Source: an uncultured Candidatus Saccharibacteria bacterium (lineage in GTDB: Bacteria > Patescibacteriota > Minisyncoccia > Phycocordibacterales > UBA9973). Taken from it: a DNA stretch of 64,000 bases. The stretch covers positions 27,556-91,555 of the forward strand of contig CAYXYC010000001.1 in assembly GCA_964469225.1 (NCBI GenBank), read 5' to 3'. Numbering within the stretch: position 1 is the first letter of the stretch; each line of letters starts with the position of its first letter. The position numbers and the translations under genes are program-made. The notes beneath the pieces are model-generated. The model made no database searches and had not been told where the DNA came from. It saw only the letters and a program-made list of their open reading frames with translations. Positions 1 through 64,000 of the stretch are shown here, one piece after another.

Positions 1-1254
1 AATGGAAATGTTGTTGAAACAGGTGGGCAACAGAAAATAATTCATCAAACAAATGATCAACAGGCCATAGCAAGACAATCAAACAATCAAATAAAACATG
101 ACACAGGATCACAGAAATACGAAATTGAAACAGAAGGAAAGTTCAAACCAATTCATCCTGAACGATATCGTGATCACATTGATGGAATAGAAGATATTCA
201 CCGAAGAGATGTCATCGTTGGAAAATCTCCACAGACAACAACTCACGATGGTATTTCATATACGGACTGGAACAAAGCAACAGACAAAATGTTTGATCAC
301 AAAGATTTTCCGAAGGAACATAAGTTCCCGTCATACAATGCATATGAACGAGATCGTGAACTGCAAAATCTTTTTGGGTATGGAGAAAAAACAGATGGAA
401 AAGTTGTAATGGACTATTTCCGCGAACGAAGCGAATGGAATATTATTCAGAAAATGCCGGCATCATACTTTTTTAATATAAACAAACACATTAGTGAGAT
501 TCCACCAGAGGATCTAAATAGACTAATGGAAGCAGGCATCGTGACAGATAATTATTTCACAAAAGGAGGTATTACGATTCATAATTATTCATTCACAAAC
601 AAAGACGAACTTGTCCGACTTGCAACTGCGTATTCACATGTAAACCCAAGCGAAGTTGGTCCATACCAGAACGAAACGATTGAACAATATGTCGAACGAA
701 TGACAAAAGATATTCATCAAGCAGATGACGGAACACTCTTTGCAAGAAAAGATGTTGCAAAAACAGATTTACAAGGTAAACCAGTTTCGCATAGCGGGCG
801 AGGTGGTAGTGGTGGTGGACGACCACAGAGAGCACCACTCCCACAGTCACAACCATTCCCATATCCAGTAGGTGGAGGAGCGGGCGGAGGAGTAATTTCT
901 CCAACGAATGGAGTTTACAATACTGGAGGAGTTCCGACGATTGCTCCAACCCGTGGAGTATACAACACAGGATTCCCTCAATTTAATACTGGAGGAAATG
1001 GACCATTCTATGAGCCAGGAGTGATGGGAGGAATGATGCAGAACGGCAGAAATCTTGGAAATGATGCAGTAATTGGTGGAGTAAATGTTGCCGGCACAGC
1101 AATAAACGAAGCAGTTAGAGAAGCGCAGGGAGCAAGTGACGGACAGGGTGGTGAAAGAATTTTAAGTGTCGCATTACAAGAAAGTGTTCGTATTGGTGTT
1201 AATGGACTTTTGAGAGGAATGGGAATGTCGGGAGGTGGAGGAGTATGGAGATAA
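1..1254 (+). CDS. hypothetical protein, 5'-truncated at window edge; Gly-rich low-complexity C-terminus
   Basis: Frame 1 is open from nt 1 with no stop before 1254, so the ORF-track 289..1254 is the tail of a longer ORF. C-terminal GGSGGG/GGGAGGG repeats; no recognisable catalytic motif. Confidence 0.5.
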   Translation, partial: NGNVVETGGQQKIIHQTNDQQAIARQSNNQIKHDTGSQKYEIETEGKFKPIHPERYRDHIDGIEDIHRRDVIVGKSPQTTTHDGISYTDWNKATDKMFDHKDFPKEHKFPSYNAYERDRELQNLFGYGEKTDGKVVMDYFRERSEWNIIQKMPASYFFNINKHISEIPPEDLNRLMEAGIVTDNYFTKGGITIHNYSFTNKDELVRLATAYSHVNPSEVGPYQNETIEQYVERMTKDIHQADDGTLFARKDVAKTDLQGKPVSHSGRGGSGGGRPQRAPLPQSQPFPYPVGGGAGGGVISPTNGVYNTGGVPTIAPTRGVYNTGFPQFNTGGNGPFYEPGVMGGMMQNGRNLGNDAVIGGVNVAGTAINEAVREAQGASDGQGGERILSVALQESVRIGVNGLLRGMGMSGGGGVWR

Positions 1255-1279
1255 AATTTATTAATTAATATAAAAAATA

Positions 1280-1585
1280 ATGTACAACACAATCAATAAT
1301 ACAATTATCACGACTCTCGGAATAAACGCACTTCCAGTTGATCAACAAAAAGAAGCAATTGAACGCCTTGGTGGATTGGTTTATCAAGAAGTAATGCTTC
1401 GTGTCGTTGACCAAATGGAAGAAGCTGATAAAGATGAGTTTGAAAAATTACTCGCAACAAATCCTGACCCGGAAACAATGTTTGAATTCATCGCTGAAAA
1501 AGTTCCTGAAGTAGATACGATTGTCAAAGAAGAAGCAGAAAAACTCCGCGGTGAGGCAAGCGAGATTATGGGTCAAATTGGATAA
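1280..1585 (+). CDS. small acidic hypothetical protein
   Basis: 101-aa ORF, D/E-rich, followed directly by an intrinsic terminator hairpin. Confidence 0.4.
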   Translation: MYNTINNTIITTLGINALPVDQQKEAIERLGGLVYQEVMLRVVDQMEEADKDEFEKLLATNPDPETMFEFIAEKVPEVDTIVKEEAEKLRGEASEIMGQIG

Positions 1586-1589
1586 TAAA

Positions 1590-1627
1590 AAATCCCTCCG
1601 ATATTGGTCGGGGGGATTTTTTGTTTT
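1590..1627 (+). terminator. rho-independent terminator (hairpin ccctccga...tcgggggg followed by T-run)
   Basis: Inverted repeat with one mismatch followed by TTTTTTGTTTT immediately after the 1280..1585 stop. Confidence 0.6.
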
Positions 1628-1641
1628 AGGCGCGCAATTAC

Positions 1642-2265
1642 CTAATTAATCTTTTTGGGCAAAGGAATGCCACCATTACTTGCTGGCTGTGTTTGATACT
1701 GATACTGTCGTACCGGCTGTTGTTGATACTGAGATGTTTGAGGCTGGGGCGAAAAACTGTACGGAGAATCTTTTTGCCTGCTCCACATTTGTTCATCACC
1801 GAAGTGGTACACCAACAGAAAAACTTGTTTTGCTGGTATGTCTTTTGCCAAAAATCTTTTCTTTGGCTCTAGGTCTCCTTCTTTTACTGGTCTCCACATA
1901 CCATTATCAAAAACAACAGGATTGGCTTCAATGAAAAACGGGCGGGGGAGCGTTGTGAAAAGCTCACCAATGTTAACTTCACCCTTACCAGGAACTTTTA
2001 CCATGAGACTACGCTCAATGTAAATCATTTCGGGGTTTTCACTGTAAGTCGTGTCACCGTTTTGAATCGTCACCTTACGGGCAGTCATCTGCCACATTTT
2101 TAAAGTAACATCCTCTCCAGGAATAGTGATGTCAGCAATGCGAGGAACAGGAAACTCCAACATTTGGCAATAGTAAACCTTTTTGGTATTTGACTGCGCA
2201 TGTAAAGGAACAGGGCTCGCTATTGCTCCAACCAGAGCAAGGGCGAATAATAAAACTTTTTTCAT
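1642..2265 (-). CDS. secreted hypothetical protein (N-terminal signal peptide, Q/P/Y-rich C-terminus)
   Basis: MKKVLLFALALVGAIASPVPLHA signal-like N-terminus; 207 aa. Confidence 0.5.
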   Translation of the reverse strand: MKKVLLFALALVGAIASPVPLHAQSNTKKVYYCQMLEFPVPRIADITIPGEDVTLKMWQMTARKVTIQNGDTTYSENPEMIYIERSLMVKVPGKGEVNIGELFTTLPRPFFIEANPVVFDNGMWRPVKEGDLEPKKRFLAKDIPAKQVFLLVYHFGDEQMWSRQKDSPYSFSPQPQTSQYQQQPVRQYQYQTQPASNGGIPLPKKIN

Positions 2266-2360
2266 AAACTCTTCTTTTTATATTTGGCAATATTATATAC
2301 CTTTTTATATCTTTTGTCAAGGTCAAAAAGACCCTAAAAATCATGCTATTATAAGGCGAT

Positions 2361-4307
2361 ATGCACTATTTAGACTCCTTAAACGACAAACAAAAAGAAG
2401 CCGTTTTATATACCGACGGACCGCTTTTGATCGTTGCTGGTGCTGGAGCAGGCAAAACCAAGACAATTACACACCGAATTATCCATCTTATCCACCAAGG
2501 TATCGCACCGGAATCAATTCTTGCGGTTACATTTACGAATAAAGCTGCCAAGGAAATGCGGGAGCGAGTTATGACGCTTCTTGATAAGCCCGTTCATGGA
2601 GGACCGGTGTTTGGTATGGGACGAGATATTCCTTTTATTTCAACATTTCACTCGCTTGGTGTTCACATCATCAAAGAAAATGCGCATCTCCTCGGATTAA
2701 CAAAACATTTTACGATTGCTGATGAACACGACGCACTTGTCATTATCAAAGATGCTATGAAAGCACGCGACATTGATCCAAAACAATACGAACCGCGAAA
2801 AATAAAAAGTATTATTTCAAAATCAAAAGGGGACTTCGTTACCGTTGATTCATTTAGTCAGGGTGTTTCAAGTACTCTTCAGTCAATCGTCGCAAATATT
2901 TGGCGTGACTATGAACGCGCACTCAAAGCCGAGAAAGCACTCGACTTTGATGATCTTTTGCTTGAAACAGTACTTCTCCTAAAAAAATATCCGGAGATAA
3001 AATTAAAATATCAGGAGCGATGGAAATATGTTCATATTGATGAATATCAAGACACAAATGAAGTACAATATGAACTCGTAAAATTACTCGTTAGTCCGAA
3101 GGAAAATATTTGTGTTGTCGGTGATACCGATCAGAATATTTATAGTTGGCGCGGGGCAAACATAAAAAACATGCTTCACTTTGAAAAAGATTATCCTGAA
3201 GCAAAAATTATTCTACTTGAACAAAATTATCGCTCAACAAAAAATATTATTGAGGCAGCAAATAGTATTATAACCAAAAATCAATACCGTGTACCCAAAA
3301 ACCTTTTCACAGAAAATGCTGTTGGGGATCACATTACTATATATGAAGCATACGATGAATCGCATGAAGCAGAATTTGTAGCTGATAGCATCGAAGAACT
3401 ACTGCGTGAACATAAGGCAGAAGATATTGCGGTGCTATATCGAGCAAATTTTCAGTCCCGTGTACTTGAAGAAGCACTACTTTCTAAACGAATTCCATAT
3501 CAAGTGCTTGGGGTAAAATTTTTTGAACGAAAAGAAATCAAAGATGTCTTATCGTATATTCGCGCGGCACAAAATCGCGACAGTCTCTCTGATATAAAAC
3601 GCATCATCAATGTACCAGCGCGGGGAATAGGAAAAGTAACCCTTGCAAAACTTTTTGCAAACCAATTTGGAGAATTACCAGCTGGGATGCAACAGAAAAT
3701 ATCCTTATTCTATAAACTTCTTGACGATATTCGTGAATACAGTGAAAAGCATTTACCGTCTGAAACAATAAAATATATCATTGAACAAAGTGGACTTGAA
3801 AAAGAATTGTCTCATGGTACAACAGATGATCAAGAACGCTTGGAAAATATTAAAGAATTGGTAACACTTGCAACAAAATACGATTTGATGCCAGATGATG
3901 TCGGGCTTGAAAAATTATTAGAAGACGCGTCGCTTGCAAGCGATCAGGATTCTCTCATTCACACGGAGAATGCTCGTCATGCCACAAACGGAGTAAAACT
4001 AATGACTGTTCACGCATCAAAAGGACTTGAATTCAAATATGTTTTTATTGTCGGACTTGAACAAGATTTATTTCCCCATGCTCGTGGAGGAGCAACAAAA
4101 GAAGATGTGGAAGAAGAGCGAAGATTGTTTTATGTTGCGCTAACACGCGCAGAACACAAACTCTATATATCATACGCGCAAGTGCGTACTATTTTTGGTA
4201 TGCGACAAATAAATAATCCGAGCGAATTTCTTTCTGATATCCCAGACCATCTGACAGAATTTGAGCAAAGCCATCCAAGAAATGGTGAACGAATAGTTTA
4301 TATTTAA
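2361..4307 (+). CDS. uvrD: ATP-dependent DNA helicase, UvrD/PcrA/Rep family (SF1)
   Basis: Walker A AGAGAGKTKTITHRI; helicase motifs (TFTNKAAKEMRER, VDEYQDTN, QNYRST, VHASKGLEF..YVALTRA). Confidence 0.9.
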   Translation: MHYLDSLNDKQKEAVLYTDGPLLIVAGAGAGKTKTITHRIIHLIHQGIAPESILAVTFTNKAAKEMRERVMTLLDKPVHGGPVFGMGRDIPFISTFHSLGVHIIKENAHLLGLTKHFTIADEHDALVIIKDAMKARDIDPKQYEPRKIKSIISKSKGDFVTVDSFSQGVSSTLQSIVANIWRDYERALKAEKALDFDDLLLETVLLLKKYPEIKLKYQERWKYVHIDEYQDTNEVQYELVKLLVSPKENICVVGDTDQNIYSWRGANIKNMLHFEKDYPEAKIILLEQNYRSTKNIIEAANSIITKNQYRVPKNLFTENAVGDHITIYEAYDESHEAEFVADSIEELLREHKAEDIAVLYRANFQSRVLEEALLSKRIPYQVLGVKFFERKEIKDVLSYIRAAQNRDSLSDIKRIINVPARGIGKVTLAKLFANQFGELPAGMQQKISLFYKLLDDIREYSEKHLPSETIKYIIEQSGLEKELSHGTTDDQERLENIKELVTLATKYDLMPDDVGLEKLLEDASLASDQDSLIHTENARHATNGVKLMTVHASKGLEFKYVFIVGLEQDLFPHARGGATKEDVEEERRLFYVALTRAEHKLYISYAQVRTIFGMRQINNPSEFLSDIPDHLTEFEQSHPRNGERIVYI

Positions 4308-4335
4308 ATTTAATTTTTAAAAAAAACATTCCATC

Positions 4336-4377
4336 CTCTATAATCAACTATTGCTATAGCAATAGTTGATTATAGAG
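4336..4377. repeat. 42-bp perfect palindrome (19-bp arms around TATA)
   Basis: ctctataatcaactattgc-tata-gcaatagttgattatagag read directly; lies between uvrD stop and ksgA start. Confidence 0.8.
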
Positions 4378-4471
4378 AGAAATTAGTATGAAAACTAAAA
4401 TAACTTAAATTAAAATTATTTGTTAGTATTAGTATTAAACTTTACTACTTACTACTTACTTTAAATTATAT

Positions 4472-5362
4472 ATGCAAAAAAATAAACCAAAAAAATCATC
4501 TGGATTAAAAAAGTTTTCTGAGGAAAAATTTTCTCAGAGTGTTTTTCTGAAGCCGAAGAAAAATTTTGGGCAGAATTTTTTGAAATCAAAGGAAGCGTTG
4601 CGCGCAATGTGCACCTCAAGCGAATTAAAGTCAACTGATACAGTTATTGAAATTGGGCCTGGTAAGGGCGCATTAACCGCATATCTCCTTGGTCACGCAG
4701 GAAAGATTATTGCGATTGAAAAAGACCGCGATTTGATTCCAATTCTTTCTGAAAAATTCCAAGAGGAAATAAAAAGTGGCAAACTTATTATTGTTGAAGG
4801 AGATATTCTTACTTTTGACCCCGAAAGTCAAAACCTGAAACCTGCGACTTATAAAATTGTTGCCAATATTCCATACAATATTACAGGTGCAATTATTAAG
4901 CGATTTCTTTCGGAAACAGTTCAACCAAAAAGTATGACACTATTGGTTCAAAAGGAGGTTGCTGAACGAATCGTCGCCCGCCCCGCCACAGGCGGTGCGG
5001 GTGGGGCCAAAGAAAGCATTTTGTCGCTTTCAGTCAAAGCATACGGAACACCTCACTATATTATGAAGGTCAGCAAGCGTTTTTTCAGCCCTGAACCAAA
5101 GGTTGATTCTGCAATTATTCATATTTCAGACATTTCAAAGCAAAACTTCAAGGATATTAACACCGAGGAGCGATTTTTTACTATTATAAAAGCTGGTTTT
5201 GCCCATAAACGAAAAGTTCTACGAAAAAATCTTGAAGAAATCGCCCCAATACAAGCAATTGACTCTGTCTTTCAATCACTCGGAATCAAAGAGAAGGCTC
5301 GCGCCGAAGACATATCATTCCCGATCTGGCTTTCGCTTTCACAGAATCTCAACCATATCTAG
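4472..5362 (+). CDS. rsmA: 16S rRNA (adenine1518/1519-N6)-dimethyltransferase KsgA/RsmA
   Basis: N-terminal FGQNFLKS motif, SAM-binding IEIGPGKGALT, conserved NIPYNIT; 296 aa. Confidence 0.85.
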   Translation: MQKNKPKKSSGLKKFSEEKFSQSVFLKPKKNFGQNFLKSKEALRAMCTSSELKSTDTVIEIGPGKGALTAYLLGHAGKIIAIEKDRDLIPILSEKFQEEIKSGKLIIVEGDILTFDPESQNLKPATYKIVANIPYNITGAIIKRFLSETVQPKSMTLLVQKEVAERIVARPATGGAGGAKESILSLSVKAYGTPHYIMKVSKRFFSPEPKVDSAIIHISDISKQNFKDINTEERFFTIIKAGFAHKRKVLRKNLEEIAPIQAIDSVFQSLGIKEKARAEDISFPIWLSLSQNLNHI

Positions 5363-5367
5363 GATAA

Positions 5368-5835
5368 TTGAAAAGGGAATTGTATACTATATATATGAAG
5401 CATATTTTCCCAATCTCATCGATTATTTTTTCTTTTATTCTTTTTGCATTCATGCCTACTGGCGCGATGGCCTCCTCGTTTTCAATTTCAAAAGGATTTG
5501 GGGGGAAGGTTTACATGGCACCAGTTTCAGGTATTACCTGTAATGGGCTTGGGAGATTAATGATTTTGAGTAGTAATACAAGATCAGCATTAAGCACTGT
5601 TGGTGCGCAAGGGGGCATGAAAAAATCAGAGGCTGAAAGTTTTGCCAAGGGTATTTATGGGGCAATTCCAACATACTCAACAAACCCAAGCAAAAGTCCT
5701 ATTGTTGGTGGACAAATTTTAGGAAAAGAAAACGCAACTCCAGATCTAAGGACCTGTTACATTCCAACACCAACAGGCCCTGTTTTTATTCCTGTATTCA
5801 AAACAACAAATAATTACAATGTTTCAGCACGATAA
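5368..5835 (+). CDS. small secreted hypothetical protein
   Basis: Hydrophobic N-terminal segment (ISSIIFSFILFAFMPTGAMA); start may be at 5395. Confidence 0.4.
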   Translation: MKRELYTIYMKHIFPISSIIFSFILFAFMPTGAMASSFSISKGFGGKVYMAPVSGITCNGLGRLMILSSNTRSALSTVGAQGGMKKSEAESFAKGIYGAIPTYSTNPSKSPIVGGQILGKENATPDLRTCYIPTPTGPVFIPVFKTTNNYNVSAR

Positions 5836-5837
5836 TT

Positions 5838-6731
5838 ATGAAAATTAATATTAAACGAGAATATCTGCCGAGCGATGATTTCATTGCTCGCGCAATTATA
5901 ATTGCAATCGTTATCGCTTTTGGCACTGGAATCTTTTATCTCGGACGATTTGTTGTTAGGAAAATAAGCAACAAATCAAGCGCAAGTATAAAAATCAGCG
6001 AATTGGTTATAAAAGATAGTAATAAAAACGGTATTGCTGATTGGGAAGAATCACTCTGGGGACTTGATCCGACAAAAAATGGCACAGACAACAAGGCGTT
6101 TATTCTTGCAAAAAAACAAGAATTGAACCGAGAATCAGGTGACACACAATCAACGCTTTCTAAAAACGACAAATTAGCTCGCGAATTTTTTGCGCTTATT
6201 ACATCACTTCAACAATCTGGAACTTTAAATGACGAAACAATTGGCGCAATTGGAGACGCAATCGGAAAACAAGCTACCGCCACAGATATTCCAGATACAT
6301 ATGGAGCAGAATCAATAAAAACCCTATCCACAACACCAGCATCTATTCGCGCGTACCATACAGCATTTTCAAAATTAGCATTATCATATGGAAACAGCGA
6401 CATTGGCAACGAATTAATCTTTATTTCACAAGCCATAGACCACAACGAATCCTCGGCAATCAGCGCCGCAAAAAGTGTCGCACGCGCATACAAATCATTT
6501 GCCCAAGAACTTGTTGCTATTCCAGTACCAAAATCACTAATACCTATTATTCTGCCACTTGCAAATAATTACGACAAAACAGGCACGGCGATAATTGAAA
6601 TGAGCTCATTGATTGATGATCAGTTTGCCGGAATGAGGGGAATTGTAAACTATAAACGATACAATGATGCGCTTCTTGCGAACCTTGATGATTTGAAAAG
6701 TTTTTTTGAAAGAAATGGTATACTGAAATAG
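5838..6731 (+). CDS. membrane-anchored hypothetical protein (single N-terminal TM)
   Basis: IIIAIVIAFGTGIFYLGRFVV TM segment followed by a soluble domain; 297 aa. Confidence 0.45.
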   Translation: MKINIKREYLPSDDFIARAIIIAIVIAFGTGIFYLGRFVVRKISNKSSASIKISELVIKDSNKNGIADWEESLWGLDPTKNGTDNKAFILAKKQELNRESGDTQSTLSKNDKLAREFFALITSLQQSGTLNDETIGAIGDAIGKQATATDIPDTYGAESIKTLSTTPASIRAYHTAFSKLALSYGNSDIGNELIFISQAIDHNESSAISAAKSVARAYKSFAQELVAIPVPKSLIPIILPLANNYDKTGTAIIEMSSLIDDQFAGMRGIVNYKRYNDALLANLDDLKSFFERNGILK

Positions 6732-6739
6732 TATTTAGT

Positions 6740-9436
6740 ATGAATAAACGATCACGCATTCTCAATACGGGACTACAAATGCTTCTAGTAGCGTCTTTTT
6801 CCGTTTCGCATATTGCATATGGTGCATCAGAAGTAATTCCAACTGGACGCAATTTAAATTTTGATACAGTAAACACAAGCGCATACAAACCAAGTTCACA
6901 AAACATATCTAGTTCTGGTATTGCAATTAGCGTTCCAGGATGTACTGGCATTACAAATAAAGTGCAACGATCATTAGGTGGAGTTCTCTCTGGTAACCCA
7001 GAAGATCTTGTTGGTCTAGCTGATTCACTTATTGATTTTTCTAGTAACAGCGTAACAACTGCCGATCAAAATGTTGGTGATTCTCTAAAAAAATTATTTA
7101 CAACATCAAAAGATGATGCTTTCCGTGAAAATTGTATCAATGGTATCGGCTATCGTCTCGCAAAAAAACAACTTTCAGATATTACACAGAAAACATTAAA
7201 CTGGACTTCACATGGATATGATGGCGACCCACTCTTTGTTCGTGATCAAAGTTCTTTTTTCAAAGATATTTCAAACAAGGAAGTTATCCAAGCATCTAAA
7301 ACATACAGCGCCTCAAATTCAAGAAACGATTATCCATACGGTAAAGAATTTGCCCGAACAGCAATTAGTAGTAAAAAGGCGCAAAATAATTTTGAAGAGT
7401 CAGCAAAATCTGATTTGTCATATTATCTTGCACCAGGAGCAACACCAAAAAGTTTCAGTACAGACTTTTCACAGGGTGGATGGAATGGTTGGCTTGCCCT
7501 AACACAAAAACCTCAAAACAACCCTCTTGGATTCACGATGATTGCAAGTCAGCATATCGCAAACCAGTCAGCAGAAAAAATACAGAACCAACAAAATGAA
7601 TTAAATCAAAACAAGGGATTTCTCTCGGAGAAAAGATGTGTTGAATATTATCCAGCAACTGGAGGAGGGACGGGCACTGTCAGTACAACGGCTGGTGTGT
7701 ACGGAACAGCAAAAGGTGCATGTAAAACTTACGAAACAATTACTCCAGGAAGTATTATTGCTGAACAGGTTGCAACAGTGCTAACTTCACCAATTCGCCA
7801 ACTTGAACTTGCTGATGGGGTTAACGAATCACTCGGTGGCGTATTCAACTCACTCTTGAACAAACTCGGAATCCAAGGGCTACTTGGACTTTCTGGTTTT
7901 AATTCTGTAAGTAATGGATGGAAAGAAGTTGGTGGTTCTGGATACGGGTCAAATAGTTTTTCTTCACTCCAAGGCTCATTTATGACTGCCTTTGGAACAA
8001 GTTCATCGGGGCAAGACGACGCGATAATATCTGTACGAAAAGGCGATGGATGGAATTCAGATGAAAAGCCATTTGATCTAACAAAAGATCTTGGTAATAC
8101 ATATCTCCGTGGTGTCCCAAAAAGACTCGGCACTTGGGATGCAAAAAACAACATGACAACACCACTTGCTGGATCGGGAGAAACACCCCGCCAGTTAGTT
8201 CCAAGTACTGGAACGAAAAATACTTTTTATGTTGTGTCTACGGCTGGAAACACTGAACTCTCTGAACCAGAAAGTTGTTTCCCAATCAGTTATCCAAATG
8301 GAACAACATCAAACTGCTGGCAACGCGGTGACCTTGTGCTTTTTGACGGTGACCAGTGGGTGAGTGCAAAATTCTGGAATGGTGTTGATGAAAAAGGTGG
8401 GTTAAAAGACGCAGTAACTGGTAAAAGAATCCGCATTATTGACAAAAAGGGTGTTATTCAAATTCAGCAAGACTACATCAGAGCGGTCAAAGCCTCAATG
8501 AAAGAACTACCACCGATAATGCCTGCGCTTGGTGAACTTGATTATTGTATTCCTGGCCCAAATCCAAGTTGGTATGAAAGTGCCATATTGTCTAACGAAG
8601 CGCTTTCAGCATATATTAGTGGCATACAATTTGATCCGAACACTCTTGATCTCGCATTGCCTGACCCAAAACAATACGCAAGTGCGTATTATGGGCCAAC
8701 TCCTTGGAAACAATTAAACCCAGGAAAAGTTGAATCCTTCTTGCGTTTTTCATTTGCAAATATTCAAAAATCATTTGGAGATATTTTTAAACAGTATTTT
8801 AAAGAGTTTGCATTTTCAAGCATAGAGACTGCATTTTCTCAAGCAATCCAAGAAACTCAAGAATTACTCGATCAACAAAAAGAAGCAACCATAGGAAGTT
8901 TGGCTAACCAACTTAAGACATTACACGATGCATTAAATTCTATTTACGGACAGGGTGGTACTATGACGAGTGAATTTATTGTTAATAATGACAAAGAATT
9001 AGCAGATCTAAATCCTAATTATTTACCAATGGCAACAACTGGTATGTCTTTTACAAAAGACATTCGTATTTATGATGTAAACATTGCACAAGCAAACAAA
9101 GACTACCGAGACCTTCTTGATCAGGGTATTTCAAATATTTATCGTCTCAACATTATAAAATCAAAAGTTGATAAAATTATTAAGGCTGCTCAGGAACGAC
9201 GATCACGAACCGTTGGTATTGGCACAATACCTGATGATTGTTTAATGAATGAAGAGATCACATACCTGGGAGATGATGGTGTACCGACTGGAACAATTAA
9301 TGTTATTGATACAGTATCAAATACTGGAAGTGGATTAGGCGGTAGAGTTACTAGTGGATCGGGTACTGGTATTGGTAATGTTTATAATGGAAGTGAAGAA
9401 ATATCAGGTGGGGGACTTCAAGTAAACCCACAATAA
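6740..9436 (+). CDS. large secreted hypothetical protein (898 aa, Gly-rich C-terminus)
   Basis: Signal-like N-terminus (LQMLLVASFSVSHIAYGA); long ORF with consistent coding composition. Confidence 0.55.
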   Translation: MNKRSRILNTGLQMLLVASFSVSHIAYGASEVIPTGRNLNFDTVNTSAYKPSSQNISSSGIAISVPGCTGITNKVQRSLGGVLSGNPEDLVGLADSLIDFSSNSVTTADQNVGDSLKKLFTTSKDDAFRENCINGIGYRLAKKQLSDITQKTLNWTSHGYDGDPLFVRDQSSFFKDISNKEVIQASKTYSASNSRNDYPYGKEFARTAISSKKAQNNFEESAKSDLSYYLAPGATPKSFSTDFSQGGWNGWLALTQKPQNNPLGFTMIASQHIANQSAEKIQNQQNELNQNKGFLSEKRCVEYYPATGGGTGTVSTTAGVYGTAKGACKTYETITPGSIIAEQVATVLTSPIRQLELADGVNESLGGVFNSLLNKLGIQGLLGLSGFNSVSNGWKEVGGSGYGSNSFSSLQGSFMTAFGTSSSGQDDAIISVRKGDGWNSDEKPFDLTKDLGNTYLRGVPKRLGTWDAKNNMTTPLAGSGETPRQLVPSTGTKNTFYVVSTAGNTELSEPESCFPISYPNGTTSNCWQRGDLVLFDGDQWVSAKFWNGVDEKGGLKDAVTGKRIRIIDKKGVIQIQQDYIRAVKASMKELPPIMPALGELDYCIPGPNPSWYESAILSNEALSAYISGIQFDPNTLDLALPDPKQYASAYYGPTPWKQLNPGKVESFLRFSFANIQKSFGDIFKQYFKEFAFSSIETAFSQAIQETQELLDQQKEATIGSLANQLKTLHDALNSIYGQGGTMTSEFIVNNDKELADLNPNYLPMATTGMSFTKDIRIYDVNIAQANKDYRDLLDQGISNIYRLNIIKSKVDKIIKAAQERRSRTVGIGTIPDDCLMNEEITYLGDDGVPTGTINVIDTVSNTGSGLGGRVTSGSGTGIGNVYNGSEEISGGGLQVNPQ

Positions 9437-9440
9437 AATT

Positions 9441-10940
9441 ATGGAACCACAACACAACAGTAGAAAACGAGCGATTACTATTACGATTATTGTCGTAGCA
9501 ATTCTTTTGCTTGTTGTTTATATTTTGTCTCAAACAACAACAATCTTTGGAACAAAGGGATCATCAACAAGTAATAAAAGTTTTATACCTCTTCTTGGAA
9601 CTTCAAAACAAAAAGCAGTAAACCCGATTGATCAAGGAGAAGAGGTAACCCTTCCAACAGGAACAGTCACGCAGACAACAGGTGGTGGTGAGCCAACAAA
9701 CAACCCGCTCCCAACACCAAATGGCAAAGGTCCATTTGTAGTACTCTCGGTTACACCCAAAACACTTCCAGTTGCTGGTGGCAAAATAAAGCTTACATGG
9801 CAAGGAGAAAATGTCATTTCTTGTATCCCAAGTTGGACAGGAAAGAAAATCACTCAAACAAGTGGCACCTCAAATGAAATCACAGTAAAGAAAACGCGTG
9901 TCTTTGGTATTTCGTGTGCAAACGGACAAGGACAGCAGGCAAGCGCAAGCACACAAGTTACTGTTGGAGAAAATGCCCTTCAGGTATCACTTCGTGCAAC
10001 ACCAAACACGCTCATTGAATCAGGAAATGTTGTTTTAACATGGACAAGCAAGAGCACAGTGAAATCTTGTACACCAGGATGGACAAACAAAAAAGATGCT
10101 GCTCAAGGAGAAGTAACTGTTCCTGTTAGTCAATCACAAACATTTCTAATTAGTTGTACAGATGGCGCTCTAACCGAAATTGCCGAAGCAGATGTTGTTG
10201 TTGGTTCATTTGAAAAAACCCCTCAGTGTCGAGATGGAGTTGATAATGATGGAGACAACGCCGTAGATGCACTAGATAGCGCGTGTCATAGCAATTTTGA
10301 TGCGAGTGACGACACAAGTTATGTTCCAACAATTGCCGACGAGGCGCGTCTTCCAACTGAAACAACAAATGCAGACAGGTGTAAGATTGTAGACGATAAT
10401 CCACTTACATTTACTGATGTTGAAAAACGACAACTTGATCTTCTGCTTCGTCAGTTCTATCGAATCGCGCCAAATCTAAAAACTGAAGATGATGTTGTTT
10501 TTGAAAAAGAAGCTCGTCTTGGATATATTGATCTTGTTAAAGAAGTAAAAAGTCTAACAAAACAATGTTACGCACAACAATATCCAGCAGAAAACAACGC
10601 GGTTCGTGTCGCTCTCGGCGCAACACCGAACTACACAGGCCCTCTTGAAAAGAAAACTAATCCATATTTCCAGCCAGATGGAGTTGTAAGTTCACCATCA
10701 TACATCACAAAAAGTTATATCGAGTCCAAATTTACCGCCCAGCAGAACACAATGATCGCCCAACAAGCACTCGTCGTGTCGAAGCTTGACGCAAAAATTA
10801 AATCTGCACAAACCAACGCTCAGGCAATACTCTTTACACAGTTACGAAACTACGAACAGAACATTCTAGACCAGTTTAAAAACAACATATCAACGGCAAA
10901 TCAATTCATCTTGATAGAAAAACTTCTTCAGGTTTGGTAA
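9441..10940 (+). CDS. membrane-anchored surface protein with two tandem Ig-like repeats and a DxDxDG-type acidic motif
   Basis: N-terminal TM (ITITIIVVAILLLVVYIL). Internal ~100-aa repeats (...TWQGENVISCIPSWTGKK / ...TWTSKSTVKSCTPGWTNKK). CRDGVDNDGDNAVD motif. Confidence 0.5.
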   Translation: MEPQHNSRKRAITITIIVVAILLLVVYILSQTTTIFGTKGSSTSNKSFIPLLGTSKQKAVNPIDQGEEVTLPTGTVTQTTGGGEPTNNPLPTPNGKGPFVVLSVTPKTLPVAGGKIKLTWQGENVISCIPSWTGKKITQTSGTSNEITVKKTRVFGISCANGQGQQASASTQVTVGENALQVSLRATPNTLIESGNVVLTWTSKSTVKSCTPGWTNKKDAAQGEVTVPVSQSQTFLISCTDGALTEIAEADVVVGSFEKTPQCRDGVDNDGDNAVDALDSACHSNFDASDDTSYVPTIADEARLPTETTNADRCKIVDDNPLTFTDVEKRQLDLLLRQFYRIAPNLKTEDDVVFEKEARLGYIDLVKEVKSLTKQCYAQQYPAENNAVRVALGATPNYTGPLEKKTNPYFQPDGVVSSPSYITKSYIESKFTAQQNTMIAQQALVVSKLDAKIKSAQTNAQAILFTQLRNYEQNILDQFKNNISTANQFILIEKLLQVW

Positions 10941-10999
10941 TCTGTGATTTTTGAGGATAAAAAGGGGATTTCTTGTTTAAAAATTGATATACTATTAGT

Positions 11000-13363
11000 G
11001 TGAAGAAACTAACTTCAACGATTATCTTCGTATCTATACTTGCGAGTACATTCTGCGCTCCTTTTTTTGGTAATGGATTTTCTCATTTTCAAATACCTCG
11101 TGCCGAAGCAATAAATGAAGCCAATTCTACTTATGGACTAAGTCAAGAATCTAAAGATGTTTTAAAAGAAGGAGAGGAAGCAAAAAAAGCAACCGCCCCT
11201 GATACCGACCCTGAAATGCTTCCAGCCTGTGGGTTTGATGCTGGGGTGGTACAAGTTGGGAATAGCAACGGAACATTTGTTGGTTGTATTGCTCAGGCAT
11301 TCTATTATGTGCTTTTTGTACCAACATCATATATCTTTGCTCTTTCTGGAATGTTTTTTGATTTCACTTTTGCATATTCTATTGATGATGGATCATACAA
11401 AACACCATTCATTACCCAAGGCTGGGCGCTAATTCGTGATATGGTCAACATGTTCTTTATCTTCGTGCTTCTCTTTGTTGCATTCAAAACAATTCTCAAT
11501 GTTGCGCATGGAAAAACAAAAGAACTTGTAATGAATGTTGTTATCATTGGAATATTGATTAATTTCAGTCTCTTTGCCGCACAAGTGATTGTTGATACAT
11601 CAAATATTCTAGCGCGAGTATTCTACAACGATGACGCAATCAAAATAACTAAGGGTGGTGAGAGGGGTGGTAGCGCACTTTATGACAAAGGAGCAAATGG
11701 TGAAGTGCAACTCTCGGCAGCACTGGTAAATAAAATTAATCCTCAAAACCTTATTAGTCAGGCAAGTAAAGTGAATGACATGTCGACAGTAGGAAACGCG
11801 GATTCTGCCTCTGACCTATCGTCAGACGGAGTACGAACACTAACTGCTGGTACATTTATTCTTGTTACAATTCTTGCTTCAATTGTTAATATTGTTGGAA
11901 TATTCACATTTCTTTCGGTTGGACTTATTTTTGTGGCACGAGTTATAGGGCTCTGGTTTGCAATGATTCTTGCACCGCTTGCATTCTTCACATATACCGT
12001 TCCGTCACTTCAAAATGAAAAGATTTTTGGGTGGAAAAGTTGGTGGTCTGATCTTTTCAGGCTGTCATTCCTGGCACCAATTTTTATATTCTTTATGTAT
12101 CTCATCCTTCGTTTCCTTGAAAGTGGAATGAATTTCATTGGTCTTGATAATCTCACTGGGGCTGAGTGGGTAATCGCGATTATCATTCCTTTTATTTTTA
12201 TAATGATAATGCTCCTTCAAGCAAAAAATATTGCAAAGGATTACGCAGGAACTATTGGTCAGACAATTACGAATTATGTTGCGGCAGCGGGAGGGTTTGC
12301 GCTTGCTGTTGGTACAGGCGGGGCAGCAATGATTGGACGAGGTATGGGGGGCATGGCGGCGCGCGCATCAGCAGGAGAGACACTCACACAACGATTTGCT
12401 GACCCAACCAAAAGGGGAACAATGAAATGGTATCAGAAGGCTGCGGGTTGGTCAGGAAACAAGCTTGGTATGAATAAGGTGTTTGGAAAGACCGTAGTTG
12501 GCGGTAGAGCAACAACCGGCGTTGGTGGAATCCTAAATAGGTCACAAGAAAAAGTTAACAAAGTTGATCACGCAAGACACACAGTAGATGAAGCCAAAGA
12601 AAAGGCTGGACTTAAAGATGTTGCATGGTCACGACTATCTGCAATACAACGGGAAAAAGTTCTTACTGAGTTTAAGAAAACAAATAAAGATAAACTCACA
12701 ACGGTGGCAGAGGAAAAAATAAAAAGTGGCTTAGCGTTCGATACCAGTGGTAACCCAATTCAAGGCTTCAGTGACTACAAGGCAGATAGACACTTAGACG
12801 AAGAACAAGCATACAGAGTGGCCAAGGGTATTACAGGAATGACACCACTAACAGCACCACAACAGGATGAATTAAACAAAAGAAAACTTGCGCTTGATAA
12901 AAAAATTAATAGCGACTACGAGAATACCATACTTAAACCAAATATTAATTTACAAGTATCAGTAGAAGCAGAAAAAGAATTTGAACACGAAAAAGAAGAA
13001 TCCAACAAACAAGTTTCCGGATTCACCCGCGCGACATCTCAGGCAAACACTGGTAGTTGGAATGTTAGCAATCTTTCACAACTTAAACAAGATAAAAGAG
13101 AAGGTGTATTTACCAAGGCCGCAACAGTAAGCACAGCACTTTTGAGTGGGCAATTACGCAATGCAATTGGAGCAATTGGCTTTAAATATGGAAAAGGAGC
13201 AACCGGTGAAGAAAAATACACCAACCAAAGCAAATTTATTGATGATTTGAAAAACGGTATTGCTGAAGCATTCAAAACAGCCAACATTAATGTAACAGTT
13301 AACACCGGCGGTAGTGGAGGAGAAAAGAAAAAAGATGATCACGGTGGCGGAGGGCATCACTAA
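11000..13363 (+). CDS. VirB6/TrbL-like polytopic membrane protein with long hydrophilic C-terminal extension (T4SS-like channel component candidate)
   Basis: Signal-like N-terminus, then at least 6 strongly hydrophobic helices (about 100-420 aa), then a ~350-aa K/E-rich tail ending GGSGGEKKKDDHGGGGHH. Its position upstream of VirB3/VirB4-like genes mirrors Tn916 orf15-17. Confidence 0.45.
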   Translation: MKKLTSTIIFVSILASTFCAPFFGNGFSHFQIPRAEAINEANSTYGLSQESKDVLKEGEEAKKATAPDTDPEMLPACGFDAGVVQVGNSNGTFVGCIAQAFYYVLFVPTSYIFALSGMFFDFTFAYSIDDGSYKTPFITQGWALIRDMVNMFFIFVLLFVAFKTILNVAHGKTKELVMNVVIIGILINFSLFAAQVIVDTSNILARVFYNDDAIKITKGGERGGSALYDKGANGEVQLSAALVNKINPQNLISQASKVNDMSTVGNADSASDLSSDGVRTLTAGTFILVTILASIVNIVGIFTFLSVGLIFVARVIGLWFAMILAPLAFFTYTVPSLQNEKIFGWKSWWSDLFRLSFLAPIFIFFMYLILRFLESGMNFIGLDNLTGAEWVIAIIIPFIFIMIMLLQAKNIAKDYAGTIGQTITNYVAAAGGFALAVGTGGAAMIGRGMGGMAARASAGETLTQRFADPTKRGTMKWYQKAAGWSGNKLGMNKVFGKTVVGGRATTGVGGILNRSQEKVNKVDHARHTVDEAKEKAGLKDVAWSRLSAIQREKVLTEFKKTNKDKLTTVAEEKIKSGLAFDTSGNPIQGFSDYKADRHLDEEQAYRVAKGITGMTPLTAPQQDELNKRKLALDKKINSDYENTILKPNINLQVSVEAEKEFEHEKEESNKQVSGFTRATSQANTGSWNVSNLSQLKQDKREGVFTKAATVSTALLSGQLRNAIGAIGFKYGKGATGEEKYTNQSKFIDDLKNGIAEAFKTANINVTVNTGGSGGEKKKDDHGGGGHH

Positions 13364-13384
13364 TTAAATAATTTATTAACATGA

Positions 13385-13664
13385 ATCCCGTTAGAGATTA
13401 TTCATGTTCTATTACACTTACATTTTAAAAAGCAAAAAAGATGGTAGGATATACACTGGATATACAAAAGATTTACGGAAGCGCCTAACACAACACAACG
13501 AAGGTTTATCTACACATACAAAAAACAGGGGTCCATTTATTATTATTTATTACGAAGCATGTATGTCAGAAGAAAAAGCACGGTCGAGAGAATTATATTT
13601 AAAATCTGGTATGGGCAAGCGTTATTTAAAAAATAGATTAGGCGCTTCCTATCTCTAACGGGAT
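13385..13664. repeat. 14-bp perfect inverted repeat pair flanking the GIY-YIG ORF
   Basis: atcccgttagagat (13385-13398) and atctctaacgggat (13651-13664). Confidence 0.7.
13404..13658 (+). CDS. GIY-YIG nuclease family small protein
   Basis: YYTYILKSKKDGRIYTGYTKDLRKRLTQHN matches the GIY-x10-YIG plus R...H/N core; 84 aa. Confidence 0.7.
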   Translation: MFYYTYILKSKKDGRIYTGYTKDLRKRLTQHNEGLSTHTKNRGPFIIIYYEACMSEEKARSRELYLKSGMGKRYLKNRLGASYL

Positions 13665-14721
13665 GAATCAAGAACAACTACAAAAATTAATCGTTGAAAT
13701 GCACAGCAAGCTCTCACCAAGGGCGCAAGAAGTTTTTTCGTCAATGGTGTGGGCTGATACTCTATCTCTGATTGAGAAAAAATATGCGCTCAATGAAACA
13801 CAAATCAGGACACTTGGAACAGAAACAACCCTTGCACTCTTGGGTGTTATTGGAATTGATGAATATGAGAAAGAGGTTGCTCGCGCCCTTGCTCACCCTG
13901 ATGAAATTACAAAAAAGATTCTTGCTGAAATTCGCGAACGAATTTTCTCGGGAATCGTGCAAGACCTAGCCGATGCGCATAGCAAAAACAAAGACAAACA
14001 AATATCAATCGAAGGATACACAGACCCGAGGTTTGCTGGCTTGCCACCGCTACTTCTAAAAGCAATTTCAGAATCAGGGTATCAGAAAAAACTCTACGAA
14101 CTTGGCACAAAACACAAACTTGCAATTGATACAATGGCAGGACTTGAAGATCTGACGATTCAATTTATGAAAGGGGAGATAGAACCAGCACAATACGAAA
14201 AAGAACTTGTTGCCTCACTCGGAATCAAACCAGATGCAAGTAAAGAAATAGCAAATGATATCAATACAACCATTCTTTTGCCAATTCGCGAACTCATGAA
14301 AAAAGAAGAACAGAAAGCGGTAACAACACCCGATATCCCATTCCCGCCATACCGCCCAACAATTAATGCAACACTCCCAAAGACACAATCAGGAATTCTC
14401 GCTACGGCTGGAATCGAAATGATCCATGACGACTACACACAAAACGACAGAAGTGTTCCAACAACAAAAAACGAAGATGGAGTGCTCACACAAGCAGGTA
14501 TTTCGGTTATTGATGAGAAACGCTCTTTAAACGAAGAACATATTCTACCAAGCCCAAGTAATCGCAATCGCGCGCTTGAAGGAATTGAACACCCGGCAAA
14601 AACAATGACCTCAATTCATGAGGAAAAACTCCAAAAAACAACCACAAGTACACCACAAACAAGTGATTACTCCCTACCTAAAATAGGTGGTGGTGATATA
14701 TACCGAGAACCAATCGGATAA
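13663..14721 (+). CDS. hypothetical acidic protein
   Basis: 352-aa ORF with no recognised motifs; its start codon lies inside the right inverted-repeat arm flanking the GIY-YIG ORF. Confidence 0.45.
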   Translation: MNQEQLQKLIVEMHSKLSPRAQEVFSSMVWADTLSLIEKKYALNETQIRTLGTETTLALLGVIGIDEYEKEVARALAHPDEITKKILAEIRERIFSGIVQDLADAHSKNKDKQISIEGYTDPRFAGLPPLLLKAISESGYQKKLYELGTKHKLAIDTMAGLEDLTIQFMKGEIEPAQYEKELVASLGIKPDASKEIANDINTTILLPIRELMKKEEQKAVTTPDIPFPPYRPTINATLPKTQSGILATAGIEMIHDDYTQNDRSVPTTKNEDGVLTQAGISVIDEKRSLNEEHILPSPSNRNRALEGIEHPAKTMTSIHEEKLQKTTTSTPQTSDYSLPKIGGGDIYREPIG

Positions 14722-14743
14722 TCTCGTGATAGAATAAAGATAT

Positions 14744-15178
14744 ATGCAATTTAAGGTTCCACAATTCATTGATATTGAGGATACATTGTTTGGGCCATTT
14801 ACCTTTCGTCAATTCGCCTACCTTGTTGGTGGAGGAGGAATGATTTTTGTATTGTATAAATTGTTACCTTTTTGGATTGCCATTTTCTTTATTCTTCCAA
14901 TCGGAATTTTGACTGGACTTTTAACTTTTTACAAAATCAACAACAAGCCTTTTATTTATTACCTCCAAGCGGGTATTAGTTATGCGCTCACTAGTAAACT
15001 CTATGTCTGGAAACAGCGTCTCGTAAAACCAACACAGAAAAAAGAAGAGGGGAAACCGATTGCCGAGACACCCACTGTTCCAGTCCTCTCATCAAGCAAG
15101 TTGTCTGACTTGGCATGGGGTCTTGATATGCCGACAGAAGAAACGCAAGCAACCGAAAATCAAAAACCATTAAGGTAA
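14744..15178 (+). CDS. VirB3/PrgI-like small membrane protein (two TM helices)
   Basis: 144 aa with two hydrophobic helices (GGGGMIFVLYKLLPFWIAIFFILPIGILTGLL), immediately upstream of the VirB4-like ATPase, as in Gram-positive T4SS (Tn916 orf17 / PrgI). Confidence 0.5.
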   Translation: MQFKVPQFIDIEDTLFGPFTFRQFAYLVGGGGMIFVLYKLLPFWIAIFFILPIGILTGLLTFYKINNKPFIYYLQAGISYALTSKLYVWKQRLVKPTQKKEEGKPIAETPTVPVLSSSKLSDLAWGLDMPTEETQATENQKPLR

Positions 15179-15199
15179 TGTGATATAATAATTTTATAT

Positions 15200-15838
15200 A
15201 TGGCACTCGACGCTCGCGCTGCGCAAGAATTCGTTCCAATTAAAGAAGTTCGTGATGGCATCATTATTCTCAAAGATGGTGGTCTTCGAGCGATTCTAAT
15301 CGCATCATCAATAAACTTATCGCTCAAATCATCTGACGAACAAATTGCCATCATTAATCAATTTCAAAATTTTTTGAATGGACTTGATTTTCCAACACAG
15401 ATTGTTATGCAGTCACGACGACTTGATATCCGACCATATCTCCTGATGCTTGAAAATCGTATCAAAGAACAAACAGAGCAACTCATTAAAATCCAAACCC
15501 GAGAATATATTAATTTCATCCGATCGTTCACTGATGAGGTAAACATCATGACCAAAACATTTTTCGTTGTTGTACCTTACACACCCGCAATCTTAAAATC
15601 AGGCGGTATTATTGAAAATATAATCGGCGGACGATCTAGTTCAGAAAACAAAAAGCAGGGAGATACAGCGGATTTTGAAGAAAAAAGATCACAACTTGAT
15701 CAGCGAGTGAGTGTTATTATGGGAGGATTGGGTAGTCTTGGTATTCGCAGTTCACAACTCAAAACAGAAGAAGTCGTTGAACTCTTCTATAAAACATTCA
15801 ACCCAGGAGATATTAGTCAGGGTATTCAATTAGAATAA
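15200..15838 (+). CDS. VirB4/TraE-like ATPase, N-terminal domain (separate ORF)
   Basis: EFVPIKEVRDGIIILKDGGLRAILIASSINLSLKSSDEQIAIINQF resembles the conserved N-terminus of Gram-positive VirB4 proteins (Tn916 Orf16 / TcpF / PrgJ), recalled from memory. Stop TAA lies 1 nt before the ATG of the next ORF. Confidence 0.5.
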   Translation: MALDARAAQEFVPIKEVRDGIIILKDGGLRAILIASSINLSLKSSDEQIAIINQFQNFLNGLDFPTQIVMQSRRLDIRPYLLMLENRIKEQTEQLIKIQTREYINFIRSFTDEVNIMTKTFFVVVPYTPAILKSGGIIENIIGGRSSSENKKQGDTADFEEKRSQLDQRVSVIMGGLGSLGIRSSQLKTEEVVELFYKTFNPGDISQGIQLE

Positions 15839-15839
15839 T

Positions 15840-17687
15840 ATGTCATTTCTATCATCACTATTTGGCAAAAAAGATTCATCTGGAACCACTTCAAAAGAAG
15901 GGCCTGTTGTAATGCCTGTTCTTCCAACAGAAATTTATCGCGCCGCAACACTTGAACTACAAGACATTATTGCACCATCAGCACTTCAAATTACTCCAAA
16001 GTCTCTAAATCTCGGAGACAAAATTACCAGAACATTCTTTGTTATTTCATATCCGCGATTTTTGACTGATAACTGGTTCTCTCCAATTATCAACCTAGAC
16101 AAAGTGTTTGATGTTTCTATTGCTATCCATCCGATTGAAACAGCAGAAATATTACGATCATTCCAGAAAAAAGTTGCTGAGGTGCAAAGTCAGATTTCTA
16201 TTCGTGAATCCAAAGGTCTCGTTCGCGACCCAATGCTTGATACTGCATATCGTGATCTTGAAAATCTTCGTGATAGTCTGATGCAAGCACAAGAAAAAAT
16301 GTTTAATGTTGGTTTATATATCACCGTTTATGCTGAAAGTGAGACTGATTTGTTCAAAATTGAAAGTGAGATCAAATCTCTCCTTGAATCAAAACTTATT
16401 TATTTGAAACCAGCGCTCTTTCAGCAGGCAGAAGCATTTAAAAGCGTTATCCCACTTGGTACAGATATTTTGGGTATTCACCAAAAGCTTAATACCGAAC
16501 CTCTTTCAAGTCTATTTCCATTTGTATCTTTTGATTTAACATCAGATAAGGGAATTCTTTATGGTGTAAATCGTCACAATTCAAGTCTTATTATTTTTGA
16601 CCGATTTTCACTACCAAACTATAACTCTATTACCTTTGCCACATCTGGTGCTGGTAAATCATACGCAACAAAACTAGAAGTTATCCGAACACTTATGTTT
16701 GATACCGAAGTCATTGTTATTGACCCGGAGCGCGAATACGAATATCTAGCCGAAGCGATGGGTGGACGATATTTCAATATTGCTCTTTCTTCTGATCACC
16801 ACATCAACCCGTTTGATTTACCAATTCCGAGCACCGATGAAACACCCGCCGATGTTTTGCGCGCAAACACAATTAACCTTGTTGGATTATTCCGTATAAT
16901 GCTCGGCGGACTAACGCCAGAAGAAGATTCAATCATTGACCGTGCCATCACAGAAACATATGCGATGAAGGACATCACCGCTGATTCAAATTTTGCTAAT
17001 ATTGAACCGCCACTTTTGACTGATTTTGAAATGGTGCTTGCTGGTATGGAAGGAAGTGAATCAGTTATCCAACGCCTCGCAAAATACACTCGTGGATCAT
17101 GGTCATCGTTCCTTAATCAACCATCAAATGTAGACATAAATAGAAAATTTGTTGTCTTTTCGGTTCGTGACATGGAAGATGAGTTGAAACCAGTCGCAAT
17201 GTATATCGTTACTCACTATATATGGAACGCTGTTCGTAAAAATATCAAAAAACGCCTTCTTGTTGTTGACGAGGCATGGTGGATGATGAAATCAGAAGAC
17301 ACAGCGTCTTTCCTGTATTCAATTGCAAAACGCGGACGAAAATACTATCTTGGGCTTGCGACAATTACCCAAGATGTTGGTGACTTTATGAAAAGTCCAT
17401 ACGGTGTGCCTATCGTAACAAACTCGTCACTTCAACTTCTGCTAAAACAATCCCCATCAACAGTTGATGTTCTCCAAAAAACCTTTAATTTAACAGATGA
17501 AGAAAAATACCTGCTTCTTGAAGCTAATGTCGGGGAGGGAATATTCTTTGCTGGACTAAAGCATGTTGCAGTTAAAACCATTGCATCGTATACCGAAGAC
17601 CAGATTATCACTTCTGACCCATCACAAATCCTTGCAATCAAAAAAGCCCGCGAAGAATTAATCAGTAGTGGACAAAAACCGCTCTAA
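15840..17687 (+). CDS. VirB4/TrbE/CagE-family T4SS ATPase, C-terminal ATPase portion
   Basis: Walker A FATSGAGKSYATK; Walker B / DEAW motif LLVVDEAWWMM; 615 aa. Confidence 0.75.
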   Translation: MSFLSSLFGKKDSSGTTSKEGPVVMPVLPTEIYRAATLELQDIIAPSALQITPKSLNLGDKITRTFFVISYPRFLTDNWFSPIINLDKVFDVSIAIHPIETAEILRSFQKKVAEVQSQISIRESKGLVRDPMLDTAYRDLENLRDSLMQAQEKMFNVGLYITVYAESETDLFKIESEIKSLLESKLIYLKPALFQQAEAFKSVIPLGTDILGIHQKLNTEPLSSLFPFVSFDLTSDKGILYGVNRHNSSLIIFDRFSLPNYNSITFATSGAGKSYATKLEVIRTLMFDTEVIVIDPEREYEYLAEAMGGRYFNIALSSDHHINPFDLPIPSTDETPADVLRANTINLVGLFRIMLGGLTPEEDSIIDRAITETYAMKDITADSNFANIEPPLLTDFEMVLAGMEGSESVIQRLAKYTRGSWSSFLNQPSNVDINRKFVVFSVRDMEDELKPVAMYIVTHYIWNAVRKNIKKRLLVVDEAWWMMKSEDTASFLYSIAKRGRKYYLGLATITQDVGDFMKSPYGVPIVTNSSLQLLLKQSPSTVDVLQKTFNLTDEEKYLLLEANVGEGIFFAGLKHVAVKTIASYTEDQIITSDPSQILAIKKAREELISSGQKPL

Positions 17688-17726
17688 TCCATTGTTTAGG
17701 GTTCGGGAATAGCATATAATAAAAGG

Positions 17727-18695
17727 GTGATTCGTATTTCTCGAACATTATTAATATGTACTATGCTTGCCATCTTTGGCGGAGTAGTGCATTTTTCTTC
17801 GGCAGCAATTGATATTGGAGGAGACGATATTGTAGTAACCGTTTCGCCACAATCTCCTCATGGATACCAAGACACAACAATTACACTTTCGAGCTATGCG
17901 ACAAACTTGAGCCTCGCTTCTATTGAGTGGAAAAAAGATGGGACACCGGTTCTGTCTGGTTTTGGAAAAACAACATATTCATTCAAAACAGGCGCGAGCG
18001 GTACCCCAATTCGTGTCACTATTACAATTGCTCTTTCAGAAGGAATCCAACTTTCAAAAGAAATTCTTATAACACCATCTGATCTCGATATTTTCTGGGA
18101 AGCACGCGATAGTTACACTCCACCATTTTATAAAGGCAAGGCTCTTCCATCATCAGAAGCAGTAATTAAAGTTGTTGCAATTCCAGCCCAAACAAAAAGC
18201 ACATTATCATATTCTTGGAAACAAAATTCATCATCAATTCCTCAATCAAGCGGATACAAGAAAAACACCCTCCTTGTTGTGAATGATATTTTACAATCAG
18301 CTGAAACCGTTTCTGTTGATGTAGCAAGTTCTGATGGCGCGTATGGAGCATCAGCAAATGTTGTTATTCCAATTGTAAGTCCAGACCTTGAGTTTTACAA
18401 AAAAACAGCAGACCAGGGAATCCTCTATGCGCAAGTGCTTGGTAGTGAAACAACACTTGAAGGGGATGATTTAAGTATTGTAGCTGAACCGTATTTTCTA
18501 AATCTTTATGATAAGAAAATGGCTTATAATTATCAATGGAAAATTAATGATCAAGATATCACAACACCCGTAGAACGAAATGAATTAACTATTCAACCGA
18601 ATTCACGCGGGGGGTATACATTGGTTGGGCTTTTGGTTGAAGAATCTAATTCATTATTTCAAAAAATCAGTCGCGTGCTTCGTGTAAATTTTTAA
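17727..18695 (+). CDS. secreted beta-rich repeat protein
   Basis: Signal-like N-terminus (LLICTMLAIFGGVVHFSSAA); internal ~100-aa repeats. Confidence 0.45.
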   Translation: MIRISRTLLICTMLAIFGGVVHFSSAAIDIGGDDIVVTVSPQSPHGYQDTTITLSSYATNLSLASIEWKKDGTPVLSGFGKTTYSFKTGASGTPIRVTITIALSEGIQLSKEILITPSDLDIFWEARDSYTPPFYKGKALPSSEAVIKVVAIPAQTKSTLSYSWKQNSSSIPQSSGYKKNTLLVVNDILQSAETVSVDVASSDGAYGASANVVIPIVSPDLEFYKKTADQGILYAQVLGSETTLEGDDLSIVAEPYFLNLYDKKMAYNYQWKINDQDITTPVERNELTIQPNSRGGYTLVGLLVEESNSLFQKISRVLRVNF

Positions 18696-18696
18696 T

Positions 18697-20112
18697 ATGA
18701 AATATATTTTTTCTTTATTTATTTTATCAATCTTTGTAACCCCTTTTGCGGGAATTGTTTCGCAAGCCGAATCTGCTAACGATTGCAAGGTTCTTTCAGC
18801 AGAATGGAGTCAATCAGGAGATATGCCTAGTGGGTGGTTTAAGGAAGAACGAACCCCGATTAACATAATAACCAAAACACAAGGATGTGTTGGACAAGAA
18901 CTTAATTTGAGTATTTTTGAGGGAGATACATGTGGGATTGAGTGTGACGATGACCTTGTTGGCTTTTACCGTAGACCAATTCTTGTGCCAACAGACAATT
19001 TCTCGGTAAGAATTGGTCTTGGGGAAGACGAATGTGAAGCTGGTGCAACTGCTTCTATTGGGTATGATTGCCATTTGTTTTTCTATTGGCGAAACAATGC
19101 GATGGATCTTCTTTATAATTCATGGCACAAGGTAAGTGGTGATCTTTTTTATGAGTGTGATGGCCTTTGTGATACTGATCCAATACTTGTTTCTATTATT
19201 CCAAACGGAAACACAACAACACGGGTTAGTGTTGATCCTAATAAATCAACGGGTGTTCACAAAGAAGTTTATAATCTTCTAGCGCCTATTGGAGACCTGA
19301 GGTGTATTGATGATGGATCAGGAACACCTGGTACAAACTGCGTGAAGGGTGGCGCTGGGGTATATTTAAATACAATTTTCAAAATTGCTATTGGGCTTGC
19401 AGCAGCACTTGCTGTTGTTATGATTGTTATTAATTCTGTTTCATATATGGGAGATGAATCAGTTTTTGGTAGAACAGAAGCAAAGAGCAAAATTCTCTCT
19501 GCTATTGGCGGACTACTACTTGCACTTGGCGCATATGCATTACTAAACACTATTAATCCAGCGCTGACAGGCGTAGGTGGGGTACAAATTGACCAAGTGG
19601 TTGCTGAGGTGGATGAAGACCCTATTCTTGAAGATAGCCCAAATCTTGTTCTCCAAACTGGAGCAATTGCTCGTTGCCCTGACGGAATATCAAAAACCAT
19701 TACAAAGGGCGGAACATTCTATGTTTGTAATTCTCTTGTTGGGCGATTTAAAACGATGATAGAAGACGCCTGGTCACAAGGAATTAAAATCTCTGGTGGA
19801 GGATTCCGAACCAAAGAGGCGCAAATTGCCCTTCGAACAAAAAACTGTGGTGGATCAGGAAATGTATATAATTCAAACGCAAAATGTACTCCCGTAACAG
19901 CCGTTCCTGGTACATCAATGCACGAGAGCGGAATGGCTTTTGATTTTAAGTGTGACGGAAAACTTATTAATATTGGTACTGGTCGAAAAAATAAGTTCGC
20001 AATTAATGCAAGCACAAAAAAATGTTTTGACTGGCTGTCGTCGAATGCCGGAAAATACGGACTAAAAAATCTGCCAAGTGAAAATTGGCACTGGTCAACT
20101 AACGGTAAATAA
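18697..20112 (+). CDS. secreted Cys-rich protein with internal two-helix membrane hairpin and C-terminal peptidase M15 (VanY/DD-carboxypeptidase-like) domain
   Basis: Signal peptide, about 20 Cys in the N-domain, two adjacent hydrophobic helices (IAIGLAAALAVVMIVINSV / AIGGLLLALGAYALLNTI). C-terminal motifs GGFRTKEAQ and SMHESGMAFD (SxHxxGxAxD), ENWHW. Confidence 0.6.
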   Translation: MKYIFSLFILSIFVTPFAGIVSQAESANDCKVLSAEWSQSGDMPSGWFKEERTPINIITKTQGCVGQELNLSIFEGDTCGIECDDDLVGFYRRPILVPTDNFSVRIGLGEDECEAGATASIGYDCHLFFYWRNNAMDLLYNSWHKVSGDLFYECDGLCDTDPILVSIIPNGNTTTRVSVDPNKSTGVHKEVYNLLAPIGDLRCIDDGSGTPGTNCVKGGAGVYLNTIFKIAIGLAAALAVVMIVINSVSYMGDESVFGRTEAKSKILSAIGGLLLALGAYALLNTINPALTGVGGVQIDQVVAEVDEDPILEDSPNLVLQTGAIARCPDGISKTITKGGTFYVCNSLVGRFKTMIEDAWSQGIKISGGGFRTKEAQIALRTKNCGGSGNVYNSNAKCTPVTAVPGTSMHESGMAFDFKCDGKLINIGTGRKNKFAINASTKKCFDWLSSNAGKYGLKNLPSENWHWSTNGK

Positions 20113-20115
20113 TTT

Positions 20116-21393
20116 ATGCCACGAAAAACAATAATTATTTTCATATCGGTCTTTCTGGTCATTGGTGGAGGAATTTTTATCTACTCTCGTTTTGTTTCAA
20201 CGCCAACACAAAACACAAACACCACACAAAATGGAGACTATAGACCATTTGGATCTACGACAGAAAACGGATCAGGGAGTATCTCTGGAGTTATTTCTCA
20301 AACCATCAACACAATTTTGGGTGGGGTAGGACTTTCGTCTGACGCAAATCGTTTCCAAAAAATAACAGATTTTCCTATTGCTGGAGTGACATTCTTTATT
20401 GATACTCGAAAGGTTGAGCAGTCACAACAAGCAACAAACCCCGACGGAACAGCAACACAGACAGCAGGTGATGCCCAGTTTGTTTCTGTGCCATCACTCC
20501 GCTTTGTTAATCGAATCACCGGACATCTTCACCAGATGTATTTAGACACAAAAATATCAGGCGTTGTTTCAAACTCAACAATTCCTTCTATCCATGAGGC
20601 ACTATTTGCAAACAACGGTAAAACTGTTTTTTATAGATACCTTGATACTGACAACAAAACAATAAACACCTTCACTGCAACACTTGGTGCAAATCGTGGT
20701 GAATTTATGCCAGATAATATTCTTAATATGAGTGTGTCATCCGATGGTCAGAAAGTATTTTATATTACAAAAGATGCAAATGGTGTTCGTGGTGCAATTA
20801 AAAACATCACAACAGCTAAAAAATCAGATATTTGGTCATCACCGCTCTCTGAGTGGACTTCAAAATGGGGGAAGGGAGAAACGGTCTATCTAACAACAAA
20901 ACCTTCCCAGCTTGCAAATGGAGGACTCTGGAGTCTCAACACCATAACAGGCGCAACAACAAAAATATTAACGGGAATACCTGGTCTTACAACACTCACG
21001 AGTCCTGATGGGAACAGTGTGCTATATAGTATCTCAACAACAAATGGACCTCGCCTTGGCATCTATTCAATCAAAAAAAATGAATCCACCGATCTTTCAA
21101 TATATGGACTACCAGAGAAGTGTATTTGGACAAAATCATCTCTATCTATTTATTGTGCTTCACCAACTGGAATACAAAGTGGTTTGTATCCAGATGATTG
21201 GTATAAAGGAGTAACATCATTTGCTGACCGATTTATTCGCATCAATATTGATACAAATACAATTGATACTGTTTCTGAGGGACCAGAAACTGAAATAGTT
21301 GATGGAACAAATCTAATTCTAAACGACACAGAAAAAATACTTTTCTTCACAAACAAAAAAGACTCCGCACTATGGAGCCTCTCTCTTGAATAA
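20116..21393 (+). CDS. membrane-anchored hypothetical protein, possible beta-propeller ectodomain
   Basis: N-terminal TM (IIIFISVFLVIGGGIFIY), then a T/N-rich linker and repetitive beta-rich sequence. Confidence 0.4.
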   Translation: MPRKTIIIFISVFLVIGGGIFIYSRFVSTPTQNTNTTQNGDYRPFGSTTENGSGSISGVISQTINTILGGVGLSSDANRFQKITDFPIAGVTFFIDTRKVEQSQQATNPDGTATQTAGDAQFVSVPSLRFVNRITGHLHQMYLDTKISGVVSNSTIPSIHEALFANNGKTVFYRYLDTDNKTINTFTATLGANRGEFMPDNILNMSVSSDGQKVFYITKDANGVRGAIKNITTAKKSDIWSSPLSEWTSKWGKGETVYLTTKPSQLANGGLWSLNTITGATTKILTGIPGLTTLTSPDGNSVLYSISTTNGPRLGIYSIKKNESTDLSIYGLPEKCIWTKSSLSIYCASPTGIQSGLYPDDWYKGVTSFADRFIRINIDTNTIDTVSEGPETEIVDGTNLILNDTEKILFFTNKKDSALWSLSLE

Positions 21394-21401
21394 TATCTCT
21401 A

Positions 21402-21866
21402 TTATTCAGAAATATATTTGATAACAACCTTGCGGTTAGGACCGTACCCTGTTGATTCGGTTTTAATATCTTTGGCGTTTTCAAGGAAAAGGTGAATGAT
21501 TCGTCGTTCGTGCGCTGGCATTGGGTCAATTTCTATATTGCTCTTAAAATAACGGGCTCGTTCAGCCATCATGTGCGCCATCGCTTTCAAACTATCAAAC
21601 TGTTTCTTTTGATATCCATTTACATCAACAGTAAAACGATTGGTTATCATGTCACCTTCAGGTAGATCTTTTTCAAGAATTTTACGGACGATATGATTAA
21701 GAGACCGAAGTGTCTCCCCATCACGACCAATCATAAACCGAGAATCGGGTGTTGAAACCGCGCACCAAAGCATTCCGTTTTCATCAGAAAAATCAAATCC
21801 CGAAATCTCACAGCCGGTGTGAAAAAATATGTCTTCTATAATTTTCTTGATTTTATCTTGGTTCAT
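21402..21866 (-). CDS. jag: Jag/KhpB-like RNA-binding protein (KH + R3H domains)
   Basis: GRDGETLRSLNHIV (KH GxxG) and PMPAHERRIIHLFL (R3H); sits downstream of yidC as in the canonical rnpA-yidD-yidC-jag operon. Confidence 0.75.
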   Translation of the reverse strand: MNQDKIKKIIEDIFFHTGCEISGFDFSDENGMLWCAVSTPDSRFMIGRDGETLRSLNHIVRKILEKDLPEGDMITNRFTVDVNGYQKKQFDSLKAMAHMMAERARYFKSNIEIDPMPAHERRIIHLFLENAKDIKTESTGYGPNRKVVIKYISE

Positions 21867-21872
21867 ATATAT

Positions 21873-22601
21873 CTACGCAAGTGTCTTGCGAACACGCCAC
21901 TCTTGGATGATTGTAAATATATTACTTGTAATCCAATAAAGCGCAATGGCTGCTGAAATTTGGTATGCAATAAAAGCAACAAAAACAGGAAGCACATAGC
22001 GAATATTCATTTGCATACTTTCTGCTAATTGTTCTTGGAATGTTTTTGGTTGAGCGGCAGTTTGTTCTGTAACAATATCAACCTTCTTCTGTGCAAGTGG
22101 GGAAGAAAGTTTTCCTTGTATAAACTGAGAAACTCCGGCCAGAAGCGCAAGAACAATACTTTTACCATGCAAATCAATGCCGAGGAAAAAGGCGTTTAGT
22201 TGCTCTGGTTTGGTAATAAACGAATAGAGCGGTGTCGCATCAAAAGAAAGACCCTTATAAAATACATAATAAAGGGCGAAAATTACTGGTAATTGAAGAA
22301 TAATTACCAAGCAACCAGAAAAAGGGTTTACATTGTATTTTTTATATAATTCAAAGGTTTTTCGTGCTTGTTCTTCTTTATTAGGGAAATCTTTCTTTAT
22401 AGCCTTTAATTCTGGCTCAATGCGTTTTGTGAGAATCTGGCTTCGGATTGATTTCTTTGTAAGAGGGGAAAGAATGGTCTTAACAAGAATTGTTAAAATA
22501 ACAATCCCTAAACCAATATTTCCAGCCGTTATTGTGCTAACAATAAAAATGAGCGTATTGTATATCGGCTCATATAAAAAAGTATTCCATAGTGATGACA
22601 T
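21873..22601 (-). CDS. yidC: membrane protein insertase YidC (short form)
   Basis: Multi-TM 242-aa protein in conserved operon position between yidD and jag. Confidence 0.75.
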   Translation of the reverse strand: MSSLWNTFLYEPIYNTLIFIVSTITAGNIGLGIVILTILVKTILSPLTKKSIRSQILTKRIEPELKAIKKDFPNKEEQARKTFELYKKYNVNPFSGCLVIILQLPVIFALYYVFYKGLSFDATPLYSFITKPEQLNAFFLGIDLHGKSIVLALLAGVSQFIQGKLSSPLAQKKVDIVTEQTAAQPKTFQEQLAESMQMNIRYVLPVFVAFIAYQISAAIALYWITSNIFTIIQEWRVRKTLA

Positions 22602-22670
22602 CTCTCTATTGTATAGGAAAAGAAGCCATCATAAAAGGTTGATTTATTTAAAAGTCGTTGTTTGCCCTTT

Positions 22671-22877
22671 TTAAATTAGGGGATCGTAACGGTTTTTCTG
22701 CCAAGGATGACACCTGGCAATTCTTTTACACCCAAGCCAAAAGCCCATTAAAAATCCATATTTTTCAATGGCATTTTTTGTATATTCGGAGCATCTTGGA
22801 ATAAAAACACAAGATGAGTGGCTCTGTGCGGGGGTTGATTGGTAAAGAGATATGAGGAATATGGCTAGTTTTTTCAT
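22671..22877 (-). CDS. yidD: membrane protein insertion efficiency factor YidD
   Basis: 68 aa with conserved CRFIPRCSEY...CHPW cysteine motif. Confidence 0.8.
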   Translation of the reverse strand: MKKLAIFLISLYQSTPAQSHSSCVFIPRCSEYTKNAIEKYGFLMGFWLGCKRIARCHPWQKNRYDPLI

Positions 22878-22878
22878 T

Positions 22879-23196
22879 TTAATATCTCACCTTACGCAAA
22901 AGTGCATCCATGTCGTTTTTTATATCTTGGGTTGTGGCTTTTGATGCCTCGTTTTTAAAGAAGAAAATCGCCGTAATTGGTGGCAGACTTAGTGTTCTAA
23001 GGACATTATATCCTTTTCTTCTAAGGCTATTTCGCTTAACAGCCCTTTTTTCAACGCCTTTTGGGACAACACAAGCATACCTTGGTCCGCCGTAAGCCAT
23101 AAATCGCAACGAAAAAAGCGGGGAAGAGATTACTTTCCCGTCTTTCATAAGAGAAAGGAATACATCCTTCGTTACCCGCTTTTTCTTTGGAATCAT
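22879..23196 (-). CDS. rnpA: RNase P protein component RnpA
   Basis: RNR-type motif AVKRNSLRRKGY; ATG at 23196 (MIPKKKR). The ORF-track GTG start at 23247 would overlap the rpmH 3' end. Confidence 0.75.
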   Translation of the reverse strand: MIPKKKRVTKDVFLSLMKDGKVISSPLFSLRFMAYGGPRYACVVPKGVEKRAVKRNSLRRKGYNVLRTLSLPPITAIFFFKNEASKATTQDIKNDMDALLRKVRY

Positions 23197-23209
23197 TGAA
23201 TTATAAGGC

Positions 23210-23350
23210 TTATTTTGCGATTGAGACCTTTTTTCGGCCCTTAGCACGGCGACGAGCTGTTACCTTTTTGCCGCCAGGAGTTTTTGCGCGAGAAAGAAAA
23301 CCGTGGGTTTTCGCTCTTTTTCGCTTGTTTGGGTTGTATGTTATAGACAT
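23210..23350 (-). CDS. rpmH: 50S ribosomal protein L34
   Basis: Hand translation of the minus strand gives [46 protein letters not shown] (46 aa); not in the ORF track because it is under 60 aa. Confidence 0.9.
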
Positions 23351-23481
23351 ATTAGGAAATATATAACAAAATCAGTCATTATGCAATGTTTTGTTTCGTA
23401 TGTTACTATCCACACATTATTAACAGGTTAATCCAGATATTGAATAAATCCCTGTTTTCAAATGAGAGTATACTAGAATGT

Positions 23482-24828
23482 ATGAATACAAAAGAATTAT
23501 GGAACAGCTGTCTTTCTGATATTGAACTTGGTATTTCAAAAGCCAATTTTACAACATGGTTCAAAAATACTCTGATTGTAAAAGAAGACGCTGGAACAAT
23601 TTATGTTGGTGTACCAAATGAGTTTGTAAAAGATTGGCTTTACAATAAATTCCATAAATTAATTTTGAAAACCCTTATGGGCTACGAAGAGAGTGTTAGG
23701 AGTGTTGAATATATTATTCACAAGCACGAGGCTGGTACGCGACCATCATACAACGAACCTGTAAAAAATATAATAAACAAAGAACTTCCACTTAACGACC
23801 TTTATACCAACAAAGAAGATAATTTGAATCCTAAATATACATTTGATTCCTTTATTGTTGGGCCATTTAATGAACTCGCCTATGCTGTTTCGCAGGCAAT
23901 TATTTCAAATCCAGGGCATGGATATAATCCATTCTTTGTTTATGGGGGAACGGGCTTAGGTAAAACGCACATGATTCAAGCAATCGGAAATGCTATAAAA
24001 AAGAATTACCCCGATAAAAAAATCTATTATGTAAGTCTTGAAAAATTCACTATTGATTATGTGAACTCAATTCAAAGTAAAAACCCAAACTCATTCAAAG
24101 AAAAATACAGAAAATATGATGTCATCATAATGGATGATATCCAATTTATTACAGGAAAAGACCGAACCCAAGAAGAGTTATTTCATTTGTTTAATATCTT
24201 TTATGAAAATAATAAACAAATTATATTTTCATCTGATAAACACCCTAATTTTATTCAAGGACTTGAAGAGAGGCTCCAGTCTCGCTTTGCATCTGGTATG
24301 ACGGTTCAAATAACAGAACCAGATTATGAGTCACGAATTGCAATTATTAAAGCAAAATTTGAATCAACAAATTGTATTATTGAGCGAGAAGTTGTGGAAT
24401 ATCTTGCTGAAGCCCTAGAAGGGAACATTCGAGAACTCGAAGGAAGCCTAAACACAGTTGTAATGCAATCACAATTAAAAAATAAAGCCTTGTCTCTTAA
24501 TGAAGTAAAAACCCTTATAAAAAACAACATAAAACCAAAGAAAACAGTTGCAATAAAAGACATTGTTCAGTGTATTGCTGAATATTACAATATTTCTGAA
24601 TCAATAATTTACGAAAAAACAAGACGAAAAGAAATTGTTAGAGCGCGACAGGTTGCGATGTATTTATTGCGTGAAGATTTTAATATTTCCTATCCTTTAA
24701 TTGGACAAAAAATGGGAGGAAGAGATCACACAACTGTTATTCACTCACATTTAAAAATAAAAGATGATATAAAAACAGACCCGTCGTTATTACAAGAAAT
24801 AGAAAAAATTCGCATTTTATTTAAGTAG
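23482..24828 (+). CDS. dnaA: chromosomal replication initiator DnaA
   Basis: AAA+ Walker A GGTGLGKTHMIQAIGN; C-terminal DNA-binding domain (RDHTTVIHSHLKI). Start chosen at MNTKELWNS; the ORF track extends 32 codons further upstream to 23386. Confidence 0.9.
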   Translation: MNTKELWNSCLSDIELGISKANFTTWFKNTLIVKEDAGTIYVGVPNEFVKDWLYNKFHKLILKTLMGYEESVRSVEYIIHKHEAGTRPSYNEPVKNIINKELPLNDLYTNKEDNLNPKYTFDSFIVGPFNELAYAVSQAIISNPGHGYNPFFVYGGTGLGKTHMIQAIGNAIKKNYPDKKIYYVSLEKFTIDYVNSIQSKNPNSFKEKYRKYDVIIMDDIQFITGKDRTQEELFHLFNIFYENNKQIIFSSDKHPNFIQGLEERLQSRFASGMTVQITEPDYESRIAIIKAKFESTNCIIEREVVEYLAEALEGNIRELEGSLNTVVMQSQLKNKALSLNEVKTLIKNNIKPKKTVAIKDIVQCIAEYYNISESIIYEKTRRKEIVRARQVAMYLLREDFNISYPLIGQKMGGRDHTTVIHSHLKIKDDIKTDPSLLQEIEKIRILFK

Positions 24829-25043
24829 TGAATAAGGTGTGGAAAACAGTGTTAATTAAAAATTATAATTTGTGGGTAAAAAAACTTTCTACCCATAAAT
24901 AAAAGTTACCAACAAAAAAGTTATTACAAGCACAACAGGAAATGTAATAAATAATCTTATTTTTAAATCTTATTTTTTGAATCCACACAATCCACACCAT
25001 TAATAGTAGTAATAATGTATTTATATAAATAATACCCACATAT
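24829..25043. promoter_or_regulatory. putative oriC: AT-rich dnaA-dnaN spacer with five DnaA-box-like 9-mers
   Basis: tgtgggtaa (rc TTACCCACA), tacccata, two aatccacac, tacccacat, plus very AT-rich stretches. A further CTATCCACA box upstream of dnaA at 23406-23414. Confidence 0.6.
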
Positions 25044-26141
25044 ATGAAATTTGAATGTTCAATAGAAAAAATAAAAAATGCACTCATTACCGTTGAGAGA
25101 GTAACAGGTAAAAATTTAACCCTTCCTGTTCTCGGAAGTATTTTATGGGTTGCAAGTGGTAAAACAATAAAACTACGCGCAACAAACTTGAGTGTTGGTA
25201 TTGAAATATCGCTTGATGCAAAAATAGAAAAAGAGGGTGTTGTTGCTATTCGGGGTGATATTCTTTCATCATTATTTTCTGTTCTATCTGGTGATTCAAA
25301 AGTTTCTTTTGAGTTGATTGATCAAACACTATCAGTAAAAACAAAAACAAGTACTATTCTTATTAAAACTGTTCCCCATGAAGATTTTCCAACAATACCA
25401 GTTGTTTCAGGTGATGAATATACTATTCCATCAAAAAAAATTACCGACGGAATAAAAGCGGTTTCGTATGCTGCTTCAATTTCTGAAATAAAACCAGAAA
25501 TTGGAAGTATTTATATTTATCCAGAAGATGACACACTTGTTTTTGTTGCAACAGATTCGTTTCGTCTTGCAGAAAAGAAAGTTAAAATAAAAAATAAAGT
25601 TTCATTTGATGGTATTTTATTTCCTCTTAAAAACGCTCTTGAATATATAAAAGCATTTGATTCTGTTGAAGATGATGTATTAATTACATTTCAAAAAAAC
25701 CAAATTGCTATTAAATCAGAATCTATTTATTTTACAACAAGAGTTATTGATGGAGCCTTTCCTGACTACAAACAGATTATTCCTAAAAAACCAACAACAG
25801 AAGCTATTGTTTTAAAACAAGATTTAATATCGTCTCTTAAAATATCAAACATATTTACTGATAAATTAAACCAAATTTCTTTTACAATTAGACCTCAAGA
25901 TAAGGTTTTTGAAATAGAATCAAAAAACGCTGATGTTGGTGAAAACACAACATTTATTGGAGGACAACTAACCGGTGAAGAAGTATCCGCAAACTTTAAT
26001 TATAAATATATTATTGATTCATTTAGTTCATTATCTGGAGATAGTCTTAAGCTTGAATTAAATGGAAACAATAAACCCATGATTTTGAGAGCCGTTGGTG
26101 ATGTTTCGTTTATGTATTTAATTATGCCAATGAATCGTTAA
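25044..26141 (+). CDS. dnaN: DNA polymerase III beta sliding clamp
   Basis: 365 aa, position immediately after dnaA, three-domain beta-clamp-like composition. Confidence 0.85.
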   Translation: MKFECSIEKIKNALITVERVTGKNLTLPVLGSILWVASGKTIKLRATNLSVGIEISLDAKIEKEGVVAIRGDILSSLFSVLSGDSKVSFELIDQTLSVKTKTSTILIKTVPHEDFPTIPVVSGDEYTIPSKKITDGIKAVSYAASISEIKPEIGSIYIYPEDDTLVFVATDSFRLAEKKVKIKNKVSFDGILFPLKNALEYIKAFDSVEDDVLITFQKNQIAIKSESIYFTTRVIDGAFPDYKQIIPKKPTTEAIVLKQDLISSLKISNIFTDKLNQISFTIRPQDKVFEIESKNADVGENTTFIGGQLTGEEVSANFNYKYIIDSFSSLSGDSLKLELNGNNKPMILRAVGDVSFMYLIMPMNR

Positions 26142-26142
26142 T

Positions 26143-26406
26143 ATGGATACAACTCATATTTCAGAACTCCTCGGTAAAATTAAAAAAACACTTTTTAAAA
26201 ACGAAGAGGTGTATCAAAACATTAGTAATATCGTTTCTAAGCACATAGGTTTTCCTCTTGAAATAAGTTCAATAAAAATTAAAGGAACAGTTATTTATGT
26301 AAAAGAATCACCACTTATTAAAAGTGAAGTTTTTATTCATAAAGATGGGATTCTTTCAGACTTAAAACTAATTATTACTGACAGAGTTTTTACAGATATA
26401 AGGTAG
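26143..26406 (+). CDS. small protein downstream of dnaN, DUF721-like (DciA/RNA-binding-like)
   Basis: 87 aa; conserved position after dnaN; weak pattern match only. Confidence 0.35.
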   Translation: MDTTHISELLGKIKKTLFKNEEVYQNISNIVSKHIGFPLEISSIKIKGTVIYVKESPLIKSEVFIHKDGILSDLKLIITDRVFTDIR

Positions 26407-26407
26407 T

Positions 26408-28564
26408 TTAATTAATTGGCTTGTCGTCAATTTGTGGAAGAGTAAACCCCGGGTGTGACGCCCACCAATTTATAACTCCATATTCCCAATTATTAAATTG
26501 AGAATCCTTTTCTGGATTCGATGGTTTTCCGCCTTTTGGATTATTTTTATCAATCCAATATAAAATTGTGTGAACTCCACTCATACCCGCGTCTTCTTCA
26601 TTACTTAATCCACCACGAAGAATAATTGGGAGAGATTGATCTATTGGGTCTGGGTCTTCAAATGGCTCAACAGGTGTTGTTTTTAATGCTTCTCTCATAA
26701 TTGCATTCCAAATTGGACCAGCAAGCGCAGCACCACCTTTTTTCATCGGTGTATTATCATTGTTTCCAACCCAGACACCAACCGTTGCTGTTGGTGTATA
26801 ACCGATTGTCCAAGCGTCCTTGTTGTTGTTTGTAGTACCTGTTTTAACTGCCACATCATACCCTCCTACGACAAGCGGAGAGTTGGCACCAAAGGTTGGT
26901 GTTCTTGCGCCATTATCAGAAAGAATATTTGAAATTAAGTGTGTGATGTTTGGATCGAGAACTTCGTATGGATGAGCTCTATATTCTTCTATAATCGTCT
27001 TGTTGCCATCTTCAATAGATAAAACGGGTGTTGCCTCATTACGAACACCGCTGTTTGCAAAAACACTATATACAGATGTCATATCAAGAAGTGTTGTTTC
27101 TCCACCTCCAATAACAAGTGACAGTCCGTATCTATCAGGATCATTCAAGCTCGTAATACCTAAATTGTGAGCAAGTTTAATTGAATCTTGAACCCCAGCC
27201 AAGTAGAGCAACTTAACCGCAATTATGTTAATAGATTGAGCAAGAGCGTCTTTGAGTATCATTGGTCCACGAAAGGCATTGTCGTAGTTGTCTGGGTTAT
27301 AACACTCAGCATTTTTTACGAGAGGTTTTCCAGTTGGTCCACATGATGGATTAAATTCTGTTCTAGTGTCAAATAAAATTGTTTTTGGTGTGTATCCTTT
27401 TGTAAATGCGAGCGCGTAAACAATTGGTTTAAATGACGAACCAGGTTGGCGTAGTGCTGTTGCAACATTAAAGTTACCATCAATTGTTTTATCAAAGTAA
27501 TCACGAGAACCAACCATCGCTAAAATCTGTCCGGTTTTTGGGTCAATTACAACAATAGCGGTATTTTTACCATTCCAGTTTTTCTCATTTTCTTTTGCAT
27601 GTGTAAGGGCGATTTCTTCGGCTTTCTTTTGCAATTCATAATCAAGTGTTGTAACAATTTTTAAACCACCAGAATCAAGCATTTCTGGTCCGTATTTTTT
27701 CTCAATATAATCTTTCACAAAAAACACAAAATGTGGCGCAGCAATGTGGGTTGGTTGTTGTGGGAGAAAGACAACTTGTTCAGCGAGCGCTCTCTGGTGT
27801 TCTGTGTCGGTAATAAAATGAAGTTCTGCCATTCTTTTTAATACAAGGTTTTTGCGTTCCTCAAGTTTGTTTCTGTTTTTACCATACGGTGAATAATATG
27901 TCGGGCCATTTGGAATTGCCGCCAAATAGGCCGCCTCAGCTAATGTTAAATCAATGGGTTCTTTACCAAAAAAAGTTTTTGATGCTTCTTCAATACCATA
28001 TTTATTTCCACCATATGGTGCTTCGTTGAGATAAAGAGCCAAGATGTCGTCCTTACTCATAACCTTTTCAAGTTTCATTGCCAAAATCCACTCCTTTATT
28101 TTTCGAGTGACAGACCTCTTGCTTGTTAGAAGAGTGTTTTTAATTAACTGTTGAGTAATTGTTGAACCACCCTGTACCCTCTTGCCAGTAATTTTTGCCC
28201 AAACAGTTGCACGAATAATAGAAGTGATGCGAACCCCTTTGTGTTGGTAAAATTCCGAATCCTCAATCGCCACAGTCGCGTTCTTGATATTTGTTCCCAT
28301 TTCTTCGTAGGGAATAATTGTTCGTTTGGTGTCTTGATTTACATCATACAAAAGAACTGTGCCGGTGCGATCGTAGATTTTTGTTGAACTTTGGACCTTG
28401 CGATCAGTAAAGGATTTAAAATCTGGAAGTTTTATAAATGACAGCCAAATAATAAAAATACTAATAAAAAAAATAAACAAGCTAGCGCCAAGTAGCAACC
28501 AGCTTTCGCGGGAGTGGTTCTTAAAGTAGGCGAGATATTTGTGCATATACGATAATAATACCAT
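26408..28564 (-). CDS. class A penicillin-binding protein (transglycosylase + transpeptidase), PBP1A-like
   Basis: GT51 motifs EDSEFYQHKGV and GGSTITQQLIKN; N-terminal TM anchor; transpeptidase domain follows. Confidence 0.85.
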   Translation of the reverse strand: MVLLSYMHKYLAYFKNHSRESWLLLGASLFIFFISIFIIWLSFIKLPDFKSFTDRKVQSSTKIYDRTGTVLLYDVNQDTKRTIIPYEEMGTNIKNATVAIEDSEFYQHKGVRITSIIRATVWAKITGKRVQGGSTITQQLIKNTLLTSKRSVTRKIKEWILAMKLEKVMSKDDILALYLNEAPYGGNKYGIEEASKTFFGKEPIDLTLAEAAYLAAIPNGPTYYSPYGKNRNKLEERKNLVLKRMAELHFITDTEHQRALAEQVVFLPQQPTHIAAPHFVFFVKDYIEKKYGPEMLDSGGLKIVTTLDYELQKKAEEIALTHAKENEKNWNGKNTAIVVIDPKTGQILAMVGSRDYFDKTIDGNFNVATALRQPGSSFKPIVYALAFTKGYTPKTILFDTRTEFNPSCGPTGKPLVKNAECYNPDNYDNAFRGPMILKDALAQSINIIAVKLLYLAGVQDSIKLAHNLGITSLNDPDRYGLSLVIGGGETTLLDMTSVYSVFANSGVRNEATPVLSIEDGNKTIIEEYRAHPYEVLDPNITHLISNILSDNGARTPTFGANSPLVVGGYDVAVKTGTTNNNKDAWTIGYTPTATVGVWVGNNDNTPMKKGGAALAGPIWNAIMREALKTTPVEPFEDPDPIDQSLPIILRGGLSNEEDAGMSGVHTILYWIDKNNPKGGKPSNPEKDSQFNNWEYGVINWWASHPGFTLPQIDDKPIN

Positions 28565-28613
28565 AGTGTTTTACTCGGCGGACAAAGAAATAGAAGTGTG
28601 ATAAAGTATACCT

Positions 28614-29801
28614 ATGAATGATATGACAGAAGATATTCTTATCCGAGGAGTTGCAAATATATACCCATCCCGCGATTTTGTCGAGGCGCGTATTCGCCGA
28701 GGGGAGAAATTAACCATATATCTCGGTATTGACCCAACTGGCCCAACGCTTCATTTGGGTAATGCTATACCAATCAAAAAATTAGCTGATTTTCAAAAGG
28801 CCGGACATAAGGTGATTCTTTTGCTCGGTGACTTTACTGCAATGATTGGTGACCCAACCGATAAATCTTCAGCTCGTGTTCAATTAACACACAAGCAAGT
28901 CATGGCCAACCTCAAAAACTACAAAAAACAGGCATCAAAACTTCTTTCATTCTCTGGTAAAAATAAAGCCGAAATTAAGTTTAATTCAAAGTGGCTTGGC
29001 AAAATGAAGTTTGCTGATGTGCTCGCTCTCGCTTCAGAAATGACTGTTCAGCAAATGCTTGAGAGAGATATGTTTGAGCGCCGAATAGAAGAAGGTAAAC
29101 CAATTTTTATTCACGAATTTATGTATCCACTAATGCAAGGATATGATTCTGTTGCTATGAATGTTGACGGAGAGGTTGGAGGTAATGATCAAACATTTAA
29201 TATGCTCTGCGGACGAACACTTCTTAAAACAATGAAGAATAAGGAAAAGTTTGTTTTAACACTTAAACTTCTTGAAGATAATAATGGTAAAAAGATGGGT
29301 AAGACTGAGGGGAACATGGTCTCACTCTCTGATACACCAGAAGAAATGTATGGCAAGGTTATGAGTTGGGCTGATGGATTAATTGTTCCTGGTTTTGAGT
29401 TGTGTACAAATATTTCGCTTTCTTTATTAAAAGAAATTTCCGAATCCCTAGAAAAGGGCACTGCAAATCCTCGTGATTTAAAAATGAAACTCGCTCGAGC
29501 GCTTGTGTCGCTTTATCACAACGAAGAACATGCAATTCGCGCCGAAGAATCTTTTATTGCGACATTTCAGAAGCACGAAATACCAGAAGATATGCCGGAG
29601 GTTAAGATTACCGAAGGGGAGCTTCTTGTTGATGTGTGTCTAAAAGAAAAGATTGTTTCATCAAAAAGTGACTTTGGTCGTTTAATAGATGGTGGGGCAA
29701 TTACAAATCTTCGCACCGGTGAGAAAATTACAGATATTCGGGCCAAAGCAATAAAAGGAGAATACAAAATTGGTAAAACAAGGTTTATCCGGATAATTTA
29801 A
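28614..29801 (+). CDS. tyrS: tyrosyl-tRNA synthetase
   Basis: HIGH-type PTGPTLHLGN and KMSKS-type KMGKT motifs; C-terminal S4-like domain. Confidence 0.8.
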   Translation: MNDMTEDILIRGVANIYPSRDFVEARIRRGEKLTIYLGIDPTGPTLHLGNAIPIKKLADFQKAGHKVILLLGDFTAMIGDPTDKSSARVQLTHKQVMANLKNYKKQASKLLSFSGKNKAEIKFNSKWLGKMKFADVLALASEMTVQQMLERDMFERRIEEGKPIFIHEFMYPLMQGYDSVAMNVDGEVGGNDQTFNMLCGRTLLKTMKNKEKFVLTLKLLEDNNGKKMGKTEGNMVSLSDTPEEMYGKVMSWADGLIVPGFELCTNISLSLLKEISESLEKGTANPRDLKMKLARALVSLYHNEEHAIRAEESFIATFQKHEIPEDMPEVKITEGELLVDVCLKEKIVSSKSDFGRLIDGGAITNLRTGEKITDIRAKAIKGEYKIGKTRFIRII

Positions 29802-29805
29802 AAAT

Positions 29806-29845
29806 AAAACACCCTTCGACCACAGTCGAAGGGTGTTTTATTTTA
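29806..29845. terminator. bidirectional intrinsic terminator
   Basis: aaaacacccttcgaccacagtcgaagggtgttttatttt hairpin flanked by A- and T-runs. Confidence 0.65.
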
Positions 29846-30025
29846 TAGATAATCAGTAGCGCTTCCGTCGAGACCAGCGAATTCTTCACTCATATCTTCG
29901 TCTTCTCCAGACAAGATATCATCGTCTTCCTCAACAACAGCATCTTCGATGGCGTCATCAAGGTCAACTTCTTCGCTCGCATCTAATTCGTCTTCTTTAA
30001 GAACTTCTTCTTCGTCGTAACTCAT
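29843..30025 (-). CDS. extremely acidic 60-aa hypothetical protein
   Basis: About half of residues are D/E (…EEDDDILSGEDEDMSEEF…); lies downstream of ruvC on the same strand. Confidence 0.4.
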   Translation of the reverse strand: MSYDEEEVLKEDELDASEEVDLDDAIEDAVVEEDDDILSGEDEDMSEEFAGLDGSATDYL

Positions 30026-30128
30026 ATATTCTCTAAAACTATGAATATTAAATAATTATAATGAATTATTTGTATCAAAAACTGATTTTCTTTGCAATAT
30101 CAAAAAAATACTTGTAAACAAAGGGTTT

Positions 30129-30620
30129 TTATAGTTTTTCACAGGCGATACAAGTAATTCCAATCGCAATTGCATCAAGCTCGTCGTCAGAGTTAATTTT
30201 TTTTTCAATATGTATAAGTCGTGGAACCATATCCATAACCATCTTTTTGTCCGCTTTTCCGTAACCAGTAACCGCAACTTTAATTTGTGGAGGAGTGTAT
30301 TCAAAAATAGACAATCCATTTCGCGAGGCGCTATAAATAATAACCCCGCGTGCCTCAGATACTCCCATACCTGTTTTCTGGTTGTTTGTTAAATATAGTT
30401 TTTCAATCGAGAGTATTTTTGGTGAATATTCGGAGATTGTGTTTTCAATTTTTTCACCAATCAATCTTAGTCGTTCAGGAAAGGGAAGTTTTGAGTTTGT
30501 TTTAAAACACTCGGAATACATAAGTCTTTCCTTTTGACCCTTTTGTTTTTCAAGAACAGCAATTCCAAGGCGCTCAAATCCAGGATCAATGGCGAGAATT
30601 ATGGGACTATTTGTTTTCAT
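30129..30620 (-). CDS. ruvC: crossover junction endodeoxyribonuclease RuvC
   Basis: IILAIDPGFERLGIAVLE N-terminal catalytic motif; 163 aa. Confidence 0.85.
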   Translation of the reverse strand: MKTNSPIILAIDPGFERLGIAVLEKQKGQKERLMYSECFKTNSKLPFPERLRLIGEKIENTISEYSPKILSIEKLYLTNNQKTGMGVSEARGVIIYSASRNGLSIFEYTPPQIKVAVTGYGKADKKMVMDMVPRLIHIEKKINSDDELDAIAIGITCIACEKL

Positions 30621-31605
30621 CTATGTGTTCGAAGCCTAAATGCTCATAACCCTTTTTTGTTACTGTACGACCGCGCGTTGTGCGTTCGAGTAGTCCAAGT
30701 TGAATAAGATACGGCTCAATAACTTCTTCAATAGTTGCTTCTTCTTCACTTGTTGCCGCGGAGATTGTTTTCAATCCTACGGGTCCACCATTAAATTTTT
30801 CAATAATTATTTCAAGTACTCGACGGTCAGACGCAGTCAAACCAATTTCATCAACTTCAAGAAGTGCCAAGGCTTTTTTTACTGCATCTTTAGTGAGTGG
30901 TGTTTTGTGAACCTGAGCATAATCACGGCATCGTTTTAGAAAATAATTTGCGGTTCGTGGGGTAAATCGCGCGCGAGAAGCGATTTCATTGAGTGCTTCA
31001 TCGTCGAGTTTTACACCGAGAATCTGCGCTGAACGAGCCACGATTTTTTTGATTTCATCGTGCGTATAAAATTCAAGACGAAATACACCGCCAGAGAATC
31101 GTGAGCGAAGCGGGGAAGAGAGAAGTGCAATGCGTGTGGTTGCAGCGATGAGTGTAAACGGCGGAAGTTCAAGTTGTATAGTGCGAGCAGATGGACCCTT
31201 ACCGATAATAATATCAAGAACACCCGACTCCATTGCCGGATAGAGCACTTCCTCAACCATTTTGTTTAGGCGATGAATCTCGTCAATAAATACAATATCG
31301 CCCGGGGAGAGATTTGTGAGTATTGATGCTAGGTCGCCAACTTTCTCAATAGCAGGACCCGAGGTTATTTTTATTTGTCGGCGTGTTTCGTGGGCAATAA
31401 GATGGGCAAGTGTTGTTTTGCCAAGTCCTGGTGGGCCATAAAAAAGTATATGTTCTGCTGGGTGTGATCGTTCTTCAGCGGCAGTCAGAAGAATTTTGAG
31501 ATTAGCCTTGATATTTTCTTGCCCAATATATTCATCCCAGGCGCTCGGACGGAGTGTCTGGTCTAGAAATCCTGTATCAGATGTATTTGTTTCATTGTTT
31601 TTCAT
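30607..31605 (-). CDS. ruvB: Holliday junction branch-migration ATPase RuvB
   Basis: GPPGLGKTTLAHLIA Walker A; ruvB-type sensor and C-terminal winged helix; overlaps ruvC start. Confidence 0.9.
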   Translation of the reverse strand: MKNNETNTSDTGFLDQTLRPSAWDEYIGQENIKANLKILLTAAEERSHPAEHILFYGPPGLGKTTLAHLIAHETRRQIKITSGPAIEKVGDLASILTNLSPGDIVFIDEIHRLNKMVEEVLYPAMESGVLDIIIGKGPSARTIQLELPPFTLIAATTRIALLSSPLRSRFSGGVFRLEFYTHDEIKKIVARSAQILGVKLDDEALNEIASRARFTPRTANYFLKRCRDYAQVHKTPLTKDAVKKALALLEVDEIGLTASDRRVLEIIIEKFNGGPVGLKTISAATSEEEATIEEVIEPYLIQLGLLERTTRGRTVTKKGYEHLGFEHIDENK

Positions 31606-31671
31606 GATATCTATGGGCTTGCCCCGCCTGAATCCCTGACCTGAAGGTGTCAGGCGAGATCCCTTCGGGGG

Positions 31672-31700
31672 TTGACATTGTTGGTGTAGTATGATATACT
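31672..31700 (+). promoter_or_regulatory. near-consensus sigma70 promoter TTGACA-17-TATACT, plus strand
   Basis: TTGACA at 31672-31677, 17-nt spacer, TATACT at 31695-31700. Confidence 0.55.
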
Positions 31701-31755
31701 CTCCTCAGAAATTAATTACATCGTAATTATAGCACTTTGATTTTTTGTTCGCATT

Positions 31756-31910
31756 GAGAGAACAGAAATCTCTAAGCAATCGGCCCCGTGCTCTATATCC
31801 GTGCGTAGGACGCTCTGGTTTGTATTTATATTTACTGGGACTATCCTGTAATCGTATATTACTTTGGTCACGCATGTTTCCAAAGGATTGTTTAGAGATT
31901 TCTGTTCTCT
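31756..31910. repeat. 25-bp long-range inverted repeat (24/25 match) enclosing 104 bp
   Basis: gagagaacagaaatctctaagcaatc (31756-31781) vs gattgtttagagatttctgttctct (31886-31910). Confidence 0.7.
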
Positions 31911-31941
31911 TTCTATTTTGTTCCATTTAAATTCATTAATA

Positions 31942-32325
31942 ATGACGAATGTAAAAGAAGCTCTGACAGCACACTTTCCCTTGTTGGGATTAAAAACCCC
32001 TGCCGATCTCATCGGCAAGGTAATGACACTCTCGTTTTTCCAGCTGGAAAATGAGCAATGGTTTAAAAGGGAAGTTTATTTCCTTATACAATCCATGGAT
32101 GTTGGACCACTTGTCCCATGGAAAGACAATAAGTATATTTGTCTTTCTTCCAACTGGATACCGATTGGCTGCGGGCAATGTGTTCGAATTGTTTTTGAGT
32201 CAAACGGATATAGTATCCAACTCAAAGACAAAAGATCACCACTTCCTGTTTCCGCTTGGTTTAACTCCCATGGTTCGGGTTATCCATCGGAGGGCTTAAA
32301 GGAGGGGTCCTTTAAGATTAGTTGA
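31942..32325 (+). CDS. possible small hypothetical protein (W/C-containing) within the orphan transcription unit
   Basis: 127-codon ATG ORF with protein-like composition, but no clear RBS and no homology recognised; may be non-coding. Confidence 0.25.
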   Translation: MTNVKEALTAHFPLLGLKTPADLIGKVMTLSFFQLENEQWFKREVYFLIQSMDVGPLVPWKDNKYICLSSNWIPIGCGQCVRIVFESNGYSIQLKDKRSPLPVSAWFNSHGSGYPSEGLKEGSFKIS

Positions 32326-32345
32326 TACCCTTTGTTTTTTTAACT

Positions 32346-32373
32346 TGCCGCACTGCTAAACAGTGCGGTTTTT
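32346..32373 (+). terminator. intrinsic terminator for the plus strand
   Basis: ccgcactg-ctaaa-cagtgcgg followed by TTTTTT. Confidence 0.65.
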
Positions 32374-34073
32374 TATTCTTCATAAAAATCCACCACACTG
32401 CCGACTTCTTCGTATGAGGTGATGCCTTTCAAAATTTTCACAATTCCATCTTCTTTCATGTCGAGATATCCTTGATGTGAAGCAATTTCTTTAATCTCTC
32501 GTTCTGATGGATTGTTTGGAATTATTTTTTCAATTTCAGCTGTTTTTAATATTGCCTCAAAAATACCCAAGCGTCCTTTGTAGCCAGTATTGTTACATTC
32601 TGCACAGCCAACTGGTCCGTATATTTTCGGCTGAGCATTTGTGTCAACGCCATATTTTGTAAAGTCTTTACCGTTTGCAGTTGCCATGTCGGTGATTTTT
32701 TTGATAACGCGTGCTTGCTCATCAGTGAGCGCTATTTCTTTTTTGCAGTGTACGCAGAGTTTTCGTACGAGTCGTTGAGCGATTGAGAGCGACAGCGCTG
32801 ATACGAGAATCTTTGGATTAACTTCAAGGTCAATCAAACGGGGAATTACGCCAGCGGCATTGTTGGTATGAAGTGTTGAGAACACAAGGTGACCAGTGAG
32901 CGCTGATTCAACAGCGATTTTTGCTGTTTCAGAATCACGAATTTCTCCCACCATAATCACATCAGGGTCTTGGCGGAGAGATGAACGCAATCCCTCAAGG
33001 AATGTATAACCCTTTTCACTTTCTGTTTGTGTTTGAGTAATTCCTGGTAAATGATATTCAATCGGGTCTTCAATTGTAATAATTTTAATTTCTGGTGAAT
33101 AAATCTTTTGTAGGAATGAGTAAAGCGTTGTTGTTTTACCGGACCCTGTTGGACCAGTAAGCAATACCATGCCGTTTGGTTTTTTGATTTCACGCATAAA
33201 TACTTCAAACAAGCTTGCTTCAATACCGAGGTCTTCTAGTTTTACGCGAATTGATTTTGGATTGAGAATACGCATAACGATTGATTCGCCATACGCGCCC
33301 GGAATGAGTGACACACGCAAACTGATTTCTTCTTCATCAAGGAAAATACTGAATCGGCCATCTTGGGCGATTGCTGAGGCTGTGATTTTGAGTCCGGCAA
33401 GTAATTTTATTCGTGAATTCAAGAATTTGTGAATCACTGGCGGAATTTCCATAACTTCATGCAAAATACCATCGAGACGGAAACGCAGGCGCACAGTATT
33501 TTCTTCTGGTTCGAAGTGAAGATCTGATGCGTTAATAGCAATTGCGCCAGCAAGAGCGATTTCAAGAATATGTGAGGTTGTGTGTGTCGCGTCTTTTTCA
33601 ACTTGTTCAATCGCGCGCCTAATGTCGTCAATATTTTTTATACCAACCATTATTTCTTTTAGGGCTGTGCCCGAAACCGCAATTGCACCAGCTTTTGATT
33701 CTGACGCGTACGAAATTTCACTGTATCTATCCCATGCTTTTTTCAAACTTATGCTTGATGCCATATAAAAATGAGGGATAAAATTGTGGTCAGTAAAATA
33801 CTTTTTTAATTCTGCGAGGAGGTCGGCGTGTGGCGCGCGTACAGCAACATGAATATCCTTGCCGAGAACTTTGAATGGCGCAATGCCCCACTCAATAGCG
33901 TCTTTTTCGGCGACCGAGCGCAAGGCCTCGTTCTCAATAGGAATACCCGATAGGTTAATAGGAGGAATCCCGTACTTTGCTTCGGCGAGAATTTGTACTA
34001 AATCTTCTTCTTCTTGTATTTTAAAATCTTCAAGGTCTTTTTTCTGTTTTTCGTCATCAAATTGGATAGTCAT
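32373..34073 (-). CDS. pilB: type IV pilus assembly ATPase PilB (GspE family)
   Basis: Walker A LLTGPTGSGKTTTLYSF; His-box STLHTNNAAG; tetracysteine CVHCKK...CAECNNTGYKGR. Confidence 0.85.
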   Translation of the reverse strand: MTIQFDDEKQKKDLEDFKIQEEEDLVQILAEAKYGIPPINLSGIPIENEALRSVAEKDAIEWGIAPFKVLGKDIHVAVRAPHADLLAELKKYFTDHNFIPHFYMASSISLKKAWDRYSEISYASESKAGAIAVSGTALKEIMVGIKNIDDIRRAIEQVEKDATHTTSHILEIALAGAIAINASDLHFEPEENTVRLRFRLDGILHEVMEIPPVIHKFLNSRIKLLAGLKITASAIAQDGRFSIFLDEEEISLRVSLIPGAYGESIVMRILNPKSIRVKLEDLGIEASLFEVFMREIKKPNGMVLLTGPTGSGKTTTLYSFLQKIYSPEIKIITIEDPIEYHLPGITQTQTESEKGYTFLEGLRSSLRQDPDVIMVGEIRDSETAKIAVESALTGHLVFSTLHTNNAAGVIPRLIDLEVNPKILVSALSLSIAQRLVRKLCVHCKKEIALTDEQARVIKKITDMATANGKDFTKYGVDTNAQPKIYGPVGCAECNNTGYKGRLGIFEAILKTAEIEKIIPNNPSEREIKEIASHQGYLDMKEDGIVKILKGITSYEEVGSVVDFYEE

Positions 34074-34168
34074 ATAAGGTTCATTATATCCCAGAGGGGG
34101 TACGGGGAGATACTTGACATTTACGCTGAAATATGATAGGATACAGCCAAATAAAGAATCTAATAAAG

Positions 34169-35065
34169 ATGAAAAAGTTCATTGTAATATTGCTTTTGTC
34201 GCTTGGAGTGACTGGGCAAACTAACGCAAACAACGCAACTTGGGTTTCGTGGGTAAACAATTCTTCGCACAATGGCACCCCGGGTGAATTTGCAGAGATG
34301 CTAAACTACATCCATTTGCAAAATCCAGGGAGCGCAGTAACGCTTGAATTGACTACTGGAACCAGATGCCGGATAGCATGTCCGCAGTTATGGTTTAACA
34401 ACATGCTTATGTGTTATCAGCGTATTGATCAATCGGTTAATGCTGACAACCTGGCTCTTACTGTTCAATCTGACCCACAGATTTATTGGGATGAGAACAT
34501 TTCTGTTCTCACAAAGAATTACTATTGTGTAAACAATAGTGTATTATTTGCCAATAATTACAGTGGTGCAAAAACCAGAAGATTAACTGGTATGCACAAT
34601 GGTTCACCGGTGTATCTGGCTTCATGTGGTAATCCACAGGAGGCAATTGCACCAGTTGCTCCCCCTCAACAATTTGTTCAACAGCAACAGCAACCAAGTC
34701 AGGTGTTTTATTACCCAAATGGCGGACAGCAGGAGGTGTATGTTGTAAAAACAAGTTCAGCTGATGTAAATATTAACAACAGTGGAAACACTAATGTTAC
34801 ATATCAGCAACCGAAAGATAATACCGGTTGGTATGTTTTAGCTGCTGCTGGTGGTTACTTATTAGGGAGTCTTGCTAATAACAATCACGGTTATCGCCCG
34901 TATTACCAGCAACCATTTTCGTATTATCCTCAGTATCAATGGCCAACCAGGACAATGCCGAATGCGATCGGAGCTTCTGGTCAGACATTTATTGATAATG
35001 GCGGAGGTACATTTTTTGATGGAACACTTTCGGGTTACTCAAGAACAATGCCATCGGGGCTTTAG
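34169..35065 (+). CDS. secreted Q/N-rich hypothetical protein
   Basis: MKKFIVILLLSLGVTGQTNA signal peptide; the ORF track starts at 34133. Confidence 0.45.
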   Translation: MKKFIVILLLSLGVTGQTNANNATWVSWVNNSSHNGTPGEFAEMLNYIHLQNPGSAVTLELTTGTRCRIACPQLWFNNMLMCYQRIDQSVNADNLALTVQSDPQIYWDENISVLTKNYYCVNNSVLFANNYSGAKTRRLTGMHNGSPVYLASCGNPQEAIAPVAPPQQFVQQQQQPSQVFYYPNGGQQEVYVVKTSSADVNINNSGNTNVTYQQPKDNTGWYVLAAAGGYLLGSLANNNHGYRPYYQQPFSYYPQYQWPTRTMPNAIGASGQTFIDNGGGTFFDGTLSGYSRTMPSGL

Positions 35066-35196
35066 TAAGATTTGTTTGTGTTGAGTTAGTGTAAGTGGAT
35101 ATGCGCACGCAATATGCGATATGCGCATATCCCTTACTTTTTTAAGCTTTTAACTTCGTTGAAAGTTTAAAATTGTAAGCAATTATTATAATTATT

Positions 35197-36939
35197 ATGA
35201 AAAACAATATGAAAAAAATTATATCTTTCATGGTGCTTGGAGTCGTATTCCTTGCATCAGGGAATATTGCGCAGGCATCATGGAATACTTATCCATCTGA
35301 TTGTCCTCTCGCATTAACAATTGGAAATCGCGACACTCGTGAGGGTGTTCAGAATGGCCCAAATGGCTGTTGGACAAAAACAAGTATTTCAGCTCGCCCA
35401 GGTGAGGTGATTAATGTGGCTGTCTATTATGACAACACAAACGCGAACAATGCAGGAAATACTGTTATTCGTCTTACCCAGTCTCCAAATGGTTCAATGA
35501 CAACAACAAATTCAACCTACTCGTTTTCTGGAACACTTTCATCAAATGCTGGTAGTTTGAATCTTTCACAAGTAACAGCGAATCTTTCAAGTTCTCAGAC
35601 TTTGACTTTTAGTCAGGCAGCATGGTATCGAGCTCCTTTCAGTTCTTCATCTCTAACACAGTCAGCAATCCCAGGTGGACAGACTGGATATGAAGCATTT
35701 AATGGTGGACTTTCTCTCGGTACAATTCCTCGTGGTGAATGGGGAACAGTTCTTTTCTCGTTCGTTGTTGGTACAAACGGTCAGAATAATAACAACTCAT
35801 GCGACACAAACATTAATGCAAGTCGTACTTCAGTAAACACAGGTGAGTCTGTTGTGATTTCATGGGATTCATATAATTGTACATCAGCGTATGTTTCTGG
35901 TCCTGGTCTTTCAACATCATCACAAAATGGTAGTCAGACAGTGTATCCATCAGTTGGTTCAAATACTTACACAATCACTGCATACAACTCAAATGGCTCT
36001 ACTCGCACAGATAGTGTGACAGTATATGTGAATCAAAACCAGCCACCAGTTTATGTAAATTGTGCGGTAACAACACTTGCAACAAATGTTGGTACAACAT
36101 ATGCAACACTAAACGGGCTCGTGAATGCTTACGGTGGAAACTCATACTTTGAATATGGCACGACTGTCGATATGACACTTCGCACACCATCTCGTTCTAT
36201 GGGCGGAAACACAAATTTCAACGAAACTCTCACTGGTCTTTCTCCTTATACAATCTACTACTTCCGACTCGTTTCTGATTGTGGTGGATCAATTTCACGA
36301 GGAGTAACTCAGATTTTCCGAACAGTAGGTAATACTCAGACAGTTATTCAGGGTACAACAGTTGTTGGTACAGCTTCTCCAATTATGCTTAAAATCGAAA
36401 ACCGCTACCAGTTTATTGGTCGAGGGGATGCGATTGAGTATGCTGTAACATATAAAAATATTGGTAAATCAACATTGATTCGTCCAATTCTTCAGGTCAT
36501 TGTTCCAAAGGGTATTGTTCTAACAAACGCAACTCGTGGTTCATATGTTGAAGACACAAACACACTCACTGCTCCACTTGAAAACTTACTCCCAGGAACT
36601 GGCGGTGTGATATATGTTCAGGGTCGTGTTGACTCACTTCCAACTGATACTGCGCAGATTGTTACAACAGCAGTTCTTGTTTACACAAACCCAAATGGTG
36701 CTCAAGAAAACGCAATTGCCTATGTACTTAATAATCCGAAAGATGGAAACAATAGTCTTCTCGGTGCAGCCGCACTGTTCGGCGGACTTGGTTCACTAAG
36801 TCTCGTTGGATGGTTGCTACTTATCATTGCGATAATGGCACTTGTCCTCCTTGCTCGAAAGCTTTCACAAAAAGCTGGTCCCGCAAGAGAAGCACAAGCT
36901 CCAAACACACTTCCGTCACAGTATAATAATCACTTCTAA
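35197..36939 (+). CDS. surface protein with N-terminal signal peptide and C-terminal hydrophobic anchor
   Basis: Signal peptide MKKIISFMVLGVVFLASGNIAQA, S/T/N-rich beta-rich body, C-terminal LVGWLLLIIAIMALVLLARKL TM plus basic tail. Confidence 0.5.
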   Translation: MKNNMKKIISFMVLGVVFLASGNIAQASWNTYPSDCPLALTIGNRDTREGVQNGPNGCWTKTSISARPGEVINVAVYYDNTNANNAGNTVIRLTQSPNGSMTTTNSTYSFSGTLSSNAGSLNLSQVTANLSSSQTLTFSQAAWYRAPFSSSSLTQSAIPGGQTGYEAFNGGLSLGTIPRGEWGTVLFSFVVGTNGQNNNNSCDTNINASRTSVNTGESVVISWDSYNCTSAYVSGPGLSTSSQNGSQTVYPSVGSNTYTITAYNSNGSTRTDSVTVYVNQNQPPVYVNCAVTTLATNVGTTYATLNGLVNAYGGNSYFEYGTTVDMTLRTPSRSMGGNTNFNETLTGLSPYTIYYFRLVSDCGGSISRGVTQIFRTVGNTQTVIQGTTVVGTASPIMLKIENRYQFIGRGDAIEYAVTYKNIGKSTLIRPILQVIVPKGIVLTNATRGSYVEDTNTLTAPLENLLPGTGGVIYVQGRVDSLPTDTAQIVTTAVLVYTNPNGAQENAIAYVLNNPKDGNNSLLGAAALFGGLGSLSLVGWLLLIIAIMALVLLARKLSQKAGPAREAQAPNTLPSQYNNHF

Positions 36940-37003
36940 AAGAGGTGTGCACAAAAAATCCCCCGACAACAGTCGAGGGATTTTTTGTGCTAGGATACAC
37001 AAT

Positions 37004-37444
37004 ATGAAACGAATAATTTCAAAAAAAGAAATACCAAACATTGCTCACGAGATTTTGGACGGTTTTGCAAAACGAAAACATGCCAGTGCTTGCGTTTGCG
37101 CGCTGTCAGGCGATCTTGGTGCGGGGAAGACAACGCTTACCCAAGAAATCGCCCGAACACTTGGCGTTGTAGAACATGTCAGTTCGCCAACATTCGTCAT
37201 AATGAAACTCTATCCACTTACAGAAAATAAATACGGCTTCAAAAAACTTATTCATATTGATGCTTATCGCCTTAGTGGAAGTAAGGAATTATTTAATCTC
37301 GGTTGGGAGGGTATTGTTTCTAATCCTGACAACTTGATTTTGGTTGAGTGGCCAGAATATGTGCCAGAGTGTGTTCCAGATACTGCACATATGGTTCGTA
37401 TTGTTCATAAAGACGAAGATACCCGCGAAATTTCTATTGATTGA
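37004..37444 (+). CDS. tsaE: tRNA threonylcarbamoyladenosine biosynthesis protein TsaE (YjeE)
   Basis: P-loop GDLGAGKTTL, SPTF and HIDAYRL motifs; start at MKRIIS (the ORF track extends upstream in a frame overlapping the preceding gene). Confidence 0.75.
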   Translation: MKRIISKKEIPNIAHEILDGFAKRKHASACVCALSGDLGAGKTTLTQEIARTLGVVEHVSSPTFVIMKLYPLTENKYGFKKLIHIDAYRLSGSKELFNLGWEGIVSNPDNLILVEWPEYVPECVPDTAHMVRIVHKDEDTREISID

Positions 37445-37494
37445 CCTGTATTCTGTGTGTGATAGGATATATCTAAATTCGATATTTAACATAC

Positions 37495-38430
37495 ATGAGA
37501 CTCATTCGTATTCTTTTGTTTCCGCCTAAAATTTTGCGGATACCAGAACCGGTTTCTTTGATTCCAGTTTTCATTCTCGCGTTTTTAACGCTACTCATCC
37601 CTTATCTTATTTTTCATCACACAATATATACAACACAATATATATTCTTGGTGATTATTCTGCCTGTGGTGATTTTTCGTTTAATTAACGAAGATCATGA
37701 CTCTGCTGTTGATTGGATAATGACAGGATTAATTTTTCTGATTTCTGCTCCAGTTCTGATTTGCATCGGATTTATTGCTCTCGTTACTATGTTTTTTGTT
37801 TCGCGAAAGACAGGGTATTTTGTTATGTGGGCAGTTTCCATTATTTCACTCTTTATGTTTGGTGTAAAAATTCGATATGAAGGGGAGAGGCCAAAAGATT
37901 CACCAATTATTGTTGTGATGAATCACAGTTCGTTTCTCGACTACTTTTTATTACCAGCTGTCATGGGATACAAAAAACCATGGACAATGGTTTATGGAGT
38001 AAATTTGCACAAGTATCCAATACTGCGATTCTTCCTCAAAAAGTACGGGCTCGGTGTTGATCGAAAGGACATGAACTCAAAGATTGGCACAAGCAAAGCA
38101 ATGAAAGAGGTTTTGTTGGAAGGATTGTCACTAGCGGTTTTTCCAGAAGGAACCCGTATGAGGTCTCATCAGTTTACTGACACATTGTTACCATTTAAAA
38201 ATGGATCATTTGTTTCAGCTGTTGATACACAAACACCAATTATTCCGGTGATTCTATCTTTCCCAATTTTGTATTCACGACCAGACTGCCCCTTACCACT
38301 TTCTCCGCGGGAAATTACCATCTCGTATTTACCTTCTTTTGATGGCGAAGGGAAAACACTCAATCATCTTAAAAATGAAGTGCACGGGTTCATGAAAAGG
38401 AAATTAGACAGCAAAAAACAGATTTTGTAG
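37495..38430 (+). CDS. plsC: 1-acyl-sn-glycerol-3-phosphate acyltransferase family (PlsC-like) with N-terminal TM region
   Basis: NHSSFLD (HX4D-type) and FPEGTR acyltransferase motifs. Confidence 0.7.
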   Translation: MRLIRILLFPPKILRIPEPVSLIPVFILAFLTLLIPYLIFHHTIYTTQYIFLVIILPVVIFRLINEDHDSAVDWIMTGLIFLISAPVLICIGFIALVTMFFVSRKTGYFVMWAVSIISLFMFGVKIRYEGERPKDSPIIVVMNHSSFLDYFLLPAVMGYKKPWTMVYGVNLHKYPILRFFLKKYGLGVDRKDMNSKIGTSKAMKEVLLEGLSLAVFPEGTRMRSHQFTDTLLPFKNGSFVSAVDTQTPIIPVILSFPILYSRPDCPLPLSPREITISYLPSFDGEGKTLNHLKNEVHGFMKRKLDSKKQIL

Positions 38431-38493
38431 AACAAAAAAGCCCTTTGATATTCAAGGGGCTTTTTTAGAGGGTGGATGATATACTTGTAATAT

Positions 38494-40896
38494 ATGGCAC
38501 CAAAAGAAGAGAAAAAACGACTTATTTTACTTGATACTCACGCGATTATTCATCGTGCATATCATGCCTTGCCAGAATTTATGAATTCAAAAGGTGAGCC
38601 AACTGGAGCAATTTACGGGCTCGCAACAATGTTGTTTAAAATAATTACAGAGTTATCTCCTGATTATATTATTGCTTGTTATGACTTACCTAAGAAAACA
38701 TTTCGTCACGAAGCGTACGAGGCCTACAAGGCGGGTAGAGCAAAGACAGACGAAGCTCTTGTTGCACAATTAATTCGTTCGCGTGAATTTTTTACTGCGC
38801 TTTCAATTCCTATGTATGAGTGTGAAGGATTTGAGGCGGATGATTTGCTAGGGACAATTGCTACACACATTGTTAAACACAATGAACCAATTGATGTCAT
38901 TATTGCCTCTGGCGATATGGACACACTACAACTTGTTGATGACGATAGGGTACGAGTTTATACCCTCAAAAAAGGAATTAATGACACAATTTTATATAAT
39001 GAGAAAAAGGTTATAGAGAGATTTGGTTTCCCCCCTCTATCATTACCAGACTACAAAGGTCTTCGTGGGGATCCATCGGACAACATTATTGGTATTAAGG
39101 GAATTGGCGAAAAAACAGCAACAACACTTATTCAATCATTTGGAACGATTGAAAAGATGTATGAGGCGATTCAAAAAAGCCCCGAAAGTGTTCGTGGTCT
39201 TGGTATCACAGAGCGTATTTTAAATTTACTAATTGAAGGTAAAGACGAAGCGCTATTTTCAAAAACACTCGCAACAATCAGAAAAGATGCACCTATTCAC
39301 TTTGTACCACCTGCTCGTCCTTGGTACGAAGAATTGCAAAAAGAAACAGTCGTGGAATTTTTCCATAAAATGGAGTTTAAAAGTTTGCAGTCACGGTTTT
39401 TAAATCTTTTGAACGGGACATCTTCTGTTGAAGAAAGGAATGATGATAATAATGATAAAGAGAACGAAGCGCTTTCCAAAGAAGAAGAGTTTATTCTTGA
39501 AAAATCCAAAATCGCGCTCTGGCTTCTTGATTCTGAAAAGACTGATCCGTCACGAGAAGATATTCGTGCCTATACAAAAACATCAGATATTAATGAATCA
39601 CTTCGGATTCTTGAAGTAAAAATTGAAGAACAAAAACTATCGTTTGTTTATAACGAAATAGAGATTCCGCTTATTCCGATTATTCATGAAATGGAAAATA
39701 TCGGTGTGGCGGTTGATACGAAATATCTCGCAAAACTTTCAAAAGATTATCATACTGAATTGTCTATTTTTGAAAAAGAAATTTGGAATTTGGCAGGCAA
39801 AGAATTCAATGTTAATTCCCCTAAACAACTAGGTGAGATTATTTTTGACGACCTCGGTCTTTCAGTAAAGGGCATGAAAAAATCCGCTGGTGGCGCGCGC
39901 TCTACGCGCGAGAGTGAACTTGAAAAATTGCGAGACCTTCATCCGATTATTCCGAAAATTCTTGAGTATCGTGAATTACAAAAACTACTCTCAACATATA
40001 TTGATACGCTTCCAGAAAATGTGGGGACTGATGGCAGGCTTCATGCGCGATTTGTGCAGACAGGAACAACAACCGGCAGATTCTCCTCTAATAATCCAAA
40101 CTTACAAAATATTCCGATTAAATCGGAGCGGGGGAAGAATATTCGGCGAGCATTCGTCGCCGAAAAAGGATTTATGCTCGCTTCGTTTGATTATTCCCAA
40201 ATTGAACTTCGTGTCGCAGCGCTCTTGTCGCAGGATGATTATTTCATCAAAGCATTTCGTGAGGGTAAAGATATTCATTCTGTTGTGGCAATGAAAGTAT
40301 TTGGTGTTAGTGAAAAAGAAGTGACTCACGACATGCGTCGTCGTGCGAAAGTAATTAATTTCGGTATTCTCTATGGCATGGGTGTTAATGCTCTCAGACA
40401 AAATCTTGGCAGTGACCGCAAGGAGGCGCAGGAGTTTTATGATAATTATTTTGCTCAATTTCCAACTATTGCTGATTATCTTGAAAGTATAAAAAATTTT
40501 GCTAAAAAAAATGGCTACACAGAAACACTCTTTGGTCGCAAGCGATATTTCCCGGGAATAAAATCCTCAATTCCATTTATGCGGGCAATGGCCGAGAGAA
40601 TGGCGACCAATGCACCGATTCAAGGTACAGCAACTGCTGATATTATAAAAATAGGCATGAAGCGCGCCCACGACGAACTTGAAAAAGCTGGTATTTTGGA
40701 AGATGTTCGTCTTGTTCTCCAGGTTCACGACGAATTAGTTTATGAAATTAAAGAAAGTGCCCTTTCTAAAGCACAGGAAATTATTGCACAAGCAATGAAA
40801 AATGCTATCCCATCTATGTTTTTGGCAAATCTTGAGCCCGTGCCACTTCAGGTGTCATCTGATTCTGGCCGGAATTGGGGTGAAATGAAAGAATAG
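38494..40896 (+). CDS. polA: DNA polymerase I (5'-3' exonuclease + family A polymerase domains)
   Basis: FEN-type N-terminus LILLDTHAIIHRAYHAL; pol A motifs RRAKVINFGILYGMG and QVHDELVYE. Confidence 0.9.
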   Translation: MAPKEEKKRLILLDTHAIIHRAYHALPEFMNSKGEPTGAIYGLATMLFKIITELSPDYIIACYDLPKKTFRHEAYEAYKAGRAKTDEALVAQLIRSREFFTALSIPMYECEGFEADDLLGTIATHIVKHNEPIDVIIASGDMDTLQLVDDDRVRVYTLKKGINDTILYNEKKVIERFGFPPLSLPDYKGLRGDPSDNIIGIKGIGEKTATTLIQSFGTIEKMYEAIQKSPESVRGLGITERILNLLIEGKDEALFSKTLATIRKDAPIHFVPPARPWYEELQKETVVEFFHKMEFKSLQSRFLNLLNGTSSVEERNDDNNDKENEALSKEEEFILEKSKIALWLLDSEKTDPSREDIRAYTKTSDINESLRILEVKIEEQKLSFVYNEIEIPLIPIIHEMENIGVAVDTKYLAKLSKDYHTELSIFEKEIWNLAGKEFNVNSPKQLGEIIFDDLGLSVKGMKKSAGGARSTRESELEKLRDLHPIIPKILEYRELQKLLSTYIDTLPENVGTDGRLHARFVQTGTTTGRFSSNNPNLQNIPIKSERGKNIRRAFVAEKGFMLASFDYSQIELRVAALLSQDDYFIKAFREGKDIHSVVAMKVFGVSEKEVTHDMRRRAKVINFGILYGMGVNALRQNLGSDRKEAQEFYDNYFAQFPTIADYLESIKNFAKKNGYTETLFGRKRYFPGIKSSIPFMRAMAERMATNAPIQGTATADIIKIGMKRAHDELEKAGILEDVRLVLQVHDELVYEIKESALSKAQEIIAQAMKNAIPSMFLANLEPVPLQVSSDSGRNWGEMKE

Positions 40897-40911
40897 CCAA
40901 AGGTTATATTT

Positions 40912-41430
40912 GTGTTACGATACATCTATATGAACAATCTTGAACAGGTAAAAAAAGACAGTATAAATCTTGCTGGTGGGGCGGTGCATTTTGTGCTCTC
41001 TCATTCATATATAATGTTTCTCGTAGCAATTGTTGTTGGGATAATTCTTCAAATGTTTGTTCCGATTACTTTGTTTGGCAATGGAATTTCATCGTATGTT
41101 GGACTCGGGATGATTATTCTAGGGTCAATGCTAATTTATTGGGCACAATCATCATCACACCAAAGTGAGGCTAGAATGAGAAAAGAGGGAACCCCCCGAG
41201 TTTTTGATCATGGTCCATACAAGTACAGCCGAAACCCAACTCACATTGGTTTATCAGTTATGACAATTGGACTTGGAGTAGTACTTAATTCATTTTTTAT
41301 TTTTATTTTACTTATCATTGCTTCGCTAATTTCAAAATTCATTTTCTTAAAAAAGGAAGAAGCAATTCTCGAAGAAAAATACGGTGAGCCATATCGAGAA
41401 TACAAGCAAAAGGTTCACACATGGGTATGA
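40912..41430 (+). CDS. isoprenylcysteine carboxyl methyltransferase / phospholipid methyltransferase family membrane protein
   Basis: Multi-TM; HGPYKYSRNPTHIG motif typical of the ICMT/PEMT family. Confidence 0.6.
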   Translation: MLRYIYMNNLEQVKKDSINLAGGAVHFVLSHSYIMFLVAIVVGIILQMFVPITLFGNGISSYVGLGMIILGSMLIYWAQSSSHQSEARMRKEGTPRVFDHGPYKYSRNPTHIGLSVMTIGLGVVLNSFFIFILLIIASLISKFIFLKKEEAILEEKYGEPYREYKQKVHTWV

Positions 41431-41567
41431 TCCCGCCTGAGACCCTGCCTTTGCCGGCAGGCGCGGTCACGGTTTACTAAATACGGGTACACATATAATT
41501 ATTTACTTATTTTTATAGCACAGTAGAACGGTTCACTACATACGGACCGCGACCTGTCTCTAACAGG

Positions 41568-42203
41568 ATGATATATATTCTTGCTGGTACTGACACAAAA
41601 AAGAAAAACAAAGAAGAGCAATCGCTTGTAGGCAATCGCGAGCGTATTGCGCTATCGCTATCACTTGTATCAAAACAGGCGCTTGAAGAATATGCGTCAT
41701 CAAAAAGTTTGTTTGGCGAATCACCAGTTGTTGTGCTTGAAAATATATTTGCCGAGACCGACTTTTTTGCAAATGCGAAAGACCTAGAAATGCTCGCCGA
41801 ATCAGAAACACTTTTTATTTTTAACGAAGATTCATTCCTCGTTTCTGCCGAAAAGAAATATCAAAAATATGCAAAAACAATTCGCTTTGATTCTGTAAAA
41901 GAAAAAAATGCACCCAAAATTGATCCATTTAAGGTTGCAAATCTTTTTGCCAAGAGAGACAAAATTGGTGCATGGACGGCACTTGTTGAATCACTAGAAG
42001 CCGGCACTCCACCAGAATCAATATCAGGAACTCTTTTTTGGAAAATTAAAACAATGATTCTCTCGGGTGCGCGTACATTCTCTCGTGAAGAGCTTGTTGG
42101 ATTTTCATCTCTTCTAGTTGCTCTGTATCACGATGCACACAGTGGAAAACAAGATTTTGCTATTGGACTTGAAAAATTTGTTCTCTCAACTCTTGCGAAA
42201 TAA
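41568..42203 (+). CDS. hypothetical protein (weak resemblance to DNA polymerase III delta subunit)
   Basis: 211-aa ORF; pattern-level similarity only. Confidence 0.3.
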   Translation: MIYILAGTDTKKKNKEEQSLVGNRERIALSLSLVSKQALEEYASSKSLFGESPVVVLENIFAETDFFANAKDLEMLAESETLFIFNEDSFLVSAEKKYQKYAKTIRFDSVKEKNAPKIDPFKVANLFAKRDKIGAWTALVESLEAGTPPESISGTLFWKIKTMILSGARTFSREELVGFSSLLVALYHDAHSGKQDFAIGLEKFVLSTLAK

Positions 42204-42683
42204 TTACGGACGAAGAATACGGAATAACGCTATTCCGGTTGCAACAGAAACATTGAGCGATTCTTTTTTTCCGTGCATTGGTATTTCAGCAATAATGTCG
42301 CACATATTTAAAATAGGCTTCGAAATACCTTCAACCTCTCTACCTATGATAAACACCATTTTATTTTGTGTTTTTATTTTTCGATAATCAATCGCGCGAG
42401 TGTCTTGTTCAAGTGCAATGATGGTAAATCCTTCTTTTTTGAGCGTGCGAAGAAATGGAGTGGTTGTCTTTTTGTATTCCCATGGAATTGTCTTTTCGGC
42501 ACCAAGCGCACTTTTAGCAATATCTTTTTGAATACGATTAAATTTGTCTGTTGGACGGGGCGTGTATCCAGTAAGATATATTTTTGAAATACCCACAGCA
42601 TCAGCAGTACGGAATATTGCCCCGACATTCACCGCACTGCGAATATCAGGGAGGACAAGAATTGATTCTGTTTTTTTATTCAT
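42204..42683 (-). CDS. SpoU-family RNA 2'-O-methyltransferase (TrmL-like)
   Basis: SpoU motifs ...NVGAIFRTADAVG..., ...IIGREVEGIS..., ...NVSVATGIALF... Confidence 0.7.
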   Translation of the reverse strand: MNKKTESILVLPDIRSAVNVGAIFRTADAVGISKIYLTGYTPRPTDKFNRIQKDIAKSALGAEKTIPWEYKKTTTPFLRTLKKEGFTIIALEQDTRAIDYRKIKTQNKMVFIIGREVEGISKPILNMCDIIAEIPMHGKKESLNVSVATGIALFRILRP

Positions 42684-42687
42684 GTTG

Positions 42688-42760
42688 TGCGCCCGGTAGG
42701 AATCGAACCTACGACCATCTCCTTAAAAGGGAGCTGCTCTACCGACTGAGCTACGAGGGC
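42688..42760 (-). tRNA. tRNA-Lys (anticodon TTT)
   Basis: Reverse complement GCCCTCGTAGCTCAGTCGGTAGAGCAGCTCCCTTTTAAGGAGATGGTCGTAGGTTCGATTCCTACCGGGCGCA folds as a cloverleaf with anticodon loop CTTTTAA; no encoded CCA. Confidence 0.8.
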
Positions 42761-43059
42761 ATTGGGGTTCTCAAAAAATACCATATTATATAAAGAAAAT
42801 CAATTTATCCACACATTGGCTTTGCGGGAGGGGTTTATTGGGGTGTATACTATAAGTAAGTTAGTCGTAACCGTTTCAAATCTCACCCAGATAGAGGGGT
42901 AATAATAGGAAACAGGAATACACACCATTAGTTCATTATGTGTGTCATCGTCATTATTTAATGATACACCGTTCTTTCGTTTTTAAATAGGCAAAGGCCT
43001 AGGAGCAAGTTCTCGAATATCGAGAGTTCACTCCTGGGCCTTTTCTTTTTGCCAATTTA

Positions 43060-43260
43060 TTAGTTTCCAATTAAATCAGTTGGTCCATATACTTGCCCTG
43101 GATTTTCTGTGTCTGTATATGGTTTTATAAATGGACGATCGGAACTACTGTTTTCCTGACCGCCAGTAAGAAGCCATAAGAAAAAAAGCACACCAAGAAA
43201 GATAAGAAGCAATTTACCTAATTCCATATTTTCTAAAAAATTTCCTCCTCCGTGTCCCAT
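43060..43260 (-). CDS. small membrane protein
   Basis: 66 aa with one hydrophobic helix LLLIFLGVLFFLWLL. Confidence 0.35.
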   Translation of the reverse strand: MGHGGGNFLENMELGKLLLIFLGVLFFLWLLTGGQENSSSDRPFIKPYTDTENPGQVYGPTDLIGN

Positions 43261-43275
43261 ATAATTATTTTAAAA

Positions 43276-44247
43276 TTATTTGAATAATAGTTGATGAACA
43301 GAGCAGAAATGCGCGCTCCGTCCATCAATGACTTTTCGTAGTATAACACCTTTGCACTGTGTCTCGCCACGGCGTGGGCCTCGCTTGCCACAAGGTTCTT
43401 TTGTTTTGCGATACGCATTATGATGTAGCTGGAATTGTCCCCGTTTTCCATTTATGTCTCTATAATCAGACATTGAGTCTCCACCAAAATCTATACCTTT
43501 TGCAAGAACATTTAGCACTCCCTCATAGAGTGCTTTTTGTTTGGCGAGGGGGATGTGAGCCATTTTAGATTCTGGGTGAATACAAGCGAGCCAGAGCGCT
43601 TCGTCAGAATAGATGTTGCCAATACCAGCAATATTTGTCTGATCCATAAGTGCCGTTTTGATCGCCTTATTTGGTTTTCGTAATAATCGCGCTCGGAAGA
43701 TTTCAAAAGTGAAATTTTTGTCGAGTGGCTCAGGACCTAGACCTTCTAGGTGTGTCGTTTCGTGTGCAGTATCGGTATCGAGCAATGTCACCTTGCCGAA
43801 TTTTCTTGAATCACAAAATGCGAGGTGTTTGCCATTCGAAAGTGTGAATACGACATGAATAAATCTATTGAATGGGTCGTGGAATGCTTCGCGTTCGTCA
43901 GGTGCTGGTGTCCACTTATTTTCTTTTTTATTAAATACATAGTTTCCGTAGAGTAGGTGACCGGTCATTTTCAAGTGAACGAGAATTGTTCTTGCCCGTC
44001 CAGATTTATCTGCTTTAGAGTAGAGATTAATCAAAATATTTTTTGCTCGGCGTTCAACATTTTTCACCTTTGCCCCAACAATTTCCTTTTTGAATTTTTT
44101 ATAAAAAACCTCATCTTTGATTGTCTCGCGGAATTGTTTGATTGGATTTTTTCGTGCGAGGTCAGTCCAGACATCAGTAAAAGAAAGTCCAGGCAGGACT
44201 TTCTGTAAGCCGTTTACAGTTGTTGTAACTTCCGGTAGTTCAGGCAT
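43276..44247 (-). CDS. mutM: formamidopyrimidine-DNA glycosylase / endonuclease VIII family (Fpg/Nei)
   Basis: N-terminal MPELPEV (catalytic Pro2/Glu3), C-terminal zinc-finger cysteines. Confidence 0.8.
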   Translation of the reverse strand: MPELPEVTTTVNGLQKVLPGLSFTDVWTDLARKNPIKQFRETIKDEVFYKKFKKEIVGAKVKNVERRAKNILINLYSKADKSGRARTILVHLKMTGHLLYGNYVFNKKENKWTPAPDEREAFHDPFNRFIHVVFTLSNGKHLAFCDSRKFGKVTLLDTDTAHETTHLEGLGPEPLDKNFTFEIFRARLLRKPNKAIKTALMDQTNIAGIGNIYSDEALWLACIHPESKMAHIPLAKQKALYEGVLNVLAKGIDFGGDSMSDYRDINGKRGQFQLHHNAYRKTKEPCGKRGPRRGETQCKGVILRKVIDGRSAHFCSVHQLLFK

Positions 44248-44248
44248 A

Positions 44249-44827
44249 TTATTTCCCTCCTAAAATTTTGAGTGCTTCTTTGATGCGGGCATTTGTTCCT
44301 TCGACAGAAGGGGATATTTGTTTTAGTGCGTCACGAGCTTCGTTTTGTGAATAGCCGAGTGCTTTGAGTGCTTCGATAATATCACTTTCTTCTCGAAGCA
44401 CACCAGGTGTGTGACTGCCACCAGTATGTGCTTTTAATTTATCACGAAGTTCTAGGACTATTTTGTCTGCTGTTTTTCTACCAATGCCAGAAACTTTATT
44501 TAGATAACTTGTATCACCAGTTGCAATGGCTTTCTTTAGGGTATCGAGTGAGGCGACGGTGAGTATTGAGAGGGCAGATTTTGGTCCAATACCAGAGACA
44601 TCAAGGAGAAGTTCAAAGAATGACAATTCATCTATTGTAGGGAATCCATAGAGGTCGAGAGAATTTTCACGGACAGCTGTGTATGTCCAAAGTGCGACTG
44701 TGTCACCCATGCCGTATGCCCCCATGGTGTCAGTTGTGATAAATACTTTATATCCAACACCACTAACATCAATGACAAAAAACTTATCAGTCGTGTAAAT
44801 AATAGTGCCTTCAATTCGTGAAATCAT
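44249..44827 (-). CDS. ruvA: Holliday junction DNA helicase RuvA
   Basis: MISRIEGTIIYTTDKFFVIDVSGVGYKV N-terminal OB domain, HhH motifs, C-terminal domain III. Confidence 0.85.
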   Translation of the reverse strand: MISRIEGTIIYTTDKFFVIDVSGVGYKVFITTDTMGAYGMGDTVALWTYTAVRENSLDLYGFPTIDELSFFELLLDVSGIGPKSALSILTVASLDTLKKAIATGDTSYLNKVSGIGRKTADKIVLELRDKLKAHTGGSHTPGVLREESDIIEALKALGYSQNEARDALKQISPSVEGTNARIKEALKILGGK

Positions 44828-44984
44828 GTGTATAGTATACTCGTTTTTTGATAATTTTGAGAGCGTTTACTTTTGTGATTTTTTCTGGTATTATAACCCT
44901 GTTCGGTTCTGCCGTGTCTCGGCGTTTCTGAATTACAAAATCCTGTTTAAAAATGTAGATTTATAAAATTAAAAATTTTACCTT

Positions 44985-45239
44985 ATGCCAATTACACAAT
45001 CAGCAAAAAAGGCGCTTCGTGGCTCGCTTCGAAAGAAAGCAGTCAATGACCGCCGAAAGAAGATAATGAAGGATTCAATCAAGAAGATTGAAAAACTCGT
45101 CAAAGAAAAGAAAAAAGATGAAGCAAAGAAACTTCTCTCGTCTACATACAGTACAATCGACAAAGCAGCGAAGAAGGGTATTATAAAGAAAAACAATGCT
45201 TCTCGCAAAAAATCTCGTCTTTCAAAAATCACAAAGTAA
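44985..45239 (+). CDS. rpsT: 30S ribosomal protein S20
   Basis: MPITQSAKKALRGSLRKKAVNDRRK... K/R-rich 84 aa matching the S20 pattern; followed by an intrinsic terminator at 45243-45275. Confidence 0.85.
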   Translation: MPITQSAKKALRGSLRKKAVNDRRKKIMKDSIKKIEKLVKEKKKDEAKKLLSSTYSTIDKAAKKGIIKKNNASRKKSRLSKITK

Positions 45240-45299
45240 TCAAAACCCCGACCAATGTCGGGGTTTTGATTTGTGTTTATTGCGTGGCATAATCAATAT

Positions 45300-45572
45300 A
45301 TGAAACAAGGAGAACTGTTTTTCTTTTACGGCGAAGAATGCCCGCACTGTAAAAAAATGGAGGCGTATGTTGACCAACTTATTGGGGAAGGTTTTCTGAT
45401 ACAGAAAGTTGAATGTTGGCACAACAAGGCAAATGAAGAAATGTTTGTTGAAATGGATTGCGAGGATGAACCATGCGGTGGAGTGCCTTTTTTTGTAAAC
45501 AAAAAGACCAAGAAAACAGTTTGTGGGGAAGTGTCATACGAAGAACTTAAAGCATGGGCAGGAGGTGAATAA
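45300..45572 (+). CDS. thioredoxin-fold CxxC protein (glutaredoxin/thioredoxin-like)
   Basis: FFFYGEECPHCKKM CxxC motif; start at MKQGELF (the ORF track starts at 45273). Confidence 0.6.
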   Translation: MKQGELFFFYGEECPHCKKMEAYVDQLIGEGFLIQKVECWHNKANEEMFVEMDCEDEPCGGVPFFVNKKTKKTVCGEVSYEELKAWAGGE

Positions 45573-45619
45573 TGTGTTGCGAAATGGGTTTGCATAGTGT
45601 AGATTGTGTTGGTGTAATT

Positions 45620-45691
45620 GGTCCCGTCGTTCAATGGATAGGACGTAACTTTGCGGAAGTTATGATGCAGGTTCGATTCCTGCCGGGATCA
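45620..45691 (+). tRNA. tRNA-Arg (anticodon GCG as read)
   Basis: GGTCCCG acceptor / GTTC D-stem / TAACT-TTGCGGA-AGTTA anticodon arm (G37) / GCAGG-TTCGATT-CCTGC T-arm / CGGGATC-A. Its 3' 15 nt are repeated 4.1 kb downstream. Confidence 0.7.
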
Positions 45692-47180
45692 CCCCATAGG
45701 AATTAGAGGTCAGAAATGTCTCTTTTACTTTGAAAAGACTACATATTTCTGCGGTTCGAAATTTTTCTCCGTCAAAGGTGATACCTTTTGGAAAATCGAA
45801 CCACTGTAACTGAATTTTTTCATTCGGTTCTGCTAAAGCCCATGTATTACCAGGGTTTTTTAGGAAGTCGGCAATAAAATCGAGCATGGCTTCAATCCCA
45901 ACAAATTCCTGTGACGAACCTGTTATGGCCGCATTTGCTTTCAGCAGTTCTGATTCTATATACCCCAATTGTTCACGCAAAATACTATCGGTAATTACTC
46001 CGTCAAGGTTTTTCTGAATGAGTATTCTTTGTTTTTGCTTCAGGTTGCTGATATGTTGTTCAAGTTGCTTCGATTCCTTTTGCTCGGTTTCCTGTTCCCC
46101 GATGAGGTGTTTTTTAATAAGTTTGTAGAACTTGTCATAATGCTTGTCATTCAGACTAAACTTGTTTAAAAAACTTTTAAATTCATTCTCGAATGTTTCT
46201 TTTCTAAAGTTAGCAAATTTGATATGTAGGAAACGGTAATATGGATACATGGTGCTTCTGCCTTTAGCCCAACAACCCGTCAACTTGGTGCCTGTTGAAT
46301 GACTAACAAATCGCCTTAATGGAAAGTCAGGGTGTTCGGTCAGATACTTGAAATTTCTACGGGTACGATGTTTGACTACTTGCTGTACCTGTTCGAATAA
46401 TTCCTCAGAGATAATTGGTTCATACAATCCTTTGTGCCGTTCTCCAAACTTCACTATCCATCCGGCATAAACTTCATTTCTGAGCATCATATAGAAATAT
46501 GATTTAACAATAGGCTTGCCGTTTCTGCTTTTTAATTCTTCTCGTATGGCCCATCTGTATATTTCTTCCACTGGAACGATATTTTGGGCGACTTGCTTAA
46601 ACACTTTTCGGACAAGTGGAGCAGTATCATTAGGAGCAATAGTAGCCTTGCCGTTAATCCTGCGGATATTGTCATATCCCACCGGGGCCATCCATACATA
46701 GCGACCTTCGCGCATTGCATCTTTCATTCCTTCAGAACATCGTTCAGCTCGTACCTCGTTATCAAACTGTCCGATACTGGAAATCATATTTTCCATTAAT
46801 CGGCCTGCCGGAGTATCTTCAATATGTTCAGTAGCAGATTCAACACCGACTCCATAGTTTTTTAAAATAATTTTCAAATGCCCATAGTCGTAATTCTGTC
46901 GTGAAAAACGGTCAATCTTATAAAAAATCACTGCACTGATGCGGTTTTTTGACAATGCACAATAATGAAGCAACCGTTGTAGTTCTGTACGGTTTTGAGT
47001 CTTGGCACTTTCTCCCTTTTCAAGAAAAATCTCAGCCACGTCATATCCATTTTTGAGAGCATATTCTTTACAAATACGTTCCTGCGAACTGAGACTATTC
47101 CCGTCATCAACTTGCTCCTTTGTCGATAGCCGGACACGATTTTTACATCCTGTCCGGTTTTTTATATACCCACAATTCAT
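45660..47180 (-). CDS. large serine recombinase (integrase) of the integrated element
   Basis: Catalytic-domain motifs RVRLSTKEQ (Ser nucleophile), SLSSQERICKEYALKNGY, ...IFYKIDRFSRQ, followed by recombinase and coiled-coil regions. The last 11 codons (…VIPAGIEPAS) are encoded by the complement of the tRNA-Arg 3' end. Confidence 0.8.
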   Translation of the reverse strand: MNCGYIKNRTGCKNRVRLSTKEQVDDGNSLSSQERICKEYALKNGYDVAEIFLEKGESAKTQNRTELQRLLHYCALSKNRISAVIFYKIDRFSRQNYDYGHLKIILKNYGVGVESATEHIEDTPAGRLMENMISSIGQFDNEVRAERCSEGMKDAMREGRYVWMAPVGYDNIRRINGKATIAPNDTAPLVRKVFKQVAQNIVPVEEIYRWAIREELKSRNGKPIVKSYFYMMLRNEVYAGWIVKFGERHKGLYEPIISEELFEQVQQVVKHRTRRNFKYLTEHPDFPLRRFVSHSTGTKLTGCWAKGRSTMYPYYRFLHIKFANFRKETFENEFKSFLNKFSLNDKHYDKFYKLIKKHLIGEQETEQKESKQLEQHISNLKQKQRILIQKNLDGVITDSILREQLGYIESELLKANAAITGSSQEFVGIEAMLDFIADFLKNPGNTWALAEPNEKIQLQWFDFPKGITFDGEKFRTAEICSLFKVKETFLTSNSYGVIPAGIEPAS

Positions 47181-47644
47181 CCAACCACGTATTATTAACT
47201 GTAAAATCACATTCAAAGAGAGCACTACTAGAGCGCAACATTTCATTTACAGGACAATCTTAAATAATACGATATGGTAAAACACACAATAGATATACTA
47301 CGGGACAAATAAAAAGAGGGGCCAACCCGTAGATTGAACCCCACCTTTGTAAAATTTTGCATTTACTTGAATCAAAGGAACTTGTAAATCCGATTCGTGT
47401 AAATTTTATCAAAGTAAAGCAATTCTTGCAAATTATCCAATAGGTGGGTTCAGATATGGCAGGGTTCCCTGCGGATGATCGTTCTTAGAGAGCGACCACC
47501 ATCCCATATTGCAAAGCTTCTTTTCTCAGAGTGCTTTCCGGCACCCTGTGTGTCATCAGTATTTCTGATACTGGTGGCGTGCGATGTAACCTGTCAGTCG
47601 GTATTTCAGTTCAGATTTTTAACAAATTTTTAAATAGTAATTAA

Positions 47645-48502
47645 ATGAAAAATAAAAATAAATTTTCAGATCAAATTAGTAAAGCTATCGGCACGATTAA
47701 GGAGTGCCTTAGGAAAATGACTGCCGAAGCTATTTACCTTGGTCAGCAACCGTTAGAAAATGCTGACCATACCATCTCCCTTGCTGATCGTGTAATGCCC
47801 ATTACCCGTATGGCGGAAATGCTCATTGCCGACATTGCACTTCTTCTTAATCCAAAACACGATAAAGCAGAACACAAGGTACTGCATATCCAGGCAAAAA
47901 TTATTGAGGATACACTGGACGAAAAAATCATTGAGGAAGAGAAACGTCTTAATTTGGAGGGGCGTGAAAAAAGTGATTTACTCAAACCCGGATTATTTTG
48001 CCTGTTATGGCTTGTATCAGCGGTAGCTTTGTATTGGGGTGAAGCACGCTTCCTAACCGATTCACTACAAGTTGTTGCAACGACTCGGGCAGATGCGCTA
48101 ACCTATGCAGTTGGGATTTGCATGGCTCTTATAATCATCAGTCATGGAGTACCAATGTTTATCAATATTTATCTTTCGAAACCATGGATTAGAAGAATTA
48201 GCCGTGTTTTTTTATTCCTGTTTGTCGTTGGAATATTTTATGGTCTGGGGTATTGGAGAAGTAAATATTTACATGATATGGGAAAGTCAGCCCCACCACC
48301 ATGGCAGTTTGCCATTTTTAATCTCGGATTTTTCATTGCCTTCTATACCGTAGCTGAACTGCTTCTTCTTCCGTACGCACCAGCCCTCTGGTCAGCTTGC
48401 AAGAAGTTTTGGATACGGTTACGAAAAGAATGGTTCGCAAGGCGAAAAGTAAAAGCAAAAAACAGTGTGGTTATAATACCTGAAAATTTAATCCAGAAAT
48501 AG
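47645..48502 (+). CDS. cargo membrane protein: N-terminal soluble domain plus C-terminal predicted 4-TM domain
   Basis: 285 aa; hydrophobic helices LFCLLWLVSAVALYW, VGICMALIIISHGVPMFINIYL, VFLFLFVVGIFYGLGYW, FAIFNLGFFIAFYTVAELLLL; no recognised family. Confidence 0.45.
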   Translation: MKNKNKFSDQISKAIGTIKECLRKMTAEAIYLGQQPLENADHTISLADRVMPITRMAEMLIADIALLLNPKHDKAEHKVLHIQAKIIEDTLDEKIIEEEKRLNLEGREKSDLLKPGLFCLLWLVSAVALYWGEARFLTDSLQVVATTRADALTYAVGICMALIIISHGVPMFINIYLSKPWIRRISRVFLFLFVVGIFYGLGYWRSKYLHDMGKSAPPPWQFAIFNLGFFIAFYTVAELLLLPYAPALWSACKKFWIRLRKEWFARRKVKAKNSVVIIPENLIQK

Positions 48503-48854
48503 ATTACAATGCCACAATTGCATCATAAATAGGATTTTTTAAAACCAAGGTTGCAAAGTTACAAAAAATCACTTTCTATCAATTAACCATTTTGTCCGAT
48601 GAATTAATACTATCGTTTAAATAGTCATATTGATAGTTGAATAATATTCTTACTTTTTTACACATTTCACTGCTTTTCAGTATAATATGTGGATAAAATG
48701 TTTTAACTTTCAAGAAAATTTCAATGAATATTCAATTGATTAAATTATATAAAAAAACAGGGCAAGCTTGCAGGCTTAACCCTGTTTATAATTTAATCAG
48801 GACTGACCAAGAGTCCTGTATTCACAATACCAAATATACCATGATTCCTCAGTT

Positions 48855-49523
48855 GTGCAAACTTTCATTATGGGGATTTATCCACTCTTCTTGGTCAGTT
48901 TTGAATGTAGAAGTTATATACCTCGAAAATCATTCAAATGGCTTATGGAACATAGTAATATTTCATGGAACCTGACGGATCACTCTGTGGTGGAAAATCA
49001 GTTGCTTTTTTTGCAAAGTAACTCCGAAGAAAGCATGTTTGTAACCACTCTAAAGGAGATTTGGCCAGAGAAGGATATTGCGGATTTGTTACCGGAAAAC
49101 AAAGTTCAACCTGAAGAGTTTTTTGCTCTTGTGGATGACTGTAAAGAAAAATGGGTTAGCTATAAAATCTTATGCGATACTCAGGAAGTGAATAATTTCT
49201 TAATTGGCTTAGTTGCACCTTTAAAATTATCCCCATTCGCAAACCTGTTAAAGTTAATCAAATCCAAAATTGACTTATCTGGCTTTACGAAACATCTTTC
49301 AAAGGTGGCGTCCGAACTCAATAGTGGTACTCCGGATCTTAGCAATAGATTAAGTGAAATTTTCCTTGTCGGAAAATCAATAAGTTTAGATGGCAAACTT
49401 CCATTTACTGTAACAGATACTCAAGCGGTGACCTTACTGGAATCTAATCCTGCCAATAAATTTACTGATTTACTTTTGTGCGTCATTATGGCATCAAAGA
49501 AATCAAAGGCATCCACATTCTGA
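48855..49523 (+). CDS. cargo hypothetical protein
   Basis: 222-aa ORF with no motif recognised; preceded by a TATAAT-like box and two hairpins. Confidence 0.35.
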   Translation: MQTFIMGIYPLFLVSFECRSYIPRKSFKWLMEHSNISWNLTDHSVVENQLLFLQSNSEESMFVTTLKEIWPEKDIADLLPENKVQPEEFFALVDDCKEKWVSYKILCDTQEVNNFLIGLVAPLKLSPFANLLKLIKSKIDLSGFTKHLSKVASELNSGTPDLSNRLSEIFLVGKSISLDGKLPFTVTDTQAVTLLESNPANKFTDLLLCVIMASKKSKASTF

Positions 49524-49621
49524 ATAACCTCATACTCTCTGCCAACTACTCCCAGTACCGTATCGGTAAGGGGAGGGAATTACACTTGGAGCTAGTAAAA
49601 TTGTTTTTGGAATCTTTTAAG

Positions 49622-49670
49622 TTCACAATATAAAAAGCTGAACTTCGGTTCGGCTTTTTATATTGTGGAA
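49622..49670. repeat. long perfect hairpin (17-bp stem extended by a 5-bp inner stem around a UUCG loop)
   Basis: ttcacaatataaaaagcTGAAC-ttcg-GTTCGgctttttatattgtgga. Confidence 0.6.
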
Positions 49671-50044
49671 ACGCGCGAGTAAACTACTTTACTCGCGCGC
49701 AGGAATCGAAAAGCTTTTCCATGTTTGCGATAGCAAACGGAAAAGGTGTACTGTTCGTGTAACGAAAGATTGTCCTGCCGGGATCACAAAGCATGTATTT
49801 TAAAATAGTCCCCTGCGGGACTATTTTTGCTTTGTGATGACCGCAGTGGTGTTTTGCCAGTAGGCAAAACCACGAGGGGCGGGCTGCGAAAATTTCGAAC
49901 GGCGGTGAGAAATTATTTGTAGCCACAAGTAAATATTTCGAGCAAGCAAACTGCTTTGCTTGCGTGCAGGAATCGAAAGACTGGTGTTGTTTTGATTACA
50001 AAACCACCAATCACGCGCCGTAGGCGAGATTACCCTGCCGAGGT

Positions 50045-50620
50045 TTAATTTACCTTATCTACCTCCTCCAACAACTCTGGGAATTCTTCTGTTCCCATAT
50101 CTTCAAAACAGAAATGCCCCATTTTTTCAAATGATACAACGCGTGCATCTTTTATTTTTTCTGTAAGAATTTTCACGCTCTCTTGTACATCTGCCATATC
50201 ATCGGTAGAACTGAAAATAGTAATACCTTTTGTTTTTGAAATAATATTTTCATCAATACCAAACTCAAACATTTTGCTTTGAAGTGAATGTGTTGGATCA
50301 ATCCATGGCGCAACGAGAATTACTTTGCCGACATGAATATCATGTTCGCTCAAATACCTGACAATAAATCCAGCCCCACACGAATGCCCGATGAGAATTG
50401 TTTCTGTGTCGAGTGGGAAATATTCAAATACCTGTTTCCATGCATCGTAATCAGGTGCATACGGATGAGGCATCTCCGGTGTCTGTGCGAGAATATCCTT
50501 GACTATGAGTTGTCGTTGTATCCAGGGAAGCCAGTGGGAGTTTGATGCGGCGCCGTTTCGGGCATCACGGTGTTCATTTTCGCTATCCCACATTCCATGA
50601 ATAATGATTGCTGTTTTCAT
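50045..50620 (-). CDS. alpha/beta-hydrolase-fold serine hydrolase (YdeN/RBBP9-like)
   Basis: GHSCGAG (GxSxG nucleophile elbow); 191 aa. Confidence 0.6.
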   Translation of the reverse strand: MKTAIIIHGMWDSENEHRDARNGAASNSHWLPWIQRQLIVKDILAQTPEMPHPYAPDYDAWKQVFEYFPLDTETILIGHSCGAGFIVRYLSEHDIHVGKVILVAPWIDPTHSLQSKMFEFGIDENIISKTKGITIFSSTDDMADVQESVKILTEKIKDARVVSFEKMGHFCFEDMGTEEFPELLEEVDKVN

Positions 50621-50625
50621 ACAAA

Positions 50626-51099
50626 TTAGAATCCCAGTTTTTCCATGAAGACAACTGATGGTGATTCATCAAGTTCATCCATAACAGTCAAAACTTTACT
50701 GAGTGATTCTTTAACATCCTGTTCAATATCTTGGGAAAGGGGAATGGTAAATGTTGGGAGAAATTTTTGACCAGTACGAATGAGAAGTTTACTGCCAGTA
50801 TCTGTTTTCTTTATTCGGAAGCCTTTCATTTTCTTCCACTCATGCTTTTCGTTGCCAATTGTGAATCCATCGGTTTCGATAGTGATTGTTATATCTCGTG
50901 GACGGCGAATATTGAAAAGAATGATTGATGCTCCACCAACAAGAATAAATACAGCAAACATATAATTACCAATAAAAATTGCCCCAACAGCAAATAGAAA
51001 GGCAACAATTCCTACACCCCAAAACCAATCAACGCTTCGCTCGATGTGATTGTATTCTGGAAAACTCCATGATGTTGTTTTGAGAATGATTTCGTCCAT
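50626..51099 (-). CDS. membrane protein with bacterial PH-like domain (YdbS/YdbT-like)
   Basis: Two-TM hairpin VGIVAFLFAVGAIFIGNYMFAVFILVGGASIILF, then a beta-rich domain. Confidence 0.45.
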   Translation of the reverse strand: MDEIILKTTSWSFPEYNHIERSVDWFWGVGIVAFLFAVGAIFIGNYMFAVFILVGGASIILFNIRRPRDITITIETDGFTIGNEKHEWKKMKGFRIKKTDTGSKLLIRTGQKFLPTFTIPLSQDIEQDVKESLSKVLTVMDELDESPSVVFMEKLGF

Positions 51100-51171
51100 A
51101 AGGATAGTATATCACCATCATTATAACAAAACACCTCCGACGATAATCGTCGGAGGTGTTTTTGAGGAAGC

Positions 51172-51987
51172 TTATTTCTTGATAACTGCTTGGAGGTCTG
51201 TTCGAGCCTTTGCAACAGCATCTTTGAATGCTTGTTCAGCAGACTTGATTGCAGTCTCGCGAGCCTTTTTCAATTCTGCGAGAGCTGGATTCTTGTCGCT
51301 GTTCTTTCTTGATTCTTGTAATGCTTTGCGGGCAGTATTTACAGTCTTGTTAAATGTTGCCTGTGCATTCTTACTTGAAACACCAGCGGCACAATCTGCC
51401 TTTGCTTTGGCAACCGCAGAATCAACAGTTGTTTTGAATGTTGCTATACCAGCATCAACAGTACTTGCGTGGTTTGCCATAAGGGCTACAAGTCCATCAC
51501 GGTAAACTTTGACGGCAGCATCAACTGCTGTTTGGCGAGCAGTAACTGCAGACTGGACTGCTGTTTTGTAAGTAGTGATAGCAGTTTTCTGTTCGTCAGT
51601 TTTTGCTTTTCCTGCCATTTTATCCCAATTCTCTGCTCGTTTGCCTTCTGATTTTGTGCGAGCTTCGGCGCGCTTTGCATCTATTTCACCTTCTTTCTTT
51701 GCAAGTTTTTCTGATTTTTCTGCAAGTTGTTTTGCTTGGCGAGCTTCAACAGCATTTACTTGGTCAGCAAATTTTGTTGATGCCTCACCGATACGAGCAC
51801 AGAAATTTGCGTTTGCCTTCTTTAATCCTGTGTCCTTGTCTTCAACTTTTGTTGGAGCAAGTGGATCAACGACAGGTCTTCCTTCTTCTGCGAATGCGAG
51901 CACTGGAAGCATTGTGAAAAGTGTTAAAACTCCCGCAACGCCCTTTTTAAAATTAGAATATATCATCTTGTTGTGTGACCAATTCAT
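51172..51987 (-). CDS. secreted Ala/Lys-rich coiled-coil protein
   Basis: Signal-like VAGVLTLFTMLPVLAFA, then an A/K/T-rich repetitive sequence. Start may be the internal MIYSNFKK; a bidirectional terminator lies downstream at 51129-51163. Confidence 0.5.
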   Translation of the reverse strand: MNWSHNKMIYSNFKKGVAGVLTLFTMLPVLAFAEEGRPVVDPLAPTKVEDKDTGLKKANANFCARIGEASTKFADQVNAVEARQAKQLAEKSEKLAKKEGEIDAKRAEARTKSEGKRAENWDKMAGKAKTDEQKTAITTYKTAVQSAVTARQTAVDAAVKVYRDGLVALMANHASTVDAGIATFKTTVDSAVAKAKADCAAGVSSKNAQATFNKTVNTARKALQESRKNSDKNPALAELKKARETAIKSAEQAFKDAVAKARTDLQAVIKK

Positions 51988-52381
51988 CCATATTAGGAGA
52001 ATTAAGGTCGGTTATTAATAATTCTTCATCCATAATACTTTCATCTTCAATGGTTTGGTTCTCAACTGCAAGATCCATAATGACTTCGTCATAAGGCTTG
52101 CGGCTTGATAGAGAGAACGCGCCGATGAAAATAAGAAGTAGAAAGGTTGGAACCAATATTATGTTTCTTGTTTTCCATGCCATAGTAATTTCTTGTATAG
52201 TCTGGTTAATAATGTTCGACGCCCTTCTAATAGTATAACGCACGAGAATCGGTTTTGTGACTGTGGACTGCGAAAGTCCTTGTAGTGTGTGCCAAAAACG
52301 CATCCGATCTGGCGTCTCGTCGGTTTTGAAACTTTTCTCTATGTATATTTCGAATTCGTTATCAGTCATTTGTTTTTTCAT
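51953..52381 (-). CDS. putative anti-sigma factor (single-TM) coupled to the ECF sigma factor
   Basis: Start ATGs at 52381 or 52369 overlap the sigma-factor stop (ATGACTGA); single TM NIILVPTFLLLIFIGAF. Confidence 0.45.
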   Translation of the reverse strand: MKKQMTDNEFEIYIEKSFKTDETPDRMRFWHTLQGLSQSTVTKPILVRYTIRRASNIINQTIQEITMAWKTRNIILVPTFLLLIFIGAFSLSSRKPYDEVIMDLAVENQTIEDESIMDEELLITDLNSPNMDELVTQQDDIF

Positions 52382-52928
52382 AAAGTGTTCGTAATTTTTT
52401 GATCGCCCGTGAATGCGTTTGCCTGATCGCATCTTCTTTTTTACGGGTGATATCAGCAATTTCTCTATAAGAAAGGTTGTTTGTATAGAGTAGTGTGAGA
52501 ATTTCTTGTTGTTCTTCTGAAAGGTTTTTAATTAGCGTCTTAATATTTTGAATTGTTTCAGGGTCTTCTTCTACTGTCGCCTGTGATTCATATTCTATTT
52601 GATAAGTAACTACTTCATCAGAAATAATTTCCTGATGTGATTTTTTACGAAAAGTATCAATTATTATATTTCGCGCGCTGTGAAAGAAAAATGCTGTTGG
52701 TGATGTGTGTGATTCGTTCCATTCGGGCAATATTTTCCATACACGCATGAATACTGTTTGCGTAATATCCTCGGCATCTTGTTTGTTGCGTAGTCGGCTG
52801 TATATATAGCGGAATATCGGAGTATAGAGGTCGCGATATACTTCCTCAAATGCGTTCTCATCACCAGCCTTGGCTCGGAGGATTTTCTGGCGAATGTCTT
52901 CTTCTTGGTATGAGTAATTGCTGTTCAT
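52362..52928 (-). CDS. ECF-type RNA polymerase sigma factor (sigma-70 region 2 and 4)
   Basis: Region 2 ...DAEDITQTVFMRVWK..., region 4 ...LSYREIADITRKKEDAIRQTHSRAIKKLR. Confidence 0.75.
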   Translation of the reverse strand: MNSNYSYQEEDIRQKILRAKAGDENAFEEVYRDLYTPIFRYIYSRLRNKQDAEDITQTVFMRVWKILPEWNESHTSPTAFFFHSARNIIIDTFRKKSHQEIISDEVVTYQIEYESQATVEEDPETIQNIKTLIKNLSEEQQEILTLLYTNNLSYREIADITRKKEDAIRQTHSRAIKKLRTLYEKTND

Positions 52929-52974
52929 ATATATAACGAATGATACAGCGTTTTGTGACAGAGGGCTATGCTCA

Positions 52975-54132
52975 CTATTTTTGTGCTACGACTGCATTGT
53001 AAACCGCTGTTTTTACTTCTTCATCAAACATACTTGGAATAATACGGTCTTTGGTTGGGTTTTGTATTGTGTTTGCGAGAGCAACGGCAACAGCAATAAA
53101 AATATCATTGTGAAATTGCGGAATATTGTAATCAAGCATTGCCTTGAAAAGGTGAGGGAAGACAAGCGAATTATTTATTTGATTTGGAAAATCCGAACGA
53201 CCTGTTGCGACAATAAATGCCCCAGCGGAGTGTGCTTCGTCGGGTAGGATTTCAGGTGTTGGATTGGCGAGCGCAAAAATAATTGGTTTTTCGTTCATTT
53301 TTTGAATCATGTCTTTTGTGAGAACTCCTGGTTTTGAAAGTCCAATAAAGACATCAGCTCCAATAAGTGCGCCAGAAAGAACACCCTCGTTTCTCTCTAT
53401 TGTGCTTCCGTTTAGTAATTCTATTTTTTCTTTTGTTAAATCATTTCGGTTTTTGTGGATGATACCCTTGCTGTCACAGAAAATTGTTTTTGTTATTCCG
53501 TATGCGTGAAGAAGTCGTCCTGTCGCAACACCAGCTGCACCAACGCCAGATAGAACAATAACCACTTCTTCTTTTTTTGTTCCACGAAGACGAAGCGCAT
53601 TGATGAGTGCTCCGAGGGCAACAGTTGCCGCGCCCCACTGATCATCGTGCATAACAGGAATTGAAAGTTCTGTGCGGAGGCGTTCTTCGATTTCGAAACA
53701 GCGTGGAGCAGAAATATCTTCGAGATTAATACCGCCGAAGACGGGCGCAATTTGTTTGACCGCTTTTATTATTTCTTCGGTATCTTGTGTGTCCAAGCAA
53801 ATAGGAAAGGCATCCACTTCACCGAATTGTTTGAAAATCGCTGCCTTGCCTTCCATGACAGGAATTGCGGCGAGTGGCCCTAGATTTCCGAGTCCAAGGA
53901 TTGCTGAACCATCTGAAACAACAGCAACCATATTTCGTTTGATAGTATAGTCGCGTGCAGTTTTTGGATTCTCGGCAATTACTTCACATACTCCAGCAAC
54001 TCCGGGGGTGTATGCGAGTGAAAGTTCTGCGCGATTAGTGAGAGGGATAGTTGGATTAACAGAGAGTTTGCCGTGATGTGTTTTGTGAAGTTCTTTTGAT
54101 TGTTCGTACAGTGGATTCATAGGTTCAAGCAT
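52975..54132 (-). CDS. NAD(P)-dependent malic enzyme
   Basis: Malic-enzyme signature ...LAYTPGVAGVCE...; Rossmann GVGAAG. Confidence 0.75.
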   Translation of the reverse strand: MLEPMNPLYEQSKELHKTHHGKLSVNPTIPLTNRAELSLAYTPGVAGVCEVIAENPKTARDYTIKRNMVAVVSDGSAILGLGNLGPLAAIPVMEGKAAIFKQFGEVDAFPICLDTQDTEEIIKAVKQIAPVFGGINLEDISAPRCFEIEERLRTELSIPVMHDDQWGAATVALGALINALRLRGTKKEEVVIVLSGVGAAGVATGRLLHAYGITKTIFCDSKGIIHKNRNDLTKEKIELLNGSTIERNEGVLSGALIGADVFIGLSKPGVLTKDMIQKMNEKPIIFALANPTPEILPDEAHSAGAFIVATGRSDFPNQINNSLVFPHLFKAMLDYNIPQFHNDIFIAVAVALANTIQNPTKDRIIPSMFDEEVKTAVYNAVVAQK

Positions 54133-54395
54133 AGCATGATTGGGTGGGGGGAGGAAAAGAGAGAAAAGTAAATAATTTTAGGTGCAAAATTTTATTTTGG
54201 CGGAGGCGGTGAGATTCGGTCACGAATCACTAAGTATTTTATTTCGTTCTACTCATAAAATACAAAGTGTTCGCGACCCCGGCTCGACGACACCGACTAA
54301 TGTCGGCGTATACCGTCTGCGCCTTTCGAATCTCACAAGCATCCCTCAATGATAACAAAAAATAACTGGGCGAACCCAGTCATTTTTTGTCATTG

Positions 54396-54482
54396 CGGAG
54401 GCGGTGAGATTCGAACTCACGAGGAGCTTTCACCCCTGACAGTTTTCAAGACTGTTCCTTTCAACCACTCAGGCACGCCTCC
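54396..54482 (-). tRNA. tRNA-Ser (anticodon TGA), type II with long variable arm
   Basis: Reverse complement GGAGGCGTGCCTGAGTGGTTGAAAGGAACAGTCTTGAAAACTGTCAGGGGTGAAAGCTCCTCGTGAGTTCGAATCTCACCGCCTCCG. Confidence 0.8.
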
Positions 54483-54654
54483 AATTTTTATTTAATTTTT
54501 CTATCGAAAGCGTGCCTTCGTGTCCTCTCGGACCCTTCCTTAGAACTTGCTCGCTTCGCTCGCATCAGTTCTTTCTGATAGTAATCAGAACCATATAAAA
54601 TGTAAAGCAGTTCACATTTTATAGGCACGCCTCCTTATTATTTTAGCCAACTTT

Positions 54655-54882
54655 TTATAATTTTGTTTTAAACGCTTGAAAGAAATCCTTCGGCGTTTTC
54701 TTGGCTATGTAGAAAATATAGAAGATATCCAAAAGGGCAAAAGTATTGAGTAGAACGAGAGCAATAAACCATCGCTTATGATGAAGTTTCGCTGCTGTCC
54801 AAAGTGAGTATGCTTTCCATGGGAGAACCCATACGAGCGATATAATCACAAGCCAAATATTACCAGTGGATAGTGCTTCCAT
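54655..54882 (-). CDS. small two-TM membrane protein
   Basis: 75 aa with two hydrophobic helices. Confidence 0.35.
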   Translation of the reverse strand: MEALSTGNIWLVIISLVWVLPWKAYSLWTAAKLHHKRWFIALVLLNTFALLDIFYIFYIAKKTPKDFFQAFKTKL

Positions 54883-54959
54883 GCGGGCATCATACCAGAA
54901 ATACTTGTTGAGGGCAATTGATATACATAGTATTAAGTATTTGGTATAAAGTATATAGT

Positions 54960-55379
54960 ATGAAATATTTAGGGATAGACTATGGAAGTAAACGGGTAGG
55001 TCTTGCCCTCTCGGATGAGAGCGGAATGCTTGCTTTTCCGTACAAGATTTTAAAAAATGACATGGCGCTTGTTGAAATGATTCATAATATCTGCGGAGAA
55101 GAGAATATTTCTGCTATTGTCCTTGGTGAGTCACATGATCTCTCAGGGGAACCAAACAAAATAATGGGAAGCATTGAAGAGTTTAAGAGAAATATTGAAA
55201 CAGAACTTGATCTGCCTGTTTACTTCCAAAAAGAATTTATGACAAGTATTGAAGCTCGTGGCAGAGTCGGCAAAGAGAGAAACAATGCTCGACAAGTTCA
55301 GAAAGAAAAGCAGGGTGCAGTTGATGCATCAGCTGCCGCACTCATATTACAAAGATATTTGGATAAGAAGAATAATTAA
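54960..55379 (+). CDS. ruvX: RuvX/YqgF Holliday-junction-resolvase-like putative pre-16S rRNA nuclease
   Basis: MKYLGIDYGSKRVGLALSDE N-terminus; start at M15 of the ORF-track ORF. Confidence 0.8.
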   Translation: MKYLGIDYGSKRVGLALSDESGMLAFPYKILKNDMALVEMIHNICGEENISAIVLGESHDLSGEPNKIMGSIEEFKRNIETELDLPVYFQKEFMTSIEARGRVGKERNNARQVQKEKQGAVDASAAALILQRYLDKKNN

Positions 55380-55387
55380 TAAATATT

Positions 55388-55741
55388 ATGGAATACATAA
55401 CCTACGACGAATTTAAGAAAATGGATATTCGAGTTGGTACTATTCGAGAAATTGAACCCGTACCTGAAACCGACAAATTACTTCGCTGTCAGATTGATTT
55501 CGGTGAAGTAGATGAAGAGGGAAAAAATAAACTTCGCCAAATTGTTTCAGGTATTAGAGAATATTACCCAGAATATGAAAAATTAATCGGTAAACAAGTG
55601 CTCTATATTGTGAATCTTGAACCGCGAACAATCAAAGGGTTTGAGAGTCATGGAATGCTCATGGCGGTTGATGGACAAGATGGTAATCCAGTATTTCTCG
55701 TTCCAGATCGTGAAGTACCGCCTGGAAGTAGTGTCCACTAG
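55388..55741 (+). CDS. tRNA-binding domain protein (CsaA/Trbp111/Myf-like)
   Basis: 117-aa OB-fold tRNA-binding domain pattern (...LLRCQIDFGE...IVNLEPRTIKGFESHGMLMA...). Confidence 0.6.
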   Translation: MEYITYDEFKKMDIRVGTIREIEPVPETDKLLRCQIDFGEVDEEGKNKLRQIVSGIREYYPEYEKLIGKQVLYIVNLEPRTIKGFESHGMLMAVDGQDGNPVFLVPDREVPPGSSVH

Positions 55742-55791
55742 TGGTTTTCTGTTTTTAAATTTATAAACTTTATAACTTCAAAAAATAATTT

Positions 55792-56403
55792 ATGCTTGAC
55801 CCCGTTAATATTATTACAACCGCAGGGCTACTTGGTGTAGCGCTCGTTGTATTTACTGAGTCGGCATTTTTCTTCGGTTTCTTTTTGCCGGGGGACACGC
55901 TTCTCTTTGCTTCTGGTATTTTTGCATTGCAAGGATTTTTTCCGCTCTGGCTTATTATTCTCTGTATTGCATCTGCGTCAATTCTTGGAAATAGTGTTGG
56001 ATATTGGACTGGCAAAAAAATAGGAAGAAAATTTTTTGAACGCGAGGCATCACTTTTCTTTAATAAAAAACGCATCTATGATGCTGAACATTTTTACGAG
56101 CGTCACGGCGCAATTACTATTGTTATCGCACGATTCATTCCGATTGTTCGAACATTCGCACCGATTATTGCTGGTGTGGGACAAATGAAAAAGATAACAT
56201 TTGTTATTTTTAATATCATTGGAGGATTTCTCTGGGCAATTGTTGTTCCGTCGATTGGTTATTATTTCGGTTCACTCATTCCGAATCCTGATCGTTTTCT
56301 GTTGCCAATTGTGCTTCTTGTTGTTGGTATTTCAATTCTTCCTGTTTTATTTAATGCCTCTCGTCATTTAATTTTACGAAGAAGACATTCTCATCACGAG
56401 TAA
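55792..56403 (+). CDS. DedA/SNARE-associated family membrane protein
   Basis: FFGFFLPGDTLLFASG and related DedA motifs; multi-TM. Confidence 0.7.
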   Translation: MLDPVNIITTAGLLGVALVVFTESAFFFGFFLPGDTLLFASGIFALQGFFPLWLIILCIASASILGNSVGYWTGKKIGRKFFEREASLFFNKKRIYDAEHFYERHGAITIVIARFIPIVRTFAPIIAGVGQMKKITFVIFNIIGGFLWAIVVPSIGYYFGSLIPNPDRFLLPIVLLVVGISILPVLFNASRHLILRRRHSHHE

Positions 56404-56443
56404 TATTTCTTTTATTTGAAATCAGGGAAGGGTATAATAAGGT

Positions 56444-57523
56444 ATGCTTCCACTTCCGTATAGTCGCTCATTTCCAACACCAGCATTTCTTGCTCGGCAT
56501 TCTTTCGCTCTTGATATTTCTGACCAGTCAATAAAATACGGCGAACTTGTAATGTCTCCTTATGGTCTTCATCTTGGTCGTTTCGGCAAAGAAAAAATTG
56601 CCCCTGGTGTCATTATGTCAGGAAAAATAGAAGAGGAAGAAGCATTGATTGAAATTCTTCGCAGTCTTCGCCTTCGTGAAAATATGCATTTTGTTCGTGT
56701 ATCTTTACCAGAAGAACAAATGTATCTATTTACTCTTTCGTTGCCACAAGTCAAAGATGTAAATCTTCGCGACGCAATTATGCTTCAGCTCGAAGAGCAT
56801 ATCCCAATTCCAGCCATCGAAACAACATTTGATTACAAGGTCATCTCTGAAACAGAAACAACTATTTTTGTTTCTGTTGTGGCTATTGCGAATGCAGTTG
56901 TTGAAAGTTACCTTTCTGTATTTCATCGAGCGGGGCTTGTTCCGCTTTCTTTTGAACTTGAAGCTGAAGCAATTGCCCGTGCTGTTGTTCCTTTTGATGA
57001 TCCGTCACCAGTAATGATTATTGACCTTGGCCAATCAAAAACAGGTGTTTTGATCGCTGAGCGTGGAAATGTTTTGTTTACAACAACACTTGATATCGGT
57101 GGAGCAACACTGACAAATATGATTGCTAAAAATTTCGGTATTTCATCTGATGAAGCTGAAAAAATGAAGCGGTCTTATGGAATAGACGAAGCGAATGAAA
57201 AGAATGATATTTTTCCTGTGATTGCAAACGGAATTTCAGTTCTTCATGATGAAATAAACAAGCATTATATTTATTGGCAGACGCACAGTGAAAATGGTGA
57301 ACATAGAAATCCAATCAACAATATCTTGCTTTGTGGAGAAGGGTCGAATCTCTCTGGCATTGAAGAATACTTACAAGCAAGTATGATGATGAAAGTAACT
57401 CATGCTCATCCTTGGGTTAATATTTCACATATGGATATTACAGTTCCAGATATTTCTTTTGAGGAGTCGCTTGGGTATGTAACAGTGCTTGGTTTATCTC
57501 TTGGTGATTATCACTATGATTAA
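56444..57523 (+). CDS. pilM: type IV pilus assembly protein PilM (actin-like ATPase fold)
   Basis: SFALDISDQSIKYGEL N-terminus and IIDLGQSKTGVLIAERG...LDIGGATLT actin-fold motifs. Confidence 0.7.
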   Translation: MLPLPYSRSFPTPAFLARHSFALDISDQSIKYGELVMSPYGLHLGRFGKEKIAPGVIMSGKIEEEEALIEILRSLRLRENMHFVRVSLPEEQMYLFTLSLPQVKDVNLRDAIMLQLEEHIPIPAIETTFDYKVISETETTIFVSVVAIANAVVESYLSVFHRAGLVPLSFELEAEAIARAVVPFDDPSPVMIIDLGQSKTGVLIAERGNVLFTTTLDIGGATLTNMIAKNFGISSDEAEKMKRSYGIDEANEKNDIFPVIANGISVLHDEINKHYIYWQTHSENGEHRNPINNILLCGEGSNLSGIEEYLQASMMMKVTHAHPWVNISHMDITVPDISFEESLGYVTVLGLSLGDYHYD

Positions 57524-58052
57524 TGTATTACCACAATCTGAAAAGGATAGCCTAACCCGAGATTATTGGATGCGTTTTGGGAGCGTTGTGTTTTTTCTTG
57601 CAACATTGAGTGCAGTCTTTTCGATTATTCTTCTTGTTCCTTCATATTTCTTCTCTGTTTCAAAATTATCACTTGCAGGAGAGCGTCTTTTTGTGTGGAA
57701 CGAATCTCATAAAATGATAAATGCTGATACAACCCATAGCGTTATTGATGATACAAATCAGAAACTTGGATTATTGAACACAGCGTCGGTTCGTCAGATT
57801 ACAAAGGAGGCGCTCGTTCCAATTCTCTCACTTCGACCATCGGGTGTGACATTTTCTCAAATCCTCTATGGTAATCAGGGGGAAGGGTTAAAAAAGATAG
57901 AGATTCATGGTAGTGCTTCCGATAGAACGACTCTCCGTACTTTCCAAAGCTCGCTTGATAAAAGTGGAAGATTTTCTTCGGTAGATATTCCGCTCTCAAG
58001 TTTTTTAGGAAAGAAAGATATTCAATTTACTGCATCCCTTACTCTTAAATAA
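57516..58052 (+). CDS. pilN: type IV pilus assembly protein PilN-like (bitopic)
   Basis: Start overlaps the pilM stop; single TM FGSVVFFLATLSAVFSIILLV then a periplasmic domain. Confidence 0.55.
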   Translation: MINVLPQSEKDSLTRDYWMRFGSVVFFLATLSAVFSIILLVPSYFFSVSKLSLAGERLFVWNESHKMINADTTHSVIDDTNQKLGLLNTASVRQITKEALVPILSLRPSGVTFSQILYGNQGEGLKKIEIHGSASDRTTLRTFQSSLDKSGRFSSVDIPLSSFLGKKDIQFTASLTLK

Positions 58053-58053
58053 T

Positions 58054-58578
58054 ATGAAAAATAATCGCACAACATTACTTTTTTGGATTTCACTTGCATT
58101 TTTTCTTGTGGCGCTCGGCGGGGTAATCTTTTTCATTCGATTTATTGCAGAAAAAAACGGCGAAACAGCACGCCTTATTGAGACGCTTGAAACAAATATG
58201 AAAAATTTTGAAAACCGCACTGAGCTTGAAAAAAAGATTGCGGAAGCAGAAACAATTCATTCGAGAATTTCTGGGTATTTTGTTGATGCTGATCGGATTG
58301 ATATGTTTGTAGATCAGGTTGAATCACTTGGAATACAAACAGGCACGACTGTTGTGATTAAAAGTGCTGACGGTATTCCTGATAAACCGAATATTCTCGC
58401 GCTCAAAATTTCTTTTACTGGAACCTTTTCATCTGCTATGAACATGCTCTCGCTTTTTGAGTCATTGCCGTATGATATTTCAATCTCAAATATTTATATG
58501 AATAAAGACACAAGCCTCAATGCAGATACAAAATCACAGTGGCAGTTTGATATCGTTTGTACAATCAAAACAACATAA
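58054..58578 (+). CDS. pilO: type IV pilus assembly protein PilO-like (bitopic, coiled coil)
   Basis: Single TM LLFWISLAFFLVALGGVIFFI, then a coiled-coil and beta domain; operon context. Confidence 0.5.
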   Translation: MKNNRTTLLFWISLAFFLVALGGVIFFIRFIAEKNGETARLIETLETNMKNFENRTELEKKIAEAETIHSRISGYFVDADRIDMFVDQVESLGIQTGTTVVIKSADGIPDKPNILALKISFTGTFSSAMNMLSLFESLPYDISISNIYMNKDTSLNADTKSQWQFDIVCTIKTT

Positions 58579-58581
58579 AAT

Positions 58582-58899
58582 ATGAATTCATTTTTTACAC
58601 ATTTTAAACAAGCAAAAAAATCTTCTCATGTAATGCACGAGCTAAATCCTCATCGGCAGTGGATAATATTGGTGCGGGCTTCAATTTTTGTTGGTTTTGG
58701 ACTTGTTGCGATGAGTATTTATTTTCTTTTTCAAATTCGTAACGACCAAGTATTTCAATTTTCGCGTTCTCGTACAGTGAAAACACAAGCAGTAAATGAA
58801 AAAGCATTAAAAAAGACAACTGATTTATTTGAAGAAAAAGCGCGTATCCATGAAGACCTTATAAAAAACGCACCAGTGTACCGTGATCCGAGTATATAG
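58582..58899 (+). CDS. small bitopic membrane protein (possible PilP-like)
   Basis: 105 aa, one TM; context only. Confidence 0.3.
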   Translation: MNSFFTHFKQAKKSSHVMHELNPHRQWIILVRASIFVGFGLVAMSIYFLFQIRNDQVFQFSRSRTVKTQAVNEKALKKTTDLFEEKARIHEDLIKNAPVYRDPSI

Positions 58900-58959
58900 G
58901 GCCCAGCAGAAAGGGTTGAATTATATTAAAAATATGATATTATTCGGCTGTGCTTTTAC

Positions 58960-59035
58960 GCGCGATTAGCTCAGTTGGTAGAGCAACCCGTTTACACCGG
59001 GAAGGTCGGGGGTTCAAGTCCCTCATCGCGCACCA
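58960..59035 (+). tRNA. tRNA-Val (anticodon TAC), CCA encoded
   Basis: GCGCGATTAGCTCAGTTGGTAGAGCAACCCGTTTACACCGGGAAGGTCGGGGGTTCAAGTCCCTCATCGCGCACCA. Confidence 0.85.
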
Positions 59036-59185
59036 AACTAACACCGAAGGTGTTGAGGAGGGGCTTGAAAGCCGGACTCCGACGCAGGTCGGAGGAGGCG
59101 GGGTAGCAGAATTTTTCAGCAGAAAAATATCTGTGACCAAGTCCCTCATCGCGCACATTATTGTGATACGATAGAACTATACATG

Positions 59186-59256
59186 TCCCCGTAGTTAAAT
59201 GGATATAACTGCGGACTTCTAAGCCGCTATTCGAGGTTCGATTCCTCGCGGGGACA
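59186..59256 (+). tRNA. tRNA-Arg (anticodon TCT)
   Basis: GTCCCCGTAGTTAAATGGATATAACTGCGGACTTCTAAGCCGCTATTCGAGGTTCGATTCCTCGCGGGGACA; the next ORF starts 2 nt after the discriminator. Confidence 0.8.
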
Positions 59257-59257
59257 C

Positions 59258-60040
59258 ATGAAAATAAAAATCATTTACGAAGACGAAAATATTATCGCTG
59301 TTGATAAACCAGCGGGGATTTCAGTGCATGGTGATGGTAAAACAAACGAGGAAACAATTGCCAGCTTTTTACTTGCACATTATCCAGAAATTAGTGATGT
59401 TGGAGAACCTATGAAAATTGAATACAAGGGGGAGCAGATTACTATTCCTCGCCCTGGTATTGTTCATCGTCTAGACAAAGAAACATCAGGTGTATTGTTG
59501 ATTGCAAAGAATCAGGAAACATTTCTTAATCTCAAACAACAATTTCAAAATCATACAATCGAGAAGGTGTATCGCGCGTTCGTTTATGGCTGGGTGCCGG
59601 AACCAAATGCATCTCTTGTGACAGGGAAGCGGGGAATTATTTCTGCGCCAATTGGACGAAGTTCGAGTGATATTCGCGCGTGGACAGCCGGTCGTGGTGC
59701 TCGCGAGCCGATTCGCGATGCAGTAACAGAATACACTGTGCTCAAAAGATTTAGTGATAACGATGAAGAGAAGCCAACTGTAGAACATAGATTCTCATAT
59801 ATTGAGGCATATCCGAAAACAGGGCGGACACATCAGATTCGCGTGCATATGCGCTATATCAATTTTCCTGTGGTGTCTGACCCTATTTATCGCGGAAGCA
59901 AAGAGCGAGCGCTCGGCATGAATCGCCTCGCGCTTCACGCTTACCAGGTGACATTTACACTTCCAAATGGCGAACGAAAAACAATTCAGTCACCCCTTCC
60001 GGTTGATTTTGAGGGGGTTATTAAAACATATATGGCGTAA
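59258..60040 (+). CDS. RluA-family pseudouridine synthase
   Basis: Catalytic motif [15 protein letters not shown]. Confidence 0.75.
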
Positions 60041-60084
60041 GCCAATTCTTGCGGAAAATATATTTCTGTGATAGAGTATACGCC

Positions 60085-60483
60085 ATGGAAAAAACGAAAG
60101 AACAATTCACTCCGGTAGATGTAGCAAGTCGAAAAAAGCTTGATTTTAAAGCGGGCGACACTGTTCGTGTATGGGGTAAGATTCAAGAAAAAGGTAAGAC
60201 TCGCCTCCAAGCATTTGAAGGGCTTGTTCTTTCACGAAAGCACGGCACAGAAAGCGGGGCGACATTTACTGTAAGAAAAGTTGCATCAAATGTTGGTGTA
60301 GAACGCATCTTTCCTCTCTATTCTCCAAACATCGACAAGATTGAAGTATTGAAGAAATCAAAGACTCGCAGAAGTAAACTCTATTACATTCGAACAAAGG
60401 CAGTTAAAGAAGTGAAGAAGCGATTGAAGAGTATTACTCTTTCAAAAGAAGAATCAGAAGAAGCATCAACTAACGAAGAATAA
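60085..60483 (+). CDS. rplS: 50S ribosomal protein L19
   Basis: [31 protein letters not shown]...[19 protein letters not shown]...RRSKLYYIR pattern; start at MEKTKEQ. Confidence 0.85.
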
Positions 60484-60566
60484 AAATAATGCTGAAAACA
60501 TAAAACCCGCGTAAGCGGGTTTTATGTTGAAAAAAGTCCATAAATGGTGTATATATAGAAAGCAAT

Positions 60567-60650
60567 GCGCGGGTGTTGAAACTGGTAGACAAGCATCCTT
60601 GAGGTGGATGTGCCCTTACGGGTGTGGAGGTTCAAGTCCTCTCCCGCGCA
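60567..60650 (+). tRNA. tRNA-Leu (anticodon GAG), type II
   Basis: GCGCGGG acceptor, anticodon arm CATCC-TTGAGGT-GGATG, 15-nt variable arm, GGAGG-TTCAAGT-CCTCT T-arm. Flanked on both sides by near-identical terminator hairpins (60493-60530 and 60653-60692). Confidence 0.8.
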
Positions 60651-60810
60651 CAAAACATAAAACCCGCACTAAGTGCGGGTTTTATGTTTTGTGCAGGCTC
60701 GGACCTAAAGTATTTTGTATATGCAAAATGTTCTATTCGCGCAGAAAAACACTTTCCATGGAAAGAATAAAATTATATTAATTTTAAGATGAAATGATAT
60801 ACTATATCTT

Positions 60811-62871
60811 ATGATTACGGATCAGCTCGTTTCTTATATTGAAAGTCAATTAAAGAAAAATCTTCCAAAAGAAATTATCACTTCTCGTCTCTTGCAAGCT
60901 GGTTGGCACCCGCTCGATATTGAGGAGGGGTTTTTGGCTATTGCTTCATCTGGTGTTCCGTCACCCGTTCCGTCACCCGTGATATCAACTACTACAACTG
61001 AATCAAAAAATGAAGTAAAGGTTGATCCGTATCGTGAATTACCTAATGGGAATTCTCCCCAGACAAATACCTCGCCTAAAGTGTGGATACCTCGCAGTGT
61101 TGCGCCAACTGAAGAAATTACCGTGCAACCAACCCAAGTAAAACCTGCCTCTCCATCACCAATTGTTGCTGAAACAGATCGAACCCAAAAATTCCAATCA
61201 AAAGTATATGTGTATGTTATTCCAACGAAAGACGACAAGGCGCAAACTGCCGCTCAGGTGATAAAAGATGATTTATTCCCAGCGCTTTCACCTAAAGAAA
61301 TTGTATCTCCTTTACCTGAGCAATTACCAAAACATGATGGCCAGAGTGTTTCAGGGGTTGCGCCAACTAATCAAGAACAAAAACCTATCCCAGTCACACA
61401 ACAAAATGTACATCAATATGTTTCTCCCACACAAATAAATAATATTTTACCAGTTGATGCACAGATTTCTTCTTCATCATCACCACGACGATTTGGTAAA
61501 ATTGCAAGCGTAGTATTACTAATACTTGTTCTTTTTGGTTTGGTTTTTAGTATTAAATCTGGGTATATAAAAATCCCTTCTTTTTCATTTGTGAAAAAAG
61601 ACCCGAAGGCTGTTATTTTATCTCTTGGTTCATCACTTAAAAAATATGATGCATACTCTGCTGATACAAAAATTGTTATTTCTTCACCTCTTCTAACCGA
61701 CATCACAACAGGTATTTTAAGTGGGGAAGCGGTGTCTTCAACTGAGCGAGATTTCATTTCTTTTTCGATAAAAAGCACGATTGATAATCGTCAATCATTA
61801 CTTGCAAGTCATGCGGTTACAATTCAGAGTTCGCTTCTTACTCAAGCACTTCTCGTTTCAGTTGTTCGTATGTCTGATATAACAACAATCCGCATTCCTG
61901 ATTTGGAAAGTATTTTTCAGTCATCAGCTCCACCTGCATCTCTTGTTTCAATTAATGACAATGATTTACCCCGTGTTATTGATGAATTGCCTTTCTCAAT
62001 GAAAATCTTTATTAAAAATAGTGATACCGCACACCTTTTTTCAAAGGGTATTTCTCCATACATAAAAACAGAATCACGAAATACGCTCAAAGAGCTTGTA
62101 TCATCATTGAGCATCAACCAAAAATCTGACGAAGTGATTCATGATGTAAAAACACATCATTACAATATTAATGTTGACCGTCCAACAGTAAAACGATTCC
62201 TCTCTGAACTTATTAGAATATCTGGATTTTCATTTGATGAAAACAATAAATCGCGTGTTGATGAAGCGATAGGTTCGCTCGGCGTAGATTCGTTTGAAGT
62301 ATGGATTGGTGATGGTGACAATATTCTTCATCAGTACAAGTTGTCGCTTTCGTTGCCTCTCTCAAAAGTAATTGGTTTTGATGATAATGGTATTGCGGGA
62401 AATGAAGTCCATATTGATATAACTGGTTCGTTCTATGATTTTGATATTCCTCATGTTATTGAACTCCCGCAAAATGCAACTAACTTTTCGCAATTTGTAA
62501 ATACAATTAGAGATTTCAAAATTAAAAATACACTCTCATCTTTTACTTCACAGGCAAAGGGATTGCAGAAAATCGAAGGTCGCTATGGTCGTGTTCCTAA
62601 TGGAACGGGGAGTTGTCTTTCTCCTGTTTCTGGATCACTTTTCTCTCCGACTGGGCATGCTGATAAGGCCCACGCGCAAGTTGCTTTAATTGCAGGCGCA
62701 ATGAACACGCTTCTTTCATCAACAACACATGCACCTGTTTGTTATTCAACAGCATCTGCGTGGCTCGTTGCGGCACCGCTTTCAAGCGATTCATCTCTAA
62801 TCTTTTGTGCTGACAGTACTGGCGCGAACAAGACTCTCTCTTTAATGCCTCGTGGTACAACTTGCAAATAA
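60811..62871 (+). CDS. bitopic membrane protein with large extracytoplasmic domain
   Basis: Cytoplasmic N-domain with PSPVPSPV linker, TM IASVVLLILVLFGLVFSI, then ~440-aa C-terminal domain. Confidence 0.5.
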   Translation: MITDQLVSYIESQLKKNLPKEIITSRLLQAGWHPLDIEEGFLAIASSGVPSPVPSPVISTTTTESKNEVKVDPYRELPNGNSPQTNTSPKVWIPRSVAPTEEITVQPTQVKPASPSPIVAETDRTQKFQSKVYVYVIPTKDDKAQTAAQVIKDDLFPALSPKEIVSPLPEQLPKHDGQSVSGVAPTNQEQKPIPVTQQNVHQYVSPTQINNILPVDAQISSSSSPRRFGKIASVVLLILVLFGLVFSIKSGYIKIPSFSFVKKDPKAVILSLGSSLKKYDAYSADTKIVISSPLLTDITTGILSGEAVSSTERDFISFSIKSTIDNRQSLLASHAVTIQSSLLTQALLVSVVRMSDITTIRIPDLESIFQSSAPPASLVSINDNDLPRVIDELPFSMKIFIKNSDTAHLFSKGISPYIKTESRNTLKELVSSLSINQKSDEVIHDVKTHHYNINVDRPTVKRFLSELIRISGFSFDENNKSRVDEAIGSLGVDSFEVWIGDGDNILHQYKLSLSLPLSKVIGFDDNGIAGNEVHIDITGSFYDFDIPHVIELPQNATNFSQFVNTIRDFKIKNTLSSFTSQAKGLQKIEGRYGRVPNGTGSCLSPVSGSLFSPTGHADKAHAQVALIAGAMNTLLSSTTHAPVCYSTASAWLVAAPLSSDSSLIFCADSTGANKTLSLMPRGTTCK

Positions 62872-63298
62872 TATGACTACCGAACTTTTCTTTACTTTAT
62901 GTGTTAGTGCACTAGGTCTTTATGGGTTTTTGCTCGCATCTCATATTCATTCAAAAAAAGCGCAAAAGACAAAATTAGTATGTCCAATGCGTTCGAATTG
63001 TGATACTGTTATACATTCTGATTACTCGACTCTTTTTGGCATTTCAGTTGAAGTACTGGGAATGATTTATTATGCGTTTATTGGTGGAGTATACGGTCTT
63101 ATTTTTGTTTTTGGTTATTCTTCGCCTTTAATATTTCTCGTATTGTTATGGTGCTCACTTGGAGCGGTTGTTTTTTCTATCTATCTCGTACTCATCCAAG
63201 CACTCGTGCTCAGGCAGTGGTGCTCATGGTGCTTGATGTCTGCGAGCATCACGATACTTATTTTTCTGGTGTCATATTGGCATTTGGGCCTCATCTAG
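62852..63298 (+). CDS. vitamin K epoxide reductase (VKOR) family membrane protein
   Basis: Loop cysteines CPMRSNC and TM CxxC (CSWC); 148 aa, 4-5 TM. Confidence 0.65.
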   Translation: MVQLANNMTTELFFTLCVSALGLYGFLLASHIHSKKAQKTKLVCPMRSNCDTVIHSDYSTLFGISVEVLGMIYYAFIGGVYGLIFVFGYSSPLIFLVLLWCSLGAVVFSIYLVLIQALVLRQWCSWCLMSASITILIFLVSYWHLGLI

Positions 63299-63365
63299 AT
63301 TTCTGAGTGGTTTTCTGGTATAAAAGGTTAGATTCCGTTATAACTAATGGAATAAAGTTTAATAT

Positions 63366-63438
63366 GGTGCCTATAGTGTAATGGTTAGCACTAGAGTTTG
63401 TGGAACTCTCAGTTCGGGTTCAAATCCCGGTAGGCACC
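63366..63438 (+). tRNA. tRNA-His (anticodon GTG) with G-1
   Basis: G-GTGCCTA...AGAGT-TTGTGGA-ACTCT...GGGTTCAAATCCCGG-TAGGCAC-C. Confidence 0.8.
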
Positions 63439-64000
63439 CAATTTAGTATCTATTATAACTTTGCTTTTTTCTTTACTACTAAAGACTTTTTGTTGTTTTT
63501 GGTTCTTGTAAGTGATGATGTTTAGTCGCATCAATTCCTGAAATAGTGGGTGGTATCGCTCTTTTATTATAACGCCATCTACTACATCAAAACCATCAAA
63601 GAAAAAATCTATAAAGCGTTTCTGTAAGCCTTCTGATGCGTTCATGTATGTACCATAAATATCTTTAGTGAAATTCAAGACTTCACTAGCTCTTTCAATG
63701 TCAACGTCCTTAGCTTTCTTTAATTTACCAAGCCTTTCATGAATTTTATTAATCTCAGAATTTATTTCTTTAGTAATACGGCTGTAGCTCCCTTTTGGGA
63801 GTGTCTGGTCTAGTAATCGTTCTTCTGCAACTCTAAATTTAGCTTCCCAAGCATTCTTTTGGTTGATTAGCCTTCTTTGGTTTATATCGTACTCTTTTCT
63901 ACGCCCCAAAAATGTTGCTCTGACTTTCTCAATAATTGAGTTAACAAATCCAGATTCGAACTGTAAATCTTTGAATTTATCGGCCACTTGATTTTCGAGT
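63409..64000 (-). CDS. 3' portion of an ORF continuing beyond the window; possible recombinase C-terminal domain; last codons overlap tRNA-His
   Basis: Minus-strand ORF open to the window edge; ends ...GAYRDLNPN, encoded by the complement of the tRNA-His T-arm/acceptor. Same arrangement as the serine recombinase at tRNA-Arg. Confidence 0.4.
   Translation of the reverse strand, partial: LENQVADKFKDLQFESGFVNSIIEKVRATFLGRRKEYDINQRRLINQKNAWEAKFRVAEERLLDQTLPKGSYSRITKEINSEINKIHERLGKLKKAKDVDIERASEVLNFTKDIYGTYMNASEGLQKRFIDFFFDGFDVVDGVIIKERYHPLFQELMRLNIITYKNQKQQKVFSSKEKSKVIIDTKLGAYRDLNPN

Follow-up and report, generated by a model that had tools for sequence, protein, structure and literature searches.

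Ssn proteins are single-domain GIY-YIG nucleases that cleave single-stranded DNA (ssDNA) beside hairpin repeats flanking their own genes; the IS-like layout of Ssn/NTS was remarked on by its authors, and for SsnA/NTS of Neisseria a role in restricting or modulating incoming ssDNA has been proposed (Chenal et al., Nat Commun 2025, PMC11893778). This system, described in 2025, is the closest known to the element discussed here, which lies in a 64,000-nucleotide stretch of DNA (hereafter the window) from an uncultured member of the Patescibacteria (CPR). Other kinds of mobile DNA also offer points of comparison. IS200/IS605 and REP/RAYT (REPtron) elements are small, have DNA-hairpin ends that are recognised in ssDNA, and come with many ORF-less hairpin copies; their HUH/Y1 transposase works through a covalent intermediate, and no target duplication is left. 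Known MITEs come from DDE-type IS elements. To our knowledge, a GIY-YIG enzyme is not among the listed bacterial transposase types, and we found none in full-text literature searches. We consider it likely that positions 13386-13663 of the window are a 278-bp copy of a very small mobile DNA element whose family is widespread in the ultra-small Patescibacteria, and this family appears to be an undescribed kind of mini-transposon.

Two stems and one small gene

Full-length copies are approximately 276 bp long, with the conserved ends T-CCCGTTAGAGAT ... ATCTCTAACGGG-A. They consist of a 13-bp terminal (outer) stem, an inner stem with 10 bp or more, separated from the right arm only by one unpaired T, and one gene in between, coding for a stand-alone GIY-YIG nuclease of 84-88 aa. 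For the window copy (Table 1), the first-pass annotation had reported an 84-aa GIY-YIG ORF, a perfect 14-bp inverted repeat around it (13385-13398, ATCCCGTTAGAGAT, and 13651-13664, ATCTCTAACGGGAT), and a right arm overlapping both the ORF stop and the downstream ATG. All three are present: the protein matches PF01541 over residues 3-69 in Pfam (E=1.4e-18; 67.4 bits vs. a cut-off of 22.6), and the right arm spans the stop TAA (13656-13658) together with the A and T of the ATG at 13663. At up to two mismatches, the 14-mer has three matches in the 64 kb vs. 0.23 expected, a number reached in none of 100 shuffles. That annotation had missed a second perfect inverted repeat of 12 bp, with both arms within the ORF and a single T (13650) parting it from the right outer arm, as well as a direct repeat, ATGAA(TC), at 13381-13387 and 13663-13669. 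The nuclease stop in this copy is 4 nt ahead of the host start (TAAcgggATG), and in a sister subgroup the two overlap (ATGA).

Table 1. Features of the window copy and its host gene, with related copies and the reconstructed empty site
Feature	Position or length	Strand	Sequence and remarks
Left copy of duplicated target	13381..13385	+	ATGAA; original host start codon plus 2 nt; strict repeat TGAA 13382-13385
Left terminal arm (outer stem, 5' strand)	13386..13398	+	TCCCGTTAGAGAT; conserved in 71 aligned copies
GIY-YIG nuclease gene, 84 aa, single domain	13404..13658	+	ATG...TAA; stop inside right arm
Inner stem, 5' arm	13477..13488	+	GGAAGCGCCTAA; codes for part of the conserved LRKRL motif
Inner stem, 3' arm	13638..13649	+	TTAGGCGCTTCC; followed by unpaired T 13650, then the right terminal arm
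Right terminal arm (outer stem, 3' strand)	13651..13663	+	ATCTCTAACGGGA; A13663 is base 1 of the host start codon
Host gene (p352), 352 aa	13663..14721	+	Start codon targeted; no Pfam family; T4SS-like cluster
Right copy of direct repeat	13664..13667	+	TGAA; A13663 and TGAA rebuild the host ATG
Second family member, ORF-less, degenerate	41431..41568 (138 bp)	+	ATGA / TCCCGCCTGAGAC...GGACCGCGACC-T-GTCTCTAACAGGA / TGAT
Minimal element (locus L074)	46 nt		ATGAA-TCCCGTTAGAGGCC...GCCTCTAACGGGA-TGAAA
Reconstructed empty-site duplex			...AACATGAATCAAG...

Across the aligned copies, the 13 outer and 10 inner pairs are 98.7% paired, a level reached in none of 500 shuffles, and slid controls are 31-48% paired. 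Double changes occur in eight stem pairs (59 cells). The end pair of the outer stem is compensatory (T/A in 62 and C/G in 8 of 71 aligned copies), and double changes in the inner stem include alignment columns 108/273 (GC 51, AU 16), 112/269 (CG 50, UA 20), and 111/270 (CG 65, UA 3, AU 1). Sequence comparison thus indicates that both stems are maintained through compensatory changes. Because both stems covary, the long-range pairing that the annotation had put forward is supported as pairing, and in the RNA fold that it had proposed as a check the MFE and centroid structures contain both stems (z -3.84), as do those of the DNA fold (z -2.65). Stem mismatches are G.T in 13 cases and A.C in 11, a wobble asymmetry that gives no signal as to DNA vs. 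RNA or as to strand, and Rfam holds no family that matches the element. A local 9-bp hairpin (13378-13386/13400-13408), to which the annotation had also pointed, does exist in the window copy; we reject it as a functional part and regard it as incidental because it is not conserved, with pairing of 6 bp or more in just two of the 72 full-length copies (9 bp in the window, 7 bp in another). Guide-like pairing between spacer and target was likewise rejected because the spacer is free to vary.

The nuclease has the marks of the GIY-YIG superfamily, with a score above the curated threshold, a beta-beta-alpha-beta-alpha core, and the Tyr/Tyr/Arg/Glu residues kept. Y4, Y6, Y17, G19, R25-K26-R27, H31, and E51 are invariant across 26 sequences, and the AF2 model (pLDDT 91.5) has strands at 3-10, 16-21, and 45-53 and helices at 24-32 and 56-67. 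The ORF is intact in 70 of 71 homologues with a median dN/dS of 0.11, from which the protein is judged to be under purifying selection and functional. Its best matches in sequence and structure are the UPF0213/COG2827 proteins (BH0048, 1ZG2; EF2693, 1YWL; YazA) and the Slx1 domain. BH0048 is the best match in sequence (E 6e-9, 38% identity), phmmer gives E 6.3e-9 and 5.5e-6 for BH0048 and EF2693, and Foldseek with the model matches UPF0213 at E 4.5e-6 and 38% identity. Slx1, a structure-selective nuclease that acts on branched DNA according to the PDB titles of 6SEI and 7CQ4, matches the model at TM 0.68-0.71 and rmsd 1.5-1.8 A, and I-TevI resembles it only marginally in fold (E about 0.8). 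TIGR01453 scores the protein at 20.4 bits, below its cut-off of 56. Like the Ssn family, the protein is a single domain, with 84 aa and no second domain; no proteobacterial Ssn-type match occurs among its sequence and fold neighbours. Indirect signs in sequence and model therefore point to a place in the UPF0213/Slx1 branch rather than with Ssn (CDD cd10448), and by this kinship the nuclease may be structure-selective.

Copies, empty sites, and start codons

We catalogued 98 elements, 72 full-length and 26 ORF-less, in 80 fetched related loci (0.57 Mb), and at least 422 relatives occur among GTDB species genomes; no relatives were found on viral contigs. The ORF-less copies, of 45-120 bp, keep just the two stems; they retain an equivalent hairpin ending ...CC-T beside the right arm and fold as full-length copies do. 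Copies with identical ends occupy more than 70 different gene contexts, several may occur in one genome (for example three in LBZL01), and one pair lies in tandem (L058/L059). Counting against a mobile element, copies inside one genome are just ~89-91% identical. As for further copies, for which the annotation had proposed a search of the genome, tblastn and blastn found no second full ORF or element copy in the window; there is a degenerate ORF-less one, missed earlier, between two genes whose overlap would otherwise be ATGA. Taken together, the family has what is expected of a generic DNA transposon with MITE derivatives: terminal inverted repeats, target duplication, many unrelated sites, empty orthologous sites, and ORF-less derivatives.

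Empty sites were found by the comparison with orthologous T4SS loci that had been suggested as a check. Downstream Pfam matches to PrgI and to TraG/VirB4-type P-loop proteins support the T4SS-like nature of the cluster; the VirB6-like label that the annotation gave to the upstream 787-aa protein has no Pfam support. In the compared loci, the cluster order is VirB6-like, p352, PrgI, TraC-like, VirB4. Four of them (L005, L023, L033, and L100) lack the insert and run from the VirB6-like stop through a short spacer straight into the p352 ATG, where the orthologues start ATGAAT/ATGGAC...GAATTACAACAA, and a fifth (L101) has a solo left arm alone at this site, a scar. Since the nearest p352 orthologue is just 44% identical, the comparison was made by gene order and conserved junction; the exact reconstructed empty site had no match in metagenome contigs. 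The window without 13386-13667 has the layout of the empty orthologous loci, and by this comparison the element at the p352 start is an insertion rather than ancestral sequence. The small, probably selfish insertion that the annotation had envisaged is thus strongly supported by the empty clusters, the range of contexts, and the several copies per genome.

Insertion is essentially directed at start codons. Of the 98 elements, 85 lie immediately upstream of the ATG or GTG start of a host ORF (70-1029 aa), with the element's last base as base 1 of the codon, and none of the 98 has an ORF opening on the other strand, so that element and host gene are co-oriented. The end pair is T/A in 83/98 and C/G in 13/98, and the host start is therefore ATG or GTG. 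The target consensus is A-T-G-N-A, of which TGNN, 3-5 bp, is duplicated: 42 of the 98 elements have an exact direct repeat of 4 bp, 16 have one of 3 bp, and 8 have one of 5 bp. Repeats of 3-5 bp thus accompany 66/98 elements vs. 9/98 in a control with flanks displaced by 7 nt (mostly 0-1 bp). It counts against a mobile element that an exact repeat is absent in 27/98 and that the length varies from 3 to 5 bp. Repeats of 4 bp also occur at non-ATG sites (CTAA at L011, TTAA at L056), and in a related strain (L084) ATGGA stands on either side of the element. The host genes, which stay intact after insertion, are unrelated and often essential, among them FtsH, LeuRS, Topo I, TrmD, RuvX, RpiB, and a T4SS coupling protein. 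Genomes with an element at the PrgI start differ in the repeat there (TGC, TGCA, or TGCAA), and the copies at this site are not mutual nearest relatives; this start was evidently hit independently more than once.

Proposed mechanism and rival explanations

More tentatively, the 84-aa GIY-YIG protein may itself mobilise the element, and the family would then be a new class of transposable elements in prokaryotes, the smallest autonomous one known (~276 bp), in which a two-stem DNA junction is recognised, instead of duplex ends being bound by sequence, and start codons are targeted; this is a serious possibility that falls somewhat short of probable. We infer a mechanism in which the nuclease would recognise the two-stem junction of the single-stranded or cruciform-extruded element, much as its relatives do, Slx1 on branched DNA and Ssn on ssDNA hairpins, and would cleave each strand where the outer stem has its 5' foot, at the A^T step. 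At ATGNA targets, it would make a staggered cut of ~4 nt with 3' overhangs, and gap-filling and ligation by the host would yield the direct repeats. GIY-YIG enzymes are hydrolytic and we know of none that acts as a transposase, and for this reason the joining step is left to host enzymes. The element's own last base (A, or G in variants) completes the new host ATG or GTG, and the host gene may be kept expressed via translational coupling from the nuclease ORF.

Recent movement is not visible among the copies: identical nuclease proteins on 22-24 contigs always occupy one site, with no recent jump seen, and we found neither identical copies at different sites nor, in metagenome contigs, a polymorphic empty allele. 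Such stability, alongside the strong purifying selection, would also fit a domesticated Ssn-like system, in which the nuclease serves the host, for example to restrict or modulate incoming ssDNA in uptake or conjugation at dispersed hairpins, and the elements have ceased to move. Ssn is a precedent for this, the flanking DNA contains about one dispersed hairpin copy per 20 kb, and the association with T4SS-like, ssDNA-handling clusters is recurrent. However, (past) mobility is suggested by several nuclease copies per genome, each in its own hairpin, and by independent hits of one site that differ in repeat length, and a host function leaves start-codon targeting unaccounted for. We consider domestication unlikely, and it is not exclusive of a mobile element.

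It is also conceivable, if quite unlikely, that the locus is a host regulatory module, in which long-range mRNA stems sequester or present the start codon and couple translation to the small ORF, the DNA repeats being a by-product. In its favour, the element invariably lies immediately upstream of a start codon and in the orientation of the gene, the A of the AUG belongs to the outer stem, the ORF stop precedes or overlaps the host start, and the stems covary and are predicted in RNA folds. Yet the genes served are functionally unrelated, and regulation would leave the direct repeats, the scar, the tandem copies, and the empty orthologous sites unaccounted for; neither the missing Rfam family nor the lack of a G.U excess over A.C mismatches favours it. 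Only 3/15 short copies have a uORF that starts at the left ATG and stops close to the host start, and uORF-based translational coupling was rejected as a general rule for these copies.

Least probable, and very much so, is the homing-endonuclease-like cassette of the first-pass annotation (T4 seg/mob-like, with a double-strand break in the empty allele and copying from the filled one by homologous recombination): although a small GIY-YIG ORF does lie between two genes, the PrgI, VirB4, rpiB, and p352 sites are filled in several related genomes, and identical copies are fixed at one site over many samples, homing yields neither target duplications nor terminal inverted repeats, cannot account for more than 70 unrelated sites, for ORF-less derivatives, or for one site with different repeat lengths in different genomes, and here involves a bare 84-aa catalytic domain without a DNA-binding domain, nearer to UPF0213/Slx1 than to I-TevI.

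Comparison with known systems

If the mobile-element reading is true, an autonomous element of 276 bp would reset the lower size limit of self-mobilising DNA, and the first base donated to the rebuilt codon would make insertion beside essential genes harmless. The UPF0213 branch of the GIY-YIG proteins, long uncharacterised, would also gain a first function that can be tested. In streamlined CPR genomes, which are almost without intergenic space, start-codon targeting with codon regeneration would be an unusual parasite lifestyle, one that puts foreign ORFs directly ahead of essential genes. With its covarying two-stem junction, the element offers a ready substrate for defining a compact structure-guided nuclease, with a practical interest as for Ssn enzymes. 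For annotation, thousands of genes called "GIY-YIG nuclease / excinuclease ABC subunit C" in CPR genomes probably represent copies of the element.

I-TevI and T4 Seg share with the element the GIY-YIG catalytic core and the intergenic position; however, they are larger (200-250 aa), include a DNA-binding domain, and are accompanied by neither inverted repeats nor duplications. MITEs, the Rickettsia palindromic element, and the Correia element resemble the ORF-less copies of 45-120 bp in their terminal inverted repeats, short direct repeats, and tolerance in or near genes. We know of no MITE or palindromic element that targets start codons and supplies the first base of the codon, and literature searches found none. 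Like IS200/IS605 and REP/RAYT, the family combines a hairpin-flanked nuclease gene with ORF-less hairpin copies, but its sole ORF is a GIY-YIG enzyme rather than an HUH/Y1 transposase, and it makes duplications of 3-5 bp. As for the nearest relatives of the nuclease, neither a function nor a mobile context has been assigned to UPF0213 proteins, and Slx1 carries a RING/PHD domain and needs Slx4, unlike the element nuclease in both cases.

The likeness to Ssn lies in the stand-alone GIY-YIG protein of ~90 aa, the hairpin-forming sequences that bracket its gene, and the short hairpin copies dispersed in the genome (PMC11893778). The SRM consensus of Ssn (HGTCWY...RNCYNB) has no match in the whole window, and the gene is without SRM flanks. 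Each Ssn repeat is a self-contained hairpin of 20-50 nt on each side of the gene, whereas here the ends are halves of one stem; target duplications and start-codon targeting are not reported for Ssn, and the Ssn paper makes no mention of Patescibacteria (PMC11893778). Rather, the gene here sits inside a split stem, with a second, inner stem in addition. Relative to Ssn/NTS, what appears to be new is a nuclease of a different branch, as indirect signs suggest, together with a gene within a split hairpin, direct repeats, and the targeting of start codons.

An inserted element in the T4SS-like cluster

The element in the window (13386–13663) lies in a T4SS-like cluster, directly upstream of a 352-aa host gene (p352). 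The ORF and outer repeat claimed by the first-pass annotation are present (see table), and the right arm spans the TAA of the ORF as well as the leading AT of the following gene's ATG (13663). The 9-bp hairpin that it described around the left arm exists in the window, but is found only here among the copies. The inner repeat, separated from the right outer arm by a single T, was absent from that annotation, as were the flanking direct repeat and the ORF-less relative. This relative is the only further copy in the window, where no second full copy was found; allowing up to two mismatches, the outer-repeat 14-mer has three matches in the whole window against 0.23 expected, and none of 100 shuffles gave three.

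Features of the window copy and of its ORF-less relative
Feature	Position	Evidence
GIY-YIG ORF, 84 aa	13404–13658	Pfam GIY-YIG, E=1.4e-18
Outer inverted repeat, perfect, 14 bp	13385–13398 / 13651–13664	sequence
Inner inverted repeat, perfect, 12 bp, both arms within the ORF	13477–13488 / 13638–13649	sequence
Direct repeat ATGAA flanking the window copy	13381–13385 and 13663–13667	sequence
Degenerate ORF-less relative, 138 bp	41431–41568	window sequence

The window copy is an insertion at this locus, and the inserted cassette suggested by the annotation is borne out by orthologous loci that lack it. The gene order VirB6-like, p352, PrgI, TraC-like p212, VirB4-like is common to 11 of the related loci fetched from other genomes (L-numbers). 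In L005, L023 and L033, p352 starts without an insert, after the VirB6-like stop and a short AT-rich spacer (ATGAAT/ATGGAC...GAATTACAACAA), and L100 has a clean empty site (...gggggacatcacTAAaatataATGGACCAA). Removing 13386–13667 from the window gives ...ggagggcatcacTAAttaaataatttattaacATGAATCAAGAA, the layout of the empty orthologues. L101 (3950–4003) carries a solo left arm at the p352 site (...ggagggcatcacTAAttcgcaATCCCGTTAGAGACacaaaacaaacaatATGGATCAA); this arm, ATCCCGTTAGAGAC, precedes the p352 start by 14 nt, is accompanied by neither a right arm nor an ORF, and looks like a scar left by a former copy. L101 is the closest long orthologous cluster, and its solo arm occupies the same site as the window copy. 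In L042 (2980–3300), a copy with an intact ORF (77% identical) and decayed ends lies between the VirB6-like and p352 genes, with a right-arm-like GTTTCTAACGGG preceding the ORF and p352 lying about 600 bp away. The two closest p352 orthologues in a protein search are 43% and 39% identical; the 352-aa protein is fast-evolving, its best non-self relative being 44% identical. Neither it nor the 787-aa "VirB6-like" protein (11000–13363) has a Pfam match, and the VirB6 name is putative.

The start codons of PrgI (14744), p212 (15200) and VirB4 (15840) are empty in the window and occupied in other genomes. Full or short elements sit at T4SS-like start codons (PrgI, TraC-like, VirB4-like, coupling protein) in many of these, at L004, L005, L013, L018, L019, L023, L026, L033, L042, L043, L047 and L086–L089. 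The string duplicated at the PrgI start is TGC in L005, TGCA in L019 and L043, and TGCAA in L018, L033 and L047, and the copies there are not mutual nearest relatives, which together indicate that this site was hit more than once. About 12 of the 80 fetched loci lie within T4SS-like clusters, which may reflect either a hot spot or some connection with ssDNA transfer.

A family placed at start codons

The finding in the window is confirmed and represents only the visible part of a large family. In a 90%-clustered protein collection, the nuclease has 717 relatives at E<=1e-5, nearly all exactly 84 aa long and >80% identical, the named ones being from Nomurabacteria, Paceibacterota, Woesebacteria and other CPR groups. 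A scan of one genome per species gave at least 422 encoding loci, from which the 80 were fetched. Cataloguing all end pairs in these and the window yielded 73 full-length units (265–285 bp, mode 276) and 26 ORF-less units (45–120 bp) with the same ends, and almost every copy shares the register ...ATGNN-T-CCCGTTAGAGAT...[ORF]...ATCTCTAACGGG-ATGNN.... In several assemblies, two or three full copies occur on separate contigs (LBZL01, for example, with L003, L004 and L018). Members at L058, L060, L063 and L075 are on contigs that binning assigned to Woesearchaeota, Omnitrophica, Scalinduaceae and Desulfobacteraceae, reflecting either transfer out of CPR or mis-binning.

Target-site statistics were taken over 98 of the catalogued units. 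Immediately after ...CGGG stands ATG in 77 and GTG in 8, and these codons open ORFs of 70–1029 aa, with none opening on the opposite strand. The base before CCCG pairs with the base after CGGG as T/A in 83 units and C/G in 13, so that the final base of the element, A or G, also opens the host start codon. Taking the element as [T...A], its flanks repeat each other directly and exactly over 4 bp in 42 of 98 cases, over 3 bp in 16 and over 5 bp in 8, while in control flanks shifted by 7 nt most copies show 0–1 bp. The target consensus is A-T-G-N-A, and rare non-start sites also have 4-bp repeats (CTAA in L011, TTAA in L056). The genes behind the elements have no relation to one another and are in many cases essential; they encode FtsH, leucyl-tRNA synthetase, topoisomerase I, TrmD, RuvX, an RsmE-type methyltransferase, RpiB, 6-phosphogluconate dehydrogenase and a T4SS coupling protein, among others. 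In L058 (3985–4384) and L059 (7–406), a full element is directly followed by a 118-bp ORF-less one, with ATGAAT common to both, and L028 (4259–4290) has an additional left arm after the right end, arrangements consistent with renewed hits on a regenerated target.

In the window subgroup, the nuclease ORF ends at the TAA within the right arm, with 4 nt separating this stop from the host ATG. In a more distant subgroup (L051–L080; alignment columns 260–297), one extra base shifts the frame, and the ORF runs through the right arm into the host ATGA, where it stops at the TGA and overlaps the host start, giving proteins of 86–88 aa. Where the second host codon in this subgroup does not start with A, the ORF extends to 92–95 aa. 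Both layouts are classic for translational coupling, which may operate at the element. The ORF-less relative in the window separates two genes (40912–41430 and 41568–42203) that originally overlapped by ATGA; because ATGA was duplicated, both signals are preserved, the left copy retaining the upstream stop (TGA) and the right copy the downstream start. A uORF from the left ATG to the right-arm TAA occurs in only 3 of 15 ORF-less copies.

Paired stems and the nuclease

Both stems are maintained by compensation. Across 71 full-length copies, scored for 13 outer and 10 inner pairs, 98.7% of cells are paired, and both-sided changes occur in 8 pairs (59 cells); none of 500 shuffles reached any of these values, and slid controls were 31–48% paired. 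The double changes include inner pair 108/273 (GC in 51 copies, AU in 16), inner pair 112/269 (CG in 50, UA in 20) and outer pair 19/279 (UA in 60, CG in 7). Since both inner arms are coding, we attribute the conservation of the inner stem to pairing, not to the protein. ORF-less copies keep the outer stem and an inner hairpin ending ...CC, followed by one T and the right arm. The long-range structure envisaged by the first-pass annotation thus stands as far as pairing goes. MFE and centroid folds of the window copy contain both stems, whether computed for DNA (z −2.65) or for RNA (z −3.84). Mismatches are equally rare (G.T 13, A.C 11), so the data indicate neither the folding strand nor DNA as against RNA action. 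The element has no Rfam family match.

The ORF is intact in 70 of 71 copies (median dN/dS 0.11), with the GIY/YIG tyrosines, RKR arginines, H31 and E51 invariant. Its AF2 model is confident (pLDDT 91.5). By its neighbours in both sequence and fold, the nuclease falls in the UPF0213/Slx1 branch, of which the characterised member is structure-selective: the nearest solved structures by sequence are the UPF0213 proteins BH0048 and EF2693, and by fold BH0048, then the Slx1 nuclease domain (TM 0.68–0.71, rmsd 1.5–1.8 Å). These neighbours, with a marginal I-TevI fold match (E about 0.8), set the protein apart from homing endonucleases and give no support to the homing-endonuclease-like cassette suggested by the annotation. 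Plasmid matches are only Firmicutes YazA-type genes.

Insertion and relation to known systems

A hairpin-ended unit has entered many ATGNA sites, made short duplications and left scars and ORF-less derivatives, and it keeps a selected nuclease. We propose that the two-stem junction, in DNA that is single-stranded or cruciform, would be recognised by the nuclease, which would cut each strand at the outer stem's 5' foot, at an A^T step; A^TCCCG is found there on both strands. Cuts in the target would be staggered by about 4 nt and leave 3' overhangs, a polarity typical of GIY-YIG enzymes, and host polymerase and ligase would complete the insertion. Counting against current activity, identical nuclease proteins on 22–24 contigs occupy one site only, and within-genome copies differ by about 10%. 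At L084 (480–800), in a strain that shares 96.8% identity with the window, the element occupies the same site, and its divergence from the window copy (13381–13667) equals that of the flank (2.2% versus 2.3%). Both flanking repeats change together (ATGGA/ATGGA in L084 versus ATGAA/ATGAA in the window), which fits, without proving, re-insertion or independent insertion.

In the literature searched in full text, which mostly excludes subscription journals, we found no description of a bacterial GIY-YIG element with inverted repeats and duplications, nor of such repeats in CPR genomes, and the family is apparently undescribed. We rate the element as a hairpin-associated single-domain GIY-YIG system, with a substantial chance that it represents a new class of transposable element. 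IS200/IS605 and REP/RAYT likewise use DNA hairpins, but have HUH enzymes and no duplications. The nearest described system is Ssn/NTS, single-domain GIY-YIG ssDNA nucleases whose genes are bracketed by hairpin repeats, in a layout that its authors called IS-like without showing mobility (PMC11893778). Patescibacteria go unmentioned in that paper (PMC11893778), and the Ssn SRM consensus is absent from the window. Unlike Ssn/NTS, the CPR element has two ends that together make up a single stem enclosing the gene; it also duplicates its target and is directed to start codons, and its nuclease resembles UPF0213/Slx1.

Follow-up and report, generated by a model that had tools for sequence, protein, structure and literature searches.

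A conserved structured RNA, probably a stand-alone small RNA, encoded beside ruvB in Nomurabacteria-type Paceibacteria

Introduction

CPR/Patescibacteria have tiny genomes and are almost all uncultured, and to our knowledge very few regulatory RNAs are known from them. The element reported here is a structured RNA of ~156 nt encoded next to ruvB in a 64-kb stretch of such a genome (64,000 nt, the whole of the DNA that was analysed, hereafter the window). Among described systems it recalls 6S RNA (ssrS; RF00013), a single-copy, housekeeping-type sRNA of ~150–200 nt with a long closing stem made from its paired 5′ and 3′ ends, a strong σ70 promoter and, as for the element (78 of 80 related loci), a presence throughout the clade. 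A 6S RNA is recognised by its closing stem, its terminal loops and a central bubble from which pRNA is made (PMC3847290). The element has the closing stem but lacks the large central bubble: in place of the open bubble of 6S there is a tight, covarying four-way junction, no break interrupts the closing stem, and the 6S model yields no match.

Other likenesses are looser. Yrn1/YrlA RNAs (Rsr/Ro60) share with the element a long, sequence-constrained terminal stem, a central multi-hairpin module and a U-rich 3′ end, but the element comes without a nearby rsr, a GNCGAA motif, tRNA-like T and D arms or a stem bulge. The raiA motif and the OLE-type orphan ncRNAs resemble it in their comparative discovery, strong covariation and restriction to particular lineages, and in that it, too, is tied to no single downstream gene. 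It differs from them in having no sequence or structural relationship to any (Rfam negative), in being much smaller than OLE, GOLLD or ROOL, and in occurring in CPR bacteria, locked to the ruvB promoter region. In the oxyS/oxyR and gcvB/gcvA pairs, an sRNA and a protein gene are joined by back-to-back overlapping promoters in a conserved arrangement, as also appears to be the case here, except that the partner of the element, RuvB, is a DNA-repair motor and not the transcriptional regulator of the sRNA.

A transcription unit between ruvB and pilB

The element occupies the plus strand between two minus-strand genes, which encode RuvB (30607–31605) and a PilB-type T2SSE ATPase (32373–34073). This placement had been given in a preliminary description of the region, and both neighbours were verified with Pfam; the ten neighbouring genes annotated in this way also include those for PBP1, TyrRS, RuvC, TsaE and an acyltransferase. 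The σ70-type promoter claimed for the plus strand (TTGACA-17-TATACT, 31672–31700) is present, with 11 of 12 matches and a TG before the −10 hexamer (extended −10). It would start transcription near 31707, leaving a 5′ leader of ~50 nt (31707–31755) ahead of the structured part.

Relatives keep this promoter: 139 of 171 loci have at least 10 of 12 matches, compared with 3.3% of random windows, and the TG of the extended −10 is likewise found in 139 of 171. The leader varies among them in length and sequence, with ~13–120 nt between the −10 and the RNA's closing helix P1, and one subgroup has an additional proximal TAGTATAAT 5–35 nt ahead of P1. Judged by these sequence features, the earlier proposal of a plus-strand unit with a strong promoter is supported, and the ~156-nt RNA is apparently highly expressed.

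The inverted repeat closes a four-way-junction RNA

The preliminary description had drawn attention to a long-range inverted repeat, whose arms we found at 31757–31781 and 31886–31910 (25 nt each, 96% complementary, 104 nt between them). The repeat forms P1, the 26-bp helix that closes a structured RNA of ~156 nt, and the suggestion that it closes a genuine structured sRNA is borne out by covariation and conservation. Folding the repeat region, as had been proposed, gave structures more stable than those of shuffled sequences (z = −5.6 to −6.9), and the fold supported by covariation comes close to the optimum for the window sequence (−55.5 to −58 kcal/mol, versus a minimum free energy of −61 kcal/mol).

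The RNA folds into a four-way junction (P1–P5) in which P1 holds the arms P2, P3–P4 and P5. The two strands of P1 (31756–31781 and 31886–31911; 26 bp) pair at 98–99%; the inner 15 nt, AAUCUCUAAGCAAUC, are nearly invariant within the clade, and the outer half shows compensatory changes, which extend to the inner half among the most distant homologs. P2 (31782–31792), a short hairpin of 3–4 bp that abuts P1, contains a covarying pair (34/45) seen as CG, GC, GU and AU. The 7-bp helix P3 (5′ strand, 31795–31801) shows changes on both sides at all 7 pairs and carries the P4 hairpin (31807–31847), which is the most widely conserved core of the RNA: P4 has an invariant base, AGGA/UCCU, and an asymmetric C/CUA bulge; a CUGG/CUGG helix above the bulge contains a tandem U·G/G·U; and the apical part is variable in length. 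The 3′ strand of P3 (31853–31859) is followed by a conserved junction UUAC. P5 (31862–31885), a hairpin of up to 10 bp, stacks directly on P1 and has compensatory changes in 10 of 10 pairs in alignment A1 and in 8 of 10 in alignment A3. The hairpin loops all vary among homologs.

Across the RuvB-locus alignment, 91.5% of aligned positions were paired and 38 of 59 pairs showed compensatory change. Not one of 500 shuffled controls matched the observed pairing or compensation, and shifting the pairing partners by 1–3 columns left only 41–52% pairing. Metagenome sequences replicated the result, with 94.6% paired and compensatory change at 31 of 59 pairs. P1–P5 accounted for all the top mutual-information pairs, and with APC correction no pseudoknot or tertiary covariation was detected beyond these helices.

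Conserved G·U pairs (P1 alignment columns 8, 10, 11 and 26, and the tandem in P4), together with the scores of the window sequence against the model (159 bits sense, 57 bits antisense), identify the plus strand of the window as the RNA strand. Loop lengths differ among homologs without keeping to multiples of three, and none of the ORFs over the element matched a Pfam family. As a separate matter, a DNA-level operator or cruciform was considered for the invariant arms and rejected on two counts, the conserved G·U asymmetry between the arms and their varying distance to the ruvB −10.

P1 would also seal both ends of the RNA in a long duplex, the outer, sequence-variable half of which may be a processing stem. 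Uninterrupted duplexes of 26 bp are normally substrates of RNase III, so the mature RNA may differ from the primary transcript.

Conservation across related genomes

The element adjoins ruvB in at least 200 related genomes or contigs of uncultured Nomurabacteria-type (CPR) bacteria. Searches with blastn and nhmmer placed it upstream of ruvB in 67 of 80 RuvB loci; a covariance model, R1, extended this to 78 of the 80, each with a single sense match of 41–168 bits. We also recovered 120 metagenome contigs, and wherever ruvB was included the element lay upstream of it on the opposite strand; all 100 contigs searched with the covariance model were positive (98–168 bits). The gene is single-copy and nearly always divergent from ruvB. 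A second RuvB protein search for more distant lineages returned only close relatives (85–92% identity).

A probable stand-alone small RNA

We consider it probable that the region codes for a stand-alone structured sRNA that has not been described before and is conserved across Nomurabacteria-type Paceibacteria (CPR/Patescibacteria). As far as can be read from the DNA, the element is preceded by a promoter of its own, has a 3′ end resembling a terminator, folds into a structure that covariation supports and lacks coding potential, and a search of open-access text found no description of the RNA. Because it has been retained throughout the clade and its helices have been maintained by compensatory change, the RNA very likely does something important. 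The conserved positions suggest that it could be trans-acting, either binding a protein or serving as a scaffold; the recognition surface would then comprise the junction, the inner part of P1, where a G·U is conserved, and the base of P4 (AGGAY...CUGG/CUGG...CUAUCCU), which contains the tandem G·U.

More tentatively, and with distinctly less confidence, we suggest that this is the first housekeeping-type ncRNA class specific to CPR/Patescibacteria, either supplying the RNA subunit of a ribonucleoprotein that has gone unrecognised or offering a new four-way-junction solution to 6S-like global regulation, with its gene interlocked with the ruvB promoter. Annotation pipelines at present leave the region blank as intergenic DNA; R1 is ready for annotating Nomurabacteria-type genomes, and the RNA itself is a concrete, easily synthesised object for experiments.

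Known RNA families and the comparison with 6S

Rfam 15 at gathering thresholds, applied to the whole window, placed no family on the element. With the cut-off relaxed to E ≤ 10, positions 31550–32450 and the two GC-rich homologs in loci L074 and L035 gave no 6S, SRP, RNase P, tmRNA or Y RNA, only scattered chance matches (NmsRb, SraC, ctRNA and snoRNAs), none of them consistent. The covariance search that the preliminary description had recommended was thereby run and matched no family, and its report that RNase P and tmRNA signatures are missing from the region held, with neither Rfam models nor ARAGORN producing a match. For SRP RNA, whose core is domain IV with its GNRA loop, RNase P RNA, known by its P4, and tmRNA, known by its tag, Rfam and ARAGORN were negative, and the apical loops of the element are variable. 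Diverged RNase P RNAs of CPR bacteria have been recovered by RF00010 at a lowered score threshold (PMC8172020). A resemblance of CCUGUAAUC...ACUUUGG to the SRP Alu domain was pursued and dropped, being confined to one sublineage and differing in topology.

A 6S-like RNA had been among the first suggestions for this locus. The ~156-nt length, long terminal helix, single copy, clade-wide presence and very strong σ70 promoter are those of a typical ssrS gene, the 64-kb window contains no canonical 6S, and 6S RNAs have escaped sequence-based detection and been taken for other elements (PMC3847290). Were the RNA 6S or its functional analogue in these CPR bacteria, it would be an abundant RNA that binds the σ70 holoenzyme as an open-promoter mimic: P1 would stand for the downstream duplex and template the pRNA, P3–P4 would be the upstream duplex, and the bubble would have the P2 side for its template strand and P5 with UUAC for its non-template side. 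The G of every G·U in P1 lies on the 5′, would-be template strand, and a product RNA would therefore out-compete the 3′ strand. We nevertheless regard this identification as unlikely, and the mimicry and the layout that go with it equally so. RF00013 and related models returned nothing at E ≤ 10 in three divergent homologs. Covariation supports closed P2 and P5 hairpins with linkers of 0–3 nt, and the resulting four-way junction is compact, lacking any large single-stranded bubble; and P1 runs uninterrupted for 26 bp, unlike the stems of 6S, which are broken by bulges, as in the 6S–RNAP structure. Membership of the 6S family is thus supported neither by the model search nor by the tight junction, and the structure of the element, as deduced from the alignments, argues against a 6S-type role.

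Linkage to ruvB and pilB

The opposite strand carries a probable ruvB promoter, an extended −10 (TGCTATAAT, 31726–31734) that would start ruvB transcription near 31719. This promoter overlaps the RNA leader, making the two promoters divergent and overlapping, and TGnTATAAT occurs on the ruvB strand within 150 nt upstream of the RNA, inside its leader, in 128 of 171 loci. Since the promoters overlap back to back, occupancy of one probably excludes that of the other. The position divergent from ruvB is kept in 199 of ~200 copies, and in most loci (48 of 65) the end of the RNA is less than 230 nt (4–230 nt) from the convergent pilB stop.

Such constancy of position would be expected if the locus worked mainly in cis: the very strong RNA promoter would throttle the back-to-back ruvB promoter by occlusion, and the structured transcript would be no more than a robust stop signal and insulator that prevents or modulates antisense transcription into convergent pilB. 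We rate this reading as quite improbable. A terminator or insulator needs no 104-nt junction domain with at least 30 covarying pairs and invariant internal motifs. Moreover, the RNA is retained at loci L027, L035 and L050, from which pilB has moved away, and at L037, where the RNA has become separated from the ruvB 5′ end, and the spacing from the ruvB −10 to P1 is not fixed among loci. The tight linkage to ruvB could still mean that, for a stand-alone sRNA, transcription itself, through promoter competition, is as important as the RNA that it yields.

The 3′ end and downstream genes

In most relatives the 3′ strand of P1 runs into a U-run: a T-run of at least 5 marks the end of P1 in 134 of 171 homologs. 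P1 plus U-run would then be the terminator of the sRNA, although it may not be the only or main one, because several relatives have a canonical terminator slightly downstream of P1. In this genome the U-run after P1 is broken (CUGUUCUCUUUCUAUU), the longest run there being 3.

That P1 leads straight into a U-run also bears on a ligand-sensing, riboswitch-like element, in which the junction would decide on termination at P1 and the U-run and so control either downstream cargo genes or the antisense transcription that enters pilB. As in an aptamer, conservation is concentrated in the junction and internal loops, the peripheral loops being variable, and 17 of 65 loci have genes downstream, often in the same orientation as the RNA. 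However, we think a riboswitch very unlikely, as a 26-bp P1 would form irrespective of ligand and mutual-information analysis revealed no alternative anti-terminator pairing. The downstream genes of different loci share no relationship, and 48 of 65 loci have no such gene at all, the pilB stop being <230 nt away. Nor did any riboswitch family match the three homologs in Rfam at E ≤ 10.

A genome-specific insertion carries ORF127

Between the RNA and the pilB stop, this genome has an insertion of ~430 bp (31920–32346), visible in the alignment with loci L006, L013 and L018, that carries the plus-strand ATG ORF described previously (31942–32325, 127 aa; ORF127). The clean terminator reported to follow the unit is also there, as a 9-bp hairpin with 6 GC pairs (32347–32369, plus strand) followed by TTTTTTATT. 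Written out, this intrinsic terminator is GCCGCACUG-CUAAA-CAGUGCGG plus UUUUUUAUU (32347–32375), and its U-tract overlaps the pilB stop codon; relatives have comparable hairpins in its place, often bidirectional. Because the U-run has decayed and the insertion lies downstream, transcription of the sRNA probably reads through in this genome, across the doubtful ORF, to the 32347–32369 terminator. The preliminary description had not noticed that the element is conserved throughout the clade, that the ruvB promoter diverges from and overlaps that of the RNA, or that the ORF and terminator are inside a genome-specific insertion.

On the coding potential of the ORF, the earlier doubt stood but one of its grounds did not: the missing RBS is uninformative, because only 5 of 31 long genes in the 64-kb window have a Shine–Dalgarno-like motif. 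ORF127 is of doubtful coding capacity and genome-specific. Neither the insertion nor the ORF had a DNA or protein match in the 80 relatives. A word-indexed search of 5.8 billion proteins matched ORF127 only to itself; taken together with an exhaustive HMMER search of 1.8 billion representatives, Pfam, tblastn against phages and blastn against plasmids, the yield was ORF127 and one weak similarity, to a single FG-GAP blade. An exact-sequence look-up among contigs had no match. Its codon score is −0.004, compared with 0.361 ± 0.119 for native genes, and lies below the lowest of them; its GC3 is 0.43, versus 0.29 for native genes. AlphaFold2 produced a best model with a pLDDT of 58.8 and four others at 35–39. 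In the protein database ORF127 appears as an NCBI predicted protein, an entry that is probably spurious.

These data decide whether the structured region could be the 5′-UTR or leader of a real gene for the 127-aa protein. Element and ORF share a strand, a terminator follows the ORF, the ORF127 frame outscores the other five, and the lack of a Shine–Dalgarno motif does not count against coding where most genes lack one. Yet none of the relatives that keep the RNA has ORF127, the protein has no homologue other than itself, its codon usage and GC3 are atypical and its model is of low confidence. Protein-level conservation, raised earlier as a possibility that would reduce the stem to a plain 5′-UTR, was not observed in any relative, and with the RNA conserved where the ORF is absent the 5′-UTR reading is refuted; we give it only the slightest credence.

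Y RNAs and mobile elements

A bacterial Y RNA (YrlA-like), in which a long terminal stem would bind Ro60/Rsr and several stems would form an effector domain, is suggested by the 5′ and 3′ ends lying in a long stem of conserved sequence, the U-rich 3′ end and the internal multi-hairpin module. YrlA genes lie on the same strand as rsr and within 4 kb of it, and the RNAs are recognised by a GNCGAAN0–1G Ro-binding motif and tRNA-like D and T stem-loops (PMC4201824). Here, Pfam detected no TROVE/Rsr gene among the ten neighbouring genes within ~5 kb, the motif is absent from the element alignment and the Y RNA models of Rfam did not match, which leaves this reading largely refuted and its probability close to nil.

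The least probable reading, a 154-bp MITE or other mobile inverted-repeat element, had been proposed for the 25-bp terminal inverted repeats around ~100 bp and is refuted by the single-copy, syntenic distribution of the element in ~200 lineages: an arm search allowing up to 3 mismatches found in the 64-kb window only the two arms of one element (0 matches expected by chance), ~1.7 Mb of related DNA holds a single sense copy per locus at the orthologous site, viral contigs hold none, there is no target-site duplication, flanking direct repeat or internal direct repeat, and the five helices evolve as those of an RNA, by compensatory, G·U-tolerant change.

One further feature of the insertion lies on the minus strand, where a terminator-like hairpin of 10 bp with 6 GC pairs (31998–32020), followed by GUUUUUAAUC, is a possible candidate for the end of the pilB transcript.

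A conserved RNA gene upstream of ruvB

The preliminary description had placed one plus-strand transcription unit between two minus-strand genes, which encode RuvB and a PilB-type ATPase (further neighbours encode RuvC, TyrRS, a class A PBP and TsaE). Its component signals were all recovered: a promoter with 11 of 12 consensus matches and a TG extended -10 (TTGACA-17-TATACT, 31672–31700), a 25-nt inverted repeat that is 96% complementary with 104 nt between its arms (31757–31781/31886–31910), an ATG-initiated open reading frame of 127 codons (ORF127, 31942–32325), and a 9-bp GC-rich terminator hairpin followed by a T-run (32347–32369). The window RuvB shares 73–91% identity with its counterparts in 80 species-level genomes, which carry the labels Candidatus Nomurabacteria, Paceibacterota or Patescibacteria; the window is therefore CPR bacterial DNA. 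Searching the intergenic region with blastn, we found that 31672–31921, comprising the promoter and the repeat-bounded element, is kept immediately upstream of ruvB at most of these 80 loci, whereas no conservation was detected downstream of ~31940, arguing against the repeat being a simple 5'-UTR of ORF127.

The element was recovered in 67 loci by nhmmer. A covariance model (R1) built from 65 sequences gave exactly one sense-strand match in 78 of the 80 loci, the two missed loci being short contigs that lack upstream DNA; scores were 41–168 bits for the sense and 26–63 bits for the opposite strand. An exact-pattern scan detected the element in at least 120 further metagenome contigs and in no viral contigs. 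In each listed metagenome contig that also carries ruvB, the element lies upstream of that gene, at a distance of 76–313 nt and on the other strand, and R1 scored 98–168 bits across 100 contigs searched. The sole exception to this position is one relative (L037), in which the RNA (L037:8907–9084) lies 1.9 kb downstream of ruvB. There it adjoins an unrelated 449-aa ORF, and its usual place is taken by GNAT/ASCH-like genes, as labelled from reading ORF translations. A MITE, proposed earlier as an alternative, is excluded by the element's presence as one copy at orthologous positions of ~200 lineages and by the absence of direct repeats; no further copy of the arm sequence occurs in the 64-kb window at up to 3 mismatches (0 expected by chance).

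Covariation supports a four-way junction

RNAalifold followed by manual refinement yielded a four-way junction on the plus strand. The inverted repeat forms the 26-bp closing helix P1 (31756–31781 with 31886–31911), which encloses P2 (31782–31792), P3 (31795–31801 with 31853–31859), P4 (31807–31847) and P5 (31862–31885). In a MAFFT alignment, pairing holds for 91.5% of aligned positions, and changes on both sides are seen at 38 of 59 pairs. None of 500 shuffled controls reached these values, and moving the pairing partners by 1–3 columns gave 41–52% pairing. The metagenome set replicated this result (94.6% paired, 31 of 59 pairs compensatory), with an alignment that leans towards the structure because it was fitted to the model. 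All top mutual-information pairs fell inside the P1–P5 helices, and no pseudoknot emerged from this analysis. Compared with shuffled sequences, the window segment itself has a far more stable fold (z -5.6 to -6.9), the consensus fold lying 3–5 kcal/mol above the minimum free energy of the window sequence. G·U pairs are conserved at several P1 positions, as is a tandem U·G/G·U within the CUGG/CUGG helix of P4; together with the large gap between sense and antisense scores, they identify the folded molecule as plus-strand RNA.

All hairpin loops and the P4 tip vary freely in sequence and length. Constraint is found in inner P1 (AAUCUCUAAGCAAUC/GAUUGUUUAGAGAUU, including one conserved G·U), the P4 base (AGGAC...CUAUCCU) with the CUGG/CUGG helix, and the junction UUAC with the P5 base. 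In the most distant homologues (L077, L081 and L058), inner P1 is altered by compensatory substitutions and the P4 core persists.

Predicted back-to-back promoters and the RNA 3' end

At 139 of 171 loci, the 150 nt preceding the RNA include, on its own strand, a sigma70 match of 10/12 or better, compared with 3.3% of random windows, and the TG extension occurred in 139 loci; in one subgroup, P1 is closely preceded by a further proximal TAGTATAAT. On the ruvB strand, 128 of the 171 loci carry TGnTATAAT in the interval from the RNA promoter to P1 (in the window TGCTATAAT, 31734–31726, minus strand). This is likely to be the ruvB promoter, which would place the two promoters back-to-back with predicted transcription starts ~12 bp apart (~31707, plus; ~31719, minus). 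Comparative sequence data show a new, clade-wide, single-copy structured RNA gene whose own predicted promoter is interlocked with the predicted ruvB promoter.

The ruvB ATG is separated from the RNA promoter by a GC-rich 66-nt segment (31606–31671), which would fall in the ruvB 5'-UTR. This segment contains two hairpins (CCUGAC...GUCAGG and CCC-UUCG-GGG), is unique within the window, has no counterpart in relatives and does not fold better than shuffled sequences (z -1.3). A second promoter-like sequence on the P4–P3 3' strand (31831–31860, TTTACT-18-TATATT, 9/12) is probably a coincidence of AT-rich sequence, since other lineages do not conserve its -10-like portion.

At 134 of 171 loci, five or more consecutive T residues directly follow the P1 3' strand; the window copy belongs to the minority in which this run is broken. 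Fewer than 230 nt separate the RNA end from the stop codon of the convergent pilB at 48 of 65 loci, leaving no downstream gene there, and the other 17 carry unrelated cargo genes in the spacer. Twelve such variable spacers (L003, L004, L008, L009, L014, L021, L026, L028, L044, L060, L061 and L070) hold unrelated genes that are often co-oriented with the RNA; among them, as labelled from reading sequences, are predicted lipoproteins and secreted proteins, a membrane protein of DUF2207-like type and others resembling PNP, LOG and DapB. A small terminator hairpin, in part bidirectional, separates the RNA from pilB in some relatives.

A genome-specific insertion in the window

The spacer of the window contains a ~430-bp insertion common to no relative examined. 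Because the U-run after P1 has decayed, plus-strand transcripts probably extend as far as the clean terminator (32347–32375), which explains why the locus had appeared as one long unit. The doubts raised earlier about the coding potential of ORF127 were borne out: its sole match among 5.8 billion proteins is itself, no Pfam family matches it, it scores -0.004 in codon usage (native-gene windows, 0.361 ± 0.119, minimum 0.035) and its GC3 is 0.43 versus 0.29 in native genes. An exhaustive HMMER search gave only weak, repeat-inflated matches, in which residues 64–114 align with individual FG-GAP blades from large repeat proteins, and a single-sequence AlphaFold2 model was of low confidence. ORF127 most plausibly represents foreign or decayed DNA. 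On the pilB strand, a terminator-like hairpin with GUUUUUAAUC lies inside it (31998–32020, minus). The hairpin adjoining the pilB stop is predicted to terminate plus-strand transcripts only, so the pilB mRNA may extend ~350 nt further and overlap the plus-strand read-through transcript.

Relationship to known RNAs and possible function

Rfam 15 returned only tRNAs for the window at gathering thresholds, and nothing meaningful at E ≤ 10 for the RNA region and two GC-rich homologues. The earlier proposal of a 6S-like or other structured sRNA holds in its second part. Size, closing stem, strong promoter and ubiquity are all as in 6S RNA, but the element does not match the 6S model and lacks the open central bubble that defines 6S RNAs (PMC3847290), because P2 and P5 are covarying hairpins joined by linkers of 0–3 nt; a 6S-type function is improbable. 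A riboswitch is made unlikely by the 26-bp P1 and by the absence of any gene that is conserved downstream of the RNA. To qualify as a bacterial Y RNA, the element would need an rsr gene nearby as well as a GNCGAA motif and tRNA-like arms (PMC4201824), and all three are absent. The cores of RNase P RNA and tmRNA are missing, as first noted, and likewise that of SRP RNA; diverged CPR RNase P RNAs are still recoverable with RF00010 at a lowered score threshold (PMC8172020). Full-text searching of the open-access literature found no description of the element.

We are confident that this is a genuine structured sRNA gene of a new family. Protein binding as the specific mechanism is a tentative assignment, and the overall reading, which combines the two, carries moderate confidence. 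P1 and the U-run would serve transcript termination and protection, and P1 may contribute a processing stem through its outer half, which is free in sequence. The P4 base, junction and inner P1, all constrained in sequence, would form the recognition surface for a protein partner, through which the RNA would act in trans, as an RNP component or a sequestering RNA. Overlap of the promoters probably couples transcription of the RNA inversely to that of ruvB.

Other features of the window

The missing ribosome-binding site of ORF127, pointed out in the preliminary description, is uninformative, as only 5 of 31 long genes window-wide have a Shine-Dalgarno-like motif. Many genes have a TATAAT-like box 7–12 nt before the ATG (for example, 34074–34098, 15175–15199, 38469–38493 and 60786–60810), and together these features suggest widespread leaderless or near-leaderless mRNAs. 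Between ruvC and tyrS, a 60-aa, extremely acidic (D/E-rich) ORF without a Pfam family (29843–30025, minus) is also called as a gene in L001, an independent assembly of the same organism. The otherwise tightly packed window has a second unusually long gap between long ORFs (22601–23386, 785 nt), with no Rfam match and only short ORFs of up to 122 aa. ARAGORN predicts seven tRNAs and Rfam six, the difference being a tRNA-Leu(gag) at 60567–60651 that the Rfam gathering search does not list.

Follow-up and report, generated by a model that had tools for sequence, protein, structure and literature searches.

The tRNA-Arg(GCG) locus was found, with high probability, to be a composite. An intact tRNA is followed by an element encoding a large serine recombinase (LSR), whose own gene was split on integration, and then by a separate structured module holding the second copy of a 15-nt tRNA repeat; the copy of the element is now degenerate. 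An earlier note on this DNA had proposed an integrated mobile element at the tRNA's 3' end, inserted by an LSR reading into it, and comparison with contigs L176 and L001 supported this. It had also taken the interval between the repeats as a single ~4.1-kb element; the insertion was borne out but the unity was not, a 3.93-kb LSR element and a 146-nt non-coding module being distinguished. Features are listed below by position in the window (the whole 64-kb stretch of DNA analysed), with the evidence in brackets.

45620-45692, plus strand: intact tRNA-Arg(GCG) (ARAGORN; Rfam RF00005, 59.9 bits)
45660-47246, minus strand: LSR gene (Pfam; PHROG integrase, 2.5e-68; alignment A1)
45689-45692, no strand: predicted attL crossover core TCAC, in the tRNA discriminator region (four-way att comparison of L176 attB, L001 attP, window attL and attR)
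47247-47644, no strand: non-coding stretch upstream of the recombinase (small-ORF clustering and alignment; tblastn)
47645-48502, plus strand: cargo ORF 1, 285-aa membrane protein (homologue comparison)
48945-49523, plus strand: cargo ORF 2, 192 aa, or 222 aa from a GTG at 48855 (phmmer, Pfam, tblastn)
49546-49626, minus strand: LSR C-terminal tail remnant, VNLKDSKNNFTSSKCNSLPLPIRYWE followed by a stop (L001 match; protein alignment to the P0002 tail)
49623-49626, no strand: predicted attR crossover core TCAC (four-way att comparison)
49624-49667, plus strand: A/T-rich terminator-like hairpin, predicted B' arm of attB (inverted repeat I7, 20-nt arms, 95% complementary)
49665-49787, plus strand: structured tRNA-trailing module M1 (alignment A2, RNAalifold, covariance model R1, 124.6 bits)
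49788-49930, plus strand: ancestral tRNA-Arg trailer (78% homology to the sequence directly 3' of tRNA-Arg in L136 and L184)
49932-50047, plus strand: module M2, a second and more degenerate copy (R1, 67.6 bits; direct repeat D2)

Junctions of the recombinase element

Alignment to L176 and L001 showed, at the level of sequence, that the LSR junctions lie at TCAC and that the LSR gene was split by its own integration. L176 represents a syntenic empty site, with rpsT and a thioredoxin-like gene upstream and the hydrolase and following genes downstream (73-77% identity), and its tRNA is joined straight to window 49623-49664 (L176 1374-1415, 97.6% identity). L001 carries an unsplit LSR gene 91% identical to that of the window; its DNA follows window 47133-45689, crosses GTGA and resumes at window 49626-49594 (L001 3294-3326, 85% identity, adjoining the GTGA core). 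The four att sequences fit the arrangement B-O-B', P-O-P', B-O-P' and P-O-B' with O being TCAC, which at attL supplies, on the minus strand, the recombinase Val codon GTG and one further base; the exact crossover dinucleotide probably lies within these four bases. The B arm of attL is the intact tRNA-Arg(GCG), and by this comparison the LSR element is ~3.93 kb long (45693-49622), lying between the two TCAC cores.

Integration would have occurred by a conventional serine-integrase exchange between attP and attB with only the 4-bp core in common. The tRNA's extreme 3' end, together with the terminator hairpin after it, would serve as attB, and attP would lie inside the recombinase ORF, at a conserved Val codon ~25-60 residues from the natural C-terminus. 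Because attP is located within the ORF, the gene was cut on integration and its C-terminal tail swapped for a tRNA-antisense peptide: the body of the LSR runs on into the antisense of the tRNA for a further nine residues and a stop, with the natural tail left at the element's opposite end, from 49626 down to 49546.

No circular or excised form of the element was found, nor was an empty site from the same population, two other assemblies of that population (L092, L093) being integrated and 99.9-100% identical. L001, a linear contig of 3.7 kb, has no terminal overlap and may be integrated somewhere rather than episomal. Its intact tail alone is no proof of an unintegrated state, since full-length LSR relatives lie at a distance from tRNAs on large chromosomes of Bacteroidota.

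Recombinase gene and cargo

The LSR ORF is 528 aa long, and translation probably begins at M23 (47180). Pfam recognised two domains in it, Resolvase (2.3e-27) and Recombinase (3.9e-13), and the catalytic-domain motifs quoted previously were found in the ORF. An AF2 model of the close homologue P0002 matched cryo-EM structures of full-length LSRs, Bxb1 and PhiC31 among them, with E-values down to 2.6e-17, and more than 500 columns could be aligned with LSR-DNA cryo-EM structures. No zinc-ribbon Pfam match was found in the LSR, and no RDF was identified. The ORF is antisense to the tRNA, whose 3' end is complementary to the last 10 codons and stop of the ORF (45660-45692), essentially the 11 final codons reported before; after the Val codon (45690-45692) they read IPAGIEPAS and then stop.

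Relative to L001, the LSR gene has a 12-nt in-frame deletion between V38 and R39 (47133/47132), which removes residues AIYC of strand β1 (residues 12-18 in the P0002 model). Among 120 homologues, the window LSR was the sole full-length protein with a disrupted β1. Loss of the catalytic Ser or Arg had been suggested as the mark of a decayed remnant; both residues are present. The four deleted β1 codons point to decay. Upstream, a small ORF of ~80 aa that overlaps the LSR start is conserved in relatives (12 loci, namely 11 with tail hits and L001), and tblastn gave no match to it anywhere in the window. The tail remnant contains an in-frame TAG where relatives read on.

The two cargo ORFs previously noted between the repeats both exist, and neither matches a family in Pfam, PHROG, PADLOC or NCBIfam. 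Cargo ORF 1, with only two homologues (70% and 58% identity; contexts L214 and L215), aligns to residues 1-273/295 of 338; it represents a gene of 336-338 aa, known from relaxase/T4CP/HTH_17 mobilizable elements, that has lost its 3' part. Cargo ORF 2 matches an internal region of ~150 aa in KAP-family NTPase proteins of 1100-1380 aa (phmmer against 1.84 billion representatives), on which Pfam KAP_NTPase was found; tblastn placed the KAP-related fragment at 49032-49496 and picked up P0124 and P0128 as frameshifted variants. Instead of the defence cassette or phage-satellite cargo that had been envisaged, the element holds a truncated membrane-protein gene and a KAP-NTPase-type fragment of 150 aa.

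These gene lesions, shown by comparison with relatives, would probably have cost the copy its activity. It appears to be a fossil, dead rather than active, because β1 lacks four residues, the small upstream ORF is missing, the tail carries a stop and both cargo ORFs are fragments.

The 15-mer repeat and the tRNA-trailing module

Two exact copies of the 15-mer TCCTGCCGGGATCAC were found in the 64-kb window (45678-45692 and 49773-49787), a count that was unchanged when up to 2 mismatches were allowed. None of 100 shuffles gave two or more matches, confirming the recurrence as non-random. The first copy spans the last T-loop base, the 3' strands of the T-stem and acceptor stem, the discriminator and one further base of the tRNA (placed at 45619-45694 by ARAGORN and at 45620-45691 by Rfam). 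The second forms the closing 3' strand of M1, a module of ~125 nt with 27 pairs, 19 of them with compensatory changes (alignment A2, RNAalifold), and with no match in Rfam. The repeat is thus explained by a tRNA-trailing module that ends in a copy of the last 15 nt of its tRNA.

The module was shown, by its distribution among contigs, to be independent of the LSR element: it is present without an LSR in L209, L113, L133, L150 and others, trails tRNA-Arg in many LSR-free contigs, and is also found behind many CPR tRNAs that lack an LSR. The hairpin at 49624-49667 lies directly 3' of the tRNA in the empty site L176. In L136, which is syntenic, the sequence found after 49787 in the window comes immediately behind the tRNA, and the earlier reading was supported in that the second 15-mer does mark the displaced 3' end of the ancestral tRNA. 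The ancestral trailer contains a terminator hairpin (49802-49827, terminator scan), after which the tRNA 3' end recurs as an imperfect inverse copy, GTGATGACCGCAG (inverted repeat I15). M2 adjoins the stop codon of the hydrolase gene and has an exact T-arm 12-mer on its minus strand (49966-49977).

The module, comprising the hairpin and 49665-49787, would already have been in place when the LSR element landed between it and the tRNA. This order, module before LSR element, is what we infer; it is not fully fixed, because L176 has the hairpin and the remainder of the module is absent there.

It is possible, although not probable, that the module is itself a miniature non-autonomous integrative element of tRNA 3' ends that depends on mobilisation in trans, by a T-loop-targeting tyrosine integrase for instance, so that the window would hold two independent tandem insertions, by accretion, with the tRNA fragment left as a direct repeat. 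In L202, L204 and L209 the module separates the tRNA from a GC-rich trailer hairpin and has the 15-mer on both sides, and the same hairpin is directly 3' of the tRNA in L157, L160, L147 and L163. Tandem arrays (three copies in L150, two in L131), modules behind at least six tRNA species that each end in the 3' sequence of their own tRNA, and module-free orthologous sites in L176 and L136 also suit mobility. However, no integrase was found associated with the module, and so many tRNA targets would demand many integrase specificities. Furthermore, the stems covary and the loop sequences are conserved, which speaks for selection on an RNA or single-strand structure and against att scars in decay, and L176 retains the first module hairpin only.

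A single element of ~4.1 kb (45693-49772), with repeats made by the LSR itself as a long identity block of the tyrosine-integrase type, is very unlikely. The exact, non-random 15-mer agrees with it, as does the comparison with L136, in which the whole inter-repeat block counts as inserted and what follows 49787 as the ancestral trailer; in L050 a comparable 15-nt repeat lies 6 kb away from its tRNA-Tyr. However, that repeat adjoins a module match, and at most of the LSR loci linked to a tRNA there is no tRNA-derived repeat of at least 11 nt within 10 kb. The tRNA of L176 joins 49623 onward and not 49788, and a join at the 15-mer gives a non-homologous C-terminus, whereas a join at TCAC restores the L001 tail. 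Many contigs free of an LSR also have sequence 49627-49787 downstream of tRNA-Arg, in some cases as tandem copies. The former reading of the 15-nt repeat as LSR att identity was abandoned, the junctions being put at TCAC by L176 and L001, and the anomaly of a long repeat for a serine recombinase vanishes because the LSR junctions have only TCAC in common.

The recombinase family across genomes

A survey of relatives for the recombinase beside tRNAs identified 39-40 of 80 retrieved genome loci in which the homologous LSR ORF ends inside an antisense tRNA, nearly all from MAGs labelled as Patescibacteria (CPR). The tRNAs overlapped were Ala-TGC (most), Ala-GGC, Ala-CGC, Arg-CCT, Arg-GCG, Lys, Leu, Glu, Tyr and Val. 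A tail HMM built from the C-termini of full-length relatives matched the upstream flanks on the LSR-sense strand only (top 15/15). Of the 12 loci with tail hits that were analysed, 10 have a far-end remnant that continues the LSR gene in frame, the scripted search having given no core for L027 and L048; the frame was checked by hand in one locus, L051. The far boundary in those ten runs from a host terminator hairpin through the core GTGGAC to an in-frame tail, VD..FWN.FA.E..YL..ILKE and a stop. GTGGAC is the common core of the tRNA-Ala group, and TCAC that of the window.

That the LSR is a resident gene, kept beside tRNAs for inversion, resolution or regulation and overlapping them through genome compactness, is hardly tenable: the overlap is extremely conserved (~40 loci), excised forms were not found and CPR genomes are compact, but the syntenic L176 is precisely without the whole 3.93 kb, the genes from the LSR to the far boundary vary by locus, the LSR adjoins at least eight tRNA species, and recombination of a circle is the sole explanation for the far-end tail remnants.

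Comparison with known systems

The window LSR resembles those of Bxb1, PhiC31, A118/LI, TP901-1 and SCCmec (Ccr) in its Resolvase and Recombinase domains, its catalytic Ser and Arg, the fold of the P0002 model, and simple att sites with a very short core. It differs in lacking a zinc-ribbon Pfam match and a recognised RDF, in targeting the extreme 3' end of a tRNA, and in a putative attP within the recombinase ORF. Use of t(m)RNA genes was found for only 14 of 297 S-Int elements by Mageeney et al. (2020, PMC7192596), who stated that it 'has not been reported previously' and that proof was needed. The intact tRNA with an adjacent integrase gene and a displaced 15-nt tRNA 3' fragment downstream recalls classical tRNA genomic islands, but Pfam identified no tyrosine integrase in the interval and the fragment lies in a non-coding module, not in the recombinase-bearing element.

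In SSV-type Sulfolobus fuselloviruses, att lies within the integrase gene and integration into a tRNA gene partitions it (PMC5861418). The tRNA target, the att inside the integrase gene and the persisting far-end fragment are shared; however, the SSV enzymes belong to the archaeal tyrosine recombinases and their genes lose a large part on splitting, whereas here a bacterial serine recombinase would lose only a C-terminal tail of ~25-60 aa, with all recognised LSR domains intact. The streptococcal IME_Spy2096_SNF2 is likewise reported to have a serine integrase with the element-borne recombination site located in the integrase gene as opposed to its 3' side (Coluzzi et al. 2017, PMC5357655). 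That is a single case mentioned in passing, with the snf2 gene of an ICE and not a tRNA as target, and its description gives neither a family-wide pattern nor a conserved swapped tail.

In the integration-dependent immunity of mycobacteriophages, attP is inside the repressor gene and tRNA genes are the usual target (PMC3694055). There too, integration alters the 3' end of a gene and yields episomal and integrated C-terminal forms, but it is the repressor gene that is altered, with loss of a tail that acts as a degradation tag, and a tyrosine recombinase serves as integrase; here it would be the recombinase itself whose C-terminus depends on integration state.

A serine recombinase gene ending inside tRNA-Arg

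The sequence facts set out in the earlier note were found to be correct. Both copies of the claimed exact 15-mer repeat, TCCTGCCGGGATCAC, were confirmed (45678-45692 and 49773-49787), with no third copy present in the window even when two mismatches were allowed, and two matches of the 15-mer occurred in 0/100 shuffles. The first copy covers tRNA-Arg(GCG) from the last base of the T-loop to its 3' end, one base past the discriminator. The ORF of a large serine recombinase (LSR) was likewise confirmed to end antisense within this tRNA, its last ten codons and stop (eleven codons had been claimed) being complementary to the T-arm and acceptor strand. The features concerned are as follows.

45619-45694: tRNA-Arg(GCG), as identified with ARAGORN
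45620-45691: tRNA-Arg(GCG), as identified with Rfam (59.9 bits)
45660..47246 (likely start 47180), minus strand: LSR ORF with the Pfam Resolvase and Recombinase domains

Assignment of this ORF to the LSR class is supported by Pfam, PDB sequence matches and Foldseek, which concur. The catalytic resolvase-type domain (PF00239, 2.3e-27) and the Recombinase domain (PF07508, 3.9e-13, residues 206-293) were both identified, a PHROG integrase model matched the ORF at 2.5e-68, and its PDB sequence matches were LSR catalytic domains. Residues R39 and S41 lie in invariant columns of an alignment of 21 homologues (A1). An AF2 model was examined for P0002, a 91% identical protein encoded by an unsplit LSR gene on contig L001; in this model β-hairpins (293-327 and 468-470) flank long helices (346-421), and Foldseek aligned it end to end with full-length Bxb1, PhiC31, LI and other integrase-DNA structures (best E = 2.6e-17, >500 columns). 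The Pfam model Zn_ribbon_recom was unmatched in the LSR, with the usual Cys ligands being absent or not conserved, and any support for a zinc-ribbon feature would therefore be structural only. The natural C-terminal tail of P0002 was modelled as a disordered linker (494-513) followed by a confident helix (522-543, pLDDT 83-92).

A 12-nt exact inverted match (CAGGACAATCTT / AAGATTGTCCTG) was also noted between 47250-47261, just upstream of the LSR ORF, and 49766-49777, overlapping the start of the second 15-mer copy; chance alone predicts a few such matches per 8 kb.

Boundaries and attachment sites of the element

DNA of L001 was found to match window 47133-45689 with 86% identity and, beyond the tetranucleotide GTGA, to match window 49626-49594 on the minus strand (28/33 bases, E = 0.001 for the whole window). 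Read in frame, the latter segment encodes VNLKDSKNNFTSSKCNSLPLPIRYWE*, which aligns to the tail of P0002 (VNLKVHKYNSTPSAIKSL...YWRQIGHEVIRL). A metagenome scan with the 3' half of the tRNA identified a syntenic empty site, L176. Upstream of its tRNA lie rpsT and a thioredoxin-like gene (76.5% identity to the window), the tRNA itself abuts the sequence of window 49623-49664 (97.6% identity), and a hydrolase gene and the genes following it lie downstream (73% identity).

Attachment sites and junctions of the LSR element
attB, L176: ...cctgccggga TCAC aatataaaaagc
attL, window: ...cctgccggga TCAC cccataggaatt
attR, window: ...cttttaagt TCAC aatataaaaagc
attP, L001 (reverse complement): ...cttttaagt TCAC cccataggaatt
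Predicted attB junction: tRNA...GGGATCAC joined to AATATAAAAAGC
Predicted attP junction: ...TTTTAAGTTCAC joined to CCCATAGGAATT
Empty-site junction of the 15-mer type (model of the earlier note): tRNA joined to AAAGCATG

The four sites fit the scheme B-O-B', P-O-P', B-O-P' and P-O-B' with O = TCAC, and attachment sites with only four bases in common are the expectation for a serine integrase. As L001, L176 and the four-site comparison agree, the LSR element is, judged from sequence, 45693-49622 plus one copy of the core (~3.93 kb). The proposal that the second 15-mer copy forms its distal end has to be abandoned, since L001 and L176 place this end at 49623-49626. In the sister loci, direct repeats of at least 11 nt derived from the tRNA were almost entirely absent within 10 kb, which argues against repeat-bounded elements and prompted the use of a tail HMM (see below). 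No terminal overlaps of the kind expected of circular contigs were found in L001 and 11 other whole contigs, and no empty or excised allele was found in the source population, of which two other assemblies (L092, L093) contain identical integrated copies.

A terminator-like hairpin at 49624-49667 was observed to be 97.6% identical to L176 1374-1415, whereas the flanking genes share only 73-77%. This likeness could be due to constraint on the B' arm of the LSR site, to constraint on a terminator or to recent spread together with the module described in the following section.

A structured module trailing tRNA genes

A common architecture was identified downstream of tRNA-Arg(GCG) in many metagenome contigs free of an LSR. 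This module opens with an A/T-rich hairpin, followed by GTGATCCCG, in which the acceptor 3' strand is copied inversely, by a hairpin whose conserved apex is AACTNCTT, by the T-arm reverse complement GCAGGAATCGAA and by two more hairpins, the last having a GTA loop; TCCTGCCGGGATCAC closes the unit. Units can be in tandem, with three in L150 and two in L131. Fourteen copies aligned well, and RNAalifold gave 27 pairs, 19 with compensatory double changes, while the loops were fixed. A strict pattern search downstream of every tRNA for inverse copies of the tRNA 3' end had proven too stringent (1/67); a covariance model (R1) built on the fourteen aligned copies was used in its place and identified two copies in the window.

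49665-49787: module M1 (R1, 124.6 bits)
49932-50047: module M2 (R1, 67.6 bits)

Among 100 tRNA-Arg metagenome loci, R1 gave 34 matches at E<1e-4; matches among genome-derived loci carried only Patescibacteria, Saccharibacteria or uncultured-bacterium labels, with 0 in Bacteroidota-labelled loci. Modules were also found 12-147 nt downstream of co-oriented tRNA-His, -Leu, -Ala(GGC), -Lys and -Val, the end of each copying the 3' sequence of its own tRNA (last ~15 nt). They are ~110-190 nt long, with a 5' arm that is the inverse of the tRNA acceptor and T-stem 3' strands and covarying internal hairpins with conserved loops (AACUNCUU, GUA). Further copies were located in L133, L209, L113, L008 (14080-14241), L045 (1874-2015) and L012 (12527-12632). 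Rfam cmscan of 44000-52000 (E<=1) found the tRNA alone in this interval, leaving the module unmatched.

The distance between tRNA and module equals the length of the element in five of the loci with an LSR (the window, L050, L047, L042 and L027), which suggests that the LSR element landed between the tRNA and a pre-existing module. In L136, which is syntenic but more distantly related, nothing separates the tRNA from the trailer found here after 49787 (78% identity, 155 nt), a junction indicating that the 15-mer marks a displaced ancestral tRNA end. On these comparisons, the displacement is tied to the module and not to the recombinase. The earlier derivation of the 15-mer from an insertion at the tRNA consequently holds with regard to a displaced tRNA end, but fails with regard to the distal end of the LSR element, as the module occurs without an integrase.

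The module could be a structured trailer RNA mimicking the acceptor/T minihelix. Alternatively, its direct-repeat bounds, tandem copies and polymorphism between relatives would fit a miniature insertion element. Hammerhead, twister and pistol ribozymes, retron ncRNA, T-box, primer-binding site, TnpB/IscB guide RNA and IS110 bridge RNA were rejected on sequence, context and Rfam.

A second type of tRNA-Arg trailer was recognised at window 49788-49930. A terminator hairpin is followed there by GTGATGACCGCAG, which inverts the tRNA 3' end imperfectly, and by more sequence rich in hairpins. Homologous DNA stands directly after tRNA-Arg in L136 and L184.

Two C-terminus classes and a split recombinase gene

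More than 1,200 homologues of the LSR were found at ~50% identity. In alignment A1, similarity extends up to a conserved 'S..V', beyond which two C-terminus classes can be distinguished. In class A, which includes the window LSR, the final 10-20 residues resemble tRNA antisense (GIEPAS, GLEPATPSLQMMCSTR), while class B has a 35-80-aa tail with a conserved amphipathic end motif (W..I..E...L.EIL). A family scan using one genome per species yielded 80 loci, 39-40 of which were shown by ARAGORN to have an opposite-strand tRNA with its 3' end inside the end of the LSR ORF; nearly all of these are Patescibacteria/CPR MAGs. The overlapped tRNAs were mostly Ala-TGC, with Ala-GGC, Ala-CGC, Arg-CCT, Arg-GCG, Lys, Leu (two anticodons), Glu, Tyr and Val also being represented. 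Long-tailed class B members were found mostly on Bacteroidota chromosomes with no nearby tRNA.

The class B tail HMM was run on the 10 kb preceding each class A LSR gene, translated in six frames, with the opposite strand serving as an internal control. All of the top 15 matches (15/15) shared the sense of the LSR gene and lay 2-10 kb upstream of it. The far boundary in 10/12 tail-hit loci consists of a host terminator hairpin, GTGGAC and then an in-frame 'VD..FWN.FA.E..YL..ILKE...*', with the frame hand-checked in L051 only and the scripted search giving no core for L027 and L048. GTGGAC is the att core of the tRNA-Ala group and the reverse complement of the tRNA-Ala 3' end GTCCAC; at the near boundary, '...S S x GTG GAC' is followed by tRNA antisense. 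When the two LSR halves were joined, proteins like those of short-tailed class B (L016, L025, L049, L072) resulted. Element sizes ranged from 3.8 to 10.7 kb across loci, with cargo varying by locus. The att site was thus found to be inside the LSR ORF, with the gene partitioned by integration. It is proposed that attP lies at the conserved Val codon, and that, on integration at the extreme tRNA 3' end, a tRNA-antisense peptide would take the place of the natural tail.

One exception to this variable cargo was identified, an ORF of ~80 aa that is conserved and overlaps the start of the LSR gene in 11 tail-hit loci and L001 (L001 1553-1804; L028 9757-10002; also L020, L027, L030, L042, L048 and others). 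It carries the motif '...EGQR.LLCSNK..RCPS...E.ALDYLA.ILVEAFL', had no family match in Pfam, PHROG, PADLOC or NCBIfam, and is a candidate accessory or directionality factor (RDF).

Full-length class B LSRs with their tail (45-51% identity) were observed on large Bacteroidota chromosomes, at a distance from tRNA genes, in L010, L014, L016, L022, L031, L038, L059, L078 and others, the LSR family being common to CPR and Bacteroidota with differing attP placement. In L067 the tRNA-linked LSR is preceded, at a distance of a few kb, by a second full-length LSR ORF (5434-7125, 564 aa) with an intact tail, and the pair may be tandem elements. On viral contigs, LSR relatives were distant only (28-32% identity), with one adjoining tRNA-Ala. 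The relative on L086 (10001-11529; IMG/VR contig of 42.6 kb, predicted to be viral; 30% identity) ends inside an antisense tRNA-Ala(GGC), and tRNA-end targeting may accordingly extend to phages.

Decay of the window copy and its cargo

Relative to L001 and the consensus, the window LSR has an in-frame 12-nt deletion that removes AIYC from KRVAIYCRVSTKEQ, giving KNRV-RLSTKEQ. The four residues lost are those of β1 immediately before R39, a central strand (residues 12-18) in the AF2 model of P0002, and no other full-length protein among 120 homologues has its β1 disrupted. The conserved ~80-aa upstream ORF is absent from this copy, and the tail remnant has an in-frame TAG at a point where similarity to P0002 goes on. 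Loss of the catalytic Ser or Arg had been named beforehand as evidence against an active recombinase; taken literally this was not observed, as both residues are kept.

Both cargo ORFs of the earlier note were present, with no match in Pfam, PHROGs, PADLOC or NCBIfam. Cargo ORF 1 has two homologues only (70% and 58% identity, 336-338 aa), in comparison to which its last ~45-65 residues are missing. Both homologues (elements L214 3751-9948 and L215 1439-12890) adjoin genes for a T4CP, a relaxase and an HTH_17 protein, and one also a tyrosine integrase; the elements adjoin a CARDB/Por_Secre_tail gene, which suggests a Bacteroidota host and hints at gene flow between Bacteroidota elements and the CPR element of the window. 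The similarity of cargo ORF 2 is confined to ~150 aa in the interior (residues ~595-745) of KAP-NTPase proteins of 1,100-1,380 aa, with frameshifted variants present in other samples. The suggested roles of the cargo as a defence cassette or phage satellite were dropped, as both ORFs are gene fragments. No relaxase, coupling protein or oriT was found in the window copy of the element. The 3.7-kb contig L001 carries, at 150-1475, a 441-aa TraD/VirD4/HerA-like ATPase (phrog_5156, 1e-59), which suggests DNA translocation as a function encoded by the intact members of this lineage. Every coding feature of the window copy has a lesion, and we infer that it is an immobilised relic.

Comparison with known systems and significance

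Mageeney et al. (2020), who found that 44.5% of tyrosine integrases versus 14/297 serine integrases target a t(m)RNA gene, stated that such use by the latter 'has not been reported previously' and requires proof (PMC7192596). A tyrosine-integrase tRNA island of the Islander type does not fit the locus, as no Phage_integrase domain occurs in any ORF of 45660-49626; furthermore, the displaced tRNA fragment of such islands is the distal end of the element, whereas the 15-mer here closes an integrase-free module. Archaeal SSV-type tyrosine integrases have been called unique in having a gene that their own att site interrupts (PMC5861418). A site inside the serine integrase gene has been noted for one streptococcal IME (PMC5357655). 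The present elements resemble the SSV type in having att inside the integrase ORF, but differ in that the enzyme is a serine and not a tyrosine recombinase.

In the integration-dependent immunity of mycobacteriophages, attP in the repressor gene removes a C-terminal tag (PMC3694055). For the LSR elements, a tail-swap switch can be envisaged in which the episomal form would produce a recombinase with the conserved amphipathic C-terminal helix 'FWN.FA.E..YL..ILKE' and the integrated form a tail-less isoform tagged with tRNA antisense. The swap might set directionality or stability, giving integration-state control without or beside an RDF. That this attP placement is functional and that the tRNA-trailing modules represent a novel class, be it of structured RNA or of miniature mobile elements, is, taken together, regarded as rather unlikely.

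Literature of incomplete coverage contained no papers on the module or on serine recombinases of Patescibacteria at tRNAs, and this is absence of evidence only. The locus holds, in decayed form, one member of a large and apparently undescribed clade of serine-integrase elements in CPR bacteria. Comparative evidence indicates that the clade targets the last bases of tRNA genes and splits its own recombinase gene on integration, this evidence being the window locus together with ~40 sister loci, the empty site and the unsplit gene. The window copy itself, as a relic, would be of little functional consequence, and the weight rests on the module and on the family architecture, which is SSV-like in that the element's own attachment site interrupts the recombinase gene. 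The module, as a widespread structured trailer, can yield tRNA-derived direct repeats that mislead repeat-based island finders. Serine integrases are prized genome-engineering tools, and Patescibacteria are hard to manipulate; the defined attB/attP pairs would be natural landing pads for their genetics, and the LSR system may serve as a test of directionality control by a detachable C-terminal tail.
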